Shown here piece by piece: positions 1-64,000 of a stretch of 64,000 bases of DNA (position 1 is its first letter; each line of letters opens with the position of its first letter). Origin of the DNA: Myxococcota bacterium (lineage in GTDB: Bacteria; Myxococcota_A; UBA9160; UBA6930); contig OZ245015.1 of the NCBI GenBank assembly GCA_965223705.1, positions 258,582 to 322,581 of the forward strand, in the 5' to 3' direction. The position numbers were made by a program, and so were the translations under genes. Under the pieces are notes generated by a model. It saw nothing but the letters and a program-made list of their open reading frames with translations, was not told the origin of the DNA and searched no databases.

Positions 1-837
1 GCGGAGATCGCGACCTTCCCGCTCTTCGACGGAGAAGGCTTCAACGTCGCTGCGTTCCGGGAAACCCTGCGGCGCGAAGCCGCGACCCACGAGAAGCTGA
101 TCGTGTTGCTCAACTTTCCGAACAACCCGACAGGCTACATGCCGACGGTGGCGGAGCACGAAGCGATCGCGGAAGCGCTCGTCGATTGCGCGCGCAGCGG
201 AACGAGAGTCGTCGCGGTCTGCGACGACGCTTACTTCGGCCTCTTCTACCACTTGCGAGGGCGCTCCGCGACGGAGTCGCTCTTCGGTCGACTCGCCGGC
301 GAACACAAAAACCTGCTCGCCATCCGTTTGGACGGCGCGACCAAGGAACTCTTCGTGTGGGGCTTGCGGTGTGGGTTCTTCACGGTCGGCCCCGGTGATC
401 CCGGAAGCGCCGAAGTCGTCAACGAAGTGATCGATACGAAACTCCGGGGCGCGATTCGCAGCGGCATCTCGAACAGTCCGATGCTGTCCCAGACCCTGGT
501 CGAGCGCGCGCTCTCGGATCCCGCGATGAGCGCGGAGCGCGACGCGAAGTGCGAGGTGCTAAGAGAGCGCGCGGAGCGGGTGGACGCGGTTGCGCGCGAA
601 GCCCGGTTCGCCGAGAGCTGGGACGTCTACCCCTTCAACAGCGGATACTTCATGTGCGTAGCCTTGCGCGGGGTCAGCGCCGAAAGCACGCGTCGCCACC
701 TGCTCGAGCAACACGAGACCGGCCTCATCGCGACGTCGGAACACGATCTTCGCGTGGCGTTTTCGTGTCTCGAGGTGGATGACGTCGAGCCGATGTTCGA
801 GCTCGTCGATCGCTCGGTTCGGGCACTTCGGGGCTAA
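1..837 (+). CDS. Class I/II PLP-dependent aminotransferase, 5'-truncated by window edge
   Basis: Frame 1 is open from base 1. It has the LLNFPNNPTGY motif typical of fold-type I aminotransferases and a candidate PLP-lysine context, DGATKELFVWGLRCGF. Confidence 0.85.
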   Translation, partial: AEIATFPLFDGEGFNVAAFRETLRREAATHEKLIVLLNFPNNPTGYMPTVAEHEAIAEALVDCARSGTRVVAVCDDAYFGLFYHLRGRSATESLFGRLAGEHKNLLAIRLDGATKELFVWGLRCGFFTVGPGDPGSAEVVNEVIDTKLRGAIRSGISNSPMLSQTLVERALSDPAMSAERDAKCEVLRERAERVDAVAREARFAESWDVYPFNSGYFMCVALRGVSAESTRRHLLEQHETGLIATSEHDLRVAFSCLEVDDVEPMFELVDRSVRALRG

Positions 838-2360
838 GACGCGTCCGCGCGCTCGGCTCGATCGAGGGCTTCCAAGATTTCGATCATGCTGTGGACACCG
901 AGGACGAGGTTGTCGACAGAGATCCGCTCGTTTACGCCGTGCACGCCGCGGGTTTCCTCCGGCGGGAGCCGGCGTGGCGCGAAGCCGTACGCGTCGATTC
1001 CCAAGTCGCGGAAGTAGTGGGCGTCGGTGAAGCCCACGCTCACGCGGGGTACCATGACACCCTTCGGTGTCGATTGCCCGGCGACTTCCTCGATCGCTCG
1101 GTAGAGCGCGGTTTGCGTTCCACTCACCCGATTGCCGAACGCGAGGAGTCGCGTGATCTCGACACGGGGATCGTCGACCGTTGTGCGGATCTGATCCTCG
1201 AGGAGAGCGCAAGAACCGCCGGGTAGCAGGCGTCCGTCGACTTCGGCGGACGCAGCCGCGGGCATGACATTGGTGCGTTCGCCCGCCCGCAGCACGGTGA
1301 TGGCGAGTGTGTCTCGCACGAGCGCGTTACGGACTGGGGAGCTCAGGAAGCGGAGTCGGAACGCTTCGTCTTCTTCGAGCGCTCGTTCGAGGTCGTGGAG
1401 CCCGTCGCGGTCTTCCAGCGCTGCGAACGGCGCGAGCGCGCGGAACATGCGCGCGACCTCCGGGCCGATCTCGATCGGGTTTTGAATGTCCATGACGCGC
1501 GATACGGCTCGAAGGAGAACCGGAACCGAGGCGTCCGGCCCCGCCGTCGAACCGTGTCCGGCCGTTCCCTCGACGCGCAATGCGAGCCAGCAAGGCGTCT
1601 TTTCCGTCACCGAGACGCCCCATAGATCGGGGCCGTCGCCCTTGCCCGGAAGGATGCCGCCGCCCTCGGTGAGGAGATACCGCGCCCCGTGAAGGAGCTC
1701 GGCGTTGCGCTCGGCGATGAGTCCAGCGCCGAAACGCCCTCCGGTCTCTTCGTCGGGGACCGCCAGCACGATGACGTCCCGGTCGAGAGGCTCGTCGCGC
1801 GCGGCCAGCTGGACCGCGACCAGGGCGTGAATGACCGCGAGCCCTTTCGCGTCGATGGCGCCTCGACCCAACACGTAGCCGCCGCTCACCACACCTTCGA
1901 AGGGGTCGGCGAGCCAGTCCTCGGCGCGTGCCGGGACGACGTCGAGGTGCGAGAGGAGGACGATCGGCGGCGCATCTCCCGCACCCGGGACGCGCGCCCA
2001 GAGCGCACCCCGCCCCACGTCCTCCGTTCCCCCGGGAGTTGCGACCATCCGCGCTTCGACGTTGTACCTGCGCAACTGGTCGGCGAGAAATTCCGCGAGC
2101 GGCCGCTCGTCGCCCGGGGGGTTCGTCGTGTCGAACCGGATGCTCGCTGACAGCAGTTCGGCCGCCGCTCCGGGGAGGTCCGTTCGGGCGTCCACCCAGT
2201 CGCGCTTGTTGAAGGGCCACAAACGCTTGGGTGATGACCACAAGTCCGCGGAGAGCCCGGGGTGTGCGACACACACACCACACCCCACGGCGATTGCGAT
2301 CGCCAACAGCGGGGCTCGAAAGTGAACGAAGAGCGGGCGTATGGTGTTAAACTCCATCAA
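834..2360 (-). CDS. M20 family metallopeptidase (ArgE/DapE/carboxypeptidase-like) with N-terminal hydrophobic signal/anchor
   Basis: 508-aa ORF. Motifs LLSHLDVVPA, GRGAIDAKG and VPDEETGG match the M20 metal-binding and catalytic signatures. The N-terminus LLAIAIAVGCGVCVA is hydrophobic. Confidence 0.8.
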   Translation of the reverse strand: MMEFNTIRPLFVHFRAPLLAIAIAVGCGVCVAHPGLSADLWSSPKRLWPFNKRDWVDARTDLPGAAAELLSASIRFDTTNPPGDERPLAEFLADQLRRYNVEARMVATPGGTEDVGRGALWARVPGAGDAPPIVLLSHLDVVPARAEDWLADPFEGVVSGGYVLGRGAIDAKGLAVIHALVAVQLAARDEPLDRDVIVLAVPDEETGGRFGAGLIAERNAELLHGARYLLTEGGGILPGKGDGPDLWGVSVTEKTPCWLALRVEGTAGHGSTAGPDASVPVLLRAVSRVMDIQNPIEIGPEVARMFRALAPFAALEDRDGLHDLERALEEDEAFRLRFLSSPVRNALVRDTLAITVLRAGERTNVMPAAASAEVDGRLLPGGSCALLEDQIRTTVDDPRVEITRLLAFGNRVSGTQTALYRAIEEVAGQSTPKGVMVPRVSVGFTDAHYFRDLGIDAYGFAPRRLPPEETRGVHGVNERISVDNLVLGVHSMIEILEALDRAERADAS

Positions 2361-2538
2361 TCCGACAAATCAGCCGGAGCGCGGGGATTTCGTGATTTCC
2401 GTCACACCTGCGAGCCGGCTTAGACGGCTATTTAGCGAGGGTTCCTGCAGGCCGAAGGGTGATTATACCGCCGCCGGCTCAAGCTTTTGAGTCAAAGCTC
2501 TGGCGCGGGCGGAATGGTCACATGCGGGTGGAACTCAG

Positions 2539-3891
2539 GTGGACGGAGTTTTGAAAGAGGAGCGGAAGAAACTCTCCCAGGCTGTTGTGACGCGTCGCGC
2601 TTTCTTCGCCGTGCTCGCGGTCTGCAGTCTGTTCGTCGGTGTTGCCACCGCAGCGGAATGGAACGCGCGAGAGGCTTCCGACGAAACCGTCGCTTACCGA
2701 GGTGCCCTGACGCAGGCGCCGCCCGCCGAGGAAATCACCGTCGTCCCGCTGGCGAAGCCGCCAGTTCCCGAGCCCGACGAAGTGATCGAAGGAAGGATTC
2801 GTCAAGGCGAAAGCCTGGCGACGTCCCTCGGTCGCCACGCCGTTGGCCCCGCGACCGTTCACCTCATCGCAACGGAAATGGCTCCCGTCTTCAACTTCCG
2901 GTACGCGCGCGCCGGCGATTTCTACCGCCTCGGTCGCTTAGGCGACGGACGTTTGCTTCGCTTCGATTACGAACGCTCCCGACTCGAGCGTTACACACTG
3001 ACGTGGGACGGCGAAGCCTACCGCGCGGCGTCTCATGAACCCGAAGTGGTTCGGCGGCGCGCCCGCATCGCCGGCCTCGTCGACAGCAGCTTGTACAAAT
3101 CCATCGAAGGGCTCGGCGGCGAACCTTCTCTCGCCAACGACTTCGCCGACGTCTTCGCGTGGGACGTCGATTTCTCGCGCTCCGTTCGCGCCGGGGACGA
3201 GTTCGCCATCTTGTACGAGCGTCTGTACTTGGCGCCCGAGGGCGAGCCCGAGTTTTACGTGGGTCCCGGCCGCATCGTCGCGGCACGGTATGCCACGCGC
3301 GAATCCGATTACCGCGCGGTTTACTTTGAGCTCGAGGAAGGGCGCGGCGGTTACTACCGGCCGAACGGCACGGCCGTCGAGCGCCAGTTCCTGCGCGCCC
3401 CGCTTCACTACCGCCGGATCAGCTCTGCGTACACGCTCTCTCGCTTCCATCCCATCCTGAAAGTGCGGCGCCCCCATCAGGGCATCGATTACGCGGCGGC
3501 GCACGGCACCCCGGTGTGGTCGGTCGGCGACGGAGAGGTGATCTTCCGCGGCCGGATGGGCGGCTTCGGCAACCTCGTGAAGGTGCGCCACAACAACGGC
3601 TACGTGTCGTACTACGGCCACCTGTCGGGGTTCGCGAAAGGGCTCCGGAAGGGCTCCCGGGTCTCGCAGAAGCAGGTTCTCGGGTACGTGGGCTCCACGG
3701 GGCTCTCGACGGGACCCCACCTCGACTACCGCCTCAAGAAGAACGGCAACTACGTCAATCCGGCGGCGCTCAAACTGCCGGCCGGCGTTCCGATCCCCGA
3801 AGAGTCACTCACCCGCTTCGCCGGGATCCGAGACGAGCTTCTCTCCGAGCTCGACCCCCGGCCCCTCGTCTCCGGCAGCGGGGCTCTCTAG
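2539..3891 (+). CDS. M23 (LytM-type) peptidase with N-terminal membrane anchor
   Basis: The C-terminal region HQGIDYAAAHGTPVWSVGDGEVIF...GHLS...GSTGLSTGPHLDYRL is the HxxxD / HxH M23 signature. The N-terminus has a TM segment, FFAVLAVCSLFVGVATA. Confidence 0.85.
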   Translation: MDGVLKEERKKLSQAVVTRRAFFAVLAVCSLFVGVATAAEWNAREASDETVAYRGALTQAPPAEEITVVPLAKPPVPEPDEVIEGRIRQGESLATSLGRHAVGPATVHLIATEMAPVFNFRYARAGDFYRLGRLGDGRLLRFDYERSRLERYTLTWDGEAYRAASHEPEVVRRRARIAGLVDSSLYKSIEGLGGEPSLANDFADVFAWDVDFSRSVRAGDEFAILYERLYLAPEGEPEFYVGPGRIVAARYATRESDYRAVYFELEEGRGGYYRPNGTAVERQFLRAPLHYRRISSAYTLSRFHPILKVRRPHQGIDYAAAHGTPVWSVGDGEVIFRGRMGGFGNLVKVRHNNGYVSYYGHLSGFAKGLRKGSRVSQKQVLGYVGSTGLSTGPHLDYRLKKNGNYVNPAALKLPAGVPIPEESLTRFAGIRDELLSELDPRPLVSGSGAL

Positions 3892-3956
3892 CCGCCGGAT
3901 TCTTGCCCCCCGGGCAGCGGCCCGCGCGTTCTCCGGATCTGTGCCAGCATATCCAG

Positions 3957-4394
3957 ATGCCCGAAGTGGACCTGACCAATCGCCTCGCCGCGCTGGGTCG
4001 CGAGCTCGCGTCTCGCGAAGCAACCCATCGAGAAGCGCTCGACGAAGCTCATCGCCAGGCGGCGGGCCTTCACGCCGAAGTGACGCGAGCGCTCGCCGCC
4101 TACAACCGCGAAGTCGATGCAGCTGGCGCTCCGCAGCTCCGCGTCGAACAGAGCCCACTCCGCCCCGACGACAAACACCTGCGCTCGGTTCAGTTCGATC
4201 TTTCCCGTGGTCGTCACCGCGCGATCGTCACGGTCAAGAGCCGCGGCGATGTGACGCTGGTCGGACCGTTCCGACAGGGGAAGGTGGAGGGTCCATGCAA
4301 GAGCTTCCCATTCGAATCGCACTCCCGGAGTGAACTTTCGGAAGCCCTCGTCGGCTTCCTCGAGAGCTTTCTCGAGACGGCGGCGACGCCGTGA
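3957..4394 (+). CDS. Hypothetical protein (145 aa), translationally coupled to the downstream ligase
   Basis: An ATG at 3957 lies inside the longer ORF 3516..4394, whose upstream part is Arg/Pro-rich and probably not coding. Its stop TGA overlaps the GTG start of the next gene (GTGA at 4391-4394). No family recognised. Confidence 0.5.
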   Translation: MPEVDLTNRLAALGRELASREATHREALDEAHRQAAGLHAEVTRALAAYNREVDAAGAPQLRVEQSPLRPDDKHLRSVQFDLSRGRHRAIVTVKSRGDVTLVGPFRQGKVEGPCKSFPFESHSRSELSEALVGFLESFLETAATP

Positions 4395-5743
4395 GCGGCG
4401 CTCCGCAAGTCGAGGAGCGCATCGTTTCCGGTACGGCGGATCTGGTCGCGCATCTGGCGAGCGGTGAAAAGCCGCCCGAAGCATGGCGCGTCGGCACCGA
4501 GCACGAGAAGATCGGCGTCTACCGGAGCACCCTCGCGCGCGTTCCGTACGAGGGCGAGAACGGTATCCGCGGACTCCTCGAAGAGATCGCACGTGACGAC
4601 AACTGGGAGCCGAGCTTCGAACGTGACACCCTGGTCGCGCTCGCGAAGGACGGAGCCAGCATCACTTTGGAACCGGGCGGTCAACTCGAGCTGTCCGGCG
4701 CGCCCCTTCGCACTGTGCACGAGACTTGCGACGAATTCCATCGACATCTCGACGTCGTCGGTCGAGCATCCAAGCCGCGCGGCATCGTCTGGTTGTCTCT
4801 CGGGATCGATCCCAAGCACTCGGTCGCCTCGGTGCCGAAAGTGCCGAAGCAGCGCTACGGGATCATGCGCGAGTACCTGCCCACGCGGGGCCATCTCTCG
4901 CTTCACATGATGCATCTCACGGCGACGGTGCAGGCGAACTTCGATTTCGAGGATGAGCCGGACATGGTGCGCAAAGTGCGGACTGCGATGGGGGTCTCAC
5001 CCATCGTGTCGGCGCTCTTCGCGAACTCAAGCCTGGCGGAAGGCAAAGCCTCGGGCTTTGTGTCGAAGCGGGTGAGGATTTGGCAGGACACCGATCCGGA
5101 TCGCTGCGGACTTCTTCCCTTCGTGTTCGAGCCCGGGTTTGGGTACGAGCGCTACGTCGAATGGGCGCTCGACGTGCCGATGTTCTTCCGCTTGCAAGGC
5201 GGGGTCTACAAGCCCATGCACGGCCGGCCTTTCCGCGAAGTCCTCGAGGGGGGCGATCCGCCGGCGACCCTGCTCGACTTCGAACTGCACCTGACGACGC
5301 TGTTCCCCGAGGTGCGCTTGAAGCGATTCATCGAAGTGCGCGGTGCAGATGCTGTCCCCTCGGGCCTGATCTGCGCGTTGCCCGCGCTCTGGAAGGGCCT
5401 CCTCTATGACCGGGGAGCCCTCGATGCCGCTTGGGATCTCGTTCGCGACTGGCCTTTCGAGGAACGCGTCGCGGCCGTTGACGCGGTCGCGCGCAAAGGG
5501 CTCGGAGCATCGATCGCCGGGCGCCCCGTGCTCGAGCTGGCGCGGGAGCTCGTCGAGATCTCCGCCGGCGGCCTGCAGAGAATTGGCCACGCGGGCGTGC
5601 AGGACCCCGACGAGTCCGGCTACCTCGACCCGCTGCGAGACGTCCTGGCCGCAGGCATGAGTCCCGGTGAGTCCATTCTCGAACGTTGGGAAGGCCCCTG
5701 GAACCGCTCATTCGAGAAACTCATCGAATACGCGAAATTCTAG
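4391..5743 (+). CDS. gshA: Glutamate-cysteine ligase, plant/alpha-proteobacterial type (GCS2 family)
   Basis: 450 aa. WRVGTEHEKIGV and LEPGGQLELSGAP are characteristic of plant-type gamma-glutamylcysteine synthetase, recalled from family knowledge. Confidence 0.8.
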   Translation: MSGAPQVEERIVSGTADLVAHLASGEKPPEAWRVGTEHEKIGVYRSTLARVPYEGENGIRGLLEEIARDDNWEPSFERDTLVALAKDGASITLEPGGQLELSGAPLRTVHETCDEFHRHLDVVGRASKPRGIVWLSLGIDPKHSVASVPKVPKQRYGIMREYLPTRGHLSLHMMHLTATVQANFDFEDEPDMVRKVRTAMGVSPIVSALFANSSLAEGKASGFVSKRVRIWQDTDPDRCGLLPFVFEPGFGYERYVEWALDVPMFFRLQGGVYKPMHGRPFREVLEGGDPPATLLDFELHLTTLFPEVRLKRFIEVRGADAVPSGLICALPALWKGLLYDRGALDAAWDLVRDWPFEERVAAVDAVARKGLGASIAGRPVLELARELVEISAGGLQRIGHAGVQDPDESGYLDPLRDVLAAGMSPGESILERWEGPWNRSFEKLIEYAKF

Positions 5744-5853
5744 TCGCCCGATCGAAAACACGACCCATCGGCGCTTCGGGCGATCCCGTAGCCGACCGAT
5801 GACAAGGGGCGGTACCCTCGGCCGCCTGCGGACCGACGATCTTGGAGAGGTGC

Positions 5854-7059
5854 ATGGCCAATATCGAGATGTATTCGAAATCCTGGTGCCCCTACTGCGA
5901 CCGAGCGAAAAGCTTGCTCAGCGCGAAAGGTCAAACCTGGACCGAGATCGACGTTGAAGATGAAGCGGGCCGACTCGAGGAAATGCTCGAGCGTTCCGGT
6001 GGGCGCCGAACCGTGCCTCAGATTTTCATCGATGGTCAGCACGTCGGCGGTTTCGACGATCTCGCGTCCCTCGAACAGGCAGGGGAGCTCGATCCTCTGC
6101 TCGGGGGCCGCGAAGGGACGGATCAGGGTTCTCTGCACGTCAAGGTCCTGATCGTCGGCAGCGGCCCCGCCGGCTACACCGCCGCGATCTACGCGGCTCG
6201 GGCCGAGCTCGCCCCCGTGGTGCTGGCGGGGTTCCAGTTCGGTGGCCAGCTCATGCTCACCACCGAAGTGGAGAACTATCCGGGGTTCCCCGAGGCGGTG
6301 ACGGGCCCCGACATGATGGACATGTTCCAGAAGCAGGCGGAGCGCTTCGGCGCCCGCGTGTTGCTCGAGGACGCGACGCGACTCGATCTGTCCCGACGCC
6401 CGTTCCGTGTCGAGACCGCCGAGCGGCGCTTCACCGCGGACGCCCTCATTGTCGCGACCGGCGCCTCCGCCCGCTGGCTCGGCCTGCCCTCGGAGGAGCG
6501 GCTGATGAATCGCGGAGTCTCGGCGTGTGCGACCTGCGACGGCGCCCTCTACCGCGACAAGGCGATGGCGGTGGTGGGTGGCGGCGATACCGCGATGGAA
6601 GAAGCGCTGTTCTTGACACGCTACGCGACGAAGGTCACGGTCATCCATCGACGCGACGAGCTGCGAGCCTCGAAGATCATGCAAGAGCGCGCCTTGAAGA
6701 ACGAGAAGATCGAGTTTTGCTGGAACGCCGAGGTCGACGAAGTGCTCGGCGACGAGTTTGTCACCGGAGTGCGGGTCCGAGACACGAAAGACGGCGGAAC
6801 GCGCGAAATTCCCATCGAAGCGCTCTTTATCGCGATCGGGCACAAACCGAATACCGATCTCGTGCGAGATCAGCTCGAAGTGGACGGTGTCGGCTACCTG
6901 AAAGTCGAGCCGGGCACGTCGCGCACCGCGATCGAAGGCGTGTTCGCGTGCGGCGACGTGATGGATCCCGTTTATCGACAGGCGATCACGGCCGCGGGAA
7001 GCGGCTGTATGGCCGCGATCGATTCCGAGCGCTGGCTCGCGGCGCAAGGGATCGAGTGA
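5854..7059 (+). CDS. Glutaredoxin / low-Mr thioredoxin reductase fusion protein
   Basis: N-terminal Grx3-like domain: YSKSWCPYCDRAK ... TVPQIFIDGQHVGGFDD. It is followed by a TrxB-like domain: VLIVGSGPAGYTAAIYAARA, redox CATCDG, GGGDTAMEEA. ATG 5854 is preceded by GGAGAGG; the ORF track starts at TTG 5842. Confidence 0.85.
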   Translation: MANIEMYSKSWCPYCDRAKSLLSAKGQTWTEIDVEDEAGRLEEMLERSGGRRTVPQIFIDGQHVGGFDDLASLEQAGELDPLLGGREGTDQGSLHVKVLIVGSGPAGYTAAIYAARAELAPVVLAGFQFGGQLMLTTEVENYPGFPEAVTGPDMMDMFQKQAERFGARVLLEDATRLDLSRRPFRVETAERRFTADALIVATGASARWLGLPSEERLMNRGVSACATCDGALYRDKAMAVVGGGDTAMEEALFLTRYATKVTVIHRRDELRASKIMQERALKNEKIEFCWNAEVDEVLGDEFVTGVRVRDTKDGGTREIPIEALFIAIGHKPNTDLVRDQLEVDGVGYLKVEPGTSRTAIEGVFACGDVMDPVYRQAITAAGSGCMAAIDSERWLAAQGIE

Positions 7060-7069
7060 GCGAAGCGCC

Positions 7070-8143
7070 GTGGCTCTCTCGAAAGCGCGCCTCGAGCAGC
7101 TGATCGCGCATTGTTCCGACGTCGTCGTGGCGACGGATCAAAAAGGCACGGTCGTCTACTACAACGACGGCGCCGAGGCGACCCTGGGCTATCGCCCCGA
7201 CGAAGTGTTGGGAACGTTTGTCGGTCGGCTGTATTCGAGCACGGAAGAAGCCAAGCGCGTCATGGCGGCGATTCGCAGCGATGAGCACGGGGAACCGGGA
7301 ACGGTCGACACGTTTCGCACGCTGTTTCTGAACAAGAGCGGTGAACAAATACCCGTCGCGATCTCCGGAAGCGTCATGCTCGACGAGAACGGCGAAGAAG
7401 ACGGGACCATCGGTTTCGCAAAGGATCTGCGAGAGATCTTGCATCGCGATCAGCTCGCCACCTTGGGCGAGGTGGCGGTGGGGCTCTCACACGAGATCAA
7501 CAATCCCCTGGCGGTGATCGTGAACCAGGTGGAGCTACTCGAGCGAGATATCGAGCGGTTGGCCGGGGAAGCCGATGTGTCCGTCGAAACTGAACGTCTC
7601 GACGCCATGCGGCGAGAGATCCAGCGCATCTCCGAGATTCTCGAACGCCTGGGCGAAATGGTTCAGACCGATAGCTACGAGACTGTCAACTACTTGGGTC
7701 CCGCGCGCATGATCGATCTCCGGAGCGAAGACGAGAAGCAGTTTCTCGCGGACGAACGGCTCCGCGGACTGCGCATTCTCGTGGTCGATGACGATCTTGG
7801 CATCAGTCGCTCGTTGCGGGAAGTCCTCGAGGGCGACGGTTGCGAAGTCGAAACGGCGACCGACGGACTCGAGGCGCTCGCCCATCTCGAGAAAGAATCC
7901 TTCGACGTCGTTCTCTCTGACGTCGTCATGCCCAACATGGACGGCTACGAACTCTTTCGCACGGTGCAGCAAAATTACCCGGAGCTTCCGATGCTGATGA
8001 TGACCGCGTTCCACTACGACAAGGATCACATCATCAAGCGAAGTCGCCTCGAAGGCCTCGAGGGCGTCATCTTCAAGAAACCCGTCGATCCCGATCGGCT
8101 GCGCAGCGCCATTCTCGATTCCGTCGAGGCGCACCGCTCCTAG
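7070..8143 (+). CDS. PAS - DHp(HisKA) - receiver protein lacking a recognisable HATPase_c domain
   Basis: PAS-like N-terminus (VVATDQKGTVVYYNDGAEATLGYRPDEVLG). H-box SHEINNPL with the His codon at 7490. The C-terminal REC domain (ILVVDDD ... VVLSDVVMPNMDG ... KKP) follows directly. No N/G1/G2 boxes lie between DHp and REC. Confidence 0.8.
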   Translation: MALSKARLEQLIAHCSDVVVATDQKGTVVYYNDGAEATLGYRPDEVLGTFVGRLYSSTEEAKRVMAAIRSDEHGEPGTVDTFRTLFLNKSGEQIPVAISGSVMLDENGEEDGTIGFAKDLREILHRDQLATLGEVAVGLSHEINNPLAVIVNQVELLERDIERLAGEADVSVETERLDAMRREIQRISEILERLGEMVQTDSYETVNYLGPARMIDLRSEDEKQFLADERLRGLRILVVDDDLGISRSLREVLEGDGCEVETATDGLEALAHLEKESFDVVLSDVVMPNMDGYELFRTVQQNYPELPMLMMTAFHYDKDHIIKRSRLEGLEGVIFKKPVDPDRLRSAILDSVEAHRS

Positions 8144-8808
8144 CGAAGGGGTGTGCTCGCGGCCGTAATTCCGAGCACGCAGCGCGCTCCCCCAGACCGC
8201 AACGCCCGGGCGGCGGCCTCGAGCGTCGCCCCAGTGGTCATCACATCATCGACCAGCCAAAGCACCTGAGGCACGACACCGACCGGTCGAAACGCGTCGC
8301 GGACGTTGCGCCGCCGTTCCGCTCGTCGGAGATCGGTTTGTTTCGACGTATCGAGAACGCGGCGGAGCATGCCCGGTCGGCAGGGCAAGTCGTACGCTCG
8401 ACCGAGTCGGCGCGCGAGAACCAAGGCCGGGACGAAACCGCGTTGCCGGATGCGTCTCGGATGCTGCGGTACGGGAACGACCGCGTCCGGACGATCGCGG
8501 ATCGATTCGGCTGCCCGGCAAATCAACCACAGCGCGAGTCGTTCGGGGCCGGGCTCCAAACCGAGTCGAGAGCGCGGATACTTGAAGCGCCTGATCCGCT
8601 CGAGTACGAACCCCTCGTAGGAAGTGCCGGAATAGCACGCGTCGAGCTGCCGAACGTCGTTGCGGACGAGCGCTTCCGGGAGGGTCGCTGCGCACCCGGG
8701 GCAGAGCGTTCCCGAATGTTCCCGGCGGTCGCACCCGGCACAGGTTGGCGGAAACAAATCGTCGAACACGGCCCGCAACAAGCGGAACAGGTATGACTGC
8801 GCAGACAC
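8140..8808 (-). CDS. ComF family phosphoribosyltransferase-domain protein
   Basis: N-terminal double Cys pairs (CAGC ... CPGC) and the C-terminal PRTase motif LVDDVMTTGATL. Confidence 0.75.
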   Translation of the reverse strand: MSAQSYLFRLLRAVFDDLFPPTCAGCDRREHSGTLCPGCAATLPEALVRNDVRQLDACYSGTSYEGFVLERIRRFKYPRSRLGLEPGPERLALWLICRAAESIRDRPDAVVPVPQHPRRIRQRGFVPALVLARRLGRAYDLPCRPGMLRRVLDTSKQTDLRRAERRRNVRDAFRPVGVVPQVLWLVDDVMTTGATLEAAARALRSGGARCVLGITAASTPLR

Positions 8809-8845
8809 GATGAGGCCTCACGGGACCGAGGCACGTCGGACGAGG

Positions 8846-9217
8846 CTAGGCGACGTCGTCGAAATCGATGGCTGCGGCATCGCCCCATAGACGTTCGAGA
8901 TCGTACTCTTCGCGCACGTCTTCTTGGAATACGTGTACGACGACGGCGTTGAAGTCGATCAAGATCCAACGTCCCTCGTCGTAGCCCTCGGCGCCGAGGC
9001 GGTTGTGCCCGAGGGCGCGGCCACGTTCGAAGATCGCGTCGGCGATGGCGCGAACATGGCGGTCCGAGGTTCCGGTAGCGATGACGAAGGCGTCGGTAAA
9101 GGACGTCAGCTCGCGCACATCGAGCGCGACGACGGCGTTGGCTTTGCGGCCCTGCGCGACTTCGGCGAAGGCGCGCGCCGTCTGCAAGCTCTCGTCGGGG
9201 GTGGCGTGTTCAGTCAA
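8846..9217 (-). CDS. rsfS: Ribosome silencing factor RsfS
   Basis: The C-terminal 123 aa of ORF 8846..9490 has the RsfS pattern (DVRELTSFTDAFVIATGTSDRHVRAIAD ... WILIDFNAVVVHVFQ). A TTG start at 9217 overlaps the nadD 3' end. The upstream part of the ORF is non-protein-like. Confidence 0.8.
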   Translation of the reverse strand: MTEHATPDESLQTARAFAEVAQGRKANAVVALDVRELTSFTDAFVIATGTSDRHVRAIADAIFERGRALGHNRLGAEGYDEGRWILIDFNAVVVHVFQEDVREEYDLERLWGDAAAIDFDDVA

Positions 9218-9890
9218 CGGGGGGCTCCGGCGAAGTCTTGGTGAAAGTGCGTTCGATCGCGCCGCGGATGTTTTCCGGCACGAGATAGCGAATCGAGCGA
9301 CCCGCGCGAAGTCTCCGGCGCAGTTCGGTCGAGGAGACGTCGACGCCGGCGATCTCGATGACGTCGATTCGATTGCCCGAGCGGTGGCGCGCTCCGCGGC
9401 CGTCTGTGTCAAACGCGACCGCACCGTGAAGCGCGGCAGGCATCCACGCGGCCAAGGGTTCGCGGCTCGCCGGAGGGCGAACCAACACACCGAAGTGCGC
9501 GCGTTCGAACAGGAGATCCGGTTTATGCCACGTGTCGAGCTCGCGGAATGCGTCGTGGCCGATCAGGAACACGGGCCGACCGTCGTCGTTCGCAGAGAGC
9601 TCCGCGAGCGTATCCACGGTGTACGAAGGGCCCTCTCGTTCGAGCTCGACGCGGGACAAGGCAAACCGCTTGTTCGCGGCAATCGCCTGAGCGACCCAGT
9701 CGGAGCGTTGCTCCGCCGGCGCGATCAGCTCCGCTCCCGAACCGCTCGCCTTGTGCGGTGGCGATGCGCTCGGTACGAACAATACGCGCGACAGGCCGAG
9801 TTGTTCGCACGCGTCTTCGGCGGCGCGCAGGTGTCCCAAGTGGATCGGGTTGAAGGTCCCGCCGAAGATCCCCGTGCCACCCGGGTTCAT
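9210..9890 (-). CDS. nadD: Nicotinate-nucleotide adenylyltransferase
   Basis: GIFGGTFNPIHLGHL nucleotidyltransferase (HxGH) motif and SPPHK. ATG 9890 overlaps the proA stop (ATGA). Confidence 0.85.
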   Translation of the reverse strand: MNPGGTGIFGGTFNPIHLGHLRAAEDACEQLGLSRVLFVPSASPPHKASGSGAELIAPAEQRSDWVAQAIAANKRFALSRVELEREGPSYTVDTLAELSANDDGRPVFLIGHDAFRELDTWHKPDLLFERAHFGVLVRPPASREPLAAWMPAALHGAVAFDTDGRGARHRSGNRIDVIEIAGVDVSSTELRRRLRAGRSIRYLVPENIRGAIERTFTKTSPEPPVD

Positions 9891-11143
9891 TCGCGGAGCT
9901 GGCCCTCGCCTTCGAGCACGAACTTTTGCGTTGTCAGGCCTTCGAGACCCATCGGGCCATACGCGTGAAGCTTCGAAGTCGACACGCCGATCTCGGCCCC
10001 GAGACCGAGCCGGAACCCGTCGGCGTAGGCGGTCGAGCAGTTCACGCCCACGGTCGAGGACTGAACGCGCCGCAAGAATGCCTGGGCGTTGTGGTAGCTC
10101 TCGGTCACGATGACCTCGGTGTGGTTCGAGCCGAAGTCGCGGATGTGCTCGATCGCGCCGTCCATGTCGTCGACGATGCGGACCGCGAGAATCTTGTCGA
10201 GGTACTCCGCGGTCCAGTCGACGTCTTCGGCGGGCAGTGCATCGCCGAAGACGCGTAGCGTGCGAGGACAGCCCCTGAGCTCGACCCCTTCTTCGCGAAG
10301 CGCTTTGAGGACTTCGGGCAGGATCGTCTCGGCGGCTTGGGCGTGTACAAGCAACGTCTCGAGTCCGTTGCACACGGACATTTGGCGCAATTTCGAATCG
10401 AGCACGATGTCGCGGGCCATGTCGAGCTCCGCGCTCTCGTCGAGGAATACGTGGCAGATCCCGGCGTCGTGACACAGGACGGGGATGGTCGTGTTTTCCG
10501 TGACGCGCCGGATGAGCCCCGGGCCGCCGCGGGGAATGATGAGATCTACGTAGCGCGACGCCTTCAACAAGTGATCGATCGCGGCGCGGTCGGTTCTCGG
10601 CACGAGAGCCACTGCGTCTTCCGGAAGTCCGGTGTCACGAGCCGCCGCACGCAACGCATCCCCCAACGCCAAGTTCGTGCGAATCGCTTCCGAGCCGCCG
10701 CGCAAAATGCACGCGTTGCCGGCCTTGACGCAGAGCGCAGCCGCATCGACGGTCACGTTGGGTCGCGATTCGTAAATGATGCCGATCACGCCCAGCGGAA
10801 TACGCATCTGCCCCACGCGCAATCCGTTCGGTCGCACGCGCATGCGGGTGATCTCGCCCACCGGGTCGGGCAGGGACGCGATTTGGCGCAGCCCCGACAG
10901 CATGTCGTCCCAGCGACTGCCCGCGAGTTCCAAGCGCGCGACCATGGGCGCGGCGATACCGCGGGCCGTCGCTTCCTCGACGTCTTTGCGGTTCTCCTCG
11001 AGGATCGCGTCGCGGGCCTCTTCGAGACGCTCGGCGGCGCGCAGAAGCCACGCGTCCTTCTCTCGCGTACGCATTGAACCGAGTTCGTCGGACGCTTTGC
11101 GCGCGCGTTTCGCGAGATCGAGAATCTGTGCTTCGAGGTTCAC
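9887..11143 (-). CDS. proA: Gamma-glutamyl phosphate reductase
   Basis: 418 aa, full-length ALDH-type ProA pattern (IYESRPNVTVDAAALCVKAGNACILRGGSEA; VCNGLETLLVH). Confidence 0.95.
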   Translation of the reverse strand: MNLEAQILDLAKRARKASDELGSMRTREKDAWLLRAAERLEEARDAILEENRKDVEEATARGIAAPMVARLELAGSRWDDMLSGLRQIASLPDPVGEITRMRVRPNGLRVGQMRIPLGVIGIIYESRPNVTVDAAALCVKAGNACILRGGSEAIRTNLALGDALRAAARDTGLPEDAVALVPRTDRAAIDHLLKASRYVDLIIPRGGPGLIRRVTENTTIPVLCHDAGICHVFLDESAELDMARDIVLDSKLRQMSVCNGLETLLVHAQAAETILPEVLKALREEGVELRGCPRTLRVFGDALPAEDVDWTAEYLDKILAVRIVDDMDGAIEHIRDFGSNHTEVIVTESYHNAQAFLRRVQSSTVGVNCSTAYADGFRLGLGAEIGVSTSKLHAYGPMGLEGLTTQKFVLEGEGQLRE

Positions 11144-11166
11144 GGGCTATTCGCTCGCTTCTTGGT

Positions 11167-13379
<2,213 letters not shown>

Positions 13380-13634
13380 CTAGGCCTGCGGTTCGACGCT
13401 GGCAGTGACTTTGCCGCGAGAGCGGCCGTAATGGACCACACCGTCGACCAGTGCGAACAGCGTGTAGTCGCGTCCCAAGCCCACACCGCGACCGGGGCGA
13501 ATTTTCGTTCCCAGCTGGCGAACGAGGATGTTGCCCGCGCGCACCTGCTGGCCGGCAAAACGCTTCACGCCGCGCCGCTGACCGTTGCTGTCGCGTCCGT
13601 TGCGAGAACTTCCCTGACCTTTTTTATGCGACAT
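13380..13634 (-). CDS. rpmA: 50S ribosomal protein L27
   Basis: [29 protein letters not shown] is a canonical L27 N-terminus. Confidence 0.97.
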
Positions 13635-13643
13635 GCTTGGCTC

Positions 13644-13955
13644 CTAACCCTCAATCGACTCGACGTGGACTTCGGTGTAGTCCTGACGATGACCCTGCTT
13701 GCGCCGGTAGTTCTTGCGCCGCTTCATCTTGAATACGGTGATCTTCGGCGAGCGGCCCTGCGCGGCGATGGTCCCGCGAACACTCGCGCCATCGACGAGA
13801 GGCGTGCCGATGCGGGCCTCACCTTCGCCACCGACCAGCAACACCTGATCGAACGTGATGGTGTCACCCACATCGCCGGCGAGCTTCTCCACCCGCACGC
13901 GACCGCCGGGGGTCACCCGTACTTGCTTCCCACCGGTTTTCACCACGGCGTACAT
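13644..13955 (-). CDS. rplU: 50S ribosomal protein L21
   Basis: MYAVVKTGGKQVRV is a canonical L21 N-terminus. 103 aa. Confidence 0.97.
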   Translation of the reverse strand: MYAVVKTGGKQVRVTPGGRVRVEKLAGDVGDTITFDQVLLVGGEGEARIGTPLVDGASVRGTIAAQGRSPKITVFKMKRRKNYRRKQGHRQDYTEVHVESIEG

Positions 13956-15757
13956 CAGACTTCCTCTCGCTCGACCGGATCCGGCAGTATCGGTGATCCG
14001 GAAAGCCCGTCAACCGGCTCGGCTTCTACCTCTGAAAGCCCGTCAACCGGCTCGGCTTCTGCCTCTGAAAGCCCATCAACCGGCTCGGCCTGGGCCTGTC
14101 CCGCGCCGTTTCCGCTCGGAGGGGCCGGTGCTTCCAGAGTCGGCGCATCGGCCTCATCGGCGGCGGTCTCGATGTCGTCTCCCTCGGGGGAATCGGAGTC
14201 GTCCGCCGCACTCCCGTTGGATAGCCAGGGCACCTCGAACTCGACCGGCGGCCCGTCTTCGAGCGCCGTGACCTCGAACTGCTCTTGGTGAAGCTCGGCT
14301 CGCGCGCGGATCTCGATGGACCGACCGAGCTCCGCTTCCAGGAGCTCGATTTCGTCCCGGCCCTGGGCGAGCAGTTCCTCAGCGACCCTACGGTTGACCG
14401 AGACCTCGACGCGGCGCCCGCAGAAGTGGCGCAGATCCTTGCGAATTTCGCGGAGGACCTTGTGTGAAATGCTTTCCGCGGAGACGACGTAACCCTTCCC
14501 GTCGCAGTACGAGCACGGCTCGCACACCGCCTGGACCAGATTCTCGCGGGTCCGCTTGCGCGTCATTTCCACGAGACCGAGCTCGGAGATCTTCAGGATG
14601 TTTGTGCGCGCCTTGTCGTGCCGCAGTGCTTCCTGCAGGGCGCGATTCACTTTCTCGCGGTTCTCCGCCGACTCCATGTCGATCAAGTCGATGATGATGA
14701 GGCCGCCGATGTTGCGGAAGCGAAGCTGGTAGACGACTTCTTTGACCGCTTCGAGATTCGTGCGCAGGACAGTCTCTTCGAGGTCCCGCTTTCCGACGTA
14801 GCGGCCGGTGTTGACGTCGATCGCCGTCAGCGCCTCGCTCTGATCGATGATCAAGTAGCCGCCGCTCTTGAGCCACACTTTGCGGCCCAAGTTCGCATCG
14901 ATCCGGGCTTCGACGTCGTAGTAATCGAAGATGGGGACCTGTCCGTCGTAACGCTCGATCTTCGGCTTTGGATCGGCGACGAAGCGCTCTACGAAGTTCT
15001 TCATCTGTTCGTGTGCGTCTTTCGAGTCGACGACGATGCGCTTCGTTTCAGAATTCGCCAGATCGCGGATCACGCGCAGCGGGAGGTCGGGCTCTGAGTA
15101 GAGAAGATCCGGAGCGCGGACTTGATCCTTGCGGATCTGCACGTCGTCCCAGACCGCGGTCAAGTAGCGCACGTCCGCCTCGAGGTCGGCTTCCCGCGTT
15201 CCCTCACCCGCTGTGCGGATGATGAACCCCAGATCTTTCGGTCGGATTTTCTCGACGACGTCGCGCAGACGCCGACGCTCCTTGTCCGAATCGATGCGCC
15301 GTGAGACGCCGACGCGCTGCGCCCACGGTGTCAGCACCAGGTGCCGGCCGGCGATCGAGATATGGGAGGTGATTCGCGCACCCTTCGTCCCGATGGGTTC
15401 CTTCGCCACTTGGACGAGAATTTCCTGGCCTTCGCGGACCATGTCTTCAATGTTCGGCACCGGCTTGCGCGCCCCGTTGCGCCGCCCACGACGCCGCGAG
15501 CCGCCCCCGCCGGAGCCCAAGTGTTCGATGTCCTCGACGTAGTCCCCGGCGTACAGGAACGCCGCCTTCTCGAGTCCGATATCGACGAACGCCGCTTGCA
15601 TGCCCGGCAACACACGGGACACGCGACCGAGGACCACGTCGCCCACGACGTTGCGGTTTTTCGCCCGCTCGAGATGAAACTCGACGAACTGGTTTCGCTC
15701 GAGAATCGCCACGCGGGTCTCGCCCGCGGAAGCATTGATCAGAATTTCGTTCTGCAT
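13955..15757 (-). CDS. rng: Ribonuclease E/G family endoribonuclease with repeat-containing acidic C-terminal tail
   Basis: S1 domain followed by the RNase E/G catalytic core (IDVNTGRYVGK, CPYCDGKGYV-like CxxC). The stop overlaps the rplU start by 1 nt. Confidence 0.9.
   Translation of the reverse strand: MQNEILINASAGETRVAILERNQFVEFHLERAKNRNVVGDVVLGRVSRVLPGMQAAFVDIGLEKAAFLYAGDYVEDIEHLGSGGGGSRRRGRRNGARKPVPNIEDMVREGQEILVQVAKEPIGTKGARITSHISIAGRHLVLTPWAQRVGVSRRIDSDKERRRLRDVVEKIRPKDLGFIIRTAGEGTREADLEADVRYLTAVWDDVQIRKDQVRAPDLLYSEPDLPLRVIRDLANSETKRIVVDSKDAHEQMKNFVERFVADPKPKIERYDGQVPIFDYYDVEARIDANLGRKVWLKSGGYLIIDQSEALTAIDVNTGRYVGKRDLEETVLRTNLEAVKEVVYQLRFRNIGGLIIIDLIDMESAENREKVNRALQEALRHDKARTNILKISELGLVEMTRKRTRENLVQAVCEPCSYCDGKGYVVSAESISHKVLREIRKDLRHFCGRRVEVSVNRRVAEELLAQGRDEIELLEAELGRSIEIRARAELHQEQFEVTALEDGPPVEFEVPWLSNGSAADDSDSPEGDDIETAADEADAPTLEAPAPPSGNGAGQAQAEPVDGLSEAEAEPVDGLSEVEAEPVDGLSGSPILPDPVEREEV
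13998..14092. repeat. 33-bp tandem repeat (~2.7 copies) inside the RNase E/G 3' coding region
   Basis: The unit gaaagcccgtcaaccggctcggcttctRcctct starts at 14001, 14034 and 14067. It encodes repeats of AEPVDGLSE(A/V)E. Confidence 0.9.
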
Positions 15758-16315
15758 ACACCGCCCTCAACGCGTCTCGGAGACGCGCTCGCGGCGAGCG
15801 CAGAGGTCTGCCTACACCACCTGTCCCTGCAGGGCGCGGATCCGAGGGCCGTCAAGGCTGTTTTGGCGGGGTGTTGCAGCCGCACGAGCGCGTAGGCTCG
15901 GCGGTTGGACGCGAGAAGTTCTCGGACGCCTAAGCATGTCGGTGGGCGGACAGTTCACAGTTCGCTCGCCTGGTTCCTCGCGGTCCAGATCGACGCGTTC
16001 TCGAAGTCGGGTATCTCGGCGTAGCTCGGGCTCAACGGACTCTTGCGACTGCTCCACGGGCCCCCGCCTCGCGTTCCGACCAGTTCGCTTTCCCGTGGGC
16101 TGCTTTTCAGCCCGCCGTGGGTTTCCCAGCTCGCCGACACCCTTCGATGTCACGCGTCGGTCCTTGGCTTCCGGATTCCGCTGCCGCTGCGGCGTCGGAC
16201 TGGCGGGATCGCGGCGTCGCGCCCTAGGCTTTCTGAGCGAGCGCCCTGGTCCCGCGCGGCCCTTGGAACCCGGAACGTTGTCATCGGACCGCCTCAAAAT
16301 CGTACGAGGAGCATC

Positions 16316-17710
16316 ATGGATCACGATGACGCGGTCAAGCCGGATCCCCGGCGGGGGCTTCCCCAGGTCGACGCATGGATCCGAAAGCTCCTCGACGAGG
16401 ATCTGGGCTTTGCAGAGTGGGTAATTCGACACGTTTCCCGCCGCGAGATCGCCGCCGCACGGGAGCGAGTCAGCGCGGGGCAGGAAGCGGGCGATCTCCG
16501 CAGCCTCTGTATCGCAGCGGCCGCTCGGCTCTCCCAACCGCATCCGAGGCGCGTCGTCAACGGAACGGGCGTGATGGTCCACACGAATCTGGGACGGTCC
16601 GCGCTCTCGCCACGGGCGACGCGCGCCGTGGCCGAGGCCGCGGCCGGTTACAGCGACCTCGAACTCGACCTTGCGAGCGGACGCCGCGGCAACCGCTTGG
16701 GGCGACTGGCCGACCTGCTGTGCGCGGCTTCGGGAGCGGAGGCGGCGCTCGCCGTCAACAACAACGCCGCCGCCCTGTTGCTGCTCGCGAACACCTTGGC
16801 GCGCGGCCGGGAAGTGGTGGTGTCACGAGGCGAGTTGGTCGAGATCGGCGGATCCTTTCGGGTGCCCGATATTCTCGAGCGTGCGGATGTACGCCTTGTC
16901 GAAGTGGGTACGACGAACCGCACGCATCCCCACGACTACCGGGACGCCATCGGACCCGAGACGGGCCTGCTGCTCAAGGTCCACCCGAGCAACTTTGCGC
17001 AGCAGGGCTATGTCACCGACGTGTCGCTCGAAGCGCTGGTCGGGATCGGCGCTGAGATGGGTGTTCCCGTGGTCGAAGATTTGGGAAGCGGCTTGTTCGA
17101 AACGCCCGACAAGCGCGGCTTGCCCTCGGAAACCGACGTGCGGAGTCGGCTCCGAACGGGTGTCGACGCGCTTTGCTTTTCCGGTGACAAACTTTTGGGC
17201 GGTCCCCAGGCGGGCCTCATCCTCGGTCGCACCGACGTCGTCGCGGAAGCGAAGCGCAACCCGCTCGCTCGTGCGCTCCGACTCGACAAGCTGTCGATCG
17301 CGGCGCTCGACGCGACGTTGCGCGACCTCCTCGAGGATGCGCCCGAATCGCGCCCGCCGACGCTACACCAAATCGAGACGCCCTTGACCCAGTTGTCCGA
17401 GCGCGCGGAAGCGCTGGCGCGAGCGCTCGAAGAACGCTGCGGCCCGCGTCTCAAAGTGACGGTGGAAGTCGCGCACTCATCCGTCGGGGGCGGGAGCGTT
17501 CCCGGTTTCGAGCTCGAGACCCGCGTGGTGTCGCTTCGGGGCGAGGATGCCTTGCGACTCGCGCGGCGTCTGCGGGAAGCCCCGGTTCCCGTCCTCACGC
17601 GTGTCCGAGATGATGCGGTCACCATCGATGTGAGGACTCTACTCGCCGGAGACGACGTCTTATGCTGCGAGGCCGTCGCTTGGGCCTTCGAGGGTGCGGC
17701 GAGCCTTTAG
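16316..17710 (+). CDS. selA: L-seryl-tRNA(Sec) selenium transferase (selenocysteine synthase)
   Basis: VNGTGVMVHTNLGRS and the PLP-lysine context FSGDKLLGGPQAG. ATG 16316 is preceded by GAGGAG. The upstream part of track ORF 16043.. is not protein-like. Confidence 0.9.
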   Translation: MDHDDAVKPDPRRGLPQVDAWIRKLLDEDLGFAEWVIRHVSRREIAAARERVSAGQEAGDLRSLCIAAAARLSQPHPRRVVNGTGVMVHTNLGRSALSPRATRAVAEAAAGYSDLELDLASGRRGNRLGRLADLLCAASGAEAALAVNNNAAALLLLANTLARGREVVVSRGELVEIGGSFRVPDILERADVRLVEVGTTNRTHPHDYRDAIGPETGLLLKVHPSNFAQQGYVTDVSLEALVGIGAEMGVPVVEDLGSGLFETPDKRGLPSETDVRSRLRTGVDALCFSGDKLLGGPQAGLILGRTDVVAEAKRNPLARALRLDKLSIAALDATLRDLLEDAPESRPPTLHQIETPLTQLSERAEALARALEERCGPRLKVTVEVAHSSVGGGSVPGFELETRVVSLRGEDALRLARRLREAPVPVLTRVRDDAVTIDVRTLLAGDDVLCCEAVAWAFEGAASL

Positions 17711-17730
17711 CCTCTGTAACCTCGACGGCG

Positions 17731-18327
17731 ATGCTATCGAGCAGCGTGCTGGTCCTGAACCGGTCCTACCTCCCGGTGCACGTCACGTCGGCGAAGCGTG
17801 CGTTCTCACTCCTGTATCAGGGGATCGCGCGGGCCGTCGACGAAGAGTTTCAGACCTTCGATTTCGAGGAGTGGAGCCAGCTCTCGACGCTGCGCGAGGG
17901 CGACAGCGTCGGAACGATCGGAGGTCGCATTCTGATCCCGCGGGTGATCGTACTCGTCGCCTTCGACCGCCTCCCGAAACGCCACGTCCGCTTCAGTCGC
18001 ATCAACATCATGACGCGCGACGGTTTTCGCTGTCAGTACTGCGGCGACCATCCGTCGCGGGCAGAACTCAACCTCGATCACGTCGTACCGCGCGCGCAGG
18101 GCGGCAAGAGTACGTGGGAGAACGTGGTGACCAGCTGTGTCGACTGCAATCGCCGAAAGGGCGGCCGCACACCGGCGCAGGCCCGGATGAAACTGCGCAG
18201 TCGCCCGGTGCGCCCCCGTTGGACACCGCTCTCGCACTTGATTCTTTCGAGTCAGCGTTACGAGCAGTGGCGGCCTTTCCTCAACGTGGTCGACGCTTCG
18301 TACTGGAACGCGGAGCTCAACGAGTAA
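17731..18327 (+). CDS. HNH endonuclease family protein
   Basis: RCQYCG ... LNLDHVVPRAQGG ... WENVVTSCVDCNRRKG forms an HNH/zinc-ribbon core. ATG at 17731. Confidence 0.8.
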   Translation: MLSSSVLVLNRSYLPVHVTSAKRAFSLLYQGIARAVDEEFQTFDFEEWSQLSTLREGDSVGTIGGRILIPRVIVLVAFDRLPKRHVRFSRINIMTRDGFRCQYCGDHPSRAELNLDHVVPRAQGGKSTWENVVTSCVDCNRRKGGRTPAQARMKLRSRPVRPRWTPLSHLILSSQRYEQWRPFLNVVDASYWNAELNE

Positions 18328-18345
18328 CCGGAGGTCCCCCCCGAC

Positions 18346-19278
18346 ATGCGGTTCCAACAGCCGCAGCAGCGAAGCGCCCACATGATCGCCGTCGCCGGTG
18401 GCAAGGGGGGTGTGGGCAAGACGTTCTTTTCGGCGAACCTGGCGGTTCTCCTGGCGCGCGCCGGCGTGCACGTCGTCGCGGTCGATACGGATCTCGAAGG
18501 GGCGAACCTCCACACCTGGCTCGGTGTGAAGTCGCCCAAGCGGACGCTGGCCGATTTCGTTTCGGGGCGCGAGGACGATCCGAGGCGACTCCTCGTCGAG
18601 ACGCCCATTCCGAAGCTCGAGCTCATCGCCGCGACGGAGGGCCATCTGACCGACGCCCAGCCGAGTGCAGAGCGCCGCGCCGAGCTTCTGCAGGGGCTCC
18701 GGTCCATGTCGTGCGACGCGGTGCTCCTCGACTGCGGTGCGGGAACCCACGCGGCCAACGTCGATTACTTCCTCGCCGGCGACGACGGCGTGTTGATCTT
18801 CCACCCGGAACCGACTTCCGTCGAGAACGCGTACAACTTCCTGCGCTCCGTTCTCTTGCGGCGCATGGAGCTCGCCATGTTGAAGCCGGAAGTCCAGGCG
18901 TGCGTGCGCGAGGCGATGGACATGCGCAACGAGCGGGGCATCCGCACGCCGCGCGATCTGCTGCGTGCGGTGGCGGCGCTCGATTCCGAGGAAGCGAAAC
19001 GATTCCAGCGCGTGTTGGCGACGCTCAAGCCGCGTATCGTAGTGAACGAAGTGACGACCGCCGAAGACGTCAAGCTCGGTTTTTCCGTGCGCGGCGTTTG
19101 TCGGAACTTTTTCGGCGTGCAAGCGGATTACCTGGGGTACATGAACAGCGATCCCCGCGTGCGCAAAGCGCTTCGCGCCGGTGTTCCCATCGTCGAGTCG
19201 GACGCCGAAACCGAGGTCTCGATTTACTTGTCGCGCATCGCGCGCAAATTGATGCGCGAGGCAGGTCTCGCCACGTGA
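18346..19278 (+). CDS. MinD/ParA/FlhG-superfamily P-loop ATPase
   Basis: Deviant Walker A IAVAGGKGGVGKT and Walker B-like VLLDCGAG. 310 aa. Confidence 0.8.
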   Translation: MRFQQPQQRSAHMIAVAGGKGGVGKTFFSANLAVLLARAGVHVVAVDTDLEGANLHTWLGVKSPKRTLADFVSGREDDPRRLLVETPIPKLELIAATEGHLTDAQPSAERRAELLQGLRSMSCDAVLLDCGAGTHAANVDYFLAGDDGVLIFHPEPTSVENAYNFLRSVLLRRMELAMLKPEVQACVREAMDMRNERGIRTPRDLLRAVAALDSEEAKRFQRVLATLKPRIVVNEVTTAEDVKLGFSVRGVCRNFFGVQADYLGYMNSDPRVRKALRAGVPIVESDAETEVSIYLSRIARKLMREAGLAT

Positions 19279-20012
19279 AGAGCTTCGCCGAGCTCACGTA
19301 TTACGAACTGCTGGAAATCGCACCCGACGCCGGGAACCAAGAGCTCGAGCGCGCCTACCGCATGGCACAAGCGACGTACGGCGAATCGTCGATGGCGACC
19401 TACTCGCTCTACGGCGATGACGAACTCTCGGTGATCCGGGCGAGAATCGACGAGGCGTACCGTGTGCTGCGAGAGCCGACGGAGCGATCGCGCTACGACC
19501 GCGGGCTCGCCCGAGCAGAGGCGCTTGCGGAAGACGAAGACGAGGAGGAGATGACGCTCGATTTCCCCCTCGATGATCTCGAGGCGTTCGATCCGCGGCC
19601 TGAGCCGCTGCCCGAGAGCGGTGGGCGCGGGTTCACCGAGGCGAGGTTCGCGCCGCACCCGGAGCCACGTCCGGAGCGTCTCCTCGAGATCCAACCGCCG
19701 GTGACCCAGTTCGAGCCGGTGGAAGAAGACGACGGTACGCCGTTTAACGGAGCGCGCTTGCGCCGCGCTCGCTTGGCTCGGGGCATCGACCTCGACCAGG
19801 TCGCCTCGGTGACGAAAGTGACGGTCGCGCACTTGCAGTCCATCGAAGACGATCGTTACGGGGATCTTCCCGCGCCGGTCTACGCCCGGGGCTTCGTCTC
19901 CGCGTACGCCCGCTGTATCGGCCTCGACGCCGAGCGCGTCTGCCGCGATTACATGGACGCGCTGCGAAGTGCGGAAGCGCGCGTCAACAACCGGCCGCGG
20001 CGTCGGGCGTAG
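19275..20012 (+). CDS. Degenerate J-domain-like / XRE (RodZ-like) helix-turn-helix protein
   Basis: GTG 19275 overlaps the upstream stop (GTGA). The N-terminus TYYELLEIAPDAGNQELERAYR resembles J-domain helices I-II but no HPD tripeptide is present. The C-terminal HTH is LRRARLARGIDLDQVASVTKVTVAHLQSIE. The middle section is acidic and Pro-rich. Confidence 0.7.
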   Translation: MKSFAELTYYELLEIAPDAGNQELERAYRMAQATYGESSMATYSLYGDDELSVIRARIDEAYRVLREPTERSRYDRGLARAEALAEDEDEEEMTLDFPLDDLEAFDPRPEPLPESGGRGFTEARFAPHPEPRPERLLEIQPPVTQFEPVEEDDGTPFNGARLRRARLARGIDLDQVASVTKVTVAHLQSIEDDRYGDLPAPVYARGFVSAYARCIGLDAERVCRDYMDALRSAEARVNNRPRRRA

Positions 20013-20015
20013 CGG

Positions 20016-20999
20016 GTGCTGTCGATCGCGGATCGCGTCACCGACCCCTCGGAGATTCAATCCTTCGTGATCGATCCCGAGTTGGCAGGACGTCGACTCG
20101 ACGTCGCGCTGTCCTCCTGCGCGGGTATCAGCCGGGCGGAAGCCAAGCGGTGGATCGAGGCCGGGCGCGTGGAGCTGAACCGCGTTCCGGTGCGGGCGAG
20201 CGCCCGCGTCGCCGCCGGGGACACCTTGGCCGCGGATCCTCCGGCAAGCGTGCCGCTCCGGCTCGAGCCGGAACCGATTCCGCTCGACGTCGCTTTCGAA
20301 GACGAGCACGTGATCGTGATCGACAAGCCGGCGGGTCTGGTGGTGCACCCCGCCCCGGGGCACGAGCACGGGACGCTGGTCCACGCGCTCCTGCATCACT
20401 GCCGCGACCTGTCGGGAATCGGCGGCGTCCTGCGGCCGGGCATCGTGCACCGACTCGATCGCGGGACGTCCGGTGTCATGGTCGCTGCGAAGAGCGATGC
20501 GGCGCATCGCGGGCTCGCCGCACAGTTCGAGCGGCACGAGATCGAGCGGGTCTATCGCGCCCTGGTGCGCGGTCGCCCGCGCGCGTCCGAGGGGAACGTC
20601 GACGCGGCGATCGGTCGGCATCCTCTGGATCGGAAGCGGATGTCGACCCGTACGCGTCGCGGCCGTCCCGCCCGCACGCGCTGGCGCGTGAGGCGCCGGT
20701 TCCCGAAGAGCGGAGCGCTCCTCCTCGAGGTCTTTCCCGAGACGGGTCGCACGCATCAAATCCGCGTTCACTTGGCCGCAGCCGGCCTGCCCATCGCCGG
20801 CGATCCGATCTATGGGGGCGGCAAACGGCGGGTCGACGCGCCGTGGTCGGCACTCGCCCGGCCTGCCTTGCACGCCGCGGTGCTCGGGTTCGTCCATCCG
20901 ATTTCCGGTCAGTCGCTTCGGTTCGAGGCGTCCCTCCCGGCGGACCTGGTTGCGGCGATCGAGGCGTGTGAAGACCGAGAGGAAGCGCCGGCCCGCTGA
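20016..20999 (+). CDS. rluD: 23S rRNA pseudouridine synthase, RluA family (RluD-like) with S4 domain
   Basis: Catalytic motif GIVHRLDRGTSGVMV, plus HQIRVHLA and an N-terminal S4-like region. Confidence 0.9.
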   Translation: MLSIADRVTDPSEIQSFVIDPELAGRRLDVALSSCAGISRAEAKRWIEAGRVELNRVPVRASARVAAGDTLAADPPASVPLRLEPEPIPLDVAFEDEHVIVIDKPAGLVVHPAPGHEHGTLVHALLHHCRDLSGIGGVLRPGIVHRLDRGTSGVMVAAKSDAAHRGLAAQFERHEIERVYRALVRGRPRASEGNVDAAIGRHPLDRKRMSTRTRRGRPARTRWRVRRRFPKSGALLLEVFPETGRTHQIRVHLAAAGLPIAGDPIYGGGKRRVDAPWSALARPALHAAVLGFVHPISGQSLRFEASLPADLVAAIEACEDREEAPAR

Positions 21000-21649
21000 T
21001 GGTGCTCGCCGTGCCCCACGCCTTCGGCCGCCGCGATCGGCCGGGTCCGACCGGCCCTCCGGTCTGGCGTCCCGAGCAAATCCACGGAACTGACGTCGTC
21101 GTCCTTCTCGAGAGGGGTCGCGTTCCCGACGGCCCCGTGCCTGCGGACGCGGTGGTGAGTCGGCGGCTCGACCGGCCGGTGGGAGTGGTCACCGCGGACT
21201 GCGTCCCCGTGCTGGTCGCGGACTCCGCCGGCGAGACGGTGGCCGCCATCCACGCGGGCTGGCGCGGGCTGGCCGCGGGCGTCATCGAAACGGCGCTCAC
21301 CGCGTTTTGGCGCGTTGCGTCATCCGAGGGCGCTGCGGCGTCGATCGGGCCGCATATCGGCCGCTGCTGCTACGAAGTCGACGCACCGGTCCTCGAAGCC
21401 CTCGAGGCGCGCTTCGAAGACGCCCTGCCCGATGCCTCCGAAATGACGCGCCCTGGGCACGCACGCATCGATCTGGGGCATTTGGCGGCCACAGCGCTGA
21501 CGCGCTCCGGCGTTTCGGCGGAGGACCTCACGAGCGTCCCCGACGGGTGCACCCGCTGCCACGCCGATCGCTATCACTCCTATCGCCGCGACGGGTCGGG
21601 CGCGGGTCGAATGACACACTGGGTAAAACCCCGGCGGGGGGGTGCTTGA
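20999..21649 (+). CDS. pgeF: YfiH/PgeF family (DUF152) laccase-domain protein
   Basis: Motifs QIHGTDVVV, TADCVPVL, HAGWRG and CCYEV. Confidence 0.85.
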   Translation: MVLAVPHAFGRRDRPGPTGPPVWRPEQIHGTDVVVLLERGRVPDGPVPADAVVSRRLDRPVGVVTADCVPVLVADSAGETVAAIHAGWRGLAAGVIETALTAFWRVASSEGAAASIGPHIGRCCYEVDAPVLEALEARFEDALPDASEMTRPGHARIDLGHLAATALTRSGVSAEDLTSVPDGCTRCHADRYHSYRRDGSGAGRMTHWVKPRRGGA

Positions 21650-21673
21650 CACCCGGCAGGCCTCGCCATAGAT
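21645..21673 (+). promoter_or_regulatory. Candidate sigma70-type promoter for rho
   Basis: TTGACA (21645-21650), a 17-nt spacer, then TAGATT (21668-21673). It sits ~300 nt upstream of the rho start and overlaps the pgeF stop. Confidence 0.45.
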
Positions 21674-21974
21674 TCGCAAGCGATCCACGCCGCTCGTCCG
21701 GACATCGCCGGCACTACGCGAAACGAGGCGGTCAGCGCACAGCTCTCTGACACCACTCCGAATGGCTTTGATGACCGCACGCACGCGAGCCGCTCGCCCC
21801 GCAGGCCCTAGCTCAACTTGAGACAAGAGACGGACGAACGAGATAAGAGAGAATCACCATTTCCCGGCACCCGATGGTCCCCCGAAAGCCGGATCTTCAA
21901 AACCTCCCCTTTGACACATTTCGCATCCACTCCTGCTCGGCCCAGACCGACGCACCCAAACAGGGAGCCTTCCC

Positions 21975-23408
21975 TTGACCAGTACACGCGCTAGCGAATC
22001 AGGTAACCGCAGCGGCAACCGCCGCGGCCGCAGCCGCCGTAGCCGCAACGGCAACACCGGCGGACGCAAACGCGACAACCGGGATCACCCGCAGAACGAC
22101 ACCCCGTTTACCGAGGACGAGATCTACGTCGAGAGCGAGGACGAAGATCCGAGCGAACGACTCTACGTCAAAGACTTGAAGTCGAAGAGCGTCCACGAGC
22201 TGACGGAGATGGCCGAGGGCCTCGGGATCGAGGAAGCGGCCGGCCGCCTGAAGCAGGATCTGATCTTCGCGATCTTGAAGACCGAGACCGAAGCGCACGG
22301 GAAGGTCTTCGCCGAAGGCGTCCTCGAGCGACTTCCGGACGGTTTCGGTTTTCTCCGGGCGCCCGACCAGAATTACCTGAACGGCCCGGACGACGTGTAC
22401 GTCTCGCCGTCGCAAATTCGCCGCTTCAACCTGCGAACCGGCGACACGGTATGCGGGCAGATTCGGCCCCCGAAGGAGGGTGAGCGCTACTTCGCGCTCC
22501 TGAAGGTCGAGTCGATCAACTTCGAAGAGCCGGCCAAGGCGCGTCACAAGATCCTGTTCGACAACCTGACGCCGCTCTACCCGCAGGAGAAGTTCAACCT
22601 CGAGGCGAAGGCCGGCGGGCTGACGACGCGGATCATCGATCTGATCAGCCCGATCGGAAAAGGGCAACGCGCGCTGATCACGTCGCCGCCGAAAGCCGGC
22701 AAGACGATGATCTTGAAAGATATCGCGAACGCGATCATCGAGAATCATCCCGAGGTCTACCTGATCGTGCTGCTCATCGACGAGCGGCCCGAGGAAGTGA
22801 CGGACATGCAGCGAAACGTCGCTGCCGAAGTCGTCTCTTCGACCTTTGACGAACAACCGACCCGGCACGTCCAGGTCGCCGACATGGTCATCGAGAAGGC
22901 GAAGCGCTTGGTCGAACACAAGCGCGACGTGGTGATTCTGCTCGATTCGATCACCCGGCTGGCCCGCGCCCACAACACCGTCGTTCCGCATTCCGGCAAG
23001 ATCCTCTCGGGCGGCGTCGATTCGAACGCCCTCCACAAGCCGAAGCGCTTCTTCGGAGCGGCGCGGAATGTCGAGGAAGGCGGCAGCCTCACCATCATCG
23101 GCACGGCGCTCATCGACACCGGCTCGCGCATGGACGAGGTGATCTTCGAGGAGTTCAAGGGCACGGGTAACGCCGAGCTCGTGCTCGACCGAAAGCTCGC
23201 GGATCGCCGCACCTACCCCGCCATCGACATCAATCGATCCGCAACGCGGCGAGAAGAGCTCTTGATGAGCGACGCGCAGCTCAACCGGATGTACGTGCTG
23301 CGCAAAGTGCTCTCACCGCTCAACCCCGTCGACTCGATGGAGTTCCTCCTCGAGAAGGTGAAGGCCACGGAGACCAACGAGGAATTCCTCGCCTCGATGA
23401 ACTCCTAG
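21975..23408 (+). CDS. rho: Transcription termination factor Rho with ~63-aa Arg/Asn/Gly-rich then acidic N-terminal extension
   Basis: Canonical core (GFGFLR, Walker [32 protein letters not shown]). The extension is [27 protein letters not shown] followed by [15 protein letters not shown]. Confidence 0.95.
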
Positions 23409-23514
23409 CGCGCCAGAACCTCTCCCGTCCTTGCGGGGACAGCGGGGATCGGGGATCGTGAAGCGGTCGTAACCCCGCGTCCCCGCGACGCAATCGGCGT
23501 ATCACGGCGGCACC

Positions 23515-24587
<1,073 letters not shown>

Positions 24588-24591
<4 letters not shown>

Positions 24592-25481
24592 CCGAAGAGC
24601 GCTGGACCGTGGGATCGCTGCTGCGCTGGACGACGGAGCACTTCGCAAGCGTCGGAATCGAAAGCGCGCGACTCGACGCGGAGTGCCTGCTGGCCGAGGC
24701 GCTCGGCTGTGAGCGCTTGGCGCTCTACCTGGAATTCGACAAGCCGGCCCAGGCCGCCGAGCGCGCGCGTTTTCGCGAGCTCGTGAAGCGCCGCGCCACG
24801 GAGCGGATCCCGGTCGCACACCTCCTCGGGCGCAAGGAATTCTGGTCGCTCGAGTTCGAGATCACGAAGGATGTCCTCGTGCCGCGTCCCGACACGGAGA
24901 CCCTGATTCAAGCCGTCCTCGATCTCATTCCCAATCGCGAGACCGAGTGGAAAGTGCTCGAGGTGGGGACCGGAAGCGGTGCCGTCGTCGCGGCACTCGC
25001 GACGGAGCGACCGAAGGCACGCTGCGTCGCGACCGATATTTCTCCCGCGGCCCTGGCGGTTGCCGCCCGCAACGCGGAACGTCACGGTCTGTCCGACCGC
25101 ATCCATTTCGTCCACGGAGACGGGTTCGAGCCCGTTCTCGGCGAGCGATTCGATGTGGTGGTGTCGAACCCCCCGTATCTCGCGGCGGGTGACGCGGCCC
25201 ATTTGGCTCCCGAGCTCGCCCACGAGCCTCGGGAAGCGCTCTTCGCCGGGGCGACCGGAACCGAGATGTTGGCGACCCTCGTGCACGGGGTCGGTTCTGT
25301 GCTCGAACCCGGCGGCGCCGTCGTGCTGGAGATGGCACCGGAACAAGCTCCCGAAGTGGCGGCTTGGCTCGAGGCCTGCGGGTTCACGGACGTTGCGATC
25401 CATCGAGATTTGGCGGGCCAGCACCGCGCGGTCTCGGCGAGGGCGAGTGGGGGAGGACGCGATGGCGAGTCGCACGAGTAA
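24588..25481 (+). CDS. prmC: Release-factor glutamine N5-methyltransferase PrmC/HemK
   Basis: ATG overlaps the prfA stop (ATGA). SAM motif [11 protein letters not shown] and substrate motif VVSNPPYL. Confidence 0.9.
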
Positions 25482-26829
25482 GGCGGTCTTGCCGGTCATC
25501 GAGGCCGGTAAGTCCGGTTCGGAAGAAGCGCTCGACGAACTGTGCGCGCGCGCGAGCGAGCGCGACAGCAGCGTCGACAAGACCGTCCAGAAGATCGTCA
25601 CTCGCGTTCGCGAGGAGGGTGATGACGCCGTCCGTCACTTCACGTCAACCCTCGATGGGGCGGATGTCGATGCCCTGGAGGTCACCCGAGACGAATGGGA
25701 CGCCGCGTGCGAAAGCGTCGACCCGGCCGACCGGGCGGCACTGGGCAAAGCCTGCATGCGCGTTCGCGAGTTCCACAAACGGCGTGTTCAGAGCAGTTGG
25801 GAAATGCGCGAAGAAGGCGGCGCGTTGATGGGCCAGCGCGTGCGCCCACTCAAGCGCGTGGGCCTCTACGTACCGGGTGGCAAAGCGGCGTATCCGTCGA
25901 GTGTCATCATGAACGCGACGCCGGCGTCTGTCGTCGAAGTCCCAGAGATTGCGGTGACGACACCGCCACAACCCGACGGCACGGTTCGAGCCGATGTGCT
26001 CATGGCCGCGCGTATCGCCGGCGTTCACCGAGTGTTCAAGGCCGGCGGGGCGCAGGGTGTCGCGGCCCTGGCCTACGGCACGGAGACGATTCCGCAGGTC
26101 GACAAGATCGTCGGCCCGGGCAACGTGTACGTTCAAGCCGCGAAGCGGATGGTATTCGGACATGTCGATATCGACAGCGAGGCCGGCCCCACCGAAGTTC
26201 TCGTCGTCGCCGACCGAAGCGCGACACCGGCGTGGGTCGCGTCGGATTTGCTGTCCCAGGCCGAACACGATGAGCTCGCGTGCGTGGTACTCGTGACCCA
26301 CGCGAAAGGCCTCGTCACGAAGGTTCAGGAACAGCTGGCAAAACAGCTGAAGACGCTCGCACGAAAAGACATCGCGAAGAAATCCCTTGCAGGTCGCAGC
26401 GCGGTCGTCCTGACCAAGGATCTCAATCAATCGATCGAGGTGGCGAACCGCTACGCCGCCGAACACCTGGTGCTAGCGGTCGAGAGCCCCGACACGGTTC
26501 TCAAGCAAGTGGAGAGCGCGGGCGCGGTGTTCTTGGGGCACTACACGCCGGTCGCGGTCGGCGATTACTTGGCCGGGCCGAATCACGTCTTGCCCACCGG
26601 CGGCACGGCGCGGTTCTTCTCGCCGCTCGGCGTCGACGACTTCCTGACGCGCATGAGCTTTGTCCGGTTCGAGCCGCCCAAGCTTCGCGAACTGGGTGCG
26701 GACGTGATCCGGCTCGCAGAGCTCGAGGGACTGCCGGGCCACGGCGCATCCGTGGAGTTGCGACTTCAGAAAATCCGCCGCGCGCGCCGCGAGCGCGAAG
26801 CGGCACGGGACGCCGAGGCCGATTTATGA
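25462..26829 (+). CDS. hisD: Histidinol dehydrogenase
   Basis: Full-length HisD pattern (GLYVPGGKAAYPSSVIMN, SQAEHDE, GDYLAGPNHVLPT). ATG 25462 overlaps the prmC 3' end by 20 nt. Confidence 0.93.
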   Translation: MASRTSKAVLPVIEAGKSGSEEALDELCARASERDSSVDKTVQKIVTRVREEGDDAVRHFTSTLDGADVDALEVTRDEWDAACESVDPADRAALGKACMRVREFHKRRVQSSWEMREEGGALMGQRVRPLKRVGLYVPGGKAAYPSSVIMNATPASVVEVPEIAVTTPPQPDGTVRADVLMAARIAGVHRVFKAGGAQGVAALAYGTETIPQVDKIVGPGNVYVQAAKRMVFGHVDIDSEAGPTEVLVVADRSATPAWVASDLLSQAEHDELACVVLVTHAKGLVTKVQEQLAKQLKTLARKDIAKKSLAGRSAVVLTKDLNQSIEVANRYAAEHLVLAVESPDTVLKQVESAGAVFLGHYTPVAVGDYLAGPNHVLPTGGTARFFSPLGVDDFLTRMSFVRFEPPKLRELGADVIRLAELEGLPGHGASVELRLQKIRRARREREAARDAEADL

Positions 26830-27416
26830 GCGAGCGAACAGCGACGATCGAACGCAAGACGCGCGAGACCGATATCCAGCTCTCCTTCGAGATCGATGGA
26901 ACCGGTCAGTACGAGATCGAAACGGGCGTACCGTTCTTCGACCACATGCTCGAATCGTTTGCGAAGCACGGGCTCTTCGATCTGCGGGTGCGCGCGCGGG
27001 GCGATCTCGAAGTCGACCTGCACCACACCGTCGAAGACGTGGGCATCGTACTCGGGCAGGCGATTCGCGAGGCGCTCGGAAACGCCGAAGGGATCAAACG
27101 CTACGGGTTCTTCGTGTTGCCGATGGGTGAGTCGCGCGCGGATATCGCCGTCGACGTGTCGAACCGCCCGTTTCTGGTCTACCGCGTGGAGCTCGACAAC
27201 ACGCGCGTCGGGACGTTCGACACGAGTCTCGTCGAAGATTTCGTCCAGGCCCTCGCCCAGCACGCAGGACTCGACCTCCACGTACAGCTCGTCTACGGGA
27301 AGAGTCCCCACCACGCCGTCGAGGCGATCTTCAAGGGGCTCGCCCGCGCGCTCCGCGAAGCCCTTTCGTTCGACCCGCGAGGCGGTGGCTTGCCCAGTGT
27401 GAAGGGCGCGCTCTAG
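26826..27416 (+). CDS. hisB: Imidazoleglycerol-phosphate dehydratase
   Basis: RKTRETDI, FFDHML and DLHHTVEDVGI. ATGA overlap with hisD. Confidence 0.95.
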   Translation: MSERTATIERKTRETDIQLSFEIDGTGQYEIETGVPFFDHMLESFAKHGLFDLRVRARGDLEVDLHHTVEDVGIVLGQAIREALGNAEGIKRYGFFVLPMGESRADIAVDVSNRPFLVYRVELDNTRVGTFDTSLVEDFVQALAQHAGLDLHVQLVYGKSPHHAVEAIFKGLARALREALSFDPRGGGLPSVKGAL

Positions 27417-27425
27417 CGCGATGCA

Positions 27426-28067
27426 ATGACGACCCCCCGCACCGCACTGATCGACTACGGCGCCGGCAATTTGCGCAGCGTCGCGAAAGCGCTGACGCGC
27501 TCCGGGCTCGACGTCGCCGTGTCATCCGATCGCGGTGCCATCCGCGACGCGGACGCCGTGGTCTTGCCCGGCGCGGGTGCTTTTGCCGACGCGATGCAGG
27601 ACCTCCGCGCCAAGGGCCTGGCAGACACGGTCCGCGATAAAATCGCCGCCGGCGGGCCTTACCTCGGTCTCTGCTTGGGTCTTCAGCTCCTCTTCGAAGA
27701 AAGTGACGAACACGGCCGAACCGAAGGCTTCTGTGTCCTGGCCGGTCGCGTCGAGCGGTTCTCCGAGGAGACTCCCTCGGGAGAGAGACGCCGCGTCCCG
27801 CACATCGGTTGGAACACGGTCCGTTTTCAGGGAACTCACCCGATGCTCGATCACTTGCCGGGCGAGGACCAGTATTATTTCGTGCACGCCTACCACGCGT
27901 CTCCTCGGGACTCCGAGGTTGTCGTCGGGCACGCCGACTACCACGGCGAGTTCGCGGCGGCGGTGGCATCTAGGGGATTGTTCGCGGTGCAGTTTCACCC
28001 TGAGAAAAGTCAGGCGGCGGGGAAGCGACTCCTCGACGCATTTGCCGGTTGGGTGCGCGCGTCGTGA
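27426..28067 (+). CDS. hisH: Imidazole glycerol phosphate synthase, glutamine amidotransferase subunit
   Basis: IDYGAGNLRSV, GLCLGLQLL (catalytic Cys) and VQFHPEKS. Confidence 0.95.
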   Translation: MTTPRTALIDYGAGNLRSVAKALTRSGLDVAVSSDRGAIRDADAVVLPGAGAFADAMQDLRAKGLADTVRDKIAAGGPYLGLCLGLQLLFEESDEHGRTEGFCVLAGRVERFSEETPSGERRRVPHIGWNTVRFQGTHPMLDHLPGEDQYYFVHAYHASPRDSEVVVGHADYHGEFAAAVASRGLFAVQFHPEKSQAAGKRLLDAFAGWVRAS

Positions 28068-28143
28068 CGCAGCGATTCGCTCCTGCGCGCGTCGTGACAC
28101 AGCGATTCGCTCCTGCGCGCGTCGTGACACAGCGATTCGCTCT
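28054..28143. repeat. 30-bp perfect/near-perfect direct repeat x3 spanning the hisH stop and the lipoprotein start
   Basis: The unit tgcgcgcgtcgtgacRcagcgattcgctcc occurs at 28054, 28084 and 28114. The only difference seen is G/A at the R position. Each copy carries a GTG in the same frame. Confidence 0.95.
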
Positions 28144-28762
28144 CGGCTTGGCGCTCGTCGTCGCGCTGCTCGTCCCGGGTTGCCGTTCGCTCGTGCAGAG
28201 CGAGAGCCATCCCGCGCTGCGCCAACGGCGCGAGCCGATCGCGAGCCTCGCCGTAGCGCCCATTGTCTTTCCCGAAGCGCGCCGCGACGAAGAGGCCCTT
28301 CGAGCGAACGCGGGGCTCGTCGCGCGTCATCTGGCCGAAGCGTTCGCCGCCCGCGGCATTCGCGTGGTGCCCGTCGGAGATCTGTCGCGCGCCATGTCGC
28401 GCGAGGCGCCCGAAGCACCGCGATCGCCTCGCCGGTGGGCCGAACTCGCCGGGAGGGAGTTCGGTGTCGACGCCGTGTTGGTCGCCACCCTGCGCCGCTT
28501 CGTCGAGCGCGATGGAGAAGCGGCGGGGACGTTGCGGCCGGCGAGTGTCGCGTTCGACGTCTCCCTCCACGCGGCGGGAGGTGGCGCGCTCTTGTGGTCG
28601 AGCGTATTCGACGAAACTCAGCGCTCGCTCAGCGAGAACGTCCTCGTCGCCGGTCAGTACCCCGGTGGCGGGACGCGCTGGCTGACGGCATCGGAGCTCG
28701 CTCGGTTCGGCGCGCAGCAAACCGCGGAGCAAGCGCCGGTCGGAGCTGGCGGCACGCGTTGA
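28124..28762 (+). CDS. Putative lipoprotein inserted between hisH and hisA (start ambiguous: GTG at 28064, 28094 or 28124)
   Basis: From GTG 28124 the N-terminus reads (M)[19 protein letters not shown], a canonical lipobox signal. The stop overlaps the hisA TTG start (TTGA). The body has a pattern resembling small periplasmic lipoproteins; this family recall is weak. Confidence 0.65.
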
Positions 28763-29502
28763 GCACGTTCGAGGTTATTCCCGCCATCGACCTACTGAAT
28801 GGGCAAGCGGTGCGCCTCACCCAGGGTCGTTACGACGACGCCACGGTGTACGGGACCGATCCCGGCGAGGTCGCGGCGGGCTTTACCCGAGAAAGCCTCC
28901 GGCGCCTTCACGTCGTCGATCTCGACGGTGCGAAAGCCGGAGCGCCGGCCAACGATGCCGCGATTGCGGCGATTCTCGAGGCGAGCGGCGAAGTACCGGT
29001 ACAAGTCGGAGGCGGTTTGCGCGAACTCGCTCACGTCGAGCACCGGCTGGCCCAGGGCGTCGACCGCGTCATTCTCGGTACGGTCGCACTGCGCGACCCC
29101 GATCTGGTACGCGGCGCCGCTCGCGCGTTTCCCGGTCGTGTCGCCGTCGGCATCGATGCGCGCGACGGGCGCGTCGCGGTAGAGGGTTGGCTCGCGACGT
29201 CGGACGCGACCGCGCTCGAAGTGGCATTGCGCTTCGAAGACGCCGGGGTGGCGGCGATCATCTACACCGACATCGCCCGGGACGGGATGCAGACGGGCCC
29301 CAATCTCGAACAAACGGAGGCCCTGGCAGAACGCGTCGAGATCCCGGTGATCGCATCCGGGGGCGTGGGCACGCTGGCCGATATCGAGAGCGCGGTGGCC
29401 GCCGGCCGGCGCGGCTTGGCGGGGGTGATCGTCGGTCGGGCGCTGTACACCGGCGCCGTCGATCTGCGCGAGGCGTTGGCCCTCGCCGAAGGAGGCGAAT
29501 AG
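28759..29502 (+). CDS. hisA: ProFAR isomerase (HisA)
   Basis: [23 protein letters not shown] and ASGGVG. Confidence 0.93.
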
Positions 29503-29504
29503 CC

Positions 29505-30344
29505 GTGCTCCTGAAACGGATCATTCCGTGCCTCGACGTCGATCAGGGTCGGGTCGTGAAAGGTGTTCAGTATGTGGACCACGTCGACGCCGGAGACCCC
29601 GTCGAAGTCGCTCAGTACTACGACGAGCAAGAAGCCGACGAGATTACCTTCCTCGATATCACCGCCAGCCACGAAGAGCGGCGGATTCTCTTCGACGTCG
29701 TGTCGCGCACCGCGGAAAGCGTGTTTATGCCGCTTACCGTCGGAGGCGGGGTACGCGGGCTTCAGGACATCCGCGATCTGTTGAACGCCGGCGCCGACAA
29801 GGTTTCGATCATGACGGCGGCGCTCAATAACCCCGACCTCATCGATGAAGCGGCGGGCAAGATCGGCAGCGCGAATCTCGTGATCGCCATCGACGCCAAG
29901 CGGATCGACGATGCGCCCGCGTTTCGCGCCCGCGAGGCAGAGCGCGGAGCCGGCTTCGCCGGCGACGGAACCCCGGCACAGTGGGAGGTCTACACCCATG
30001 GAGGCCGGAGGCCCACGGGCGTCGACGCGGTTGCCTACGCCGCAGAAGCCGCCCGTCGCGGTGCGGGTGAGATCCTCTTGACGAGCATGGACCGGGACGG
30101 CACCAAGAGCGGCTACGACCTTCCCCTGGTCCGCGGTGTGGCGGATCGCGTCGGCATTCCGGTCATCGCCTCGGGCGGCGGCGGTACACCGGAGAGCCTG
30201 GCAGCGGCGCTCGATGATTCCCCGGAGGGAGGTCACGCGCAAGCGGCGCTCGCGGCCTCGATCTTCCATTTTCGGGAGATCACGATCCCCGAGCTCAAAC
30301 GCGAGCTCTTGGCGATGGGTATTTCCGTCCGATCGCCCGATTGA
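29505..30344 (+). CDS. hisF: Imidazole glycerol phosphate synthase cyclase subunit (HisF), with a ~25-aa internal insertion
   Basis: [21 protein letters not shown] and ASGGGG. There is an extra segment, [28 protein letters not shown], before THGG. Confidence 0.95.
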
Positions 30345-30371
30345 GCGGGCCCTTCGCCGCGCCTCGTTGCC

Positions 30372-30400
30372 CGCCTCATCCCTCCTCGGGGCGATTTTTT
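30372..30400 (+). terminator. Candidate intrinsic terminator after hisF
   Basis: cgcctc ... ggggcg stem (6 bp including one G-U) with a 10-nt loop, followed by A-TTTTTT (30394-30400). Confidence 0.4.
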
Positions 30401-30811
30401 CCGGTCGCGGTTGCGCAATTTTCGCGAGTGGGCTGATTCCCGCGAATGGCAGCGAAATTGCAGGGCTTTTTCGATTTCGAGAGCCGGAAGAATCGACGCA
30501 CCGGCGTTGACTAAGAGCCCTTTGGCGGCGAGCCTTTCACATCGCGGCCAAGGCTGACCCCGCGTCACAAAAGTGCGTCGGACGTCGAGCCCGCGAAGAA
30601 TGGCAGCCAGTCCCGTCGCGACGTCGCCGGGTGGCAGGCAGGCAAGGTCGGCAGCGAAGCGGAAGCGAGCAGGAAACTTATGCGTCACATGCATGTCCTA
30701 GAAACCACCTACTCGCTGAACATTCGCCACGGATTCTCGCCCATGGCGTCATCAACCCTCCACAAGCGAACCCGGTTCTAGGAACCCGAGAGCCCGGAGA
30801 CCCCATCACTC

Positions 30812-31009
30812 ATGCCCGTGATCAAAGTCAAAGACAACGAACCGTTCGAGATCGCGCTCAAGCGTTTCAAAAAACAGGTGGAGAAAGCCGGGATCCTGAC
30901 CGAGCTCCGCCGGCGCGAGTTCTACGACAAGCCGAGCGTGCGGCGGAAGAAGAAGGCCGCTGCGGCACGCAAGCGGGCGATCAAGAAGCTCAAGCGAATG
31001 TCCCGGTAG
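30812..31009 (+). CDS. rpsU: 30S ribosomal protein S21
   Basis: [21 protein letters not shown] ... is a canonical S21 sequence. Confidence 0.97.
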
Positions 31010-31036
31010 CCAGGCTCCACTGGAGGCTAAGGCGTC

Positions 31037-32851
31037 GTGGCTCGAATCCCCGAAGCGACACTGGAAGCAATCCGAGAGGCGACCGACCTGGTCGAGCTCA
31101 TCGGGCGCTATGTATCGCTTCGGAAAGCGGGTCGCTCCCACAAAGGCCTGTGCCCCTTCCATTCGGAGAAGACGCCGTCTTTCTCGGTGAACGGCGATGC
31201 GGGCTACTTCTACTGTTTTGGCTGCGGGGCAAAAGGCAACGCATTCAATTTTCTGATCCAGCACGACAATCTGACTTTCCCTGAGGCGGCAAGGGCGCTT
31301 GCCGCGCAAGCGGGGATCGAGATTCCCGAAACCGTGGAAGATCGCGCGAGCGGCGCGACGGAGCGCCTCGAAGCGGCAAACCGCATCGCCCAGGAATATT
31401 TCGTCGCCGCGCTCCGATCCGAAGCCGGCGCGGGCGCTCGTGCGTATCTTGCAAAACGCGGTTTCGACGAGGACGCGTGCGGTCAGTTTGAGCTCGGCTT
31501 CGCGCCCGATCGGTGGGACGGGCTGACGAACGAATTACGCCGTCGAGACATCGCCGCTTCCGACGGCGAACGCGCCGGTCTGCTGAAGGAACGGCGGGGA
31601 GGCGGCCACTACGACTTGATGCGCGGGCGAATCACGTTTCCCATCCGCGACGCGCGAGGCCGCGTCGTCGCGTTCGGCGGTCGTGCGCTCGGCGCGGATC
31701 AAGAACCGAAGTACCTGAACTCGCCGGAAACGCCGCTCTTCCGCAAGCGCGAAGCGTTTTACGGCTTCCCTTCGGCGCTCGAAGCCATTCGTAAAGACGG
31801 TCGCGCCGTGGTGGTCGAGGGTTACTTCGATCGCCTCGCCCTGGCGCGTGCAGGCGTGGCATCGGGTCTCGCGACGTGCGGTACCGCGCTCTCGGAAGGG
31901 CACGCGCGCAACCTCCGCCGCCGCACGCGCGAAGTCACGCTGCTGTTCGACGGAGACAGCGCGGGGCAGCGCGCGGCACTCCGCAGCATGGAAGTCCTGG
32001 TGCCCGCAGGTCTTCGCGTGCGAGCCGCCGCGTTGCCCGAAGGTTGCGATCCCGACGACTATCTTGCCGCCAACGGACCGGAAGCCCTCGCGAAGCTCGT
32101 CAACGAGGCGCCGCCGGCCATGGATCTCGCGATCGACCGCGCGGTCGCAAACGGTTGCGTGACACCGTGGCAGCAGGCGGACGCGGTGGCGAGCGTGGCT
32201 CCGCTGCTGGCTTTGGTCCGCGATCCGGTCGAACGCGGCGCTTACGTTCGGAAGCTCGCACTGGCGACGGGCGGCGACAGCCGCGACGTCGAACACGCCG
32301 TTCGAGCGGCGGCGCGGGGCGAGGCTCCCGAACAGGCGATCGCACCGCAGCTTCCTCGAATGACCGAACCGCGCGAGCGTTGTCTCGCAGAGGCGGTGCG
32401 GATCGCATTGCGGTTCCCGGAGCACGCCGAGAAGTTGCGCACCCTGTTTGCGGACTGCACGCCCGAAGCGCCTTGGCCGAGCTTGCTCGACGCCGCTCTC
32501 GATGCGGGGGCGGCAGGGGATCCGCTCGCCGCCATCGACGCGGTCCCCGAGGCCTTGCAGGGGTTGATGGCACACCTGGCGGAGCAATCGAAAGCGCTGC
32601 CTGCCGATCGGGCGGATCGCATGGTCGCAGACGCGTGCATTTGGCTTCGTCGCGATTTTGCGAAGCGCGAAGCCCGAGCGACCACCACATCCATGCGCCG
32701 CGGAGACCACGATCCCGCGGCGTTTTTGCGCGAGAAGCAAAAGCAGCTCGAAGCCCGGCGCGCCCTGACCGGTGTTCCGGATCTTCCACGACCCGAAGCG
32801 GCTCGGGCGGGGTTATCCCCGACCGAGTCACACGCGAATGCTTACGACTGA
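31037..32851 (+). CDS. dnaG: DNA primase
   Basis: Zinc-ribbon [14 protein letters not shown]...YCFGCG and a TOPRIM region (VVVEGYFD ... [12 protein letters not shown]). Confidence 0.95.
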
Positions 32852-32870
32852 GGAACGAGGAGACCCCCAC

Positions 32871-34652
<1,782 letters not shown>

Positions 34653-34698
34653 GGGTCCCGGCCGCGGCTGAGCCGCGTCCACCCCGCTTCGCTCGCGT

Positions 34699-34723
34699 CC
34701 TTCGCAGGGGAACCCTGCGAAGG
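34699..34723. terminator. Perfect 11-bp inverted repeat between convergent rpoD and purH-like genes (candidate bidirectional terminator)
   Basis: ccttcgcaggg-gaa-ccctgcgaagg. Additional small hairpins follow (cgtgc-ttc-gcacg; gggcc-ac-ggccc). No clear U-tract. Confidence 0.45.
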
Positions 34724-34825
34724 CGCTCGCTGCGCGCTCTCTCGTGCTTCGCACGAGCTCGCTTGCGGGCGTCGTTGCGAAATGAGCTGGGCCACGGCCC
34801 GGCCTCGATCTACCGTGCAGCGGAC

Positions 34826-35983
34826 CTAGTGGTGGAAGAGGCGCAACTTCGTGTGCACCATCGCGATGCCGTACTCGCGGCACGCTCCTTCGATCTCGCC
34901 GTCGCGCGTCGATCCGCCGGGCTGTGCGATGAAGCGGACGCCGTGTTTCTGCGCGTGATCGATGTTGTCCCGGAAGGGGATGAAGCCATCGGAAATGAGG
35001 CTCACGCCGTCGAGCTTTTTCTGCCATTCGGAGCGCTCTCCGTCGGTGAGCGGCACGACTCGACCTTCGACGACGTCGGCCAGCGCCGCTTCTTCGAAGC
35101 GCGTGAGATCGCCTTCGATGAAGCGGACGCGCCAGTTGATGCGATCCTGTTTCTTGACGCCCTTCTTGAAGGCCAAGCCCAAGACTTTGGGGTGACGGCC
35201 CATGTGCCAGGTATCGGCTTTCGCACCAGCGAGCTTCGTGCAGTCGACGCGGGATTGTTGTCCCGCACCGATACCGATCATCTGGCCGTCGAGGGCGTAG
35301 CCCACGGAATTCGATTGCGTGTACTTGAGGGCCACCATGCCGAGCAGGAGGTCGCGCTTTGCAGCGTCCGTGAGTTCGCCGCAGACCACGCTTTCGAGAT
35401 CGCGGGCAGCGATCGCATAGGCGTTGCGGTCTTGCGTGAATGTCATGCCGAAGATCTCGCGTCGCTCCCGGGCCGGCGCCACGAAGTCGGGATCTGCGCG
35501 CAGCACGACAAAGCCGCCGCCCTTCTTGGCCTTGAGAATCTCAAGCGCCGCGGGCTCATAGGACGGTGCGATGATGCCGTCGGAGATCACGCCTTTTAGA
35601 AACAGCGCGGTCGCTTCGTCGATGGTTTCGGAAATCGCCGCGAAATCACCGAAGGAGCACTTCGGATCGGCGCCTCGCGCGCGGACGTAGGCGAGCGCCG
35701 CCGGGGTCAACTCCTTGCCCTGCACCTCGTAGGCGTGCGCCAGATCTTCGGGAAGCGCCGCCGCTACAGCGGCTCCGGCGGGTGAGACGTGCTTGAACGA
35801 AGCCGCCGAAGCGAGCCCGGTCGCCTCGCGTGCTTCTCGCACCAATTGCCACGCGTTCACCGCGTCGAGAAAGTTGATGTACGAAGGATTGCCGTTCAGC
35901 ACTTCCACCGGTGCCGTCGCCGGATCGATCGGCTCGAGCGACGCAAAGCTCTGATGGGGGTTGCATCCATACTTCAGTTGCAT
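34826..35983 (-). CDS. AICAR transformylase-domain protein (PurH homologue lacking the IMP cyclohydrolase/MGS domain)
   Basis: It starts directly at MQLKYGCNPHQ, the motif of the AICARFT half of PurH. 385 aa versus ~520 for the bifunctional enzyme. Confidence 0.8.
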   Translation of the reverse strand: MQLKYGCNPHQSFASLEPIDPATAPVEVLNGNPSYINFLDAVNAWQLVREAREATGLASAASFKHVSPAGAAVAAALPEDLAHAYEVQGKELTPAALAYVRARGADPKCSFGDFAAISETIDEATALFLKGVISDGIIAPSYEPAALEILKAKKGGGFVVLRADPDFVAPARERREIFGMTFTQDRNAYAIAARDLESVVCGELTDAAKRDLLLGMVALKYTQSNSVGYALDGQMIGIGAGQQSRVDCTKLAGAKADTWHMGRHPKVLGLAFKKGVKKQDRINWRVRFIEGDLTRFEEAALADVVEGRVVPLTDGERSEWQKKLDGVSLISDGFIPFRDNIDHAQKHGVRFIAQPGGSTRDGEIEGACREYGIAMVHTKLRLFHH

Positions 35984-35992
35984 GTCGGTGAC

Positions 35993-37429
35993 CTACGTTT
36001 TCGGAGTGGAGCGCGCGATCCAGGCGGAGTAATCCGCATCGTAGCCCACCGCCCGTTGACGCTCGGTGACGCGTTCGAACAACGCTTCGGACGCAGCTTT
36101 CGACGGAGGGGCGGCGCGGTCGAGTTGAGCCATGACTTGCGCGGCAGTGTCCGACGCGAGTTGAACTTCTCCGCCCGGAATTGGACTTGGAGGAACGCCT
36201 TCGCGAAGCCCGAGGTAGCGCTCCAGAGCCTCTTCGCTCACCAGTCGCGCGTGCTTCCTCGAAGCCACGATGTTGCCCTGGCCCGTCACGGTATTGCCGA
36301 CGGAGAAAATCCGCGGGTGTTGCGCGAAGCGCCCGTGGTCGCGGACGGAAAACGCGAAGAGTTCGCCCGCCATTGGCAACCCGGCGATCGGTTCCGGAAT
36401 GCTGCCGATCGAACTCACGACGTAGGGACCGCGGCGTTCGAACGTTTCTTCCGTGAGGACCGTCGTCTCGCCTTCGGCCCGGGTGCGGCGCAGGCGCAGG
36501 CCGGCGACGCGGCCGTGCTCGATCAGCAGGCCATCGGGAACGGCGAAGGGTTCGAAACGGAAGCGGTATTTGTCCATCGCCTTCTCGAGAGCGCGCACGC
36601 GGGACTGCTTCACTTTCGCGATGCGGTCGGCATCGGCACCCGGCGGAATCGAAACCAGCGACGTGTCTTCGGCGCCGCGGCGGAAGAAGAGGGTGCAGCC
36701 TTCGAGCCCCAGTTCTTCGAAGGACAGGCTGTGCGCTTCGAGACTGCGCGGTATGCCCTTGGTTTCGAGCTCGATCAGGGGGATATCGATCCCGCGATCG
36801 GCGAGCGCACGGCGCGTGGTTTCCAGCATGAGCACCTTCACCACGTCGATCGAGGCCAGGCCGCCGCCGACGACGAGGACGCCGTCTTTCATGGGGTACT
36901 GAAGCGGCCCGCAGGCTTCCTCGGCGTGGTTGAAGGCGATGATGAACGGGTTTTGATAGACGAGTCCCCGTCCAATCCACGCGTCCGCACCCGGGACCGG
37001 GAAGCGGCGGTCGCGCCACGCTCCGGATGCCAGCACCATGGCGGAGAATCCCCACCCGTGGATCAGCTCTTCCACGGAAACGTCGTGTCCGAGCGCGGTG
37101 CAGGGCACGAAGTGAACGTTCTCGTGACTGAGCTTCGCGTCGATCGAGGCGTATTCTTTTTCGCGCAAGGCGACGTGCCAGCGCGGCAGGCCGTCTTCGA
37201 TCTTTCCGTAGGGGCGCGGGTTGCGTTCAAAGACGACGACGGTGACGCCGCTTTCCGCGAGGCGCCCCGCGACTTCGGCGCCGGCGGTCGCGCCACCGAC
37301 GACGGCGACCGCGTGACGCGTTTGCGCCGACGAACTCTCTCGGGGGGTGCTGGCCACGCGCCGAGCATAGACGGAAAGCCGGCGACTTCCCAACGGGTTT
37401 CGCGCCCTTAGGCCCTCGCACGTCGCCAT
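35993..37429 (-). CDS. FAD/NAD(P)-binding oxidoreductase (glutamate-synthase-small-subunit / FprA-like)
   Basis: Two dinucleotide-binding motifs (VAVVGGATAGAEVAGRLA and VLVVGGGLASIDV). The start is uncertain: ATG 37429 chosen, track start 37510. Confidence 0.7.
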   Translation of the reverse strand: MATCEGLRARNPLGSRRLSVYARRVASTPRESSSAQTRHAVAVVGGATAGAEVAGRLAESGVTVVVFERNPRPYGKIEDGLPRWHVALREKEYASIDAKLSHENVHFVPCTALGHDVSVEELIHGWGFSAMVLASGAWRDRRFPVPGADAWIGRGLVYQNPFIIAFNHAEEACGPLQYPMKDGVLVVGGGLASIDVVKVLMLETTRRALADRGIDIPLIELETKGIPRSLEAHSLSFEELGLEGCTLFFRRGAEDTSLVSIPPGADADRIAKVKQSRVRALEKAMDKYRFRFEPFAVPDGLLIEHGRVAGLRLRRTRAEGETTVLTEETFERRGPYVVSSIGSIPEPIAGLPMAGELFAFSVRDHGRFAQHPRIFSVGNTVTGQGNIVASRKHARLVSEEALERYLGLREGVPPSPIPGGEVQLASDTAAQVMAQLDRAAPPSKAASEALFERVTERQRAVGYDADYSAWIARSTPKT

Positions 37430-37467
37430 TCGCGTGCCTTCCAGCGGTCCATTACCCTGACCCGCCC

Positions 37468-38577
37468 TTGGCGTATCGCATCCCCACGCGCGTTGTCCCC
37501 AGTGCCGCACTTTCGCGCCAGAAGCCGGAAGCCGTCCGGCGCATGTTCGACAAGCTTCTCGCGGAAGGCGTGCCCATGCGCGTCGCTGGGCGTTCCGGGT
37601 CTCGGCCGAAGCGTCTGCTCACCATGGGCTATGGACCCCGCGCGACGTTCGAGTTGTTCGACACCCAGTTCTTCTTGTCGGCTCCGTTCCAGAACGATGA
37701 CATCCGGTTCTTCGTCGCCTACCTCATGCAGCCCCATCCGAAGACCGAGCGCCGTGAGATCTACGGCCGCCTCTTCTACAAAGATGTTTCTTTGGTTTGG
37801 CGGTCGGCTTCACATTTCGTGCGGTCCGATCGAGAGAATTGGATCGGCAAAGGCGACGTCGTGACCGTCCGGCGCGATGGGTTCGAGATCGAGGAGTCCG
37901 CCGAAGAAACGACGGATCTACCGTTCGAGATTCAAAGCGCGCTCGAGTCGGCGTTGCGTCGCAGCGAGAAGATCGCCCGGGATGAACGCGCCGTGGCATT
38001 GATCCTCCGTCAGGGGCCCGACCATCGCATCCGCGCGTACGATGATTTCTTGGGGCCTCGCCGGCGCGCCGCGTCGAATCCCCGCAACCGCGTGAACGGT
38101 GGCCGACCGATCGCCCGGTTTCGTCGCGCGAGGGACCCGAGCTCGCTCGTCTTTGCGCCGGGGTTTGAGCCGAACCTTCGGGGGGGAGTCTTGGAAGTCG
38201 CGCGGATGCGCTCCCGCCTGTACGGCGGCATGGTTCGGCGCTACCGGGTCGTGTCGTCCAACGAGAAAGTGCAGTTCCTGTTTTTCTCCGCGCCGCGCCA
38301 CGTCTGGCTGGGGCATCCGCAGGCGACGACGACGGAGCTCATGAGCTACGGCGTCCGCACCATCGACGTTCACGCCGACGAGAGGCTCTCGATTCCGGGC
38401 TACGAATATCACTTCCTCGACGACGCCGAGGACCCGCCCGAGTTCGTCAGCCAGATCCCCGAGGGATTTGCAGGGTCGCCGAGCCCGGTCGATCCTTCCC
38501 GTGCCGACGCATCGCCCTGGAACGACCGTATGCCCATCGTTCGGGCGTTTCGCCGGGACGTGCTACGCCAGTCGTGA
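37468..38577 (+). CDS. Hypothetical protein, no recognised family (start uncertain; alternative ATG at 37543)
   Basis: 369-aa ORF with protein-like, non-repetitive composition. All overlapping opposite-strand ORFs are Arg/Pro-rich shadow ORFs. Confidence 0.6.
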   Translation: MAYRIPTRVVPSAALSRQKPEAVRRMFDKLLAEGVPMRVAGRSGSRPKRLLTMGYGPRATFELFDTQFFLSAPFQNDDIRFFVAYLMQPHPKTERREIYGRLFYKDVSLVWRSASHFVRSDRENWIGKGDVVTVRRDGFEIEESAEETTDLPFEIQSALESALRRSEKIARDERAVALILRQGPDHRIRAYDDFLGPRRRAASNPRNRVNGGRPIARFRRARDPSSLVFAPGFEPNLRGGVLEVARMRSRLYGGMVRRYRVVSSNEKVQFLFFSAPRHVWLGHPQATTTELMSYGVRTIDVHADERLSIPGYEYHFLDDAEDPPEFVSQIPEGFAGSPSPVDPSRADASPWNDRMPIVRAFRRDVLRQS

Positions 38578-38604
38578 TACAACGAAATCCGGAGGTGCCG
38601 ATCC

Positions 38605-39006
38605 ATGAGCGCGGAAGCTGTCGTAAAAGAATGGTTCGACCGCATTTCGAAAGGCGACGGTCCTGGAGCGATGGAGCTCTTCGACCCCGACGTCGAATAC
38701 ACGCTGCGCGGAACGACCCCCGTGTCGGGCACGTACCGCGGTCTGGCTTCCGTGGTCGATGACTTCCTGGTCCCCTGGCGGAAGCAGATCGATGGCGAAC
38801 TCGTGATCGACGTGGACGAAATCATCAGCCAGGGCGACCGCGTTGTGGTGCTCTCGCGCGGCCGGGCGAAAACGATCTTCGGCCACGATTACATCAACGA
38901 TTACTGCTTCGTGTTCCGCGTGAAAGACGACCGCATCACCCACGTCGACGAGTATCTCGACACGGCGCTCGTCGAAACCGCTGCCTACGACAAGAAGCTC
39001 TCCTAG
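38605..39006 (+). CDS. NTF2-like (SnoaL/ketosteroid-isomerase-like) protein
   Basis: 133 aa. VKEWFDRISKGDGPGAMELFDPDVEY ... and a C-terminal F.VKDDRITHVDEYLD pattern typical of SnoaL_2-type proteins. Confidence 0.7.
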   Translation: MSAEAVVKEWFDRISKGDGPGAMELFDPDVEYTLRGTTPVSGTYRGLASVVDDFLVPWRKQIDGELVIDVDEIISQGDRVVVLSRGRAKTIFGHDYINDYCFVFRVKDDRITHVDEYLDTALVETAAYDKKLS

Positions 39007-39014
39007 AGGAACCC

Positions 39015-40103
39015 ATGAACGTTCACTACCTGACTTTCTTCAACAATTTCCGCGATCACATGAAGGACGATGAGTTCTACAAGAATGAGATCGCTGTCAG
39101 CAAACTCGCAGAGCCCCTGGGCTTCGACACGCTGTTCTGCGTCGAGCACCACTTCAACGGCTATTCCATGGCACCCGACAACTTTCAGTATCTGGGTTAC
39201 ATGGCGGGCCAGACGTCGCGCATCAAGCTCGGCACCATGGGGGTCATCCTGCCCTGGAACGATCCGCTTCGCGTCGCCGAGCGCGCCATCGTGCTCGATC
39301 ACTTGTCGGAAGGCCGCGCGGTCCTCGGCATGGCGCGCGGTTTGGCCAAGCGGGAATACAACGCTTTCCAGGTGGAGCTCGAGGAATCACGCGATCGTTT
39401 CGACGAGTCGGCGCGGATGATTTCCAACGCGCTCGAGACCGGTGTCATCGAAGGCTCCGGCCCCTACTACCGCCAGCCGGCGACTCCGCTTCGCCCCGGC
39501 CCGCGCGAGAGCTTCGCGGGGCGGAAGTACATGGTGGCCATGTCGCCCGATACGGTGCCCATTTGTGCCGAGGTCGGTGCCGTCCAGGCCATGTTCGCCT
39601 ACAAGCCCTGGGAAGAAACGCTCCCGGATATCGAGAACTACCGCTCGCTCTTCAGGCAACATCACGACGCGCCGCCTCCGCCCACGATGACCGCCGATCT
39701 CATTTACTGTGCCGAGAGTGACGATCAGGCGGAAGAGGGCGCGCAAAACTACGTCGCGAAGTATTTCGAGAGCTTCGCCGAACACTACGAGATCTTCGGC
39801 GAGCACCTGACCAACTCGAAGAGTTATTCCCACTACAGCGGTGCGGGCGAAGCTCTCAAAGAGTTCGGCTACGACGAGATGGTCAAGGCCTTCGTCGCTG
39901 CGAACGTCTGGGGAACGCCGCAACAAATTCTCGAGAAGTACGAAGCGCGCAAGGCGATCATCGGCGACCTGCAGGCCTGCGCCGTCCTCAACTTTTCAGG
40001 AATGAGCTTCGACACCGCGCGCGACAGCATGACGCTCTTTGCGAAAGAGGTCGCGCCGGAGCTCCGGAGCTGGGAGTCGGGTCAGGCCGAAAGGGCGGCG
40101 TAG
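39015..40103 (+). CDS. LLM-class (bacterial luciferase-like) flavin-dependent oxidoreductase
   Basis: LGFDTLFCVEHHFNGYSM ... LGTMGVILPWNDPLRVAERAIVLDHLSEGR is a typical luciferase-like monooxygenase N-terminal half. Confidence 0.8.
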   Translation: MNVHYLTFFNNFRDHMKDDEFYKNEIAVSKLAEPLGFDTLFCVEHHFNGYSMAPDNFQYLGYMAGQTSRIKLGTMGVILPWNDPLRVAERAIVLDHLSEGRAVLGMARGLAKREYNAFQVELEESRDRFDESARMISNALETGVIEGSGPYYRQPATPLRPGPRESFAGRKYMVAMSPDTVPICAEVGAVQAMFAYKPWEETLPDIENYRSLFRQHHDAPPPPTMTADLIYCAESDDQAEEGAQNYVAKYFESFAEHYEIFGEHLTNSKSYSHYSGAGEALKEFGYDEMVKAFVAANVWGTPQQILEKYEARKAIIGDLQACAVLNFSGMSFDTARDSMTLFAKEVAPELRSWESGQAERAA

Positions 40104-40456
40104 AGAAGAACGCCGCCGAGCGCGATCGCGATGAGCATCCAGCCGTGAAGTGCGGCGGCCGGGAGATCCATCCACCAGGCGAGGAGCCGCTCCATCCGCC
40201 GCTGGCCGATCGCCGCGCCGACGAGTCCGGCAAAGATCGTCACGATCCCGAGCACCAGCACAAACCCGGGCCAGCGCGTCGCTTCGGAAGCCCAGATGAG
40301 AGCGCCGCCCATCGCGAGCCTGAAGGCGAGTGCCGCGTAGAACCAGCGCGTCATCACCGCGTGCTCGGCGACGGCGAGTAGGCTCTTGCGATCGAAGAAG
40401 CCGAAGATTCCCGCGAAGACGAGCAGCAGACCGATGAGCGCGACGACGCCCCTCAC
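40082..40456 (-). CDS. Small integral membrane protein (about 4 TM segments)
   Basis: 124 aa, almost entirely hydrophobic helices. It overlaps the LLM gene 3' end by 22 nt in convergent orientation. Confidence 0.55.
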   Translation of the reverse strand: MRGVVALIGLLLVFAGIFGFFDRKSLLAVAEHAVMTRWFYAALAFRLAMGGALIWASEATRWPGFVLVLGIVTIFAGLVGAAIGQRRMERLLAWWMDLPAAALHGWMLIAIALGGVLLYAALSA

Positions 40457-40486
40457 TGGACCATCGCGATGAGCATGGCGTTCATC

Positions 40487-41212
40487 CTACATCAAATTTC
40501 TCCACAGGATCGACAAGCCCGAGGCGAGAAGCGCCACGTAGACAAAGCCCACAAAACGGCGCGCGTCGATCACGTGGAGAGCGCGTTTGCCCAGAACGTT
40601 GCCGACCAGCGCGCCGCAACCGACGACGGCGCCGGTGATCCACACCTCGGGCGACAGCAGCCCGAACCCGAGGAACGCCACGAGCTTCGCGACTTGCATG
40701 AAGAGGGTGCTCGCGGCCTTGGTTCCGATCATCGCTTGCGTAACGATGCCCGAACTCACGTAGAGGGGATTCATCAGCGGGCCGGAAGCACCGACCACGG
40801 TCGAGAGCGTCGCCGTCACGAAAGACGCGGCGCCGAACACGAGGGGTCGCGGCTCGGCGAATCGCAGGGAGCCGCCGGAGAAATGGTGAATCGACAACAC
40901 GACGAGGAAGCCGCCGACGAGAATCCCCAAGGCCCGCGCGTCGATTCCGTGCAACAGCGACGCACCGAGGGCCGCTCCCAGAATGAGTCCGGGAACGTTC
41001 GCGAACCAAATGCGTCGGTGGATCGCTTCGCGATACAGCGCCGTGCGCTGAACGCTCGAAATCACCGACGCGATAGCGATGACCACCGGCAGTTCTTTGG
41101 GTTCGAGAAAGGGTCGGGCCGCGGGGAGAAACAGGATGGCTCCTCCGCCGGCGGCGATCGAACTCAGAAACCAACACGCGATTCCCAAGGCGAGGAGGAT
41201 CGCGAGCGCCAA
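40487..41212 (-). CDS. TauE/SafE (TSUP) family anion exporter-like membrane protein
   Basis: Polytopic, with GGGAILFLP- and GASGPLMNP-type glycine motifs in two halves. A TTG start at 41212 was chosen just after the upstream stop. The track N-terminus is Arg-rich and overlaps the upstream gene. Confidence 0.7.
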   Translation of the reverse strand: MALAILLALGIACWFLSSIAAGGGAILFLPAARPFLEPKELPVVIAIASVISSVQRTALYREAIHRRIWFANVPGLILGAALGASLLHGIDARALGILVGGFLVVLSIHHFSGGSLRFAEPRPLVFGAASFVTATLSTVVGASGPLMNPLYVSSGIVTQAMIGTKAASTLFMQVAKLVAFLGFGLLSPEVWITGAVVGCGALVGNVLGKRALHVIDARRFVGFVYVALLASGLSILWRNLM

Positions 41213-41214
41213 GT

Positions 41215-42603
41215 TCAGAGGCCCCGGTGCCGCCCGCGAAGGAGGAGTTCGCCGCGTCCGGGGTCGGATACGACGTCGCGCCCGCGCGTGGCGACCTTGC
41301 CTCGAAGCAGTGTCACCGCGGGCCATCCCGTGACGCGAAAGCCGTCATAGGGCGAGAAGTCCGAACGGCTGTGCATGCTGTTGCCGTCGATCGTGCGGGT
41401 CTCGGTCGGATCCCACAGCACGAGATCGGCGTCGGAGCCGACCGCGAGGCTCCCTTTGCGCGGGTAGAGGCCGAATAGCTTCGCCGGATTCGTCGACGTC
41501 ACAGCGACGAACTGCTCCCAGCTGATGCGCCCCGTCTTCACACCGGCCGAGTGCAGCATCGGGAGACACGTCTCGAGATCGGCTACGCCCTGCCGCAGCT
41601 CCATCGCGGTCTGCTCCGGATCGAGCTTGTCCTCGAGCATCCAGGGGGCGTGGTCGGTGGCGAGCGTGTCGACGTCTCCGAAACGGAGGCCGTTCCAGAG
41701 GCGCTCGACGTCGCCGGCCTCGCGCAGCGGCGGTGCGCCCGCGTACTTTGCGCCGTCGGGTTCATCGAAGCGCTCGCGAGTCAAGTGCAGATAGAGCGGT
41801 CGCGTTTCAACGTAGACGGGGACGCCTCGAGCGCGCCCTTCGAGGCATGCACTCAGGGCGCGGGCGCTCGCGAGGTGTACCACGTAGATCGGGCAGCCTG
41901 TGGTTTCCGCGAAGCCGACCGCGCGTACCGTCGCCACCGTTTCGGCGTGGACCGGCCTCGCCTCGGGGTAATGGCTCGGCGCGGTTCGGCCCGCCTCGCG
42001 CAGGAGGTTGCAGCAGCAGGCGATGATGGCGGCGTCTTCGCAGTGGAGGAGCGCGATGCCACCCGCGCGTTCCGTCCGGCGCAGGGCCTCGACGAAGCGA
42101 TCGACGTGCCTGTCGAAGCGGTGAAAGGAGAGAAAGATCTTGATCGACGTGTGCCCCGCGCGATGGAGATCGTCGATCGCCGCGAGGTTCTCGTCGTCGG
42201 GCTCCATCAGCACCGGGTGAAGGAAGTAATCGGCCCGGGCCAAGGGGCGCGCTTCGGCGGCGTCTACCGCCACGGCGTCCGCCATTGTCGCGCCCGGATC
42301 GGGAAAGCTGATGTTGCCGACGCTGGTCACGCCGCCGGCCAATGCGGCCGCGGTGCCGGAATCGAAATCGTCCACCCAACGCCAACCGCCAGGTTCGCGC
42401 GTGGGGGGCGTCAAGTGGACGTGGGGATCGACGCCGCCCGGCGTGATGACGAGGCCCGTCGCGTCGATGGTTTCGCTCGCGCGCCGGAGGCTCGCGTCAC
42501 CGGGCTTCGCGAGAAGTGCGATGCGGCCCCCTTCGATCCCGATATCGACGGTCGCCGTTCCGCCGGCGGTCACGGCGACCCCGCCGCGGATCGCGAGATC
42601 CAT
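41215..42603 (-). CDS. Cyclic amidohydrolase (dihydropyrimidinase/hydantoinase/dihydroorotase-like)
   Basis: Metal ligands in order: GGVDPHVHL, TSIKIFL (carboxylated Lys context), LLHCED, VVHLAS, TDHAP. Confidence 0.8.
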   Translation of the reverse strand: MDLAIRGGVAVTAGGTATVDIGIEGGRIALLAKPGDASLRRASETIDATGLVITPGGVDPHVHLTPPTREPGGWRWVDDFDSGTAAALAGGVTSVGNISFPDPGATMADAVAVDAAEARPLARADYFLHPVLMEPDDENLAAIDDLHRAGHTSIKIFLSFHRFDRHVDRFVEALRRTERAGGIALLHCEDAAIIACCCNLLREAGRTAPSHYPEARPVHAETVATVRAVGFAETTGCPIYVVHLASARALSACLEGRARGVPVYVETRPLYLHLTRERFDEPDGAKYAGAPPLREAGDVERLWNGLRFGDVDTLATDHAPWMLEDKLDPEQTAMELRQGVADLETCLPMLHSAGVKTGRISWEQFVAVTSTNPAKLFGLYPRKGSLAVGSDADLVLWDPTETRTIDGNSMHSRSDFSPYDGFRVTGWPAVTLLRGKVATRGRDVVSDPGRGELLLRGRHRGL

Positions 42604-42612
42604 CGCGGCTAG

Positions 42613-44337
42613 CTAGGCGCTGCGCACGACGCCACCGGGGCGGGCCCCCGTCGTTTGCCCGTGCTCTTGCACCGCTTGCCCTGAGACGTACGTCGCGACG
42701 TAACCCTTCGCGGTTTGCATCAAGCGCGGCATACCGGCCGGGAGATCGGCGATGACGTGCGGGTGATCGACGTGAAGCGCATCGAAATCGATCAAGTTGA
42801 TGTCGGCCTTCGCGCCCGCAACGAGGGTCCCTCGATCGTTCAAGCCGAAGAGCTTCGCGTTGTCGCTCGTCAGCTTCTTGACCACGAACTCGAGCGGCAT
42901 GTGGTACGGGTGATCGGCGTCGAAGTCGCGCACCCAGTGCGTCAGCATGTAGGTGTGGATGCTCGCGTCGATGACCTGTCGCACGTGGGCGCCGGCATCG
43001 GATAAGCCCAAAACGGCAATGTCGTCGCGGATCATTTCCGCCATCGCGTCGGAATTGCCTTCGACGTAGTTCACGACGGAATACATCAAGAACGTGTCGC
43101 CGTCGTTCGCGAGCATCATGTCGTACGCGACCTCCCGCGGATCGCGGTTCTCGCGCGCCGCGATCTTCGCCACGGAATCGTTCGTGTCCGGCGTGTACGA
43201 GAGCTTCTCGCCCATCAGGTACGTGCTCTCCCACACCGTCGGGCTGTTGTAGATCAGCGACATGCCGGTGGTGTTGGGATCTTTTTCGGAGAGCAGGGTT
43301 CGCTTGAGTTCCGGATCGCGCAGCCGCGCGATTTTTCCCGAGAGGGGAAGACCTTTCAGCGGCGCGAAGCTCGGTAGATACTCGAACGGATTGTCGCCTT
43401 GGAAGCTGAACAGGATCGAGGGCGGGCGCGCGGCCACTTGCGGAACGAGCGTTACGCCGTCGGCCCGCGCCGTGCGACAGATCTCGAGCTGCTCGCGCCA
43501 CTGGCTCGAATCGAGTCCGTGCTGAAGCAGCAGGAAGACCAACGGCACGCCGGTCGCGCGCGCAATGCGCTCCATGAGCCGCGTCTCTTCGAGAAGCGCG
43601 TCCGATTCGCCCGCGATGCCGTTCGGCACCATCTCGAAGACGCCGCGGCCCGAGTCTTTGACCGCTTGTGCGAGCCCGATCAGCTCGTCTTCGCTCGCGT
43701 ACGTGCCCGGTACCGGCTCGCCGTCGATCCCACAATGAATAAGGGTTCGAGAGGACGAGAAGCCAAGCGCCCCGGCGTTCATCGAGTCGCGAACCACGCC
43801 CGCCATCTTCGCGATGTCAGCCGGCGTCGCTTCTTCGTTGCGAGCACCGCGATCGCCCATCACGTAGGCGCGAACGGCGCCGTGGGCGATCATCGCGCCC
43901 ACATCGAGTGTGCGCGGCAGGCGTCCGAGGGAGTCCAAGTACTCGCCGAAGCTCTCCCAATCCCAGGGCATGCCTTCCGCCAGGGCCTTGCCGGGGATGT
44001 CTTCCACGCCTTCCATCAGGCCGATCAACCATTCGTGCCGATCCGGGGTCGCCGGGGCGAAGCCGACTCCGCAGTTGCCCATGACGACCGTCGAAACGCC
44101 GTGCCAGACCGAAGGCGCCATATCGGCGTCCCAGGTCGCTTGGCCGTCGTAGTGGGTGTGGATGTCGACCCATCCCGGTGTCACCAGCAGACCGTCCGCA
44201 TCGATGGTTTGCCGCGCATCGCCCAGATCGCGGCCGATCGCTGCGATTTTGCCGTCGGCGACGGCGACGTCCGCTGTGCTCGGGGGGGCGCCGGTGCCAT
44301 CGACCACGGTTCCAGCGCGCAAGATGAGATCGTGCAT
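42613..44337 (-). CDS. N-acyl-D-amino-acid deacylase (D-aminoacylase) family amidohydrolase
   Basis: MHDLILRAGTVVDGTG ... LVTPGWVDIHTHYDG. ATG 44337 is preceded by GGGAGG. Confidence 0.8.
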   Translation of the reverse strand: MHDLILRAGTVVDGTGAPPSTADVAVADGKIAAIGRDLGDARQTIDADGLLVTPGWVDIHTHYDGQATWDADMAPSVWHGVSTVVMGNCGVGFAPATPDRHEWLIGLMEGVEDIPGKALAEGMPWDWESFGEYLDSLGRLPRTLDVGAMIAHGAVRAYVMGDRGARNEEATPADIAKMAGVVRDSMNAGALGFSSSRTLIHCGIDGEPVPGTYASEDELIGLAQAVKDSGRGVFEMVPNGIAGESDALLEETRLMERIARATGVPLVFLLLQHGLDSSQWREQLEICRTARADGVTLVPQVAARPPSILFSFQGDNPFEYLPSFAPLKGLPLSGKIARLRDPELKRTLLSEKDPNTTGMSLIYNSPTVWESTYLMGEKLSYTPDTNDSVAKIAARENRDPREVAYDMMLANDGDTFLMYSVVNYVEGNSDAMAEMIRDDIAVLGLSDAGAHVRQVIDASIHTYMLTHWVRDFDADHPYHMPLEFVVKKLTSDNAKLFGLNDRGTLVAGAKADINLIDFDALHVDHPHVIADLPAGMPRLMQTAKGYVATYVSGQAVQEHGQTTGARPGGVVRSA

Positions 44338-44384
44338 AATGGCCTCCCTGGGAACGTCCCCAGGGTACCGCACGGAGGCTCCTC

Positions 44385-44915
44385 GTGGTCACACTCGCGG
44401 TCTGGATCTTCATCGCCGCCTCGTTGATCGGCGTCTTCGACATCATCTACTTCCATTTGTTGAAGTACCGCCTCTACGCGCACGAAGACTCGCGGGTAGA
44501 ACATTGGGCCCACACCGTGCGGATGTTCTGGCAGGTTCCGCTCGTCTATCTCGTGTTTGCCCGAAACGTCGGCGGCGAGCTTCTTTGGCTGGCGGTCGCC
44601 GTGGTGGCGATCGACATCGCGATCGAGGCCTGGGACCTCGTCGTCGAGCACGGAAGCCGCGAAAGTCTCGGTGGGCTCGGCCGCGCCGAGTACCTGATCC
44701 ACATGTATTCGACGATGGGCCGCGCGGCGAGCTTCGCGCTGATCTTCGGCGCGAAACCGTTGGGCGGTTGGACCTCGATCGCGCCTCACACGCTCCCGAC
44801 GGACTATCCGGTCATCGCGTCGGTCGCCGCCGGGCTCTTTATTCCGTCGGCCTTCGCGATCGCCCTGATCCACGTGTGGCTCTTGCAACCCCGCTACCGC
44901 GAGGTGACGTCATGA
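44385..44915 (+). CDS. Integral membrane protein, unknown function
   Basis: 176 aa with 4-5 hydrophobic helices (WIFIAASLIGVFDIIYF, LLWLAVAVVAIDIAI, IASVAAGLFIPSAFAIALI). Confidence 0.55.
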   Translation: MVTLAVWIFIAASLIGVFDIIYFHLLKYRLYAHEDSRVEHWAHTVRMFWQVPLVYLVFARNVGGELLWLAVAVVAIDIAIEAWDLVVEHGSRESLGGLGRAEYLIHMYSTMGRAASFALIFGAKPLGGWTSIAPHTLPTDYPVIASVAAGLFIPSAFAIALIHVWLLQPRYREVTS

Positions 44916-44952
44916 CCACCGACGTCGATGCGCGAGTTCTTTCGGGACTCGT

Positions 44953-46065
44953 TCAGCCCGTTTCGGGCTCGTGTTGGAACTGTGCGTAGATCTCCAAGAG
45001 CCCGGGGATCATCGCGACGCCCCAGGCTCCGAGGGCGAGCAGAACCCAATGCGTCGGTAGCAGCGCGAACGCCGCAACCCACGCAGCGACGAAGAGCGCG
45101 ACCCGTCGCATCATCTTCCCGGAGTTCGCCGACGGCCTGTCGCCCGGCCGCCCGAGCGGGAACGCTTTCGGTCGCAAGAACCAGCCGTGCGCGAGCAGGA
45201 GAAGCAAGAAGTGCGGCCAGGAAAGCTCGTTTCCCGAGAGGACCGGGTTTTCGTCGAGCGGCGATTCGGCACCGTCGGCGAGACGCGCCTGCAATGCTTC
45301 CCAGGTGTACGTCGGGTCCGGTCGACCGCCCGCGCCGGACATGTTGTCGCGCGTCGGTCGGCAACGCCATCGGTAGAGGGGGCGGCCATCTTTCGCGAGG
45401 CCGAGGACCGCCGGTTGGTAGTAGCCCTTCGGATGACTCGCCCACGGACGGGAGCGCAAGTGCCCGTAGTTCTCGTTCGCGTAGATTTCGACGAGGCCCC
45501 GCTCGCGGCATATCTCGAGAATCTCGTGATGCGGGTCGCCGACGGCCGGGAAGCCGAATTCCCAGTCTTCCTCGGCTTCCGTCGCCAGATGCTGTGGTTC
45601 GCTCGTGATGGCGAAGACTTCGCCGCCCGCTTCGCGGATCTTGTCGACGACTCCGGACTTTCGGTAGCTCCGCAACTCGAAGCGACACGGAGGTCACCAG
45701 CGACCTCGGTAGAAGAGAAGGAGAATGAAGTTGTAGCGCTCGAGCTGAGCGTCGATCCACGTATGGCGGACACCCCGCGGAGGATCGAGTAGGGCGGGGA
45801 TGGTTTCCGTCGGGTCCGCCTGAACAGCTTCCACTGAGAAGCCCGACCCGTTCGGCGTAACGCAAACTTGCTCGCGCAGGCACTGTTCGCCTTCGCAGAG
45901 GATCACACCGAATTCTCGCGGCTCACCCGGCGCGGCGGAAAGTGCGGTGGCCGTGTCGACGACGCCCGTCAGTCGAAACGCCGTGCCGCGCGTATCGTTC
46001 AACCACTGAACCGCGGCAGAAGCCGCCGGTTCGAGTGCTTTCGGGATTCCCTCGGGCTCGCCCAT
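44953..46065 (-). CDS. Predicted selenoprotein: membrane-anchored PRX_like2/AhpC-TSA-type redoxin with U-P-P-C active site (in-frame TGA at 45694-45696)
   Basis: ORFs 45694..46065 and 44953..45675 share one frame. Read-through gives FILLLFYRGRW-[TGA]-PPCRFELRSYRKSGVVDKIREAGGEVFAITSEP. The stop aligns with the first Cys of the FYRGxWCxxC motif. The C-terminus has hydrophobic helices. Confidence 0.7.
45668..45692 (-). promoter_or_regulatory. Candidate SECIS-like hairpin directly 3' of the in-frame UGA
   Basis: mRNA sequence: UGA C CUCCGUG UCGCUUCGAGU UGCGGAG. That gives 5 Watson-Crick and 2 G-U pairs with an 11-nt loop containing G. The loop is closer to the UGA than in the E. coli fdhF model, so this is tentative. 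Confidence 0.3.
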
Positions 46066-46101
46066 CGGACGAAGATACCAGATGCCTCGGTCACCAGAGT
46101 T

Positions 46102-46656
46102 CTAGTGGTGCTCTTGTAAGAACTTTGCGATGGCGCGTCCCGCCGCCAAGGCCGCGCGCTCCTCCGGGTCTTCCCAGGTCTTCTTGATGTTGCTGTTCCA
46201 TCCGACGGGTCCGCCAGCCTCGAAGCTTTGGGTGTGGACGGAGCTCGCGGTCGCTTGGAACTTGCCCAGGATTTTGTCGCCGCTGGGATCTCGCAAAACG
46301 CAGTGCACTTCGATTTCCGCTTCGCCTCCCGCGCCGAGAATGCGCCGGGTCCGGTTCGCCGGAACGAAACGCGGGATACGAAGCTCGAGAAGAAGCGCGC
46401 CATCGCGCGCCTTGCCGTCCGTTTCGACGAGCGAGAACTCGCCTGTGGGATCGAGGGTTTTCTTTGTGGCCGAAGCGACCGCGACGGCGCGGCTGCGCTT
46501 CTCTTCTGCGCGGTCCATGACGCGAAACACGAGCTTGTCGTAGTCCGCGACCGACGGATCGAGCGGCGCCGCGGATTCGAGCTTGCTCGGGGAGATGCAG
46601 CCCGTGAGAGCCGCGGCGCTCAGCAACGAAAACGCGAGAAAGAGACGGCGGTGCAT
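46102..46656 (-). CDS. Putative lipoprotein, unknown function, upstream of the selenoprotein gene
   Basis: ATG 46656 follows AAGGAG. Signal and lipobox MHRRLFLAFSLLSAAALTGC. 184 aa. Confidence 0.65.
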   Translation of the reverse strand: MHRRLFLAFSLLSAAALTGCISPSKLESAAPLDPSVADYDKLVFRVMDRAEEKRSRAVAVASATKKTLDPTGEFSLVETDGKARDGALLLELRIPRFVPANRTRRILGAGGEAEIEVHCVLRDPSGDKILGKFQATASSVHTQSFEAGGPVGWNSNIKKTWEDPEERAALAAGRAIAKFLQEHH

Positions 46657-46860
46657 CAAGGCTCCTTGCAGGGAGGATGTCCGATCCTTCGGAGAGGGCC
46701 ACGAACCCCTTGAGTAAGGCGACGATCTGCTGCCATCTCTCGTATTGGGTGGGTTTTCGCCCCAAGAGCCGGCAAGTTCATCATCGGCGGACCTTCTTCT
46801 TGCTGGGGCTCGCAGGCTTGAGCCACGCCGGTCGCCGGCGACCGCGCCTGAGTTGAAGAA

Positions 46861-46891
46861 GGTCCGCCCGAACACTACGCCCGGGCGGACC
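46861..46891 (-). terminator. Candidate intrinsic terminator after the secreted-protein gene
   Basis: 10-bp inverted repeat ggtccgcccg / cgggcggacc with an 11-nt loop, 9 nt after the stop. On the minus strand it is followed by UUCUUCAA. Confidence 0.4.
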
Positions 46892-46899
46892 TCTCCTCG

Positions 46900-47928
46900 C
46901 TAGGGCAACGAGTCGCAGCGCGCGTCGACGTTGCAGGCGACCAATCGGTTGGTCTCTCCATCCTCAGGCTTGATCTCGAAGAACGGACCCAGGTGCTTTG
47001 CGTAGAACTTGTACTCGAAGCCGTCGGGCTCGAGCGGCGTGAAGTCTCGCGTGACGAGACAATCACCGGCGCTGCACAAGTGCTCGGCGAGTGCCGGGTC
47101 CATGAACTCGTCGAGCTCCGGGTTCTCACCGTAGCGATAGGTCGTCGTGATGACGGTGGCCAGATCCTCCGCGTTGCTCGCGGACCACTCCTGCCGGTAG
47201 GTCATCCCCGGTCGCGGATCGGCCGGGACCAAGATCCCCGGTGCATCTCCGTCCCGGTCGGCCTTGAACGAACCGTCGATCGCGATGAGTTCCGCCTCCA
47301 TCGGTTGATCGCCTTCGAAGAACTCGAAGTCTTCGACCGCCTCCCCGCAGTAGTAGAGCGAGCCGTCGCGATGTAGAGCGAACCAGTCGTCGGTGTCTTC
47401 GCCTCCGTCCTCCTTCGTGACGAGGTCGTTTACAACGACGCAGGTCACATCGTCGATCAATTTCGTCTTCTCCGTCACGACCACCCGATTGCTCTCGTCC
47501 TCGGTCTCAAATTCCCAGAAGAAACCCGTGGCGATAGGGAAGTACGGGTTTTGCCGCGACGGATTGTCAAAGTTGGTGATGAAGTCTTCGGGCTCGAACT
47601 CCGGGTCGTAGCGCCCCTCCCCGACCAGATCACAGACATCGAGGCGCGCCCGCCATTGGCTTCGACACAGCGTCGTCGCTTCGGAACGTTCCGCGCGGGC
47701 CTCCCTGACGCATTCGCGTCGCTCGCGGCGTTCCGACTCTTGGAGGCAGATGGCCTTGCCGACGAACGCGTCATCTCGAATTTCGTGCAGGCACGCGGCG
47801 TATTGGAGAAGGGCCGTGCGCGAGCAGACGGGTGGCCCCGCACTGCTCGAGGACGGGTAGGCGAGGAGTGCAGCAGCGGCGAAGAGACCCCATGTCGGGA
47901 TCGTTCCAACGGATTTCTGAAAACTCAT
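46900..47928 (-). CDS. Secreted Cys-containing acidic protein, unknown function
   Basis: ATG 47928 follows AAGGAGG. Signal peptide MSFQKSVGTIPTWGLFAAAALLAYPSSSSA. The mature part is acidic with several Cys pairs. Confidence 0.65.
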   Translation of the reverse strand: MSFQKSVGTIPTWGLFAAAALLAYPSSSSAGPPVCSRTALLQYAACLHEIRDDAFVGKAICLQESERRERRECVREARAERSEATTLCRSQWRARLDVCDLVGEGRYDPEFEPEDFITNFDNPSRQNPYFPIATGFFWEFETEDESNRVVVTEKTKLIDDVTCVVVNDLVTKEDGGEDTDDWFALHRDGSLYYCGEAVEDFEFFEGDQPMEAELIAIDGSFKADRDGDAPGILVPADPRPGMTYRQEWSASNAEDLATVITTTYRYGENPELDEFMDPALAEHLCSAGDCLVTRDFTPLEPDGFEYKFYAKHLGPFFEIKPEDGETNRLVACNVDARCDSLP

Positions 47929-48051
47929 GATCGATTCCTCCTTGGCGGGCCACTCGGGCCCTGTCCCGCCGAGGTTCCGACGTAGAGCGAGCCGGGACAT
48001 CGACCGTCCCGCGTAGGTGGATCGTCGCTTTGTGGTACGCGGCCTCTCGCG

Positions 48052-48603
48052 TTACGCGTCTTCGCGGCGCGCAGCGGAATCGTGCGCTTGGGGAGGAAGG
48101 AGATCTTCGAGGAAGAAGGCGCAGAATGCACTTCGGCCGGGCAGGTTCGATTTTTGGTAGGCCATCCGAGCCTGGTGTCGCACCGTCGCTTCACTGGTCC
48201 CGCGGAGGTTGGCGATTTCCCCATGGGAGAAGCCTTTCAACATCAACAAGCCCACCTCCCGCTCGGCTTGGGTGAGCTTCCAAGCCTCGAACTGCTTCGC
48301 GATTTCCTCCCCCAGGCCTGAGAGGTAGCTCTGCGCACGATCGCGCCAGGCGGCGCCCTCCGCGCGAGCGATTTGCAAATCGCGGGTTATGGCGATCTTT
48401 TCCTCCCTTTCTTGCTGAAAGCGGCCCGTCAAGAGCGTCACCCCCACCGCAGAGGCGACAATGAGCGCCGTTTGCAACGCGTCGCCGAGGAAATCACCGA
48501 GCTCGATCGGCTCGTCTTCGGTGACGAATTCGACTCCCATCAACAGCAGGAAGGCCCCAATCCCGATCGCGGCCCAGCGTATTCGAATCGCTCGCTCGTC
48601 CAT
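48052..48603 (-). CDS. Membrane-associated LuxR-family (HTH) transcriptional regulator
   Basis: C-terminal LTQAEREVGLLMLKGFSHGEIANLRGTSEATVRHQARMAYQK is a LuxR/GerE HTH. The N-terminus has two hydrophobic helices. The start is either 48603 or 48666. Confidence 0.7.
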   Translation of the reverse strand: MDERAIRIRWAAIGIGAFLLLMGVEFVTEDEPIELGDFLGDALQTALIVASAVGVTLLTGRFQQEREEKIAITRDLQIARAEGAAWRDRAQSYLSGLGEEIAKQFEAWKLTQAEREVGLLMLKGFSHGEIANLRGTSEATVRHQARMAYQKSNLPGRSAFCAFFLEDLLPPQAHDSAARREDA

Positions 48604-48704
48604 TTCAGTGACTCCAACTCCGGTCCAGGTCCCCAAGGGGTCGCGCAGGGCGGGGCGTACGTCCATGCGACAAATCGCGTACTCAGCCCGCTGACGACGA
48701 CGGC

Positions 48705-50138
48705 TCAGAATGCCACGGTCATGCCCACGAAAGCGCCGATCGCCCAGCGTCCCCGACGCTCACCAAACGCGCGGCCCGCTCGGAACAGGGAAGCGGACAG
48801 CTCGAACTGAGCGCGCGGGTGATCCTCCAATGCGACGATCAGGTCGAGCGCTTGACCCACGTCGCGCGATCGACCCGAGAAGGCCGTCTCAATATTCGCC
48901 TCCCGAAGCTCGTCGCGCCGGTGCACCAGGCGGTAGTGGTGGTACGCGAGATCCACAGAGCTGGCTTCCCCGAGGGACGCGCCCAAGCCGAGGGTCAAGA
49001 TGCGTAGGTTCGCGAGCTCGGGATCGAGGAGGCGTCCGTACAGGGCGAACCGTTGGACGCCGCCAAAGCCCATTTCATTGGCGTGGAGGCTCGTCTGCCG
49101 GAAGCTCCGATCCGTGCGGTCGTCTTCCGCAGAGCCCGAGCCCTGCGCCCATCCGAGGCTGATTCGAGGTTGCGCGCGCAGCGGCAGAAACCAGGTGACG
49201 CCCAGGTCGAGGCCCCAACCCGAGACGTCTCGGCGCGATACCGAGCTGACCTCCCCCCCACCTTGGGGGCGGGGCTCAAACTCGATCAGGCGCTCGTGAC
49301 CGCGCACGATCGATAGGTCTGCCCAATAGCCGAGTTGCCCGCCCCACCCGAGTTCGAGCCCGCCGATCAAGCGGGGCCCGAGCCATAAGAGGGAAGCATC
49401 GACCTCGTCGAGCCTTCGCGCCCGCGCGACTTCGCCGACGCGGCGGTTACCGGATCGGTCCGCATCGGCGACGAGAAAAAACTCGAACGCGTGCGCTTCG
49501 TGCCAATCGAGCGTCGCTTCGACGAGGAGCCGTACGCGCCCCTCTTCTTCGGGATCGATCAAACGGTTGTCGACCTCGGCGGCCGCGAGCTCGTGTGCGA
49601 AGGCCACTGAGATCTCGAAAGGGTCGCGCTCGTACGTCAGACGAATGGCGTCGAGATCTTCGTCCCACCACCAGCTGCGATCGTCTTGGAATTCGAGGCG
49701 TCCGACCTCGACGTGGAACCCCTCCCAGAAGAGATTCTCCCGGATCACCCACATCTCGCCGCGTTCGATGAAGCTGTCGGAGAGGCGATCGTTTGTCTCG
49801 CTGAGCAGGTCTTCCCGCATGCCCAACCGCACTTGGGCAAAGAAGGACCAGCCTCCGACCGCAGCGTAGAACGCCTCGAGTTCGAGCTCGTGCTCGAGCA
49901 GAACGCGATCCTCGTCCGAGCGGCCGACGACCGCTTCGAGTGTCTCGAGCGTAATCTCATATTGGCCGGTGAGGGCTACCTCGCCGCCAAGAAGAGGAAC
50001 CTTGTACGGCTCCTCGACCCGATTCTCGTCCTCGCGTTCCGTCAGACGTTCGCGGAGGTCCTGAGCCGCTACGCACGGGAGCGCCCACAGCCAGCCTGCG
50101 GCAATGGTGAGAACGGCCGCGTACGACAAATCGCGCAT
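48705..50138 (-). CDS. Outer-membrane beta-barrel protein (alginate-export/AlgE-like by recollection)
   Basis: Signal peptide MRDLSYAAVLTIAAGWLWALPCVAA, alternating beta-strand pattern and a C-terminal ...GMTVAF aromatic terminus. The family assignment comes from memory of motif style only. Confidence 0.6.
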   Translation of the reverse strand: MRDLSYAAVLTIAAGWLWALPCVAAQDLRERLTEREDENRVEEPYKVPLLGGEVALTGQYEITLETLEAVVGRSDEDRVLLEHELELEAFYAAVGGWSFFAQVRLGMREDLLSETNDRLSDSFIERGEMWVIRENLFWEGFHVEVGRLEFQDDRSWWWDEDLDAIRLTYERDPFEISVAFAHELAAAEVDNRLIDPEEEGRVRLLVEATLDWHEAHAFEFFLVADADRSGNRRVGEVARARRLDEVDASLLWLGPRLIGGLELGWGGQLGYWADLSIVRGHERLIEFEPRPQGGGEVSSVSRRDVSGWGLDLGVTWFLPLRAQPRISLGWAQGSGSAEDDRTDRSFRQTSLHANEMGFGGVQRFALYGRLLDPELANLRILTLGLGASLGEASSVDLAYHHYRLVHRRDELREANIETAFSGRSRDVGQALDLIVALEDHPRAQFELSASLFRAGRAFGERRGRWAIGAFVGMTVAF

Positions 50139-50190
50139 GGAGCCCCCCGCCCGAGAAAATACGCTAGCGGCCGTTCGTTTAGGGGCCGGC

Positions 50191-50961
50191 ATGAACATCG
50201 GTTTGTTTTGTGAGGGGCGGTGGAAGCAAGCGCAGCGGAACTGGCACAAAGCGCGGGCGCGGCGTTGGGCCCACCGGGCGGTCCGGGACGGGCTTTTTCA
50301 GGGTATCGAGGCCGGTAAGATCCGCGAGATCGCCGAAAACTATGGGAACCACCCCTATCTGAAGTACAACGATCGGCTGCACCATACGTACCTGCGGACG
50401 GCCGAACGTATCTTCGCGCTCGGGCTTCATCGCGAACGGAAGCTCTCCGTACTCGATGTAGGAACCGGGTTTGGTCTGTTTCCGTACGCCGCCCGAGAGC
50501 TCGGTCACGCGGTGCTCGGTCTCGACCGACGGGACCCCTTTTTCGATGCGGTTTCCTCCGTCGTCGGGATCGACCGGGTGGTGCACGAAATCGCTCCGTT
50601 CCGGCCCTTGCCGCTCCTGCCCGGAGCGCCGTTCGACCTGGTGACGGCATTTGCCACATGTTTTGACGCAGCCGACCGAGCCGGTCAGTGGCGAGTGGCG
50701 GAATGGGATTTCTTCTTGAGAGATCTCACCCGACAAATGGCATCGGGTAGCCGCCTCTACCTCAAGTTCAATCAGTATCGCGGCGGGGGCGCTCGCCCGG
50801 GATCGGACGCGCGCGCGCTTCCCGACGCGCTCATGCGCTACTTCGAAGGACTGGGTGGCAGGTTCCGCAAACGAGCGATGGATCTCCGATCCGCGCCCGA
50901 AGCGTTGGCTTCCCATGTGCCATCAGCGTGTTCCGAACAAACGATCTCCCATATTACCTAG
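50191..50961 (+). CDS. Class I SAM-dependent methyltransferase
   Basis: Motif I VLDVGTGFGLF followed by VLGLD. The start is uncertain: ATG 50191 chosen. Confidence 0.7.
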   Translation: MNIGLFCEGRWKQAQRNWHKARARRWAHRAVRDGLFQGIEAGKIREIAENYGNHPYLKYNDRLHHTYLRTAERIFALGLHRERKLSVLDVGTGFGLFPYAARELGHAVLGLDRRDPFFDAVSSVVGIDRVVHEIAPFRPLPLLPGAPFDLVTAFATCFDAADRAGQWRVAEWDFFLRDLTRQMASGSRLYLKFNQYRGGGARPGSDARALPDALMRYFEGLGGRFRKRAMDLRSAPEALASHVPSACSEQTISHIT

Positions 50962-50964
50962 TCC

Positions 50965-52182
50965 CTAGCGGGCGGCATGGAATCCCCGCTCGAGGATCGC
51001 CCCGGCTATGACGCGATTGCCTTCGCCTCGAACGTGGCACGGGTCGTGGTACAGCCGCTCCGGCACACCGGCGAACACGTCGCGCAGGTCGACAACGTCA
51101 TTGTGCTGACGCGCAAGCCTCTCGATGTGTGGGCGAACCGCGAGCGTCAGCTCCTTCACCGGCTGCGCCAACCACGGATGATCGAGTAGGCGTTTCTCCT
51201 CGGGCGTCAACGGCTTCGGATCGCCGAACAACTGGGGCTGCCAATAGAAGCGGCTCTCGAAACCGTATCCGTCCCCGAGCGCGCGCACCGTGCGAATTAC
51301 TTGCGAGTACGTCTCGACAACGGAGCGAGCCATGTCTTCGACAGCGATCGCCGGGGCGACAGGGGACCGCCAACGCGTGAGGAGCTTCAGGAGCTCGGTG
51401 TTTCCGATCGCGGCAGCGACGGATGAATCCCGGGAGATCCCCCCGAAGTTCTCGGGAACACCCGTGCGTCCCGTCGCGTAGGCGGAGAAGATTTCGTTGT
51501 AGCCGTCGTAGAAAACGACGACGTCCGGCACGTTGCCTCGTCGCAACTCGAGTGTGAGCTCGATCAGGTTCTGGGTCGAGACCCACGCGCGCTGTGCGAA
51601 GTTCGTCACCCGAACGGGCTGATCCGTATCGGAGGACAACGTTTGCAGATAAGCCGGGATGGTTTCGGCGTCGGTCGCTCCCTCGCCCCACATCGCCGAG
51701 CCGCCGAACGCAAACACACGGACAGGAGTCGTCCGGCCGTCGGGCGACGGCGGAGGGGTCAGCCGCAACCCGTCTTCGCCGATGGTGACGGCTTCCCCTG
51801 CGTACGGTCGACCTCGCCAACCGACGTAGAATGCCTCCGTGACCCCTGTGAGTGAGCCTTCTTCCTGGACCGCGTCGTACTCCGGCATGTCGTCGGTCCA
51901 CAGCAAGCGGTTCGCGACTACCGCACCGAACTCGAGGCCCGCGAGGAGAAGGAGTGTGTTCGCAACGAGGACGGCGGCGGCGACATAGAGGCGAACAAAG
52001 CGTTGTTTCAGCAGGCCCACCGCCAATGTAAAGGCGCCGAGCACAGCGAGTAGAATCCGCGCCTTACTCAGCGGGTCGTGTGTCAGGCCGAGAGCGTTCG
52101 AGAAGAGAGCCACGGCCAGCATCGCGAAACCGACGACAGTCGCGAAGAAAGCCAACCGGTCCGGGAGCTTTTGTTGGGGCAT
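50965..52182 (-). CDS. Membrane-anchored SGNH/GDSL-like hydrolase
   Basis: Three N-terminal TM helices followed by VFAFGGSAMWGEG (block I Ser) and YDGYNE-type blocks. Confidence 0.6.
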   Translation of the reverse strand: MPQQKLPDRLAFFATVVGFAMLAVALFSNALGLTHDPLSKARILLAVLGAFTLAVGLLKQRFVRLYVAAAVLVANTLLLLAGLEFGAVVANRLLWTDDMPEYDAVQEEGSLTGVTEAFYVGWRGRPYAGEAVTIGEDGLRLTPPPSPDGRTTPVRVFAFGGSAMWGEGATDAETIPAYLQTLSSDTDQPVRVTNFAQRAWVSTQNLIELTLELRRGNVPDVVVFYDGYNEIFSAYATGRTGVPENFGGISRDSSVAAAIGNTELLKLLTRWRSPVAPAIAVEDMARSVVETYSQVIRTVRALGDGYGFESRFYWQPQLFGDPKPLTPEEKRLLDHPWLAQPVKELTLAVRPHIERLARQHNDVVDLRDVFAGVPERLYHDPCHVRGEGNRVIAGAILERGFHAAR

Positions 52183-52236
52183 GCCGGAAGATACGCCAAG
52201 GAAACGATTCGACGCGCTCGGCGATGGTCCGGCTCT

Positions 52237-53913
52237 CTATTTCGCAGCGGGCCCAAAAGTTTCTGTGTGAATGCGATTGGCCGGTACGCCGCGCGCTTCG
52301 AGTTGCGATTCGATTGCCGCCATGAAGCCGAGCGGTCCACAGACGTAGAACTCGGCTTCGAGATTGGGGATCAAGGTTTCGAGCAGCCCCCCGTCGACGT
52401 GACCGGCACTTTGGTAGTCCCGACCCCTGAGATCCCCGGCACGGGGTTGGCTGTAGACCGCGTGTACGTTCACGGAAGGAGCGGACCTCGCGAGGCGTTC
52501 TACCTCCTCTCGCAACGCGTGGTGGTCGCCGTCGCGGGCGCCGTGCACAAACCAGACCGGTCGATCCGAGCCCCTTCGGACGAGCGCATGCAACATGCTC
52601 ACAAGGGGAGTCAGGCCGACACCCGCGCTGACGAGCGCCACAGGTCGATCGCTCGACTCGTCGAGCGTGAAGCTGCCTTTCGGTGCCGTTGCGGAGACGA
52701 ATTCGCCCACTGCGAGACGGTCGTGAAGGATTCGGGAGGCGGTACCCAAGTGGTGGCGCTTCACGGTGATGCGATAGAGGGACTCTCCCGACGCATTCGA
52801 CAGGGAATACGTGCGCTGGACACGCGACTCGTGGCCTGGAACTCGAAGCTCGATCGGAAGATGCTGGCCGGGTCGATGCGCGGGGAGCGCCCCGCCGTCT
52901 CGCGCGCTGAAGACAAACGAAGCTACGTCGGCGCTCTCAGCCTGCTTTGCGACCAAGCGGAGTTCGCGCACCGCAGCGCCGGCGGTCTCAAACCGAATTG
53001 GCAGCGAGTGCTCGAGCCAGACCACTTGATCGATCTCGAGGTGGATGAGCCGTCGCGCTCCCGGGTGCTGTCGAAGTCTGTCCGATTCCCAATCGATTCG
53101 GGTGCGGCCTGTGAGTTGAAGAAGATCGCCCCGTTCGAAGTCTACGAACAGAAGGCCCGCCCGCGGGTCCATCGTCAGGTTGCCCAACGTGTTGAAGTGG
53201 TTGTTGCCCGCGTAGTCGGGGAAAACGAGCTCGGTGGGGTTCGATACGGCAACAAAGCCCGGAGTGCCACCCCGATGCGAAGCGTCCATCCCAAAGGCCG
53301 CGTTTTCGCCTTTTGCCCGGAAGCCGGTCGCGATAAAGAACGTGTCGGCTTGTTCGATGAGCTCGCGGTGTCGGTCGGAAAGGCTCGGCGTTCGCGTTAC
53401 AGCGGTCTCCTCTCCCCCCGCTGAAGCGCGCTTCCACCGCCGCTCGGTGATGTATTGCGGACAGTTGCCGAACGACTGTTCGACCGAGAGCGCAAGTCCG
53501 CCGCCTCCGCGTTCCGACACACGCCCGTTGACCCGGTTGCGACGCCGGGTGTCGAGTTCGATCCCGAGGATCCCGACGTCACTGCCGCACGCCAACGCGC
53601 CGGCCAACGCATCGCCAGAGGAAGGTAGGGCGGCGATCTCCAGCGTGCGCGGATCGGGAGAGGAAGCGACGCCGGGTTCCCCAGAGACAAGCGTGGCCCA
53701 CGGACGCCCGGCGGAATCGCGGGCGGCGAGGACAAGGAAAGGAAGCTGCGCGTAGAACGCCCGGTGTTCATCCGGTAGGAAAGGCCGCACGATTCGCTGC
53801 GCCCAAGGCTCGATCTCCTCGCGCACGCCGAGCTTCGTCTGGACGTGCTGTTCGCCCGCGTGAAAAGGTGAAGTCGCGGAATGCGCTAACCGCTCGTCGC
53901 GCCGAATCGCCAT
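52237..53913 (-). CDS. PNPOx-like FMN-binding domain fused to ferredoxin-NADP reductase-type FAD/NAD(P) module
   Basis: N-terminal half with a pyridoxamine-5'-phosphate-oxidase-like pattern. C-terminal RTYSLS (RxYS FAD motif) and GVGLTPLVSM (NAD motif). ATG 53913 chosen so the gene does not run into the tRNA. Confidence 0.7.
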   Translation of the reverse strand: MAIRRDERLAHSATSPFHAGEQHVQTKLGVREEIEPWAQRIVRPFLPDEHRAFYAQLPFLVLAARDSAGRPWATLVSGEPGVASSPDPRTLEIAALPSSGDALAGALACGSDVGILGIELDTRRRNRVNGRVSERGGGGLALSVEQSFGNCPQYITERRWKRASAGGEETAVTRTPSLSDRHRELIEQADTFFIATGFRAKGENAAFGMDASHRGGTPGFVAVSNPTELVFPDYAGNNHFNTLGNLTMDPRAGLLFVDFERGDLLQLTGRTRIDWESDRLRQHPGARRLIHLEIDQVVWLEHSLPIRFETAGAAVRELRLVAKQAESADVASFVFSARDGGALPAHRPGQHLPIELRVPGHESRVQRTYSLSNASGESLYRITVKRHHLGTASRILHDRLAVGEFVSATAPKGSFTLDESSDRPVALVSAGVGLTPLVSMLHALVRRGSDRPVWFVHGARDGDHHALREEVERLARSAPSVNVHAVYSQPRAGDLRGRDYQSAGHVDGGLLETLIPNLEAEFYVCGPLGFMAAIESQLEARGVPANRIHTETFGPAAK

Positions 53914-54009
53914 GGTGACGCCTCTCTCGGCTATGGTACGAAAAGGATGGGTGCCAGGTTTCGCACCCACGAACCGACCCTGCGGTATGGTCAATTTGAG
54001 ACGCATCGC

Positions 54010-54082
54010 GGGCCCTTAGCTCAGTGGTTAGAGCAACCGGCTCATAACCGGACGGTCCCTGGTTCGAGTCCAGGAGGGCCCA
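54010..54082 (+). tRNA. tRNA with CAT anticodon (elongator Met or, more likely by resemblance, lysidine-type Ile2)
   Basis: Cloverleaf: acceptor GGGCCCT/AGGGCCC, D arm GCTC-AGTGGTTA-GAGC, anticodon loop CTCATAA, T arm CCTGG-TTCGAGT-CCAGG, discriminator A. CCA is not encoded. G1-C72 is paired, so it is not an initiator. The D-loop and acceptor resemble E. coli ileX as recalled. Confidence 0.9.
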
Positions 54083-54104
54083 CCGCTAACGGACTGATCC
54101 TTCC

Positions 54105-54566
54105 TTACTCGTTGCGTGAGGCGACGCGCCAGTAGCGCATCGGAGGACCTTCGCCGGGTTGGCGGGGCGGGAACTCGTACTTTTCCGCGTAAGCGGCCCG
54201 GAGCGCGGCGATCGTCGCTTCGTCGTCGAGTGGCGCGAGGGTCGCCTCGTAGACCTTGTCGTCGATTCCGAGTCTCACGTCCGGTTCGGTCGCGACCCAA
54301 CCCGGCCAGTTCTTCTCGTCGGGATCTCGCGCTGCGACGTAGAGCACACCGTCGACGGCGACACACCAAATCGTGACGGAATGCGCCAGCAGGTAGGGGG
54401 TCGCGACTTCGATTGCGATCTCGCGGTGCGCGTCGGTGAAGCTCCAGTCGCTCGGAAAGTCGGCGGACTCACCCGAGAGCCAGAGCCCCGGGCGGCGGTC
54501 GTCCGGTGGGATGCAGCCGAGTGCAAAGGCTGCGACGGCGATGAGCAGGATGGCTGAGCGGAACAT
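54105..54566 (-). CDS. Putative lipoprotein, unknown function
   Basis: MFRSAILLIAVAAFALGC lipobox signal. 153 aa. Confidence 0.6.
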   Translation of the reverse strand: MFRSAILLIAVAAFALGCIPPDDRRPGLWLSGESADFPSDWSFTDAHREIAIEVATPYLLAHSVTIWCVAVDGVLYVAARDPDEKNWPGWVATEPDVRLGIDDKVYEATLAPLDDEATIAALRAAYAEKYEFPPRQPGEGPPMRYWRVASRNE

Positions 54567-54740
54567 GCGTCCTCCGGTCCCTCTCTATTGTACGCCGTTG
54601 GTAAAGTTGTCATCGATTTTAAGATCCCCGAGCACCGAAACGAGGCTGGTCTCGAGATGGGCTGACCATACGCAATCGAGCGACGCGTTGGGTGTAAGCT
54701 TTCGACTGCAACTACGGTTGCCTAGCCCGCGGGAGGCCCG

Positions 54741-55856
54741 ATGAGCACGACCAACCGAGAACTTCCCCGCGGCGTTCCGACCGACCAATCCGCGGGTGCG
54801 CCGGAAGCTCCGATCGAGCTCGGCGTCGACGCGACCCGCGATTTCACGAGGGATGCGTTTCGAGCTGGTGGCATGTCGGAAGACGATTCCGAACTCATGG
54901 CGACCAACATGCTGTGGGCGGATCTGCGGGGGATCGACACCCACGGCGTGCAGCGCGTGTCTTGGTACCTCAAGTGGTTCGAGGACGATCTCGCGAGTCC
55001 GACGGCGAGCATGGAAGTTCTTCAGGAAGGCCCCGCGTTTCTATTGGGGGATGGGCACTCGGGACTCGGCCAGGTCGTAGCGACGCGGTTCGCCGATCGT
55101 GTCATCGAGAAAGCGAAGCGCGACGGGTTGTGTCTCGGCTTGCTGCGCAACTCGAACGATTGGGGCTGCGGCGCTTGGTATCCGTGCCGCGCCGTCGACG
55201 CGGGGCTCCTCGGGCTCGCCATGACGACTTCGGTTCCCACGCTTGCGCCGTGGGGGAGTCGGCGTCGGCTCTTCGGCAACAACCCGATCGCGTGCGCATT
55301 TCCGCGCCGCCCTCCGGAGCGCCCGATCGTCTACGACGCGGCGCTCACGCCGGTGGCTTTGGGCAAAGTGTTGCGAGCGAGCGCCGAGGGGAAGGAGATC
55401 CCTCTCGACTGGGGCTTTCGAGACCACGCGGGCGAACCGACGCGCGATCCCGGCGAGGCGATCGCTGGAATCATTCCCGCGATCGGCAACTACAAAGGCA
55501 CCGGCCTGGCGCTAGTCACGAACGTCCTGGCGGGCGTGCTCTCCGGGAGCGCACACAGCAAGGACGTCGATGTGGGCAAGCGCGGGCAATTCTTCCTCTT
55601 CATCGATCCGGGGCGTGTCGGCGAGCTCGCGCACTACGAAACGGCGATCGAAGAGCTCGTCTCGCAGATGCGCTCGGCTGGGCGCGGAGAGGACGTGCTC
55701 GCAGGGCAGGAGGTCTTGCTCCCCGGGGAGCCCGAGTGGAGAAACTACGACGCCCGCACGTCGGCGGGCCGAGTCGTCTATCCTGCATCGGTCGTTCAGA
55801 GTCTTGACCGGGTCGCTGCGCGGCTCGAGATCGAACCGGTGCGAAAGCGAGTATGA
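54741..55856 (+). CDS. Ldh_2 family (malate/L-lactate/sulfolactate dehydrogenase type 2) oxidoreductase
   Basis: DLRGIDTHGVQR, GNNPIA and GNYKGTGLAL motifs of the Ldh_2 family. Confidence 0.8.
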   Translation: MSTTNRELPRGVPTDQSAGAPEAPIELGVDATRDFTRDAFRAGGMSEDDSELMATNMLWADLRGIDTHGVQRVSWYLKWFEDDLASPTASMEVLQEGPAFLLGDGHSGLGQVVATRFADRVIEKAKRDGLCLGLLRNSNDWGCGAWYPCRAVDAGLLGLAMTTSVPTLAPWGSRRRLFGNNPIACAFPRRPPERPIVYDAALTPVALGKVLRASAEGKEIPLDWGFRDHAGEPTRDPGEAIAGIIPAIGNYKGTGLALVTNVLAGVLSGSAHSKDVDVGKRGQFFLFIDPGRVGELAHYETAIEELVSQMRSAGRGEDVLAGQEVLLPGEPEWRNYDARTSAGRVVYPASVVQSLDRVAARLEIEPVRKRV

Positions 55857-56998
55857 CCATGCGGTACTTCTCTTTTGATTCTCACGTCGTCGAAGCGCGG
55901 GAAGTCTTCGAAGGGCTCGAAGGCCAGTTCGGCCATCGTGCACCGCGCATCGAGCGCGATTGGAAGGGTCGACCCGGCGATTGGGTCGTGCTGCCGAGCG
56001 GGCCGCCGATCCCGGTAGGGCGCCTCGGTATCGCGGGCAACCGACTCGACGACCCGAAGACCACCGAACGCATCGCGCTCGGCTATTCGGGGCTCAACCC
56101 CGGCGTACGCGATCCGCACAAGCGACTCGACGAGCAAGAGCAAGACGGGATCGTCGGCGAAGTGATGTACCCGAGCATCAATATGTTTACGTTCGCGATC
56201 CCCGATCGCGACGTCGCGAAGACCGTCTTTGAACGGCACAACGATTGGATTGTCGACTACTGCTCGCCGGACCGCGACCGTTTGATCGGAATCGGCTGCC
56301 TGCCGATCCCGGACGTCGACGCGGCGCTCGCGGAAATGACCCGGGCTGCGGATCGGGGCGTGCGCGGCTTTGCGATACCGGCCCACGTCTCGCCGGACAA
56401 GCCGTATTGCCATCCCGACTACGATCGGTTCTGGGCGGCCGCGCAAGATTTCGGTGTGCCGCTGACGATGCACATCTTTACGGGTACTTCCCTCGACGGT
56501 GGGATGCCGCCGCATTGGGGGTTACCTGCGACCACGATCAAGGGCTACACGCTGTCGATGACGTCTGCGATCAACACCCTGATCGATCTCACGTGTGGCG
56601 GCGTGTGCGAGCGCTTTCCGAAACTGAAACTCGTCTTTAGCGAATACGAGATCGGGTGGGTCGCTCACGTCCTGCAGCGCCTCGATCACGCATACTACCG
56701 CGCGCCGGAATACGCCGCGGAAGGCTTGTCGCTCAAGCCGTCGGAATACTTCCGGCGCCAGATGTACGTGACCTTCGAAGACGATGAGATCGGGATCCTC
56801 ACGCGACATCACATCGGCGTCGATCGCATGCTCTGGGGCAACGACTACCCGCACCACGACGCCATCTGGCCGCACTCGATGGAGACGCTCGACCGAATCC
56901 TGACGGACGTGTCGGAAGAGGAGCGCGTCAAGCTCTGCTGGTCGAACGGACTGGAGCTCTACGGGATCGACCCGGCGAAGCTTCCGCAGCCGAGTTGA
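55853..56998 (+). CDS. Amidohydrolase_2 (ACMSD-like decarboxylase/hydrolase) family protein
   Basis: FDSHV at the N-terminus and MLWGNDYPHHD at the C-terminus, the metal-ligand pattern of amidohydrolase_2. ATGA overlap with the upstream gene. Confidence 0.8.
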   Translation: MTMRYFSFDSHVVEAREVFEGLEGQFGHRAPRIERDWKGRPGDWVVLPSGPPIPVGRLGIAGNRLDDPKTTERIALGYSGLNPGVRDPHKRLDEQEQDGIVGEVMYPSINMFTFAIPDRDVAKTVFERHNDWIVDYCSPDRDRLIGIGCLPIPDVDAALAEMTRAADRGVRGFAIPAHVSPDKPYCHPDYDRFWAAAQDFGVPLTMHIFTGTSLDGGMPPHWGLPATTIKGYTLSMTSAINTLIDLTCGGVCERFPKLKLVFSEYEIGWVAHVLQRLDHAYYRAPEYAAEGLSLKPSEYFRRQMYVTFEDDEIGILTRHHIGVDRMLWGNDYPHHDAIWPHSMETLDRILTDVSEEERVKLCWSNGLELYGIDPAKLPQPS

Positions 56999-57969
56999 GC
57001 GTGTACGGGCTCACGCTCGCTCTCCTTCTGGCGAGCCAATCGGCTTTTGCCGACGCCGACCGCCACCGGGTCGAGACTCTCGAAGTCACGATTCTCTCGA
57101 CCATGCTGGCGGATTCCCGCGGCCTGGGAGAATGGGGATTTGCAGCCATCGTCGAGGCGGACGGGTTTCCCGTTCTCTACGACACCGGCTACCGCGAAAA
57201 AACCGTGCTCGACAACGCTGCCGAACTCGGCGTCGAGCTTTCCTCGGTCGAGCACGTCGTGCTGAGTCACAACCACGGCGATCACACGGGAGGACTTCTC
57301 ACCTTGCGTCGGGAGTTACGCGCTGAGAATCCCGCGGCGCTTTCGATCGCTCACGTCGGCGCGGGGCTGTTCGCACCGCGGCGGTTCCCGCCGCGCTTGG
57401 CGGAGATCGGTTTTCACTTCCCGGATATGAACGATGTCCGGGACCAGTACGAAGCCCAGGGCGGCGAAGTGCACGTCCACAGCCAACCGGTGGAACTCGC
57501 TCCCGGGGTGTGGCTGACGGGGCCGGTCCCGCGCGAGCATGAAGAACGAAACTGGTCGCCGGGCGTGCGCGTCGAGAAGGAAGGGAGCTTCCACCCGGAC
57601 GAAGTTCTCGAAGACTCGGCTCTCGCGATCGCGACGGAAAAGGGCCTGGTCGTGATCACGGGTTGTGGGCACGCTGGCGTGATCAACATCTTGGACTACG
57701 CGCGGAAAATCACCGGCGAAGCCACCGTCCACGCGGTCATCGGCGGGCTTCACTTGTTCGCGGCGGACGACACGACACTCGATTGGACGGCTGAGAACCT
57801 CAAGCGCAACGGGGTGCAGAGTCTGACCGGTGCTCATTGCACCGGTCTCCACGCACTCTACCGATTGCGCGACCGGCTGGGGCTTCCGCGCAGTCAAGCG
57901 GTGGTCGGCGTCGTCGGAGGGCGCTTCACGTTGGCGGAAGGGATCGATCCGCTGCGCGTCGCGCGCTGA
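56995..57969 (+). CDS. Secreted metallo-beta-lactamase-fold hydrolase
   Basis: Signal-like LTLALLLASQSAFA, the HxHxDH motif LSHNHGDHTGG and a later GCGHAG. TTGA overlap with the upstream gene. Confidence 0.8.
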   Translation: MSVYGLTLALLLASQSAFADADRHRVETLEVTILSTMLADSRGLGEWGFAAIVEADGFPVLYDTGYREKTVLDNAAELGVELSSVEHVVLSHNHGDHTGGLLTLRRELRAENPAALSIAHVGAGLFAPRRFPPRLAEIGFHFPDMNDVRDQYEAQGGEVHVHSQPVELAPGVWLTGPVPREHEERNWSPGVRVEKEGSFHPDEVLEDSALAIATEKGLVVITGCGHAGVINILDYARKITGEATVHAVIGGLHLFAADDTTLDWTAENLKRNGVQSLTGAHCTGLHALYRLRDRLGLPRSQAVVGVVGGRFTLAEGIDPLRVAR

Positions 57970-57980
57970 CCCGCGGAGCG

Positions 57981-58454
57981 CTAGGCGCGCACTCTCTCAC
58001 CGAGGATCGCCTGAAACACCTTGAGGGTCTTGCGCTGCGGATAGTCGTCGAGAATCTGGCGAGCGAAGCGCGCGAGGCCCGGACGCTGGCGAAGCATCAC
58101 GACGGCATCCTGGCACATCAGGTCGAATGTGTGTCGGTTCAGCAGGCCGAGGTCGAACGCGTTCTCGGCGCCCTGCCAGGTGTTCATCAGCGACGCCGCG
58201 TAGGCTGCCGCCTGCTCCTCCTCGGCGCGATTGAGGTTCGTCGTGGTTCGGAGCTTCGCGAGAAGCTCCGCGTGCTCGGGGTTCGCGAGGACGATCTCGT
58301 GATTGCGGTTGAAGTTCACGACGGTCATCAACATCAAGTTCGCCGCCGCTTGCTTGGTGCTTTGGCGCACCTGCACCGCCAAGTAGAGGAGCGTCGCGAC
58401 TACGGCGACGCCACCCACCAGCTCGCCGAGTGCGCCCAATTCCATGAGATTCAT
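57981..58454 (-). CDS. Small single-pass membrane protein, unknown function
   Basis: ATG 58454 follows GGAGG. It has an N-terminal TM (LGELVGGVAVVATLLYLAV). The upstream part of track ORF 57981..58883 overlaps the RND gene and was discarded. Confidence 0.5.
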   Translation of the reverse strand: MNLMELGALGELVGGVAVVATLLYLAVQVRQSTKQAAANLMLMTVVNFNRNHEIVLANPEHAELLAKLRTTTNLNRAEEEQAAAYAASLMNTWQGAENAFDLGLLNRHTFDLMCQDAVVMLRQRPGLARFARQILDDYPQRKTLKVFQAILGERVRA

Positions 58455-58493
58455 GCTGTCCTCCGTCGATTCGTAGCCTGATCCTCGCACGCT

Positions 58494-60845
58494 ATGATCC
58501 CGCCGCAAATCATGGAAACCGCCAAAGCTTCTCATTCCCGCGCGGATCGCGCTGTGGTCGCGTACGCCGAAGCCATCCTGCGCTGGCGCTGGCTCGTCAT
58601 GGCGCTGGCCCTCGGAGTGGCCGCTTGCGCAGGCTATGGCGCGCGTTACGCCGTCGTCGTCTCGGACTACCGGTACGAGTTCACCGAAGGAAACCCCCAG
58701 CTGGTCGCGTTCGAAACGATGGAACGCGTGTACGGCAAGAACGATACGGTGATCTTCTTCGTCGTGCCGGAAACCGGCGACGTGTTCAACCGGGAGACGC
58801 TGTCGGCGATCTATTGGTTGACCGAGGAAGCCTGGCAGCTTCCGTATTCGCGTCGCGTGGACTCCCTCGCGAACTATCAGCACACCGAAGCAGACGGCGA
58901 TGACCTCGAAGTGATGGATCTCATCGAGGATCCCGACGAGCTCGATTCCGCGGCGTTGGCGCGTCTACGCGATATCGCACTCTCCGAGCCCCAGCTCCGG
59001 GGTAGAGTCGTTCCCGCCGACGGCTCGGGCACCTCGGTCGCTGTCACCATCCACTTCCCCGACGAAGGAAGCGGCCACGAACTCGCGCTCGCTTCGGAGG
59101 CGAGGAAGCTCGTCGCTCGAGCCGAGGAGCGGTTCCCCGGCCATCGCGTCGCATTGTCGGGTTTGGTTCCGTTTTCGGCCGCGTACGAAGAAGCGAGTCG
59201 CCACGACCTGGTGACGCTCGTGCCGCTGATGTACGCGGTGCTCGTCATCACGCTCTTCTTGTTCCTGCGATCGACCTGGGGAACCGTCGGGACCCTCATC
59301 GTCGCGGCGCTCTCAGCGATCAGCGGTATGGGCTTGGGCTTTTGGGCCGGGATCCCGTTCACTCAGGGCGCTGCCGTCGCCCCGACCATTATTCTGACGA
59401 TCGCGATCGCCGACGGCGTCCACATCCTCGTCACGTTCGTCAAGGAGCGTCGCAGCGGGCAGGATCATCACGCGGCTCTCGTCGAGAGCCTCCGCGTGAA
59501 CTGGCAGCCCGTGTTCTTGACGAGCCTCACCACGGTGATCGGCTTCTTGAGCCTGAACGCGAGCGATAGCAGCTGGTTCCGCGACCTCGGAAACTTCACG
59601 GCCCTGGGCGTGTGCGCCGCGTGGTTCTTCTCGGTCACGTTCTTGCCGGCGTTCGTGTCGCTCGTGCCGTATCCAATCCACGCCGAGCGACACGTCGGTG
59701 GGCTCTCGATGGAGCGCTACGCGAACTGGATGATCGGGCATCGGCGGCCCATTCTCGGCGCGATGGTCATCCTTTTGGTCGTGATGGCTGTCCTGATACC
59801 GCGAATCGAGCTGAACGACACGTTCACCAGCATGTTCGACGAAGACGTGCCGTTTCGGCAGGACCTCGAGTTCATGTCCGAGCGCCTCCCCGGTATCTAC
59901 ATGTTCCAGTACTCGCTCGCTGCGGACGGATCCGATGAGATCAATGAACCGGTCTATTGGGAGCAACTCGAAACGTTCGTCGATTGGTTGCGCGCACAAC
60001 CCGAAGTGACGCACGTGCAGATTCTCTCGGACACCATGAAGCGTCTCAACCGCAACATGCACGGTGATGATCCCAGTGCCTATCACCTCCCGACGGAGCG
60101 GGATCGCTCTGCGCAGTATCTTCTGCTCTACGAGATGTCACTGCCCTACGGGCTCGACCTCAACAACCAGATCAACGTCGACAAGTCCGCCACGAAAGTG
60201 ACGGTGACGATCCATTCGCTGTCGTCGAAGGAGATGCGCGAGTTCGACTACCGCATTCAAGCGTGGCTTCGTGAGAACGCGCCGCCGGCGATGCACGTCG
60301 CCGGGGCGAGCCCGACGTTGATGTTCGCGCACATGTCCGAGCGCAACGTGCAGGCCATGATCCGCGGCACGGCACTGGCGCTCGTGCTGATTTCCGCCAT
60401 GTTGGCGATCTCGCTTCGGAGCGCGAAGCTTGGCTTGCTGAGCCTCATTCCGAACGTCGGCCCAACGGTGATCGCTTTCGGCGTCTGGGCGCTTCTCATC
60501 GGCCAAGCGGGGTTCTCGGTCTCGATGGTCTCCGCGTGCAGTCTCGGAATTATCGTCGATGCCACCGTGCACTTTCTGAGCAAATACCTGCGCGCGCGGC
60601 GGGAGCGGGCGGCGAACGCCGAAGAGGCGGTGCGCTACGCCATCTCGACCGTCGGCGCAGCGCTGTGGATCACGTTTCTGGTGCTCATTGTCGGCTTTGC
60701 GGTTCTCAGCCTGTCACCGATCGAGACGAACTCGCTCTTCGGTTTGATGATTGCGATTACGATCGGCGCCGCTCTGCTGACTTCGTTCTTGCTGTTGCCG
60801 ACGCTGTTGATCCAGATCGAGGGCGAGGAAGGCCGCCTGGTCTAG
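58494..60845 (+). CDS. RND-superfamily exporter (MMPL/HpnN-like, two 6-TM bundles with periplasmic loops)
   Basis: 783 aa with duplicated topology. It carries SSD-like TM clusters (GIPFTQGAAVAPTIILTIAIADGVHI; GLLSLIPNVGPTVIAFGVWALL). Confidence 0.85.
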   Translation: MIPPQIMETAKASHSRADRAVVAYAEAILRWRWLVMALALGVAACAGYGARYAVVVSDYRYEFTEGNPQLVAFETMERVYGKNDTVIFFVVPETGDVFNRETLSAIYWLTEEAWQLPYSRRVDSLANYQHTEADGDDLEVMDLIEDPDELDSAALARLRDIALSEPQLRGRVVPADGSGTSVAVTIHFPDEGSGHELALASEARKLVARAEERFPGHRVALSGLVPFSAAYEEASRHDLVTLVPLMYAVLVITLFLFLRSTWGTVGTLIVAALSAISGMGLGFWAGIPFTQGAAVAPTIILTIAIADGVHILVTFVKERRSGQDHHAALVESLRVNWQPVFLTSLTTVIGFLSLNASDSSWFRDLGNFTALGVCAAWFFSVTFLPAFVSLVPYPIHAERHVGGLSMERYANWMIGHRRPILGAMVILLVVMAVLIPRIELNDTFTSMFDEDVPFRQDLEFMSERLPGIYMFQYSLAADGSDEINEPVYWEQLETFVDWLRAQPEVTHVQILSDTMKRLNRNMHGDDPSAYHLPTERDRSAQYLLLYEMSLPYGLDLNNQINVDKSATKVTVTIHSLSSKEMREFDYRIQAWLRENAPPAMHVAGASPTLMFAHMSERNVQAMIRGTALALVLISAMLAISLRSAKLGLLSLIPNVGPTVIAFGVWALLIGQAGFSVSMVSACSLGIIVDATVHFLSKYLRARRERAANAEEAVRYAISTVGAALWITFLVLIVGFAVLSLSPIETNSLFGLMIAITIGAALLTSFLLLPTLLIQIEGEEGRLV

Positions 60846-60853
60846 TGATGGGC

Positions 60854-62761
60854 TTACGATGAGCTCCCGAGAGACTCGCGCAATTCCTCGAGCTCGCTCC
60901 ACCGCTCGTAAGCGGCTTCGAGCTCGGCGGCTAGAGCCGTGACCCGATCGTGCACCTGCGCCTGGTCCTCGGCGCTGCCCTCGTAGAAGGAAGGTTCGCT
61001 CAACCGGGCGACGAGTTCTCGGTGTTCGGCCTCTAGCCTTTCGATGCGTTCGGGAAGCTGCTCGAGTTCACGCGCGGCCTTGAATCCGAGCTTCGTGGGT
61101 TTGCTCGCCTTCTTCGTCGGTTCTTTCGGCGTGCGCGCGGTGGGATCCGCAGCGGCGACCGCTTCCACCGGGCGCGTACGCAACCAATCGGAGTAGCCGC
61201 CGACGTATTCCCGCACCCGGCCCTCCCCCTCGAACACGAGCGTCGAAGTCACCACGTTGTCGAGAAACGCCCGGTCGTGGGAGACGAGAAGGACCGTTCC
61301 GCTGTACTCGGCGAGGAGTTCTTCAAGAAGTTCGAGGGTTTCCAGATCGAGATCGTTTGTCGGCTCGTCGAGTACGAGCAGGTTCGCGGGTTTCGCGAAG
61401 AGCTGGGCGAGGAGAACCCGATTCTGCTCACCGCCGGAGAGTGCCTTCACTGGGGTGCGAGCCCGCTCTGGACTGAAGAGAAAATCCTGCAGGTAGCCGA
61501 TGACGTGTCGCCGCGCGCCGCCGATCTCGATGAACTCGGCACCCCCGGCGATGTTGTCCGCGACCGAGCGTTCGAAGTCCAACGAAGCGCGCAGTTGATC
61601 GTAATAGGCGACCTCGAGCTTTGTGCCGAGATGAATGTCGCCGGAACTGGGTTCGAGCTGCCCTAGAAGTAAACGCAAGAGCGTGGTCTTTCCGACGCCG
61701 TTCGGTCCGACCAGCCCGACGCGGTCGCCGCGCATGATGCGCATCGAAAAATCCCGGACGACCGGTGGTTCGCCTTCCCCCCATGAGAAAGAGACGCTTC
61801 GAGCATCGGCCACGAGCTTGCCCGATGTGCGTCCCTCGTCGAGGGAGAGGCGAACGTCACCCTCGACTTCGCGGCGGCGCTTTCGCTCTTCCCGCAGTTT
61901 GAGGAGTGCGCGCACACGCCCCTCGTTGCGGGTCCGCCTCGCTTTGATGCCCTGTCGGATCCACGCTTCTTCCTGTGCGAGCTTCTTGTCGAACACGGCG
62001 GCGTGACGCGCTTCTTCCGCCAACGCCGCGGCTTTCTTTTTCAGGTAAGCCTCATAGTCGCCCGGCCACGAAGTGAGCACGCCGCGATCGAGCTCGACGA
62101 TGCGTGTCGCCAAGCGCTTGAGAAGCGCTCGGTCATGGGTGACGAAGAGCACGCCGCCGCGCAGGGTCAGCAGCTGCTCTTCCAGCCACTGGATGACCTC
62201 GATGTCGAGGTGGTTCGTCGGTTCGTCGAGCAGCAAGAGATCGGGTTCGCGGACCAACGCCTGGGCGAGAGAGACGCGTCGTCGCCAACCCCCCGACAGC
62301 TCCGCAACACGTGTGTCGGCGGGGAGCTCGAGCCTCGCAATCATCTGATCGACGCGCTGGTTGCGGCTCCAACCGTTACAGGCATCGATCTCGTGCTGGA
62401 GACGCTCGAGCTCTTTCATCGCCGAAGCGTCGTCCGTTACCGCCAGGGATACGCGGTGAAACTCCGCGAGCAACTGGCCGATGTCGGCCAACCCCGCCGC
62501 GACGACGTCGAACACCGTGGCGGCAGCGTCCGCCGGGAGCTCCTGCGCGAGGCGTGCGACGACGAGCTCAGGCTGGCGCCACACCTCGCCGGCATCGGGC
62601 TGCACCGATCCGTCGACGAGTTTGAGGAGGGTCGATTTGCCCGCGCCATTGCGTCCGATCAGGCAGACCCGCTCGCCCGCGTCGACCTGGAACTCGACTT
62701 CGTGGAGGAGGGGATGTTGCCCGAAAGAGATCGAGACGCGGTCGAAACTGACGAGGGGCAT
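60854..62761 (-). CDS. uup: ABC-F family ATPase (Uup-like) with C-terminal coiled-coil
   Basis: Two ABC cassettes (GRNGAGKST / LSGGWRRRVSLA; GPNGVGKTT / LSGGEQNRVLLA), no TM domain, and a C-terminal LEAEHRELVARL coiled coil. Confidence 0.9.
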   Translation of the reverse strand: MPLVSFDRVSISFGQHPLLHEVEFQVDAGERVCLIGRNGAGKSTLLKLVDGSVQPDAGEVWRQPELVVARLAQELPADAAATVFDVVAAGLADIGQLLAEFHRVSLAVTDDASAMKELERLQHEIDACNGWSRNQRVDQMIARLELPADTRVAELSGGWRRRVSLAQALVREPDLLLLDEPTNHLDIEVIQWLEEQLLTLRGGVLFVTHDRALLKRLATRIVELDRGVLTSWPGDYEAYLKKKAAALAEEARHAAVFDKKLAQEEAWIRQGIKARRTRNEGRVRALLKLREERKRRREVEGDVRLSLDEGRTSGKLVADARSVSFSWGEGEPPVVRDFSMRIMRGDRVGLVGPNGVGKTTLLRLLLGQLEPSSGDIHLGTKLEVAYYDQLRASLDFERSVADNIAGGAEFIEIGGARRHVIGYLQDFLFSPERARTPVKALSGGEQNRVLLAQLFAKPANLLVLDEPTNDLDLETLELLEELLAEYSGTVLLVSHDRAFLDNVVTSTLVFEGEGRVREYVGGYSDWLRTRPVEAVAAADPTARTPKEPTKKASKPTKLGFKAARELEQLPERIERLEAEHRELVARLSEPSFYEGSAEDQAQVHDRVTALAAELEAAYERWSELEELRESLGSSS

Positions 62762-62776
62762 CGGTTCTGCGGGCGG

Positions 62777-63847
62777 TCAGTCCGAACCGGGTACTTCGCA
62801 GGCTTGATCGAGATCGATCTCGACGGTCACCGCGCGGTTGCGATGAGGCCCGGCACACCACGTCGGAATGGCTACGGAATAGAGCCCGCCGCCCCCCGCG
62901 ACAGCAACCAGGACGTCGTCGGGTGAGTGGAAGCACCGAACGACGTCGCGGACCTTGCCGATGCCGATCGCTCCCGTGCGCGCGAGGTCTTCGGCGGTGT
63001 TCTCGGCCCGCTCGTAGATCGCCTGCGCAACGGATTCACGCGTCAAACCGACGCTCGCAAGCACGTTCGCATGCGAGGGGTTGAGCAGGACCATCGCCGC
63101 ACCGCCTGAAAGCGCGGCGTTGTTCGTAGCGGCGTTTGCGAACGCACCGGCGAGAGACGTGAGGAACCGGTCGGCGCTCTCCGAGTCCCCGTGCTCGAGC
63201 ACTCCGATGACGGAGTGAGGCGCTTCACCGCCCATCACGGTGACGGTCGACTGTTCTGCGCTGAAACCCCGCGCGACGTGAAACGGTGGAAAAGGGCTTT
63301 CTTCCTCGGCTTCCGCCAAGCAGTACGTGAACTTTCCCGGGTGACCCAGCAGCGCCATATCCGACGTGCCGGGCCGACCGCCCCCGATGTTGATCATCGC
63401 AAGTCGTAACGCCCGGCCGATCGAGGCGTTGGCACGGTGGCCTGGACCGAGCGCGCCGTAGCCCGACGCGATCCCGCCGCACCACGAACGCGCGGGGCCG
63501 TTCACCAGGATAAAGGGCGCCGTGTCGTGGGTGGTGGCCTGCATTTCCGTCAAATCGAACTCGGGGTCCATGATGGCGCGCGCGGCGGCGAGAACGACCG
63601 GCATATGATCCGGCGTGCAACCTGCCATCACCGCGGCGATCGCTAATTTTTCGACGCTGCAGGCGCCGAGCGCGGGGCCCATCTCGCCGAGTACAAGGTC
63701 GCCATCGAGGAGACTTGCGAGGATCATGCGCTCGACCCGCGCTTCGGTCGGGATCACGACCGGCAGCCCGTCGGTGCAGGCCATCTCGTGCAGTTCCTCG
63801 AGAGCAGACGCCTCGTCGACGGCCTTGCGCCGCGCGCTCGCAATCAC
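62777..63847 (-). CDS. Conserved-looking hypothetical protein, no family recognised
   Basis: 356 aa with protein-like composition. The GTG start overlaps the upstream stop (GTGA at 63844-63847). Confidence 0.6.
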   Translation of the reverse strand: MIASARRKAVDEASALEELHEMACTDGLPVVIPTEARVERMILASLLDGDLVLGEMGPALGACSVEKLAIAAVMAGCTPDHMPVVLAAARAIMDPEFDLTEMQATTHDTAPFILVNGPARSWCGGIASGYGALGPGHRANASIGRALRLAMINIGGGRPGTSDMALLGHPGKFTYCLAEAEEESPFPPFHVARGFSAEQSTVTVMGGEAPHSVIGVLEHGDSESADRFLTSLAGAFANAATNNAALSGGAAMVLLNPSHANVLASVGLTRESVAQAIYERAENTAEDLARTGAIGIGKVRDVVRCFHSPDDVLVAVAGGGGLYSVAIPTWCAGPHRNRAVTVEIDLDQACEVPGSD

Positions 63848-64000
63848 GACGTCCCCTGAAACGCAGCGAGGATCTCGGGCTGGATGTCGCGCGCCACGCG
63901 CGTGTGCGCTTCGGCGCCGGTTCCGGCGACGGGATGGGGCAAACGGATGCGCGGGATGGCCGGCATGCCGACGGACCGCGCGATGAAGTTGCCCTGTTCG
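63844..64000 (-). CDS. 3' end of a gene truncated by the window edge (C-terminus ...NFIARSVGMPAIPRIRLPHPVAGTGAEAHTRVARDIQPEILAAFQGTS)
   Basis: The frame is open to the window edge on the minus strand, and the stop is coupled to the next gene. From memory the C-terminal pattern resembles UGSC-family (seleno)proteins, but the diagnostic motif would lie outside the window. Confidence 0.45.
   Translation of the reverse strand, partial: EQGNFIARSVGMPAIPRIRLPHPVAGTGAEAHTRVARDIQPEILAAFQGTS

Follow-up and report, generated by a model that had tools for sequence, protein, structure and literature searches.

The locus studied here raises the question of whether two short reading frames separated by a TGA, publicly annotated as separate ORFs of 123 and 240 aa (halves P0121 and P0001), encode a single selenoprotein and, if so, on which side of the membrane and with which partner that protein works. 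The first-pass annotation of the window, by which we mean the whole 64-kb stretch of DNA that was analysed, had proposed a read-through UxxC redoxin with an N-terminal region and a hydrophobic C-terminus, forming a unit with a neighbouring lipoprotein in an envelope redox function. Considered jointly, our comparisons are best explained, with a probability of roughly 75%, by a selenocysteine-decoded, membrane-anchored and cytoplasm-facing UPPC oxidoreductase for which the lipoprotein is not a conserved partner. The features on which this reading draws are collected in Table 1.

Table 1. Positions of the features of the locus, in window coordinates
Feature	Position	Strand	Remarks
Predicted selenoprotein CDS	44953..46065	(-)	370 aa, read through one in-frame UGA
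Predicted UGA selenocysteine codon, U124	45694..45696	(-)	TGA at the homologous codon in 79/79 evaluable loci
U-P-P-C redox motif (U124, C127)	45685..45696	(-)	W123, U/C124, P125, P126, C127 and R128 invariant in 49 sequences
N-terminal family-specific domain, aa 1-90	45796..46065	(-)	long helix packed on 4-stranded antiparallel sheet (predicted)
Cysteine pair C57...C62 (C-E-G-E-Q-C), on two strands of a beta hairpin	45880..45897	(-)	invariant in 49/49 sequences
Bacterial SECIS-type hairpin GCUUCG-AGUUG-CGGAGC	45667..45683	(-)	6-bp stem, 5-nt loop, 10 nt after the UGA
Thioredoxin-fold domain, AhpC/TSA type, aa ~91-262	45280..45795	(-)	invariant Q217-P218
Short hydrophobic helix WPHFLLLLLAHGWFL, aa 283-297	45175..45219	(-)	G294, W295 and F296 invariant
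Conserved basic loop RPKAFPLGRPGDRPSANSGKMMRR, aa 298-321	45103..45174	(-)	R298, F302, P303, L304 and R306 nearly invariant; R321 invariant
Hydrophobic helical hairpin, predicted membrane anchor, aa 322-358	44992..45102	(-)	invariant P337 at the turn
Orphan lipoprotein gene, 184 aa, lipobox LTG|C	46102..46656	(-)	signal sequence MHRRLFLAFSLLSAAALTG|C
GC-rich hairpin, likely terminator	46855..46898 (core 46860..46892)	(-)	directly after the stop of the upstream 366-aa gene

Decoding of the in-frame UGA

The upstream ORF (45694..46065, minus strand) runs up to LLLFYRGRW, is followed by TGA at 45696..45694 and continues in frame with PPCRFELRSY as far as the stop at 44953, so that the active-site context reads FYRGRW-U-PPC; GC3 in this frame is 0.70 and 0.80 for the two halves. 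The start of the combined frame can be placed by comparison, with the motif M-x(3-5)-[DE]-x-IP found at the equivalent site in all homologues and no in-frame start lying upstream of the ATG. Across the homologous genome loci, which span at least seven bacterial lineages, the TGA is kept throughout and is never TAA or TAG, and coding sequence is conserved on both sides of it. That TGA, N-terminal domain and C-terminal region should recur together in every one of the 79 evaluable loci is far beyond chance.

The hairpin that follows the UGA is visible only in an alignment of 81 sequences. Over its 17 nt, 99.8% of the alignment cells are paired, and 33 cells are altered on both sides, at two pairs that exchange U-A for C-G or the reverse, a degree of covariation equalled in none of 500 shuffles. 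The loop residues G21, U22 and U23 are invariant, and the codons that the hairpin occupies are frozen (GAG in 81/81, UUR in 81/81 and CGC in 80/81), whereas the two Pro codons vary freely. Rfam returned no model matching the element. Its 10-nt spacer departs from the 11 nt of the minimal element of E. coli fdhF, a point that counts against it.

Cys forms of the family are rare, and the one genuine example seen, P0042, is full length, reads FYRGFWCPPC with a TGT codon at the Sec position, and has a degraded hairpin. A second apparent full-length form, P0004, turned out to be a frameshift artefact in which the A of the TGA is lost. SelA is encoded within the window (TIGR00474: 485 bits, cut-off 268); selB, selC and selD were not found there, ARAGORN giving tRNA-Met only, and in five Opitutales loci selB and selA adjoin the family gene. 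Sequence comparison thus indicates that the UGA is decoded as selenocysteine under the direction of the hairpin downstream, and the conserved TGA, the hairpin, the Cys homologue and SelA together bear out the read-through redoxin that had been proposed at this position.

Domain layout and membrane topology

The N-terminal alpha+beta domain is present in all homologous loci and, when the window's N-terminal ORF is modelled separately with AF2, reaches a pLDDT of ~90 over aa 10-80; the nearest fold is a cystatin-like one, at a level short of significance. A phmmer search with this domain against 1.84 billion representatives gave 57 matches, mostly of 80-140 aa, a size akin to that of the N-terminal ORF of the present gene, and the domain appears to be found only in this selenoprotein family. 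In P0042, the equivalents of C57 and C62 are spaced by 8 residues instead of 4, as expected because the hairpin turn is variable. Such an invariant pair, with one cysteine on each strand of a hairpin, would be more usual in an exported protein that is stabilised by structural disulfides, and this speaks against a cytoplasmic placement.

For the C-terminal region, we judged topology by simple summing of hydropathy values, by applying the positive-inside rule and from the secondary structure that AF2 predicts, with the structure prediction (pLDDT 82) made for the Cys homologue P0042, which is 45% identical to the window protein. That model ends in two long helices (329-349 and 352-377), and in the window protein aa 322-358 show Kyte-Doolittle 19-residue means of 1.4-2.0; on the summed Hessa scale the two segments of the hairpin have medians of +1.1 and +1.8 kcal/mol. 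The short helix that precedes them is marked by the nearly invariant A292, H293 and G294-F296 (AHGWF), scores a median +8.4 kcal/mol over 19 residues in 74 sequences and corresponds to an 11-residue helix in the P0042 model. Being too short and too polar to span the membrane, it is probably interfacial. Between the two lies the basic loop, with a family mean of 6.7 K+R against 2.0 D+E. In 19 of 49 members, Pfam FA_desaturase also hits the C-terminal region below its threshold, a resemblance that is probably compositional.

N-terminal signal peptides and hydrophobic N-termini are absent from all 74 family sequences, in which even the best stretch of 19 residues scores +9 kcal/mol or more. Because a signal peptide is missing and a strongly basic loop comes before the hairpin, the Sec-containing catalytic part most likely faces the cytoplasm. 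We envisage the final ~37 residues as an in-out-in hairpin of two helices that would keep the whole catalytic part at the cytoplasmic side of the inner membrane; the conserved short helix and basic loop would rest at the membrane interface, an arrangement that suggests a membrane-associated substrate.

Much of the first-pass description of the protein is upheld by these comparisons. Its ~90-aa N-terminal region, in which no motif had been recognized, is a real conserved domain, the start had been called correctly, as the equivalent start in the homologues indicates, and the three-part layout of N-domain, UxxC redoxin and hydrophobic C-terminus is genuine. Two details need revision. In the cluster written CEGEQC...C, C57 and C62 are conserved, but the third cysteine, C68, is Arg in most homologues; and of the two to three hydrophobic helices suggested for the C-terminus, a conserved anchor in the form of a two-helix hairpin remains, while the first segment is too short and polar to cross the membrane (about +8 against +1 to +2 kcal/mol).

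The lipoprotein neighbour

Exactly 36 nt separate the end of the lipoprotein ORF from the selenoprotein ATG, on the same strand, and AAGGAG lies 5 nt before the ATG of the lipoprotein itself. Upstream of it, the GC-rich hairpin folds at -34.5 kcal/mol (z = -5.3), as well as which none of 200 shuffles folds, and is likely a terminator bounding the two-gene stretch; a consensus promoter/terminator scan of 44300-48200 gave nothing useful and did not call this hairpin, because its U tract is poor. Since the two genes share a strand and a 36-nt gap, with the hairpin upstream and a convergent gene downstream, they are probably co-transcribed here.

Comparison with other genomes places this arrangement in a different light. 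By tblastn, a homologue of the lipoprotein was found in none of 80 homologous loci, and among 5.8 billion proteins none was found except the protein itself, which scores 22.8 bits against Pfam DUF4410, below the cut-off of 26. The two closest relatives (76-78% identity) have, in the upstream position, a sodium:solute symporter gene, accompanied by DUF4404 or not, in place of the lipoprotein gene. When flanking ORFs were clustered de novo, no conserved neighbour of the family gene emerged, no flanking family occurring in more than 9 of about 79 loci. The lipoprotein is thus a lineage-specific orphan found only in this genome rather than a conserved partner, and the gene order a local accident. 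Moreover, a Sec domain on the cytoplasmic face would lie on the opposite side of the membrane from the lipoprotein.

The first-pass annotation was accurate as to the gene order, both the same-strand lipoprotein gene and the strong hairpin separating the pair from the upstream gene being present. Its interpretation fared otherwise: a survey of neighbourhoods for co-occurrence of the lipoprotein came back empty in 80 loci, the functional unit fails on this absence, which extends to the closest relatives, and the envelope redox role shared with the lipoprotein falls with the missing linkage and with the lack of a signal peptide in the family. The proposed partnership can be dropped.

Proposed chemistry, rival readings and prior record

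Pfam AhpC-TSA (pfam00578) matches the window protein over aa 112-183 with 35.2 bits (cut-off 26) and matches all 49 family members, with a best E of 1.4e-12. Foldseek with the model gave SMc02350 (3u5r), ResA and PrxQ at E of about 1e-4, and hhalign placed U opposite U in a short GOS Prx-like 1 read, at a probability of 96.6%; PDB sequences searched with a profile gave no match at E <= 0.01. C57, C62, U/C124, C127, Q217 and P218 are all invariant in the family alignment. Going by E. coli BCP and CDD PRX_like2, we take Sec124 to lie in the register of the Prx motif Thr and C127 in that of the peroxidatic Cys, and the invariant Gln-Pro occupies the site of the cis-Pro in thiol-disulfide oxidoreductases. 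Given these three correspondences, the domain should act as a thioredoxin-like selenol/thiol oxidoreductase. In such a cycle, the Sec124 selenolate would attack an oxidised substrate, a U124-C127 selenenylsulfide would form, and this would be re-reduced, possibly via the N-domain Cys pair or by thioredoxin.

The closest likeness is to the selenoproteins named Prx-like 1, which share the UxxC with Sec first inside FYRGxWUPxCR, the pfam00578 match and a marine distribution. The short proteins of that group have a single domain and measure about 130 aa; to this the subfamily in the window adds the ~90-aa N-terminal domain with its Cys pair, a ~90-aa C-terminal membrane region and an insertion with many conserved His, Trp and Arg residues. 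ResA, TlpA and CcmG resemble the window protein in their thioredoxin fold, in an XxxC followed by a cis-Pro loop and in being tethered to the membrane, and they supply the top Foldseek and NCBIfam similarities, although the ResA-type model NF002854 scores only 17 bits against a cut-off of 170. They are periplasm-facing proteins with an anchor or signal at the N-terminus, a CxxC active site and genes in cytochrome-maturation operons, whereas the window protein has a C-terminal hairpin anchor, no signal peptide, UxxC and no conserved operon. The PrxQ/BCP peroxiredoxins belong to the same Pfam family and share the overall fold, with C127 in the register of their peroxidatic Cys, but identity is about 15%, FYRGRWUPPC stands in place of PxxxTxxC with the motif Pro and Thr absent, and Gln-Pro is found where we would presume the Prx Arg. 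SelL, SelL-related proteins and PRX_like2 (cd02970) likewise have a Prx-like fold in which the second position of the redox motif is the Prx peroxidatic Cys, and differ in having neither N-domain nor membrane hairpin; NCBIfam SelL_rel_redox matches 37 of 49 members weakly, and the SelL-related model NF040769 gives 12.4 bits on the window protein against a cut-off of 120. Iodothyronine deiodinases and bacterial deiodinase-like selenoproteins also combine Sec in a Prx-like thioredoxin fold with a membrane tether and U-P-P at the active site. Their anchor is N-terminal, however, and their Sec occupies the peroxidatic-Cys register, three residues later than in the window protein, on which Pfam T4_deiodinase gave no match.

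How far do these data leave room for other readings? If the TGA were a genuine stop, the locus would encode two small proteins of 123 and 240 aa, as public gene calls have it in essentially all genomes, and single-sequence MFE folding of the window sequence after the UGA is indeed unremarkable (z = +0.39). This reading is scarcely credible, since the split would cut the thioredoxin fold between beta1 and the active-site helix and runs against the TGA kept in 79/79 loci between conserved codons, the covarying hairpin, the contiguous Cys form P0042 and the presence of SelA. It is very improbable, too, that the lipoprotein and selenoprotein form an envelope redox pair, with the Sec domain periplasmic and aa 283-297 serving as a third TM helix in an N-out topology. 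The compact same-strand arrangement between hairpin and convergent gene would fit such a pair, as would the periplasmic location of the ResA/TlpA-like relatives and an invariant Cys pair suited to a periplasmic disulfide; aa 283-297 are Trp-flanked and followed by the basic loop, and an N-out protein with three TM helices also satisfies the positive-inside rule. Against it stand the absence of the lipoprotein from 80/80 loci, the closest relatives and everywhere else searched, a signal peptide or hydrophobic N-terminus in 0/74 members, without which export of a 280-residue N-terminal domain is not expected, and the cost of about +8 kcal/mol for a segment modelled as 11 helical residues.

A true peroxidase at the membrane surface, in which Sec124 would reduce hydroperoxides such as those of membrane lipids and C127 would resolve the selenenic acid in the manner of GPx4 or a peroxiredoxin, is possible though unlikely. 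In its favour, Pfam ranks AhpC/TSA first, the leading fold matches include PrxQ/BCP structures, C127 presumably sits in the peroxidatic register, Sec is typical of peroxide-reducing enzymes, and the anchor with its conserved interfacial segment would suit lipid substrates. The Prx signature is nevertheless absent, Arg replacing its Pro and Sec its Thr (Y-R-G-R-W-U-P-P-C); ResA-type oxidoreductases match as well as Prx; and the conserved Prx Arg, which by manual alignment we place at Q217-P218, is apparently replaced by the Gln-Pro that is a hallmark of thiol-disulfide oxidoreductases. More speculatively, and rather unlikely as it stands, the family might be an uncharacterised, near-obligate selenoenzyme class on the cytoplasmic membrane face, in which the N-domain dithiol would relay electrons to the UxxC and the substrate would be membrane-embedded, be it lipid hydroperoxides, quinones or another lipophilic oxidant. 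If so, its logic would parallel, in bacteria, that of the membrane-tethered selenoenzymes of eukaryotes, such as the deiodinases and GPx4, and the near-total absence of Cys forms would mean that its chemistry truly requires selenium. Being widespread, with almost no Cys counterparts and with a membrane anchor, the family is a reasonable candidate for experiments on the need for selenium.

The family was catalogued in 2008 and has never been characterised, and we did not find its three-part architecture described. Dataset S1 of the 2008 GOS selenoproteome (Zhang & Gladyshev 2008, PMC2398784) files sequences of this exact family under '#Prx-like 1', among them JCVI_READ_1056998, JCVI_READ_3057796 and near-identical reads of the same subfamily; the word 'transmembrane' is absent from that paper, and its section on fusions gives none for Prx-like 1. 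'Prx-like thiol:disulfide oxidoreductase' selenoproteins appear in a 2026 review (PMC13188914).

In the species-representative genome collection, 208 stretches were confirmed to contain relatives, and the family appears to be widespread, marine bacterial and almost exclusively Sec-containing. In essentially every genome or MAG that carries it the gene is split into two 'hypothetical proteins', and nearly all of the best 120 of 465 protein matches correspond to the C-terminal half, at 230-246 aa. Once the two halves are recognized as a single selenoprotein, gene annotations are corrected in many marine Gammaproteobacteria, Myxococcota, Acidobacteriota, Verrucomicrobiota and others; the closest relatives of the window protein are from Myxococcota/Myxococcales MAGs.

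Selenocysteine decoding at the in-frame UGA

The features described in the first-pass annotation, namely the read-through ORF, the redoxin domain, the lipoprotein and the hairpin upstream of it, are all present in the window (see table), and coding in the frames listed is backed by GC3. With the TGA decoded as selenocysteine the product is 370 aa long, and Pfam AhpC-TSA covers its aa 112-183 at 35.2 bits (cut-off 26).

Coordinates of the selenoprotein gene, its surroundings and selA in the window
Feature	Position	Strand	Remarks
SelA, L-seryl-tRNA(Sec) selenium transferase	about 16352..17707	+	TIGR00474, 485 bits (cut-off 268)
Convergent ORF, 176 aa, hydrophobic	44385-44915	+	GC3 0.86 (very high); ends 38 nt from selenoprotein stop
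N-terminal ORF of selenoprotein gene, 123 codons	46065..45697	-	ends ...NFILLLFYRGRW at TGA 45696..45694
C-terminal continuation, 246 codons	same frame after TGA to stop at 44953	-	begins PPCRFELRSYRKSG...
Lipoprotein ORF, 184 aa	46656..46102	-	lipoprotein signal MHRRLFLAFSLLSAAALTG/C; good Shine-Dalgarno
GC-rich hairpin	core 46860..46892		after stop of next upstream gene; -34.5 kcal/mol, z = -5.3
Upstream ORF, 366 aa	46900-48000	-	signal-like hydrophobic stretch FAAAALLAYPSSSSA
204-aa protein	48052-48666	-	N-terminal membrane segment; C-terminal LuxR/sigma-70 region-4-like HTH

A scan of one genome per species placed relatives in 208 stretches, from which 80 loci were fetched. The homologous codon is TGA in 79/79 examinable loci, in the context [FYV]YRG[LRF]W-TGA-PPCR[FSLA]ELR; L065, the one locus left out of the count, is truncated at its start. 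From the UGA onward, 81 sequences form a gap-free alignment of 48 nt, which contains a hairpin of a 6-bp stem and a 5-nt loop (GCUYCG-AGUUR-CGRRGC) that begins 10 nt after the UGA. In this alignment 99.8% of cells are paired, two pairs swap U-A to C-G, and 33 changes are double-sided, values matched by 0/500 shuffles, while slid registers drop to 20-52% paired. Codons within the hairpin are frozen, with Glu as GAG and Leu as UUR (never CUN) in 81/81 and the first Arg as CGC in 80/81, unlike the two Pro codons just 5' of it, which use all four third bases; residue changes at U+5 (F, S, L) are accompanied by changes on the stem's opposite strand. The near-complete pairing, the double-sided changes, the shuffle and slide controls and the frozen codons lead us to conclude that the hairpin is selected and constrains codon choice. 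We take its geometry (17 nt, 10-nt spacer, G/U in the loop) to be close to that of the minimal E. coli fdhF element.

The read-through query gave 465 protein matches, and nearly every one of the best 120 is 230-246 aa long and represents the C-terminal half called as an ORF of its own. One match, the Cys homologue P0042 (389 aa), spans 98% of the query and carries FYRGFWCPPC; this Cys form has TGT at the codon, and its stem contains a C-C mismatch. A second database protein that resembles the fused form, P0004 (317 aa), was rejected as a Cys form: comparison with L002:5980-6027, a related locus, exposes an assembly frameshift in which the A of TGA is lost and, after W, UPPCRSELRSYVETG becomes CPPAAPSCGAMLKLG. 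Such artefacts counsel caution when Cys homologues of selenoproteins are counted in long-read MAGs.

SelA is encoded about 27 kb from the selenoprotein gene. The ORF that follows it (17694-20012) was considered as selB and discarded, its only match being a RodZ-like HTH, and no tRNA-Sec was found within the window. With TGA at every examinable locus, a selected hairpin, TGT in the Cys form and SelA in the window, the selenoprotein assignment holds, and we regard Sec decoding at the UGA as established as far as computation allows (probability about 0.97). The value of the analysis lies mainly in correcting an annotation error that is systematic and in drawing attention to an abundant, uncharacterised, near-obligate selenoprotein.

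Domain architecture and probable membrane topology

We aligned 74 read-through proteins over their full length and took invariant columns from a 49-sequence subset below 80% identity. Residues 1-90 are found in every locus, with an equivalent start position in all proteins, and AF2 models the window's own N-terminal ORF with a pLDDT of about 90 over aa 10-80, with a long helix (9-26) and, after it, four antiparallel strands, elements that recur in the full-length P0042 model. From the cysteine cluster proposed for this region, C57 and C62 are invariant in the subset and lie, in the model, on the two strands of a single hairpin (the turn between them is four residues longer in P0042), but the third Cys is not conserved in the family alignment. 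A phmmer search with aa 1-92 against 1.84 billion representatives returned only 57 matches, most of them of 80-140 aa, the size of this gene's N-terminal ORF fragment; a few longer ones aside, none clearly shows the domain within a different architecture. Foldseek gave no significant match in the PDB, the best resemblance being to cystatin/monellin-like folds (probability 0.96, E = 0.37). As for the start, the lipoprotein TAG lies on the same strand and in frame with the selenoprotein ATG, 36 nt downstream (window 46066-46104, -), with no start codon between the two and no recognisable Shine-Dalgarno sequence ahead of the ATG, so that the window offers no in-frame start upstream. The N-terminal region therefore stands as a conserved domain whose start was correctly called.

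AhpC-TSA (best E 1.4e-12) and Redoxin are matched by 49/49 members. The P0042 model (mean pLDDT 82, pTM 0.74) resembles SMc02350 (3u5r), ResA and PrxQ in Foldseek (E about 1e-4, identity about 15%), and a profile search of PDB sequences gave no detectable match. Since NCBIfam yields only ResA and SelL-related matches, far sub-threshold, no curated family model covers the family. Aligned by hand to FYPxxxTxxC, U124 falls in what we take to be the register of the Prx motif Thr and C127 in that of the peroxidatic Cys, whereas the Pro of that motif is replaced by Arg; the place presumably held by the Prx Arg is taken by an invariant Gln-Pro, which occupies the cis-Pro site of thiol-disulfide oxidoreductases. 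On these residues, the label of thioredoxin-like UxxC oxidoreductase would suit the domain better than that of peroxiredoxin.

The proposed C-terminal anchor is borne out by a conserved hydrophobic region at aa 322-358, in which two helices (329-349 and 352-377 in the P0042 model) meet at the invariant P337, with family medians of +1.1 and +1.8 kcal/mol. The preceding aa 283-297 (WPHFLLLLLAHGWFL) are hydrophobic yet short, forming an 11-residue helix in the model and scoring +8.4 kcal/mol per 19 residues on the summed Hessa scale (family median), and lead into a conserved basic loop (6.7 K+R) where R298, F302, P303, L304 and R306 are nearly invariant. A hydrophobic N-terminal segment is absent from all family members examined. 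From these crude measures, the simplest topology would place both termini inside (N-in and C-in), with a helical hairpin that crosses in-out-in and with the short helix and the basic loop lying at the interface on the cytoplasmic side; membrane anchoring is likely, and cytoplasmic orientation somewhat less firmly so. A sub-threshold Pfam FA_desaturase match in 19/49 members (19-20 bits vs 29.7, profile positions 74-169 of 253) spans the short helix, basic loop and hydrophobic hairpin (window 44992-45260, aa ~264-350) and is probably compositional.

Earlier record and proposed function

Dataset S1 of the GOS selenoproteome paper (Zhang & Gladyshev 2008, PMC2398784) includes reads of exactly this family, among them, in the portion of the dataset available to us, JCVI_READ_1056998 (MQAENHIPEILKTPALAGVEWINA...YYRGLWUPPCRFELRSY...), and there WUPPCR occurs at least 30 times under the heading '#Prx-like 1'. 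That group (pfam00578, UxxC, 225 sequences) also includes short single-domain proteins (PMC2398784); hhalign of one of these against the present family gives a probability of 96.6% with U aligned to U, and we hold family membership to be highly probable. A 2026 review likewise counts a 'Prx-like thiol:disulfide oxidoreductase, PF00578, UxxC' as a predicted family of high confidence, so the selenoprotein nature of the family is already on record. The word 'transmembrane' appears nowhere in the text of PMC2398784, whose domain-fusion section concerns Prx, Prx-like 3, a UGSC-containing protein and SelD, not Prx-like 1, and searching the literature for bacterial Prx-like selenoproteins with a transmembrane part returned nothing relevant. 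In those portions of the literature that we examined, we found no earlier description of the three-part architecture, the near-exclusive use of Sec or the probable membrane location.

We suggest that the protein is most likely a selenol/thiol oxidoreductase facing the cytoplasm and anchored by its hairpin, which would cycle through a U124-C127 selenenylsulfide, with the invariant N-domain Cys pair as a candidate relay or regulatory site and a substrate that may itself be membrane-associated. Oxidoreductase chemistry is modestly favoured over peroxidase chemistry.

Gene neighbourhood and the lipoprotein

The first-pass annotation had cast the lipoprotein as a functional envelope partner of the selenoprotein, and in this genome the two genes very likely share one transcript. 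Their association lacks conservation, however: tblastn found the lipoprotein in 0/80 loci at E <= 1e-3 (the control N-domain query was found in 79), no neighbour family among clustered flanking ORFs within 4 kb exceeds 9 loci, and the genes around the Cys form are unrelated. In the two closest relatives, Myxococcota-type MAGs at 76-78% identity, the place directly upstream is taken by a sodium:solute symporter, alone or together with DUF4404. Among 5.8 billion proteins the lipoprotein has no homologue besides itself, and its DUF4410 match is under threshold. If the proposed topology is right, the two proteins would lie on opposite sides of the inner membrane. The first-pass observations are confirmed and their interpretation is supported in part: the partnership is rejected, whereas selenoprotein, N-domain and anchor are all real. 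A single neighbourhood was seen to recur, and in one clade alone, that of selB and selA, which directly adjoin the family gene in five Opitutales/Verrucomicrobia loci (L040, L055, L057, L058 and L073; for example L057:6726-10262).

In the two closest relatives, as in the window, the selenoprotein gene begins just 5-36 nt past whichever gene precedes it, and a small TehB-like (PF09313) gene lies downstream, directly adjacent in L082 (L082:5789-6064) and three genes off in L081 (L081:7814-8089). The convergent ORF has no family match, and only at locus L080 is a weak homologue of it found close to the family gene. The upstream 366-aa ORF matches no Pfam or NCBIfam family and has a homologue in 0/80 related loci; the 204-aa protein scores 76 bits against the NCBIfam LIC13292 family regulator, under the cut-off of 200. 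In one Pseudomonadales genome (L053:5499-7919) the selenoprotein gene occurs twice in tandem, with TGA at 5980 and 7173, and each copy has its own N-domain, SECIS and membrane region.
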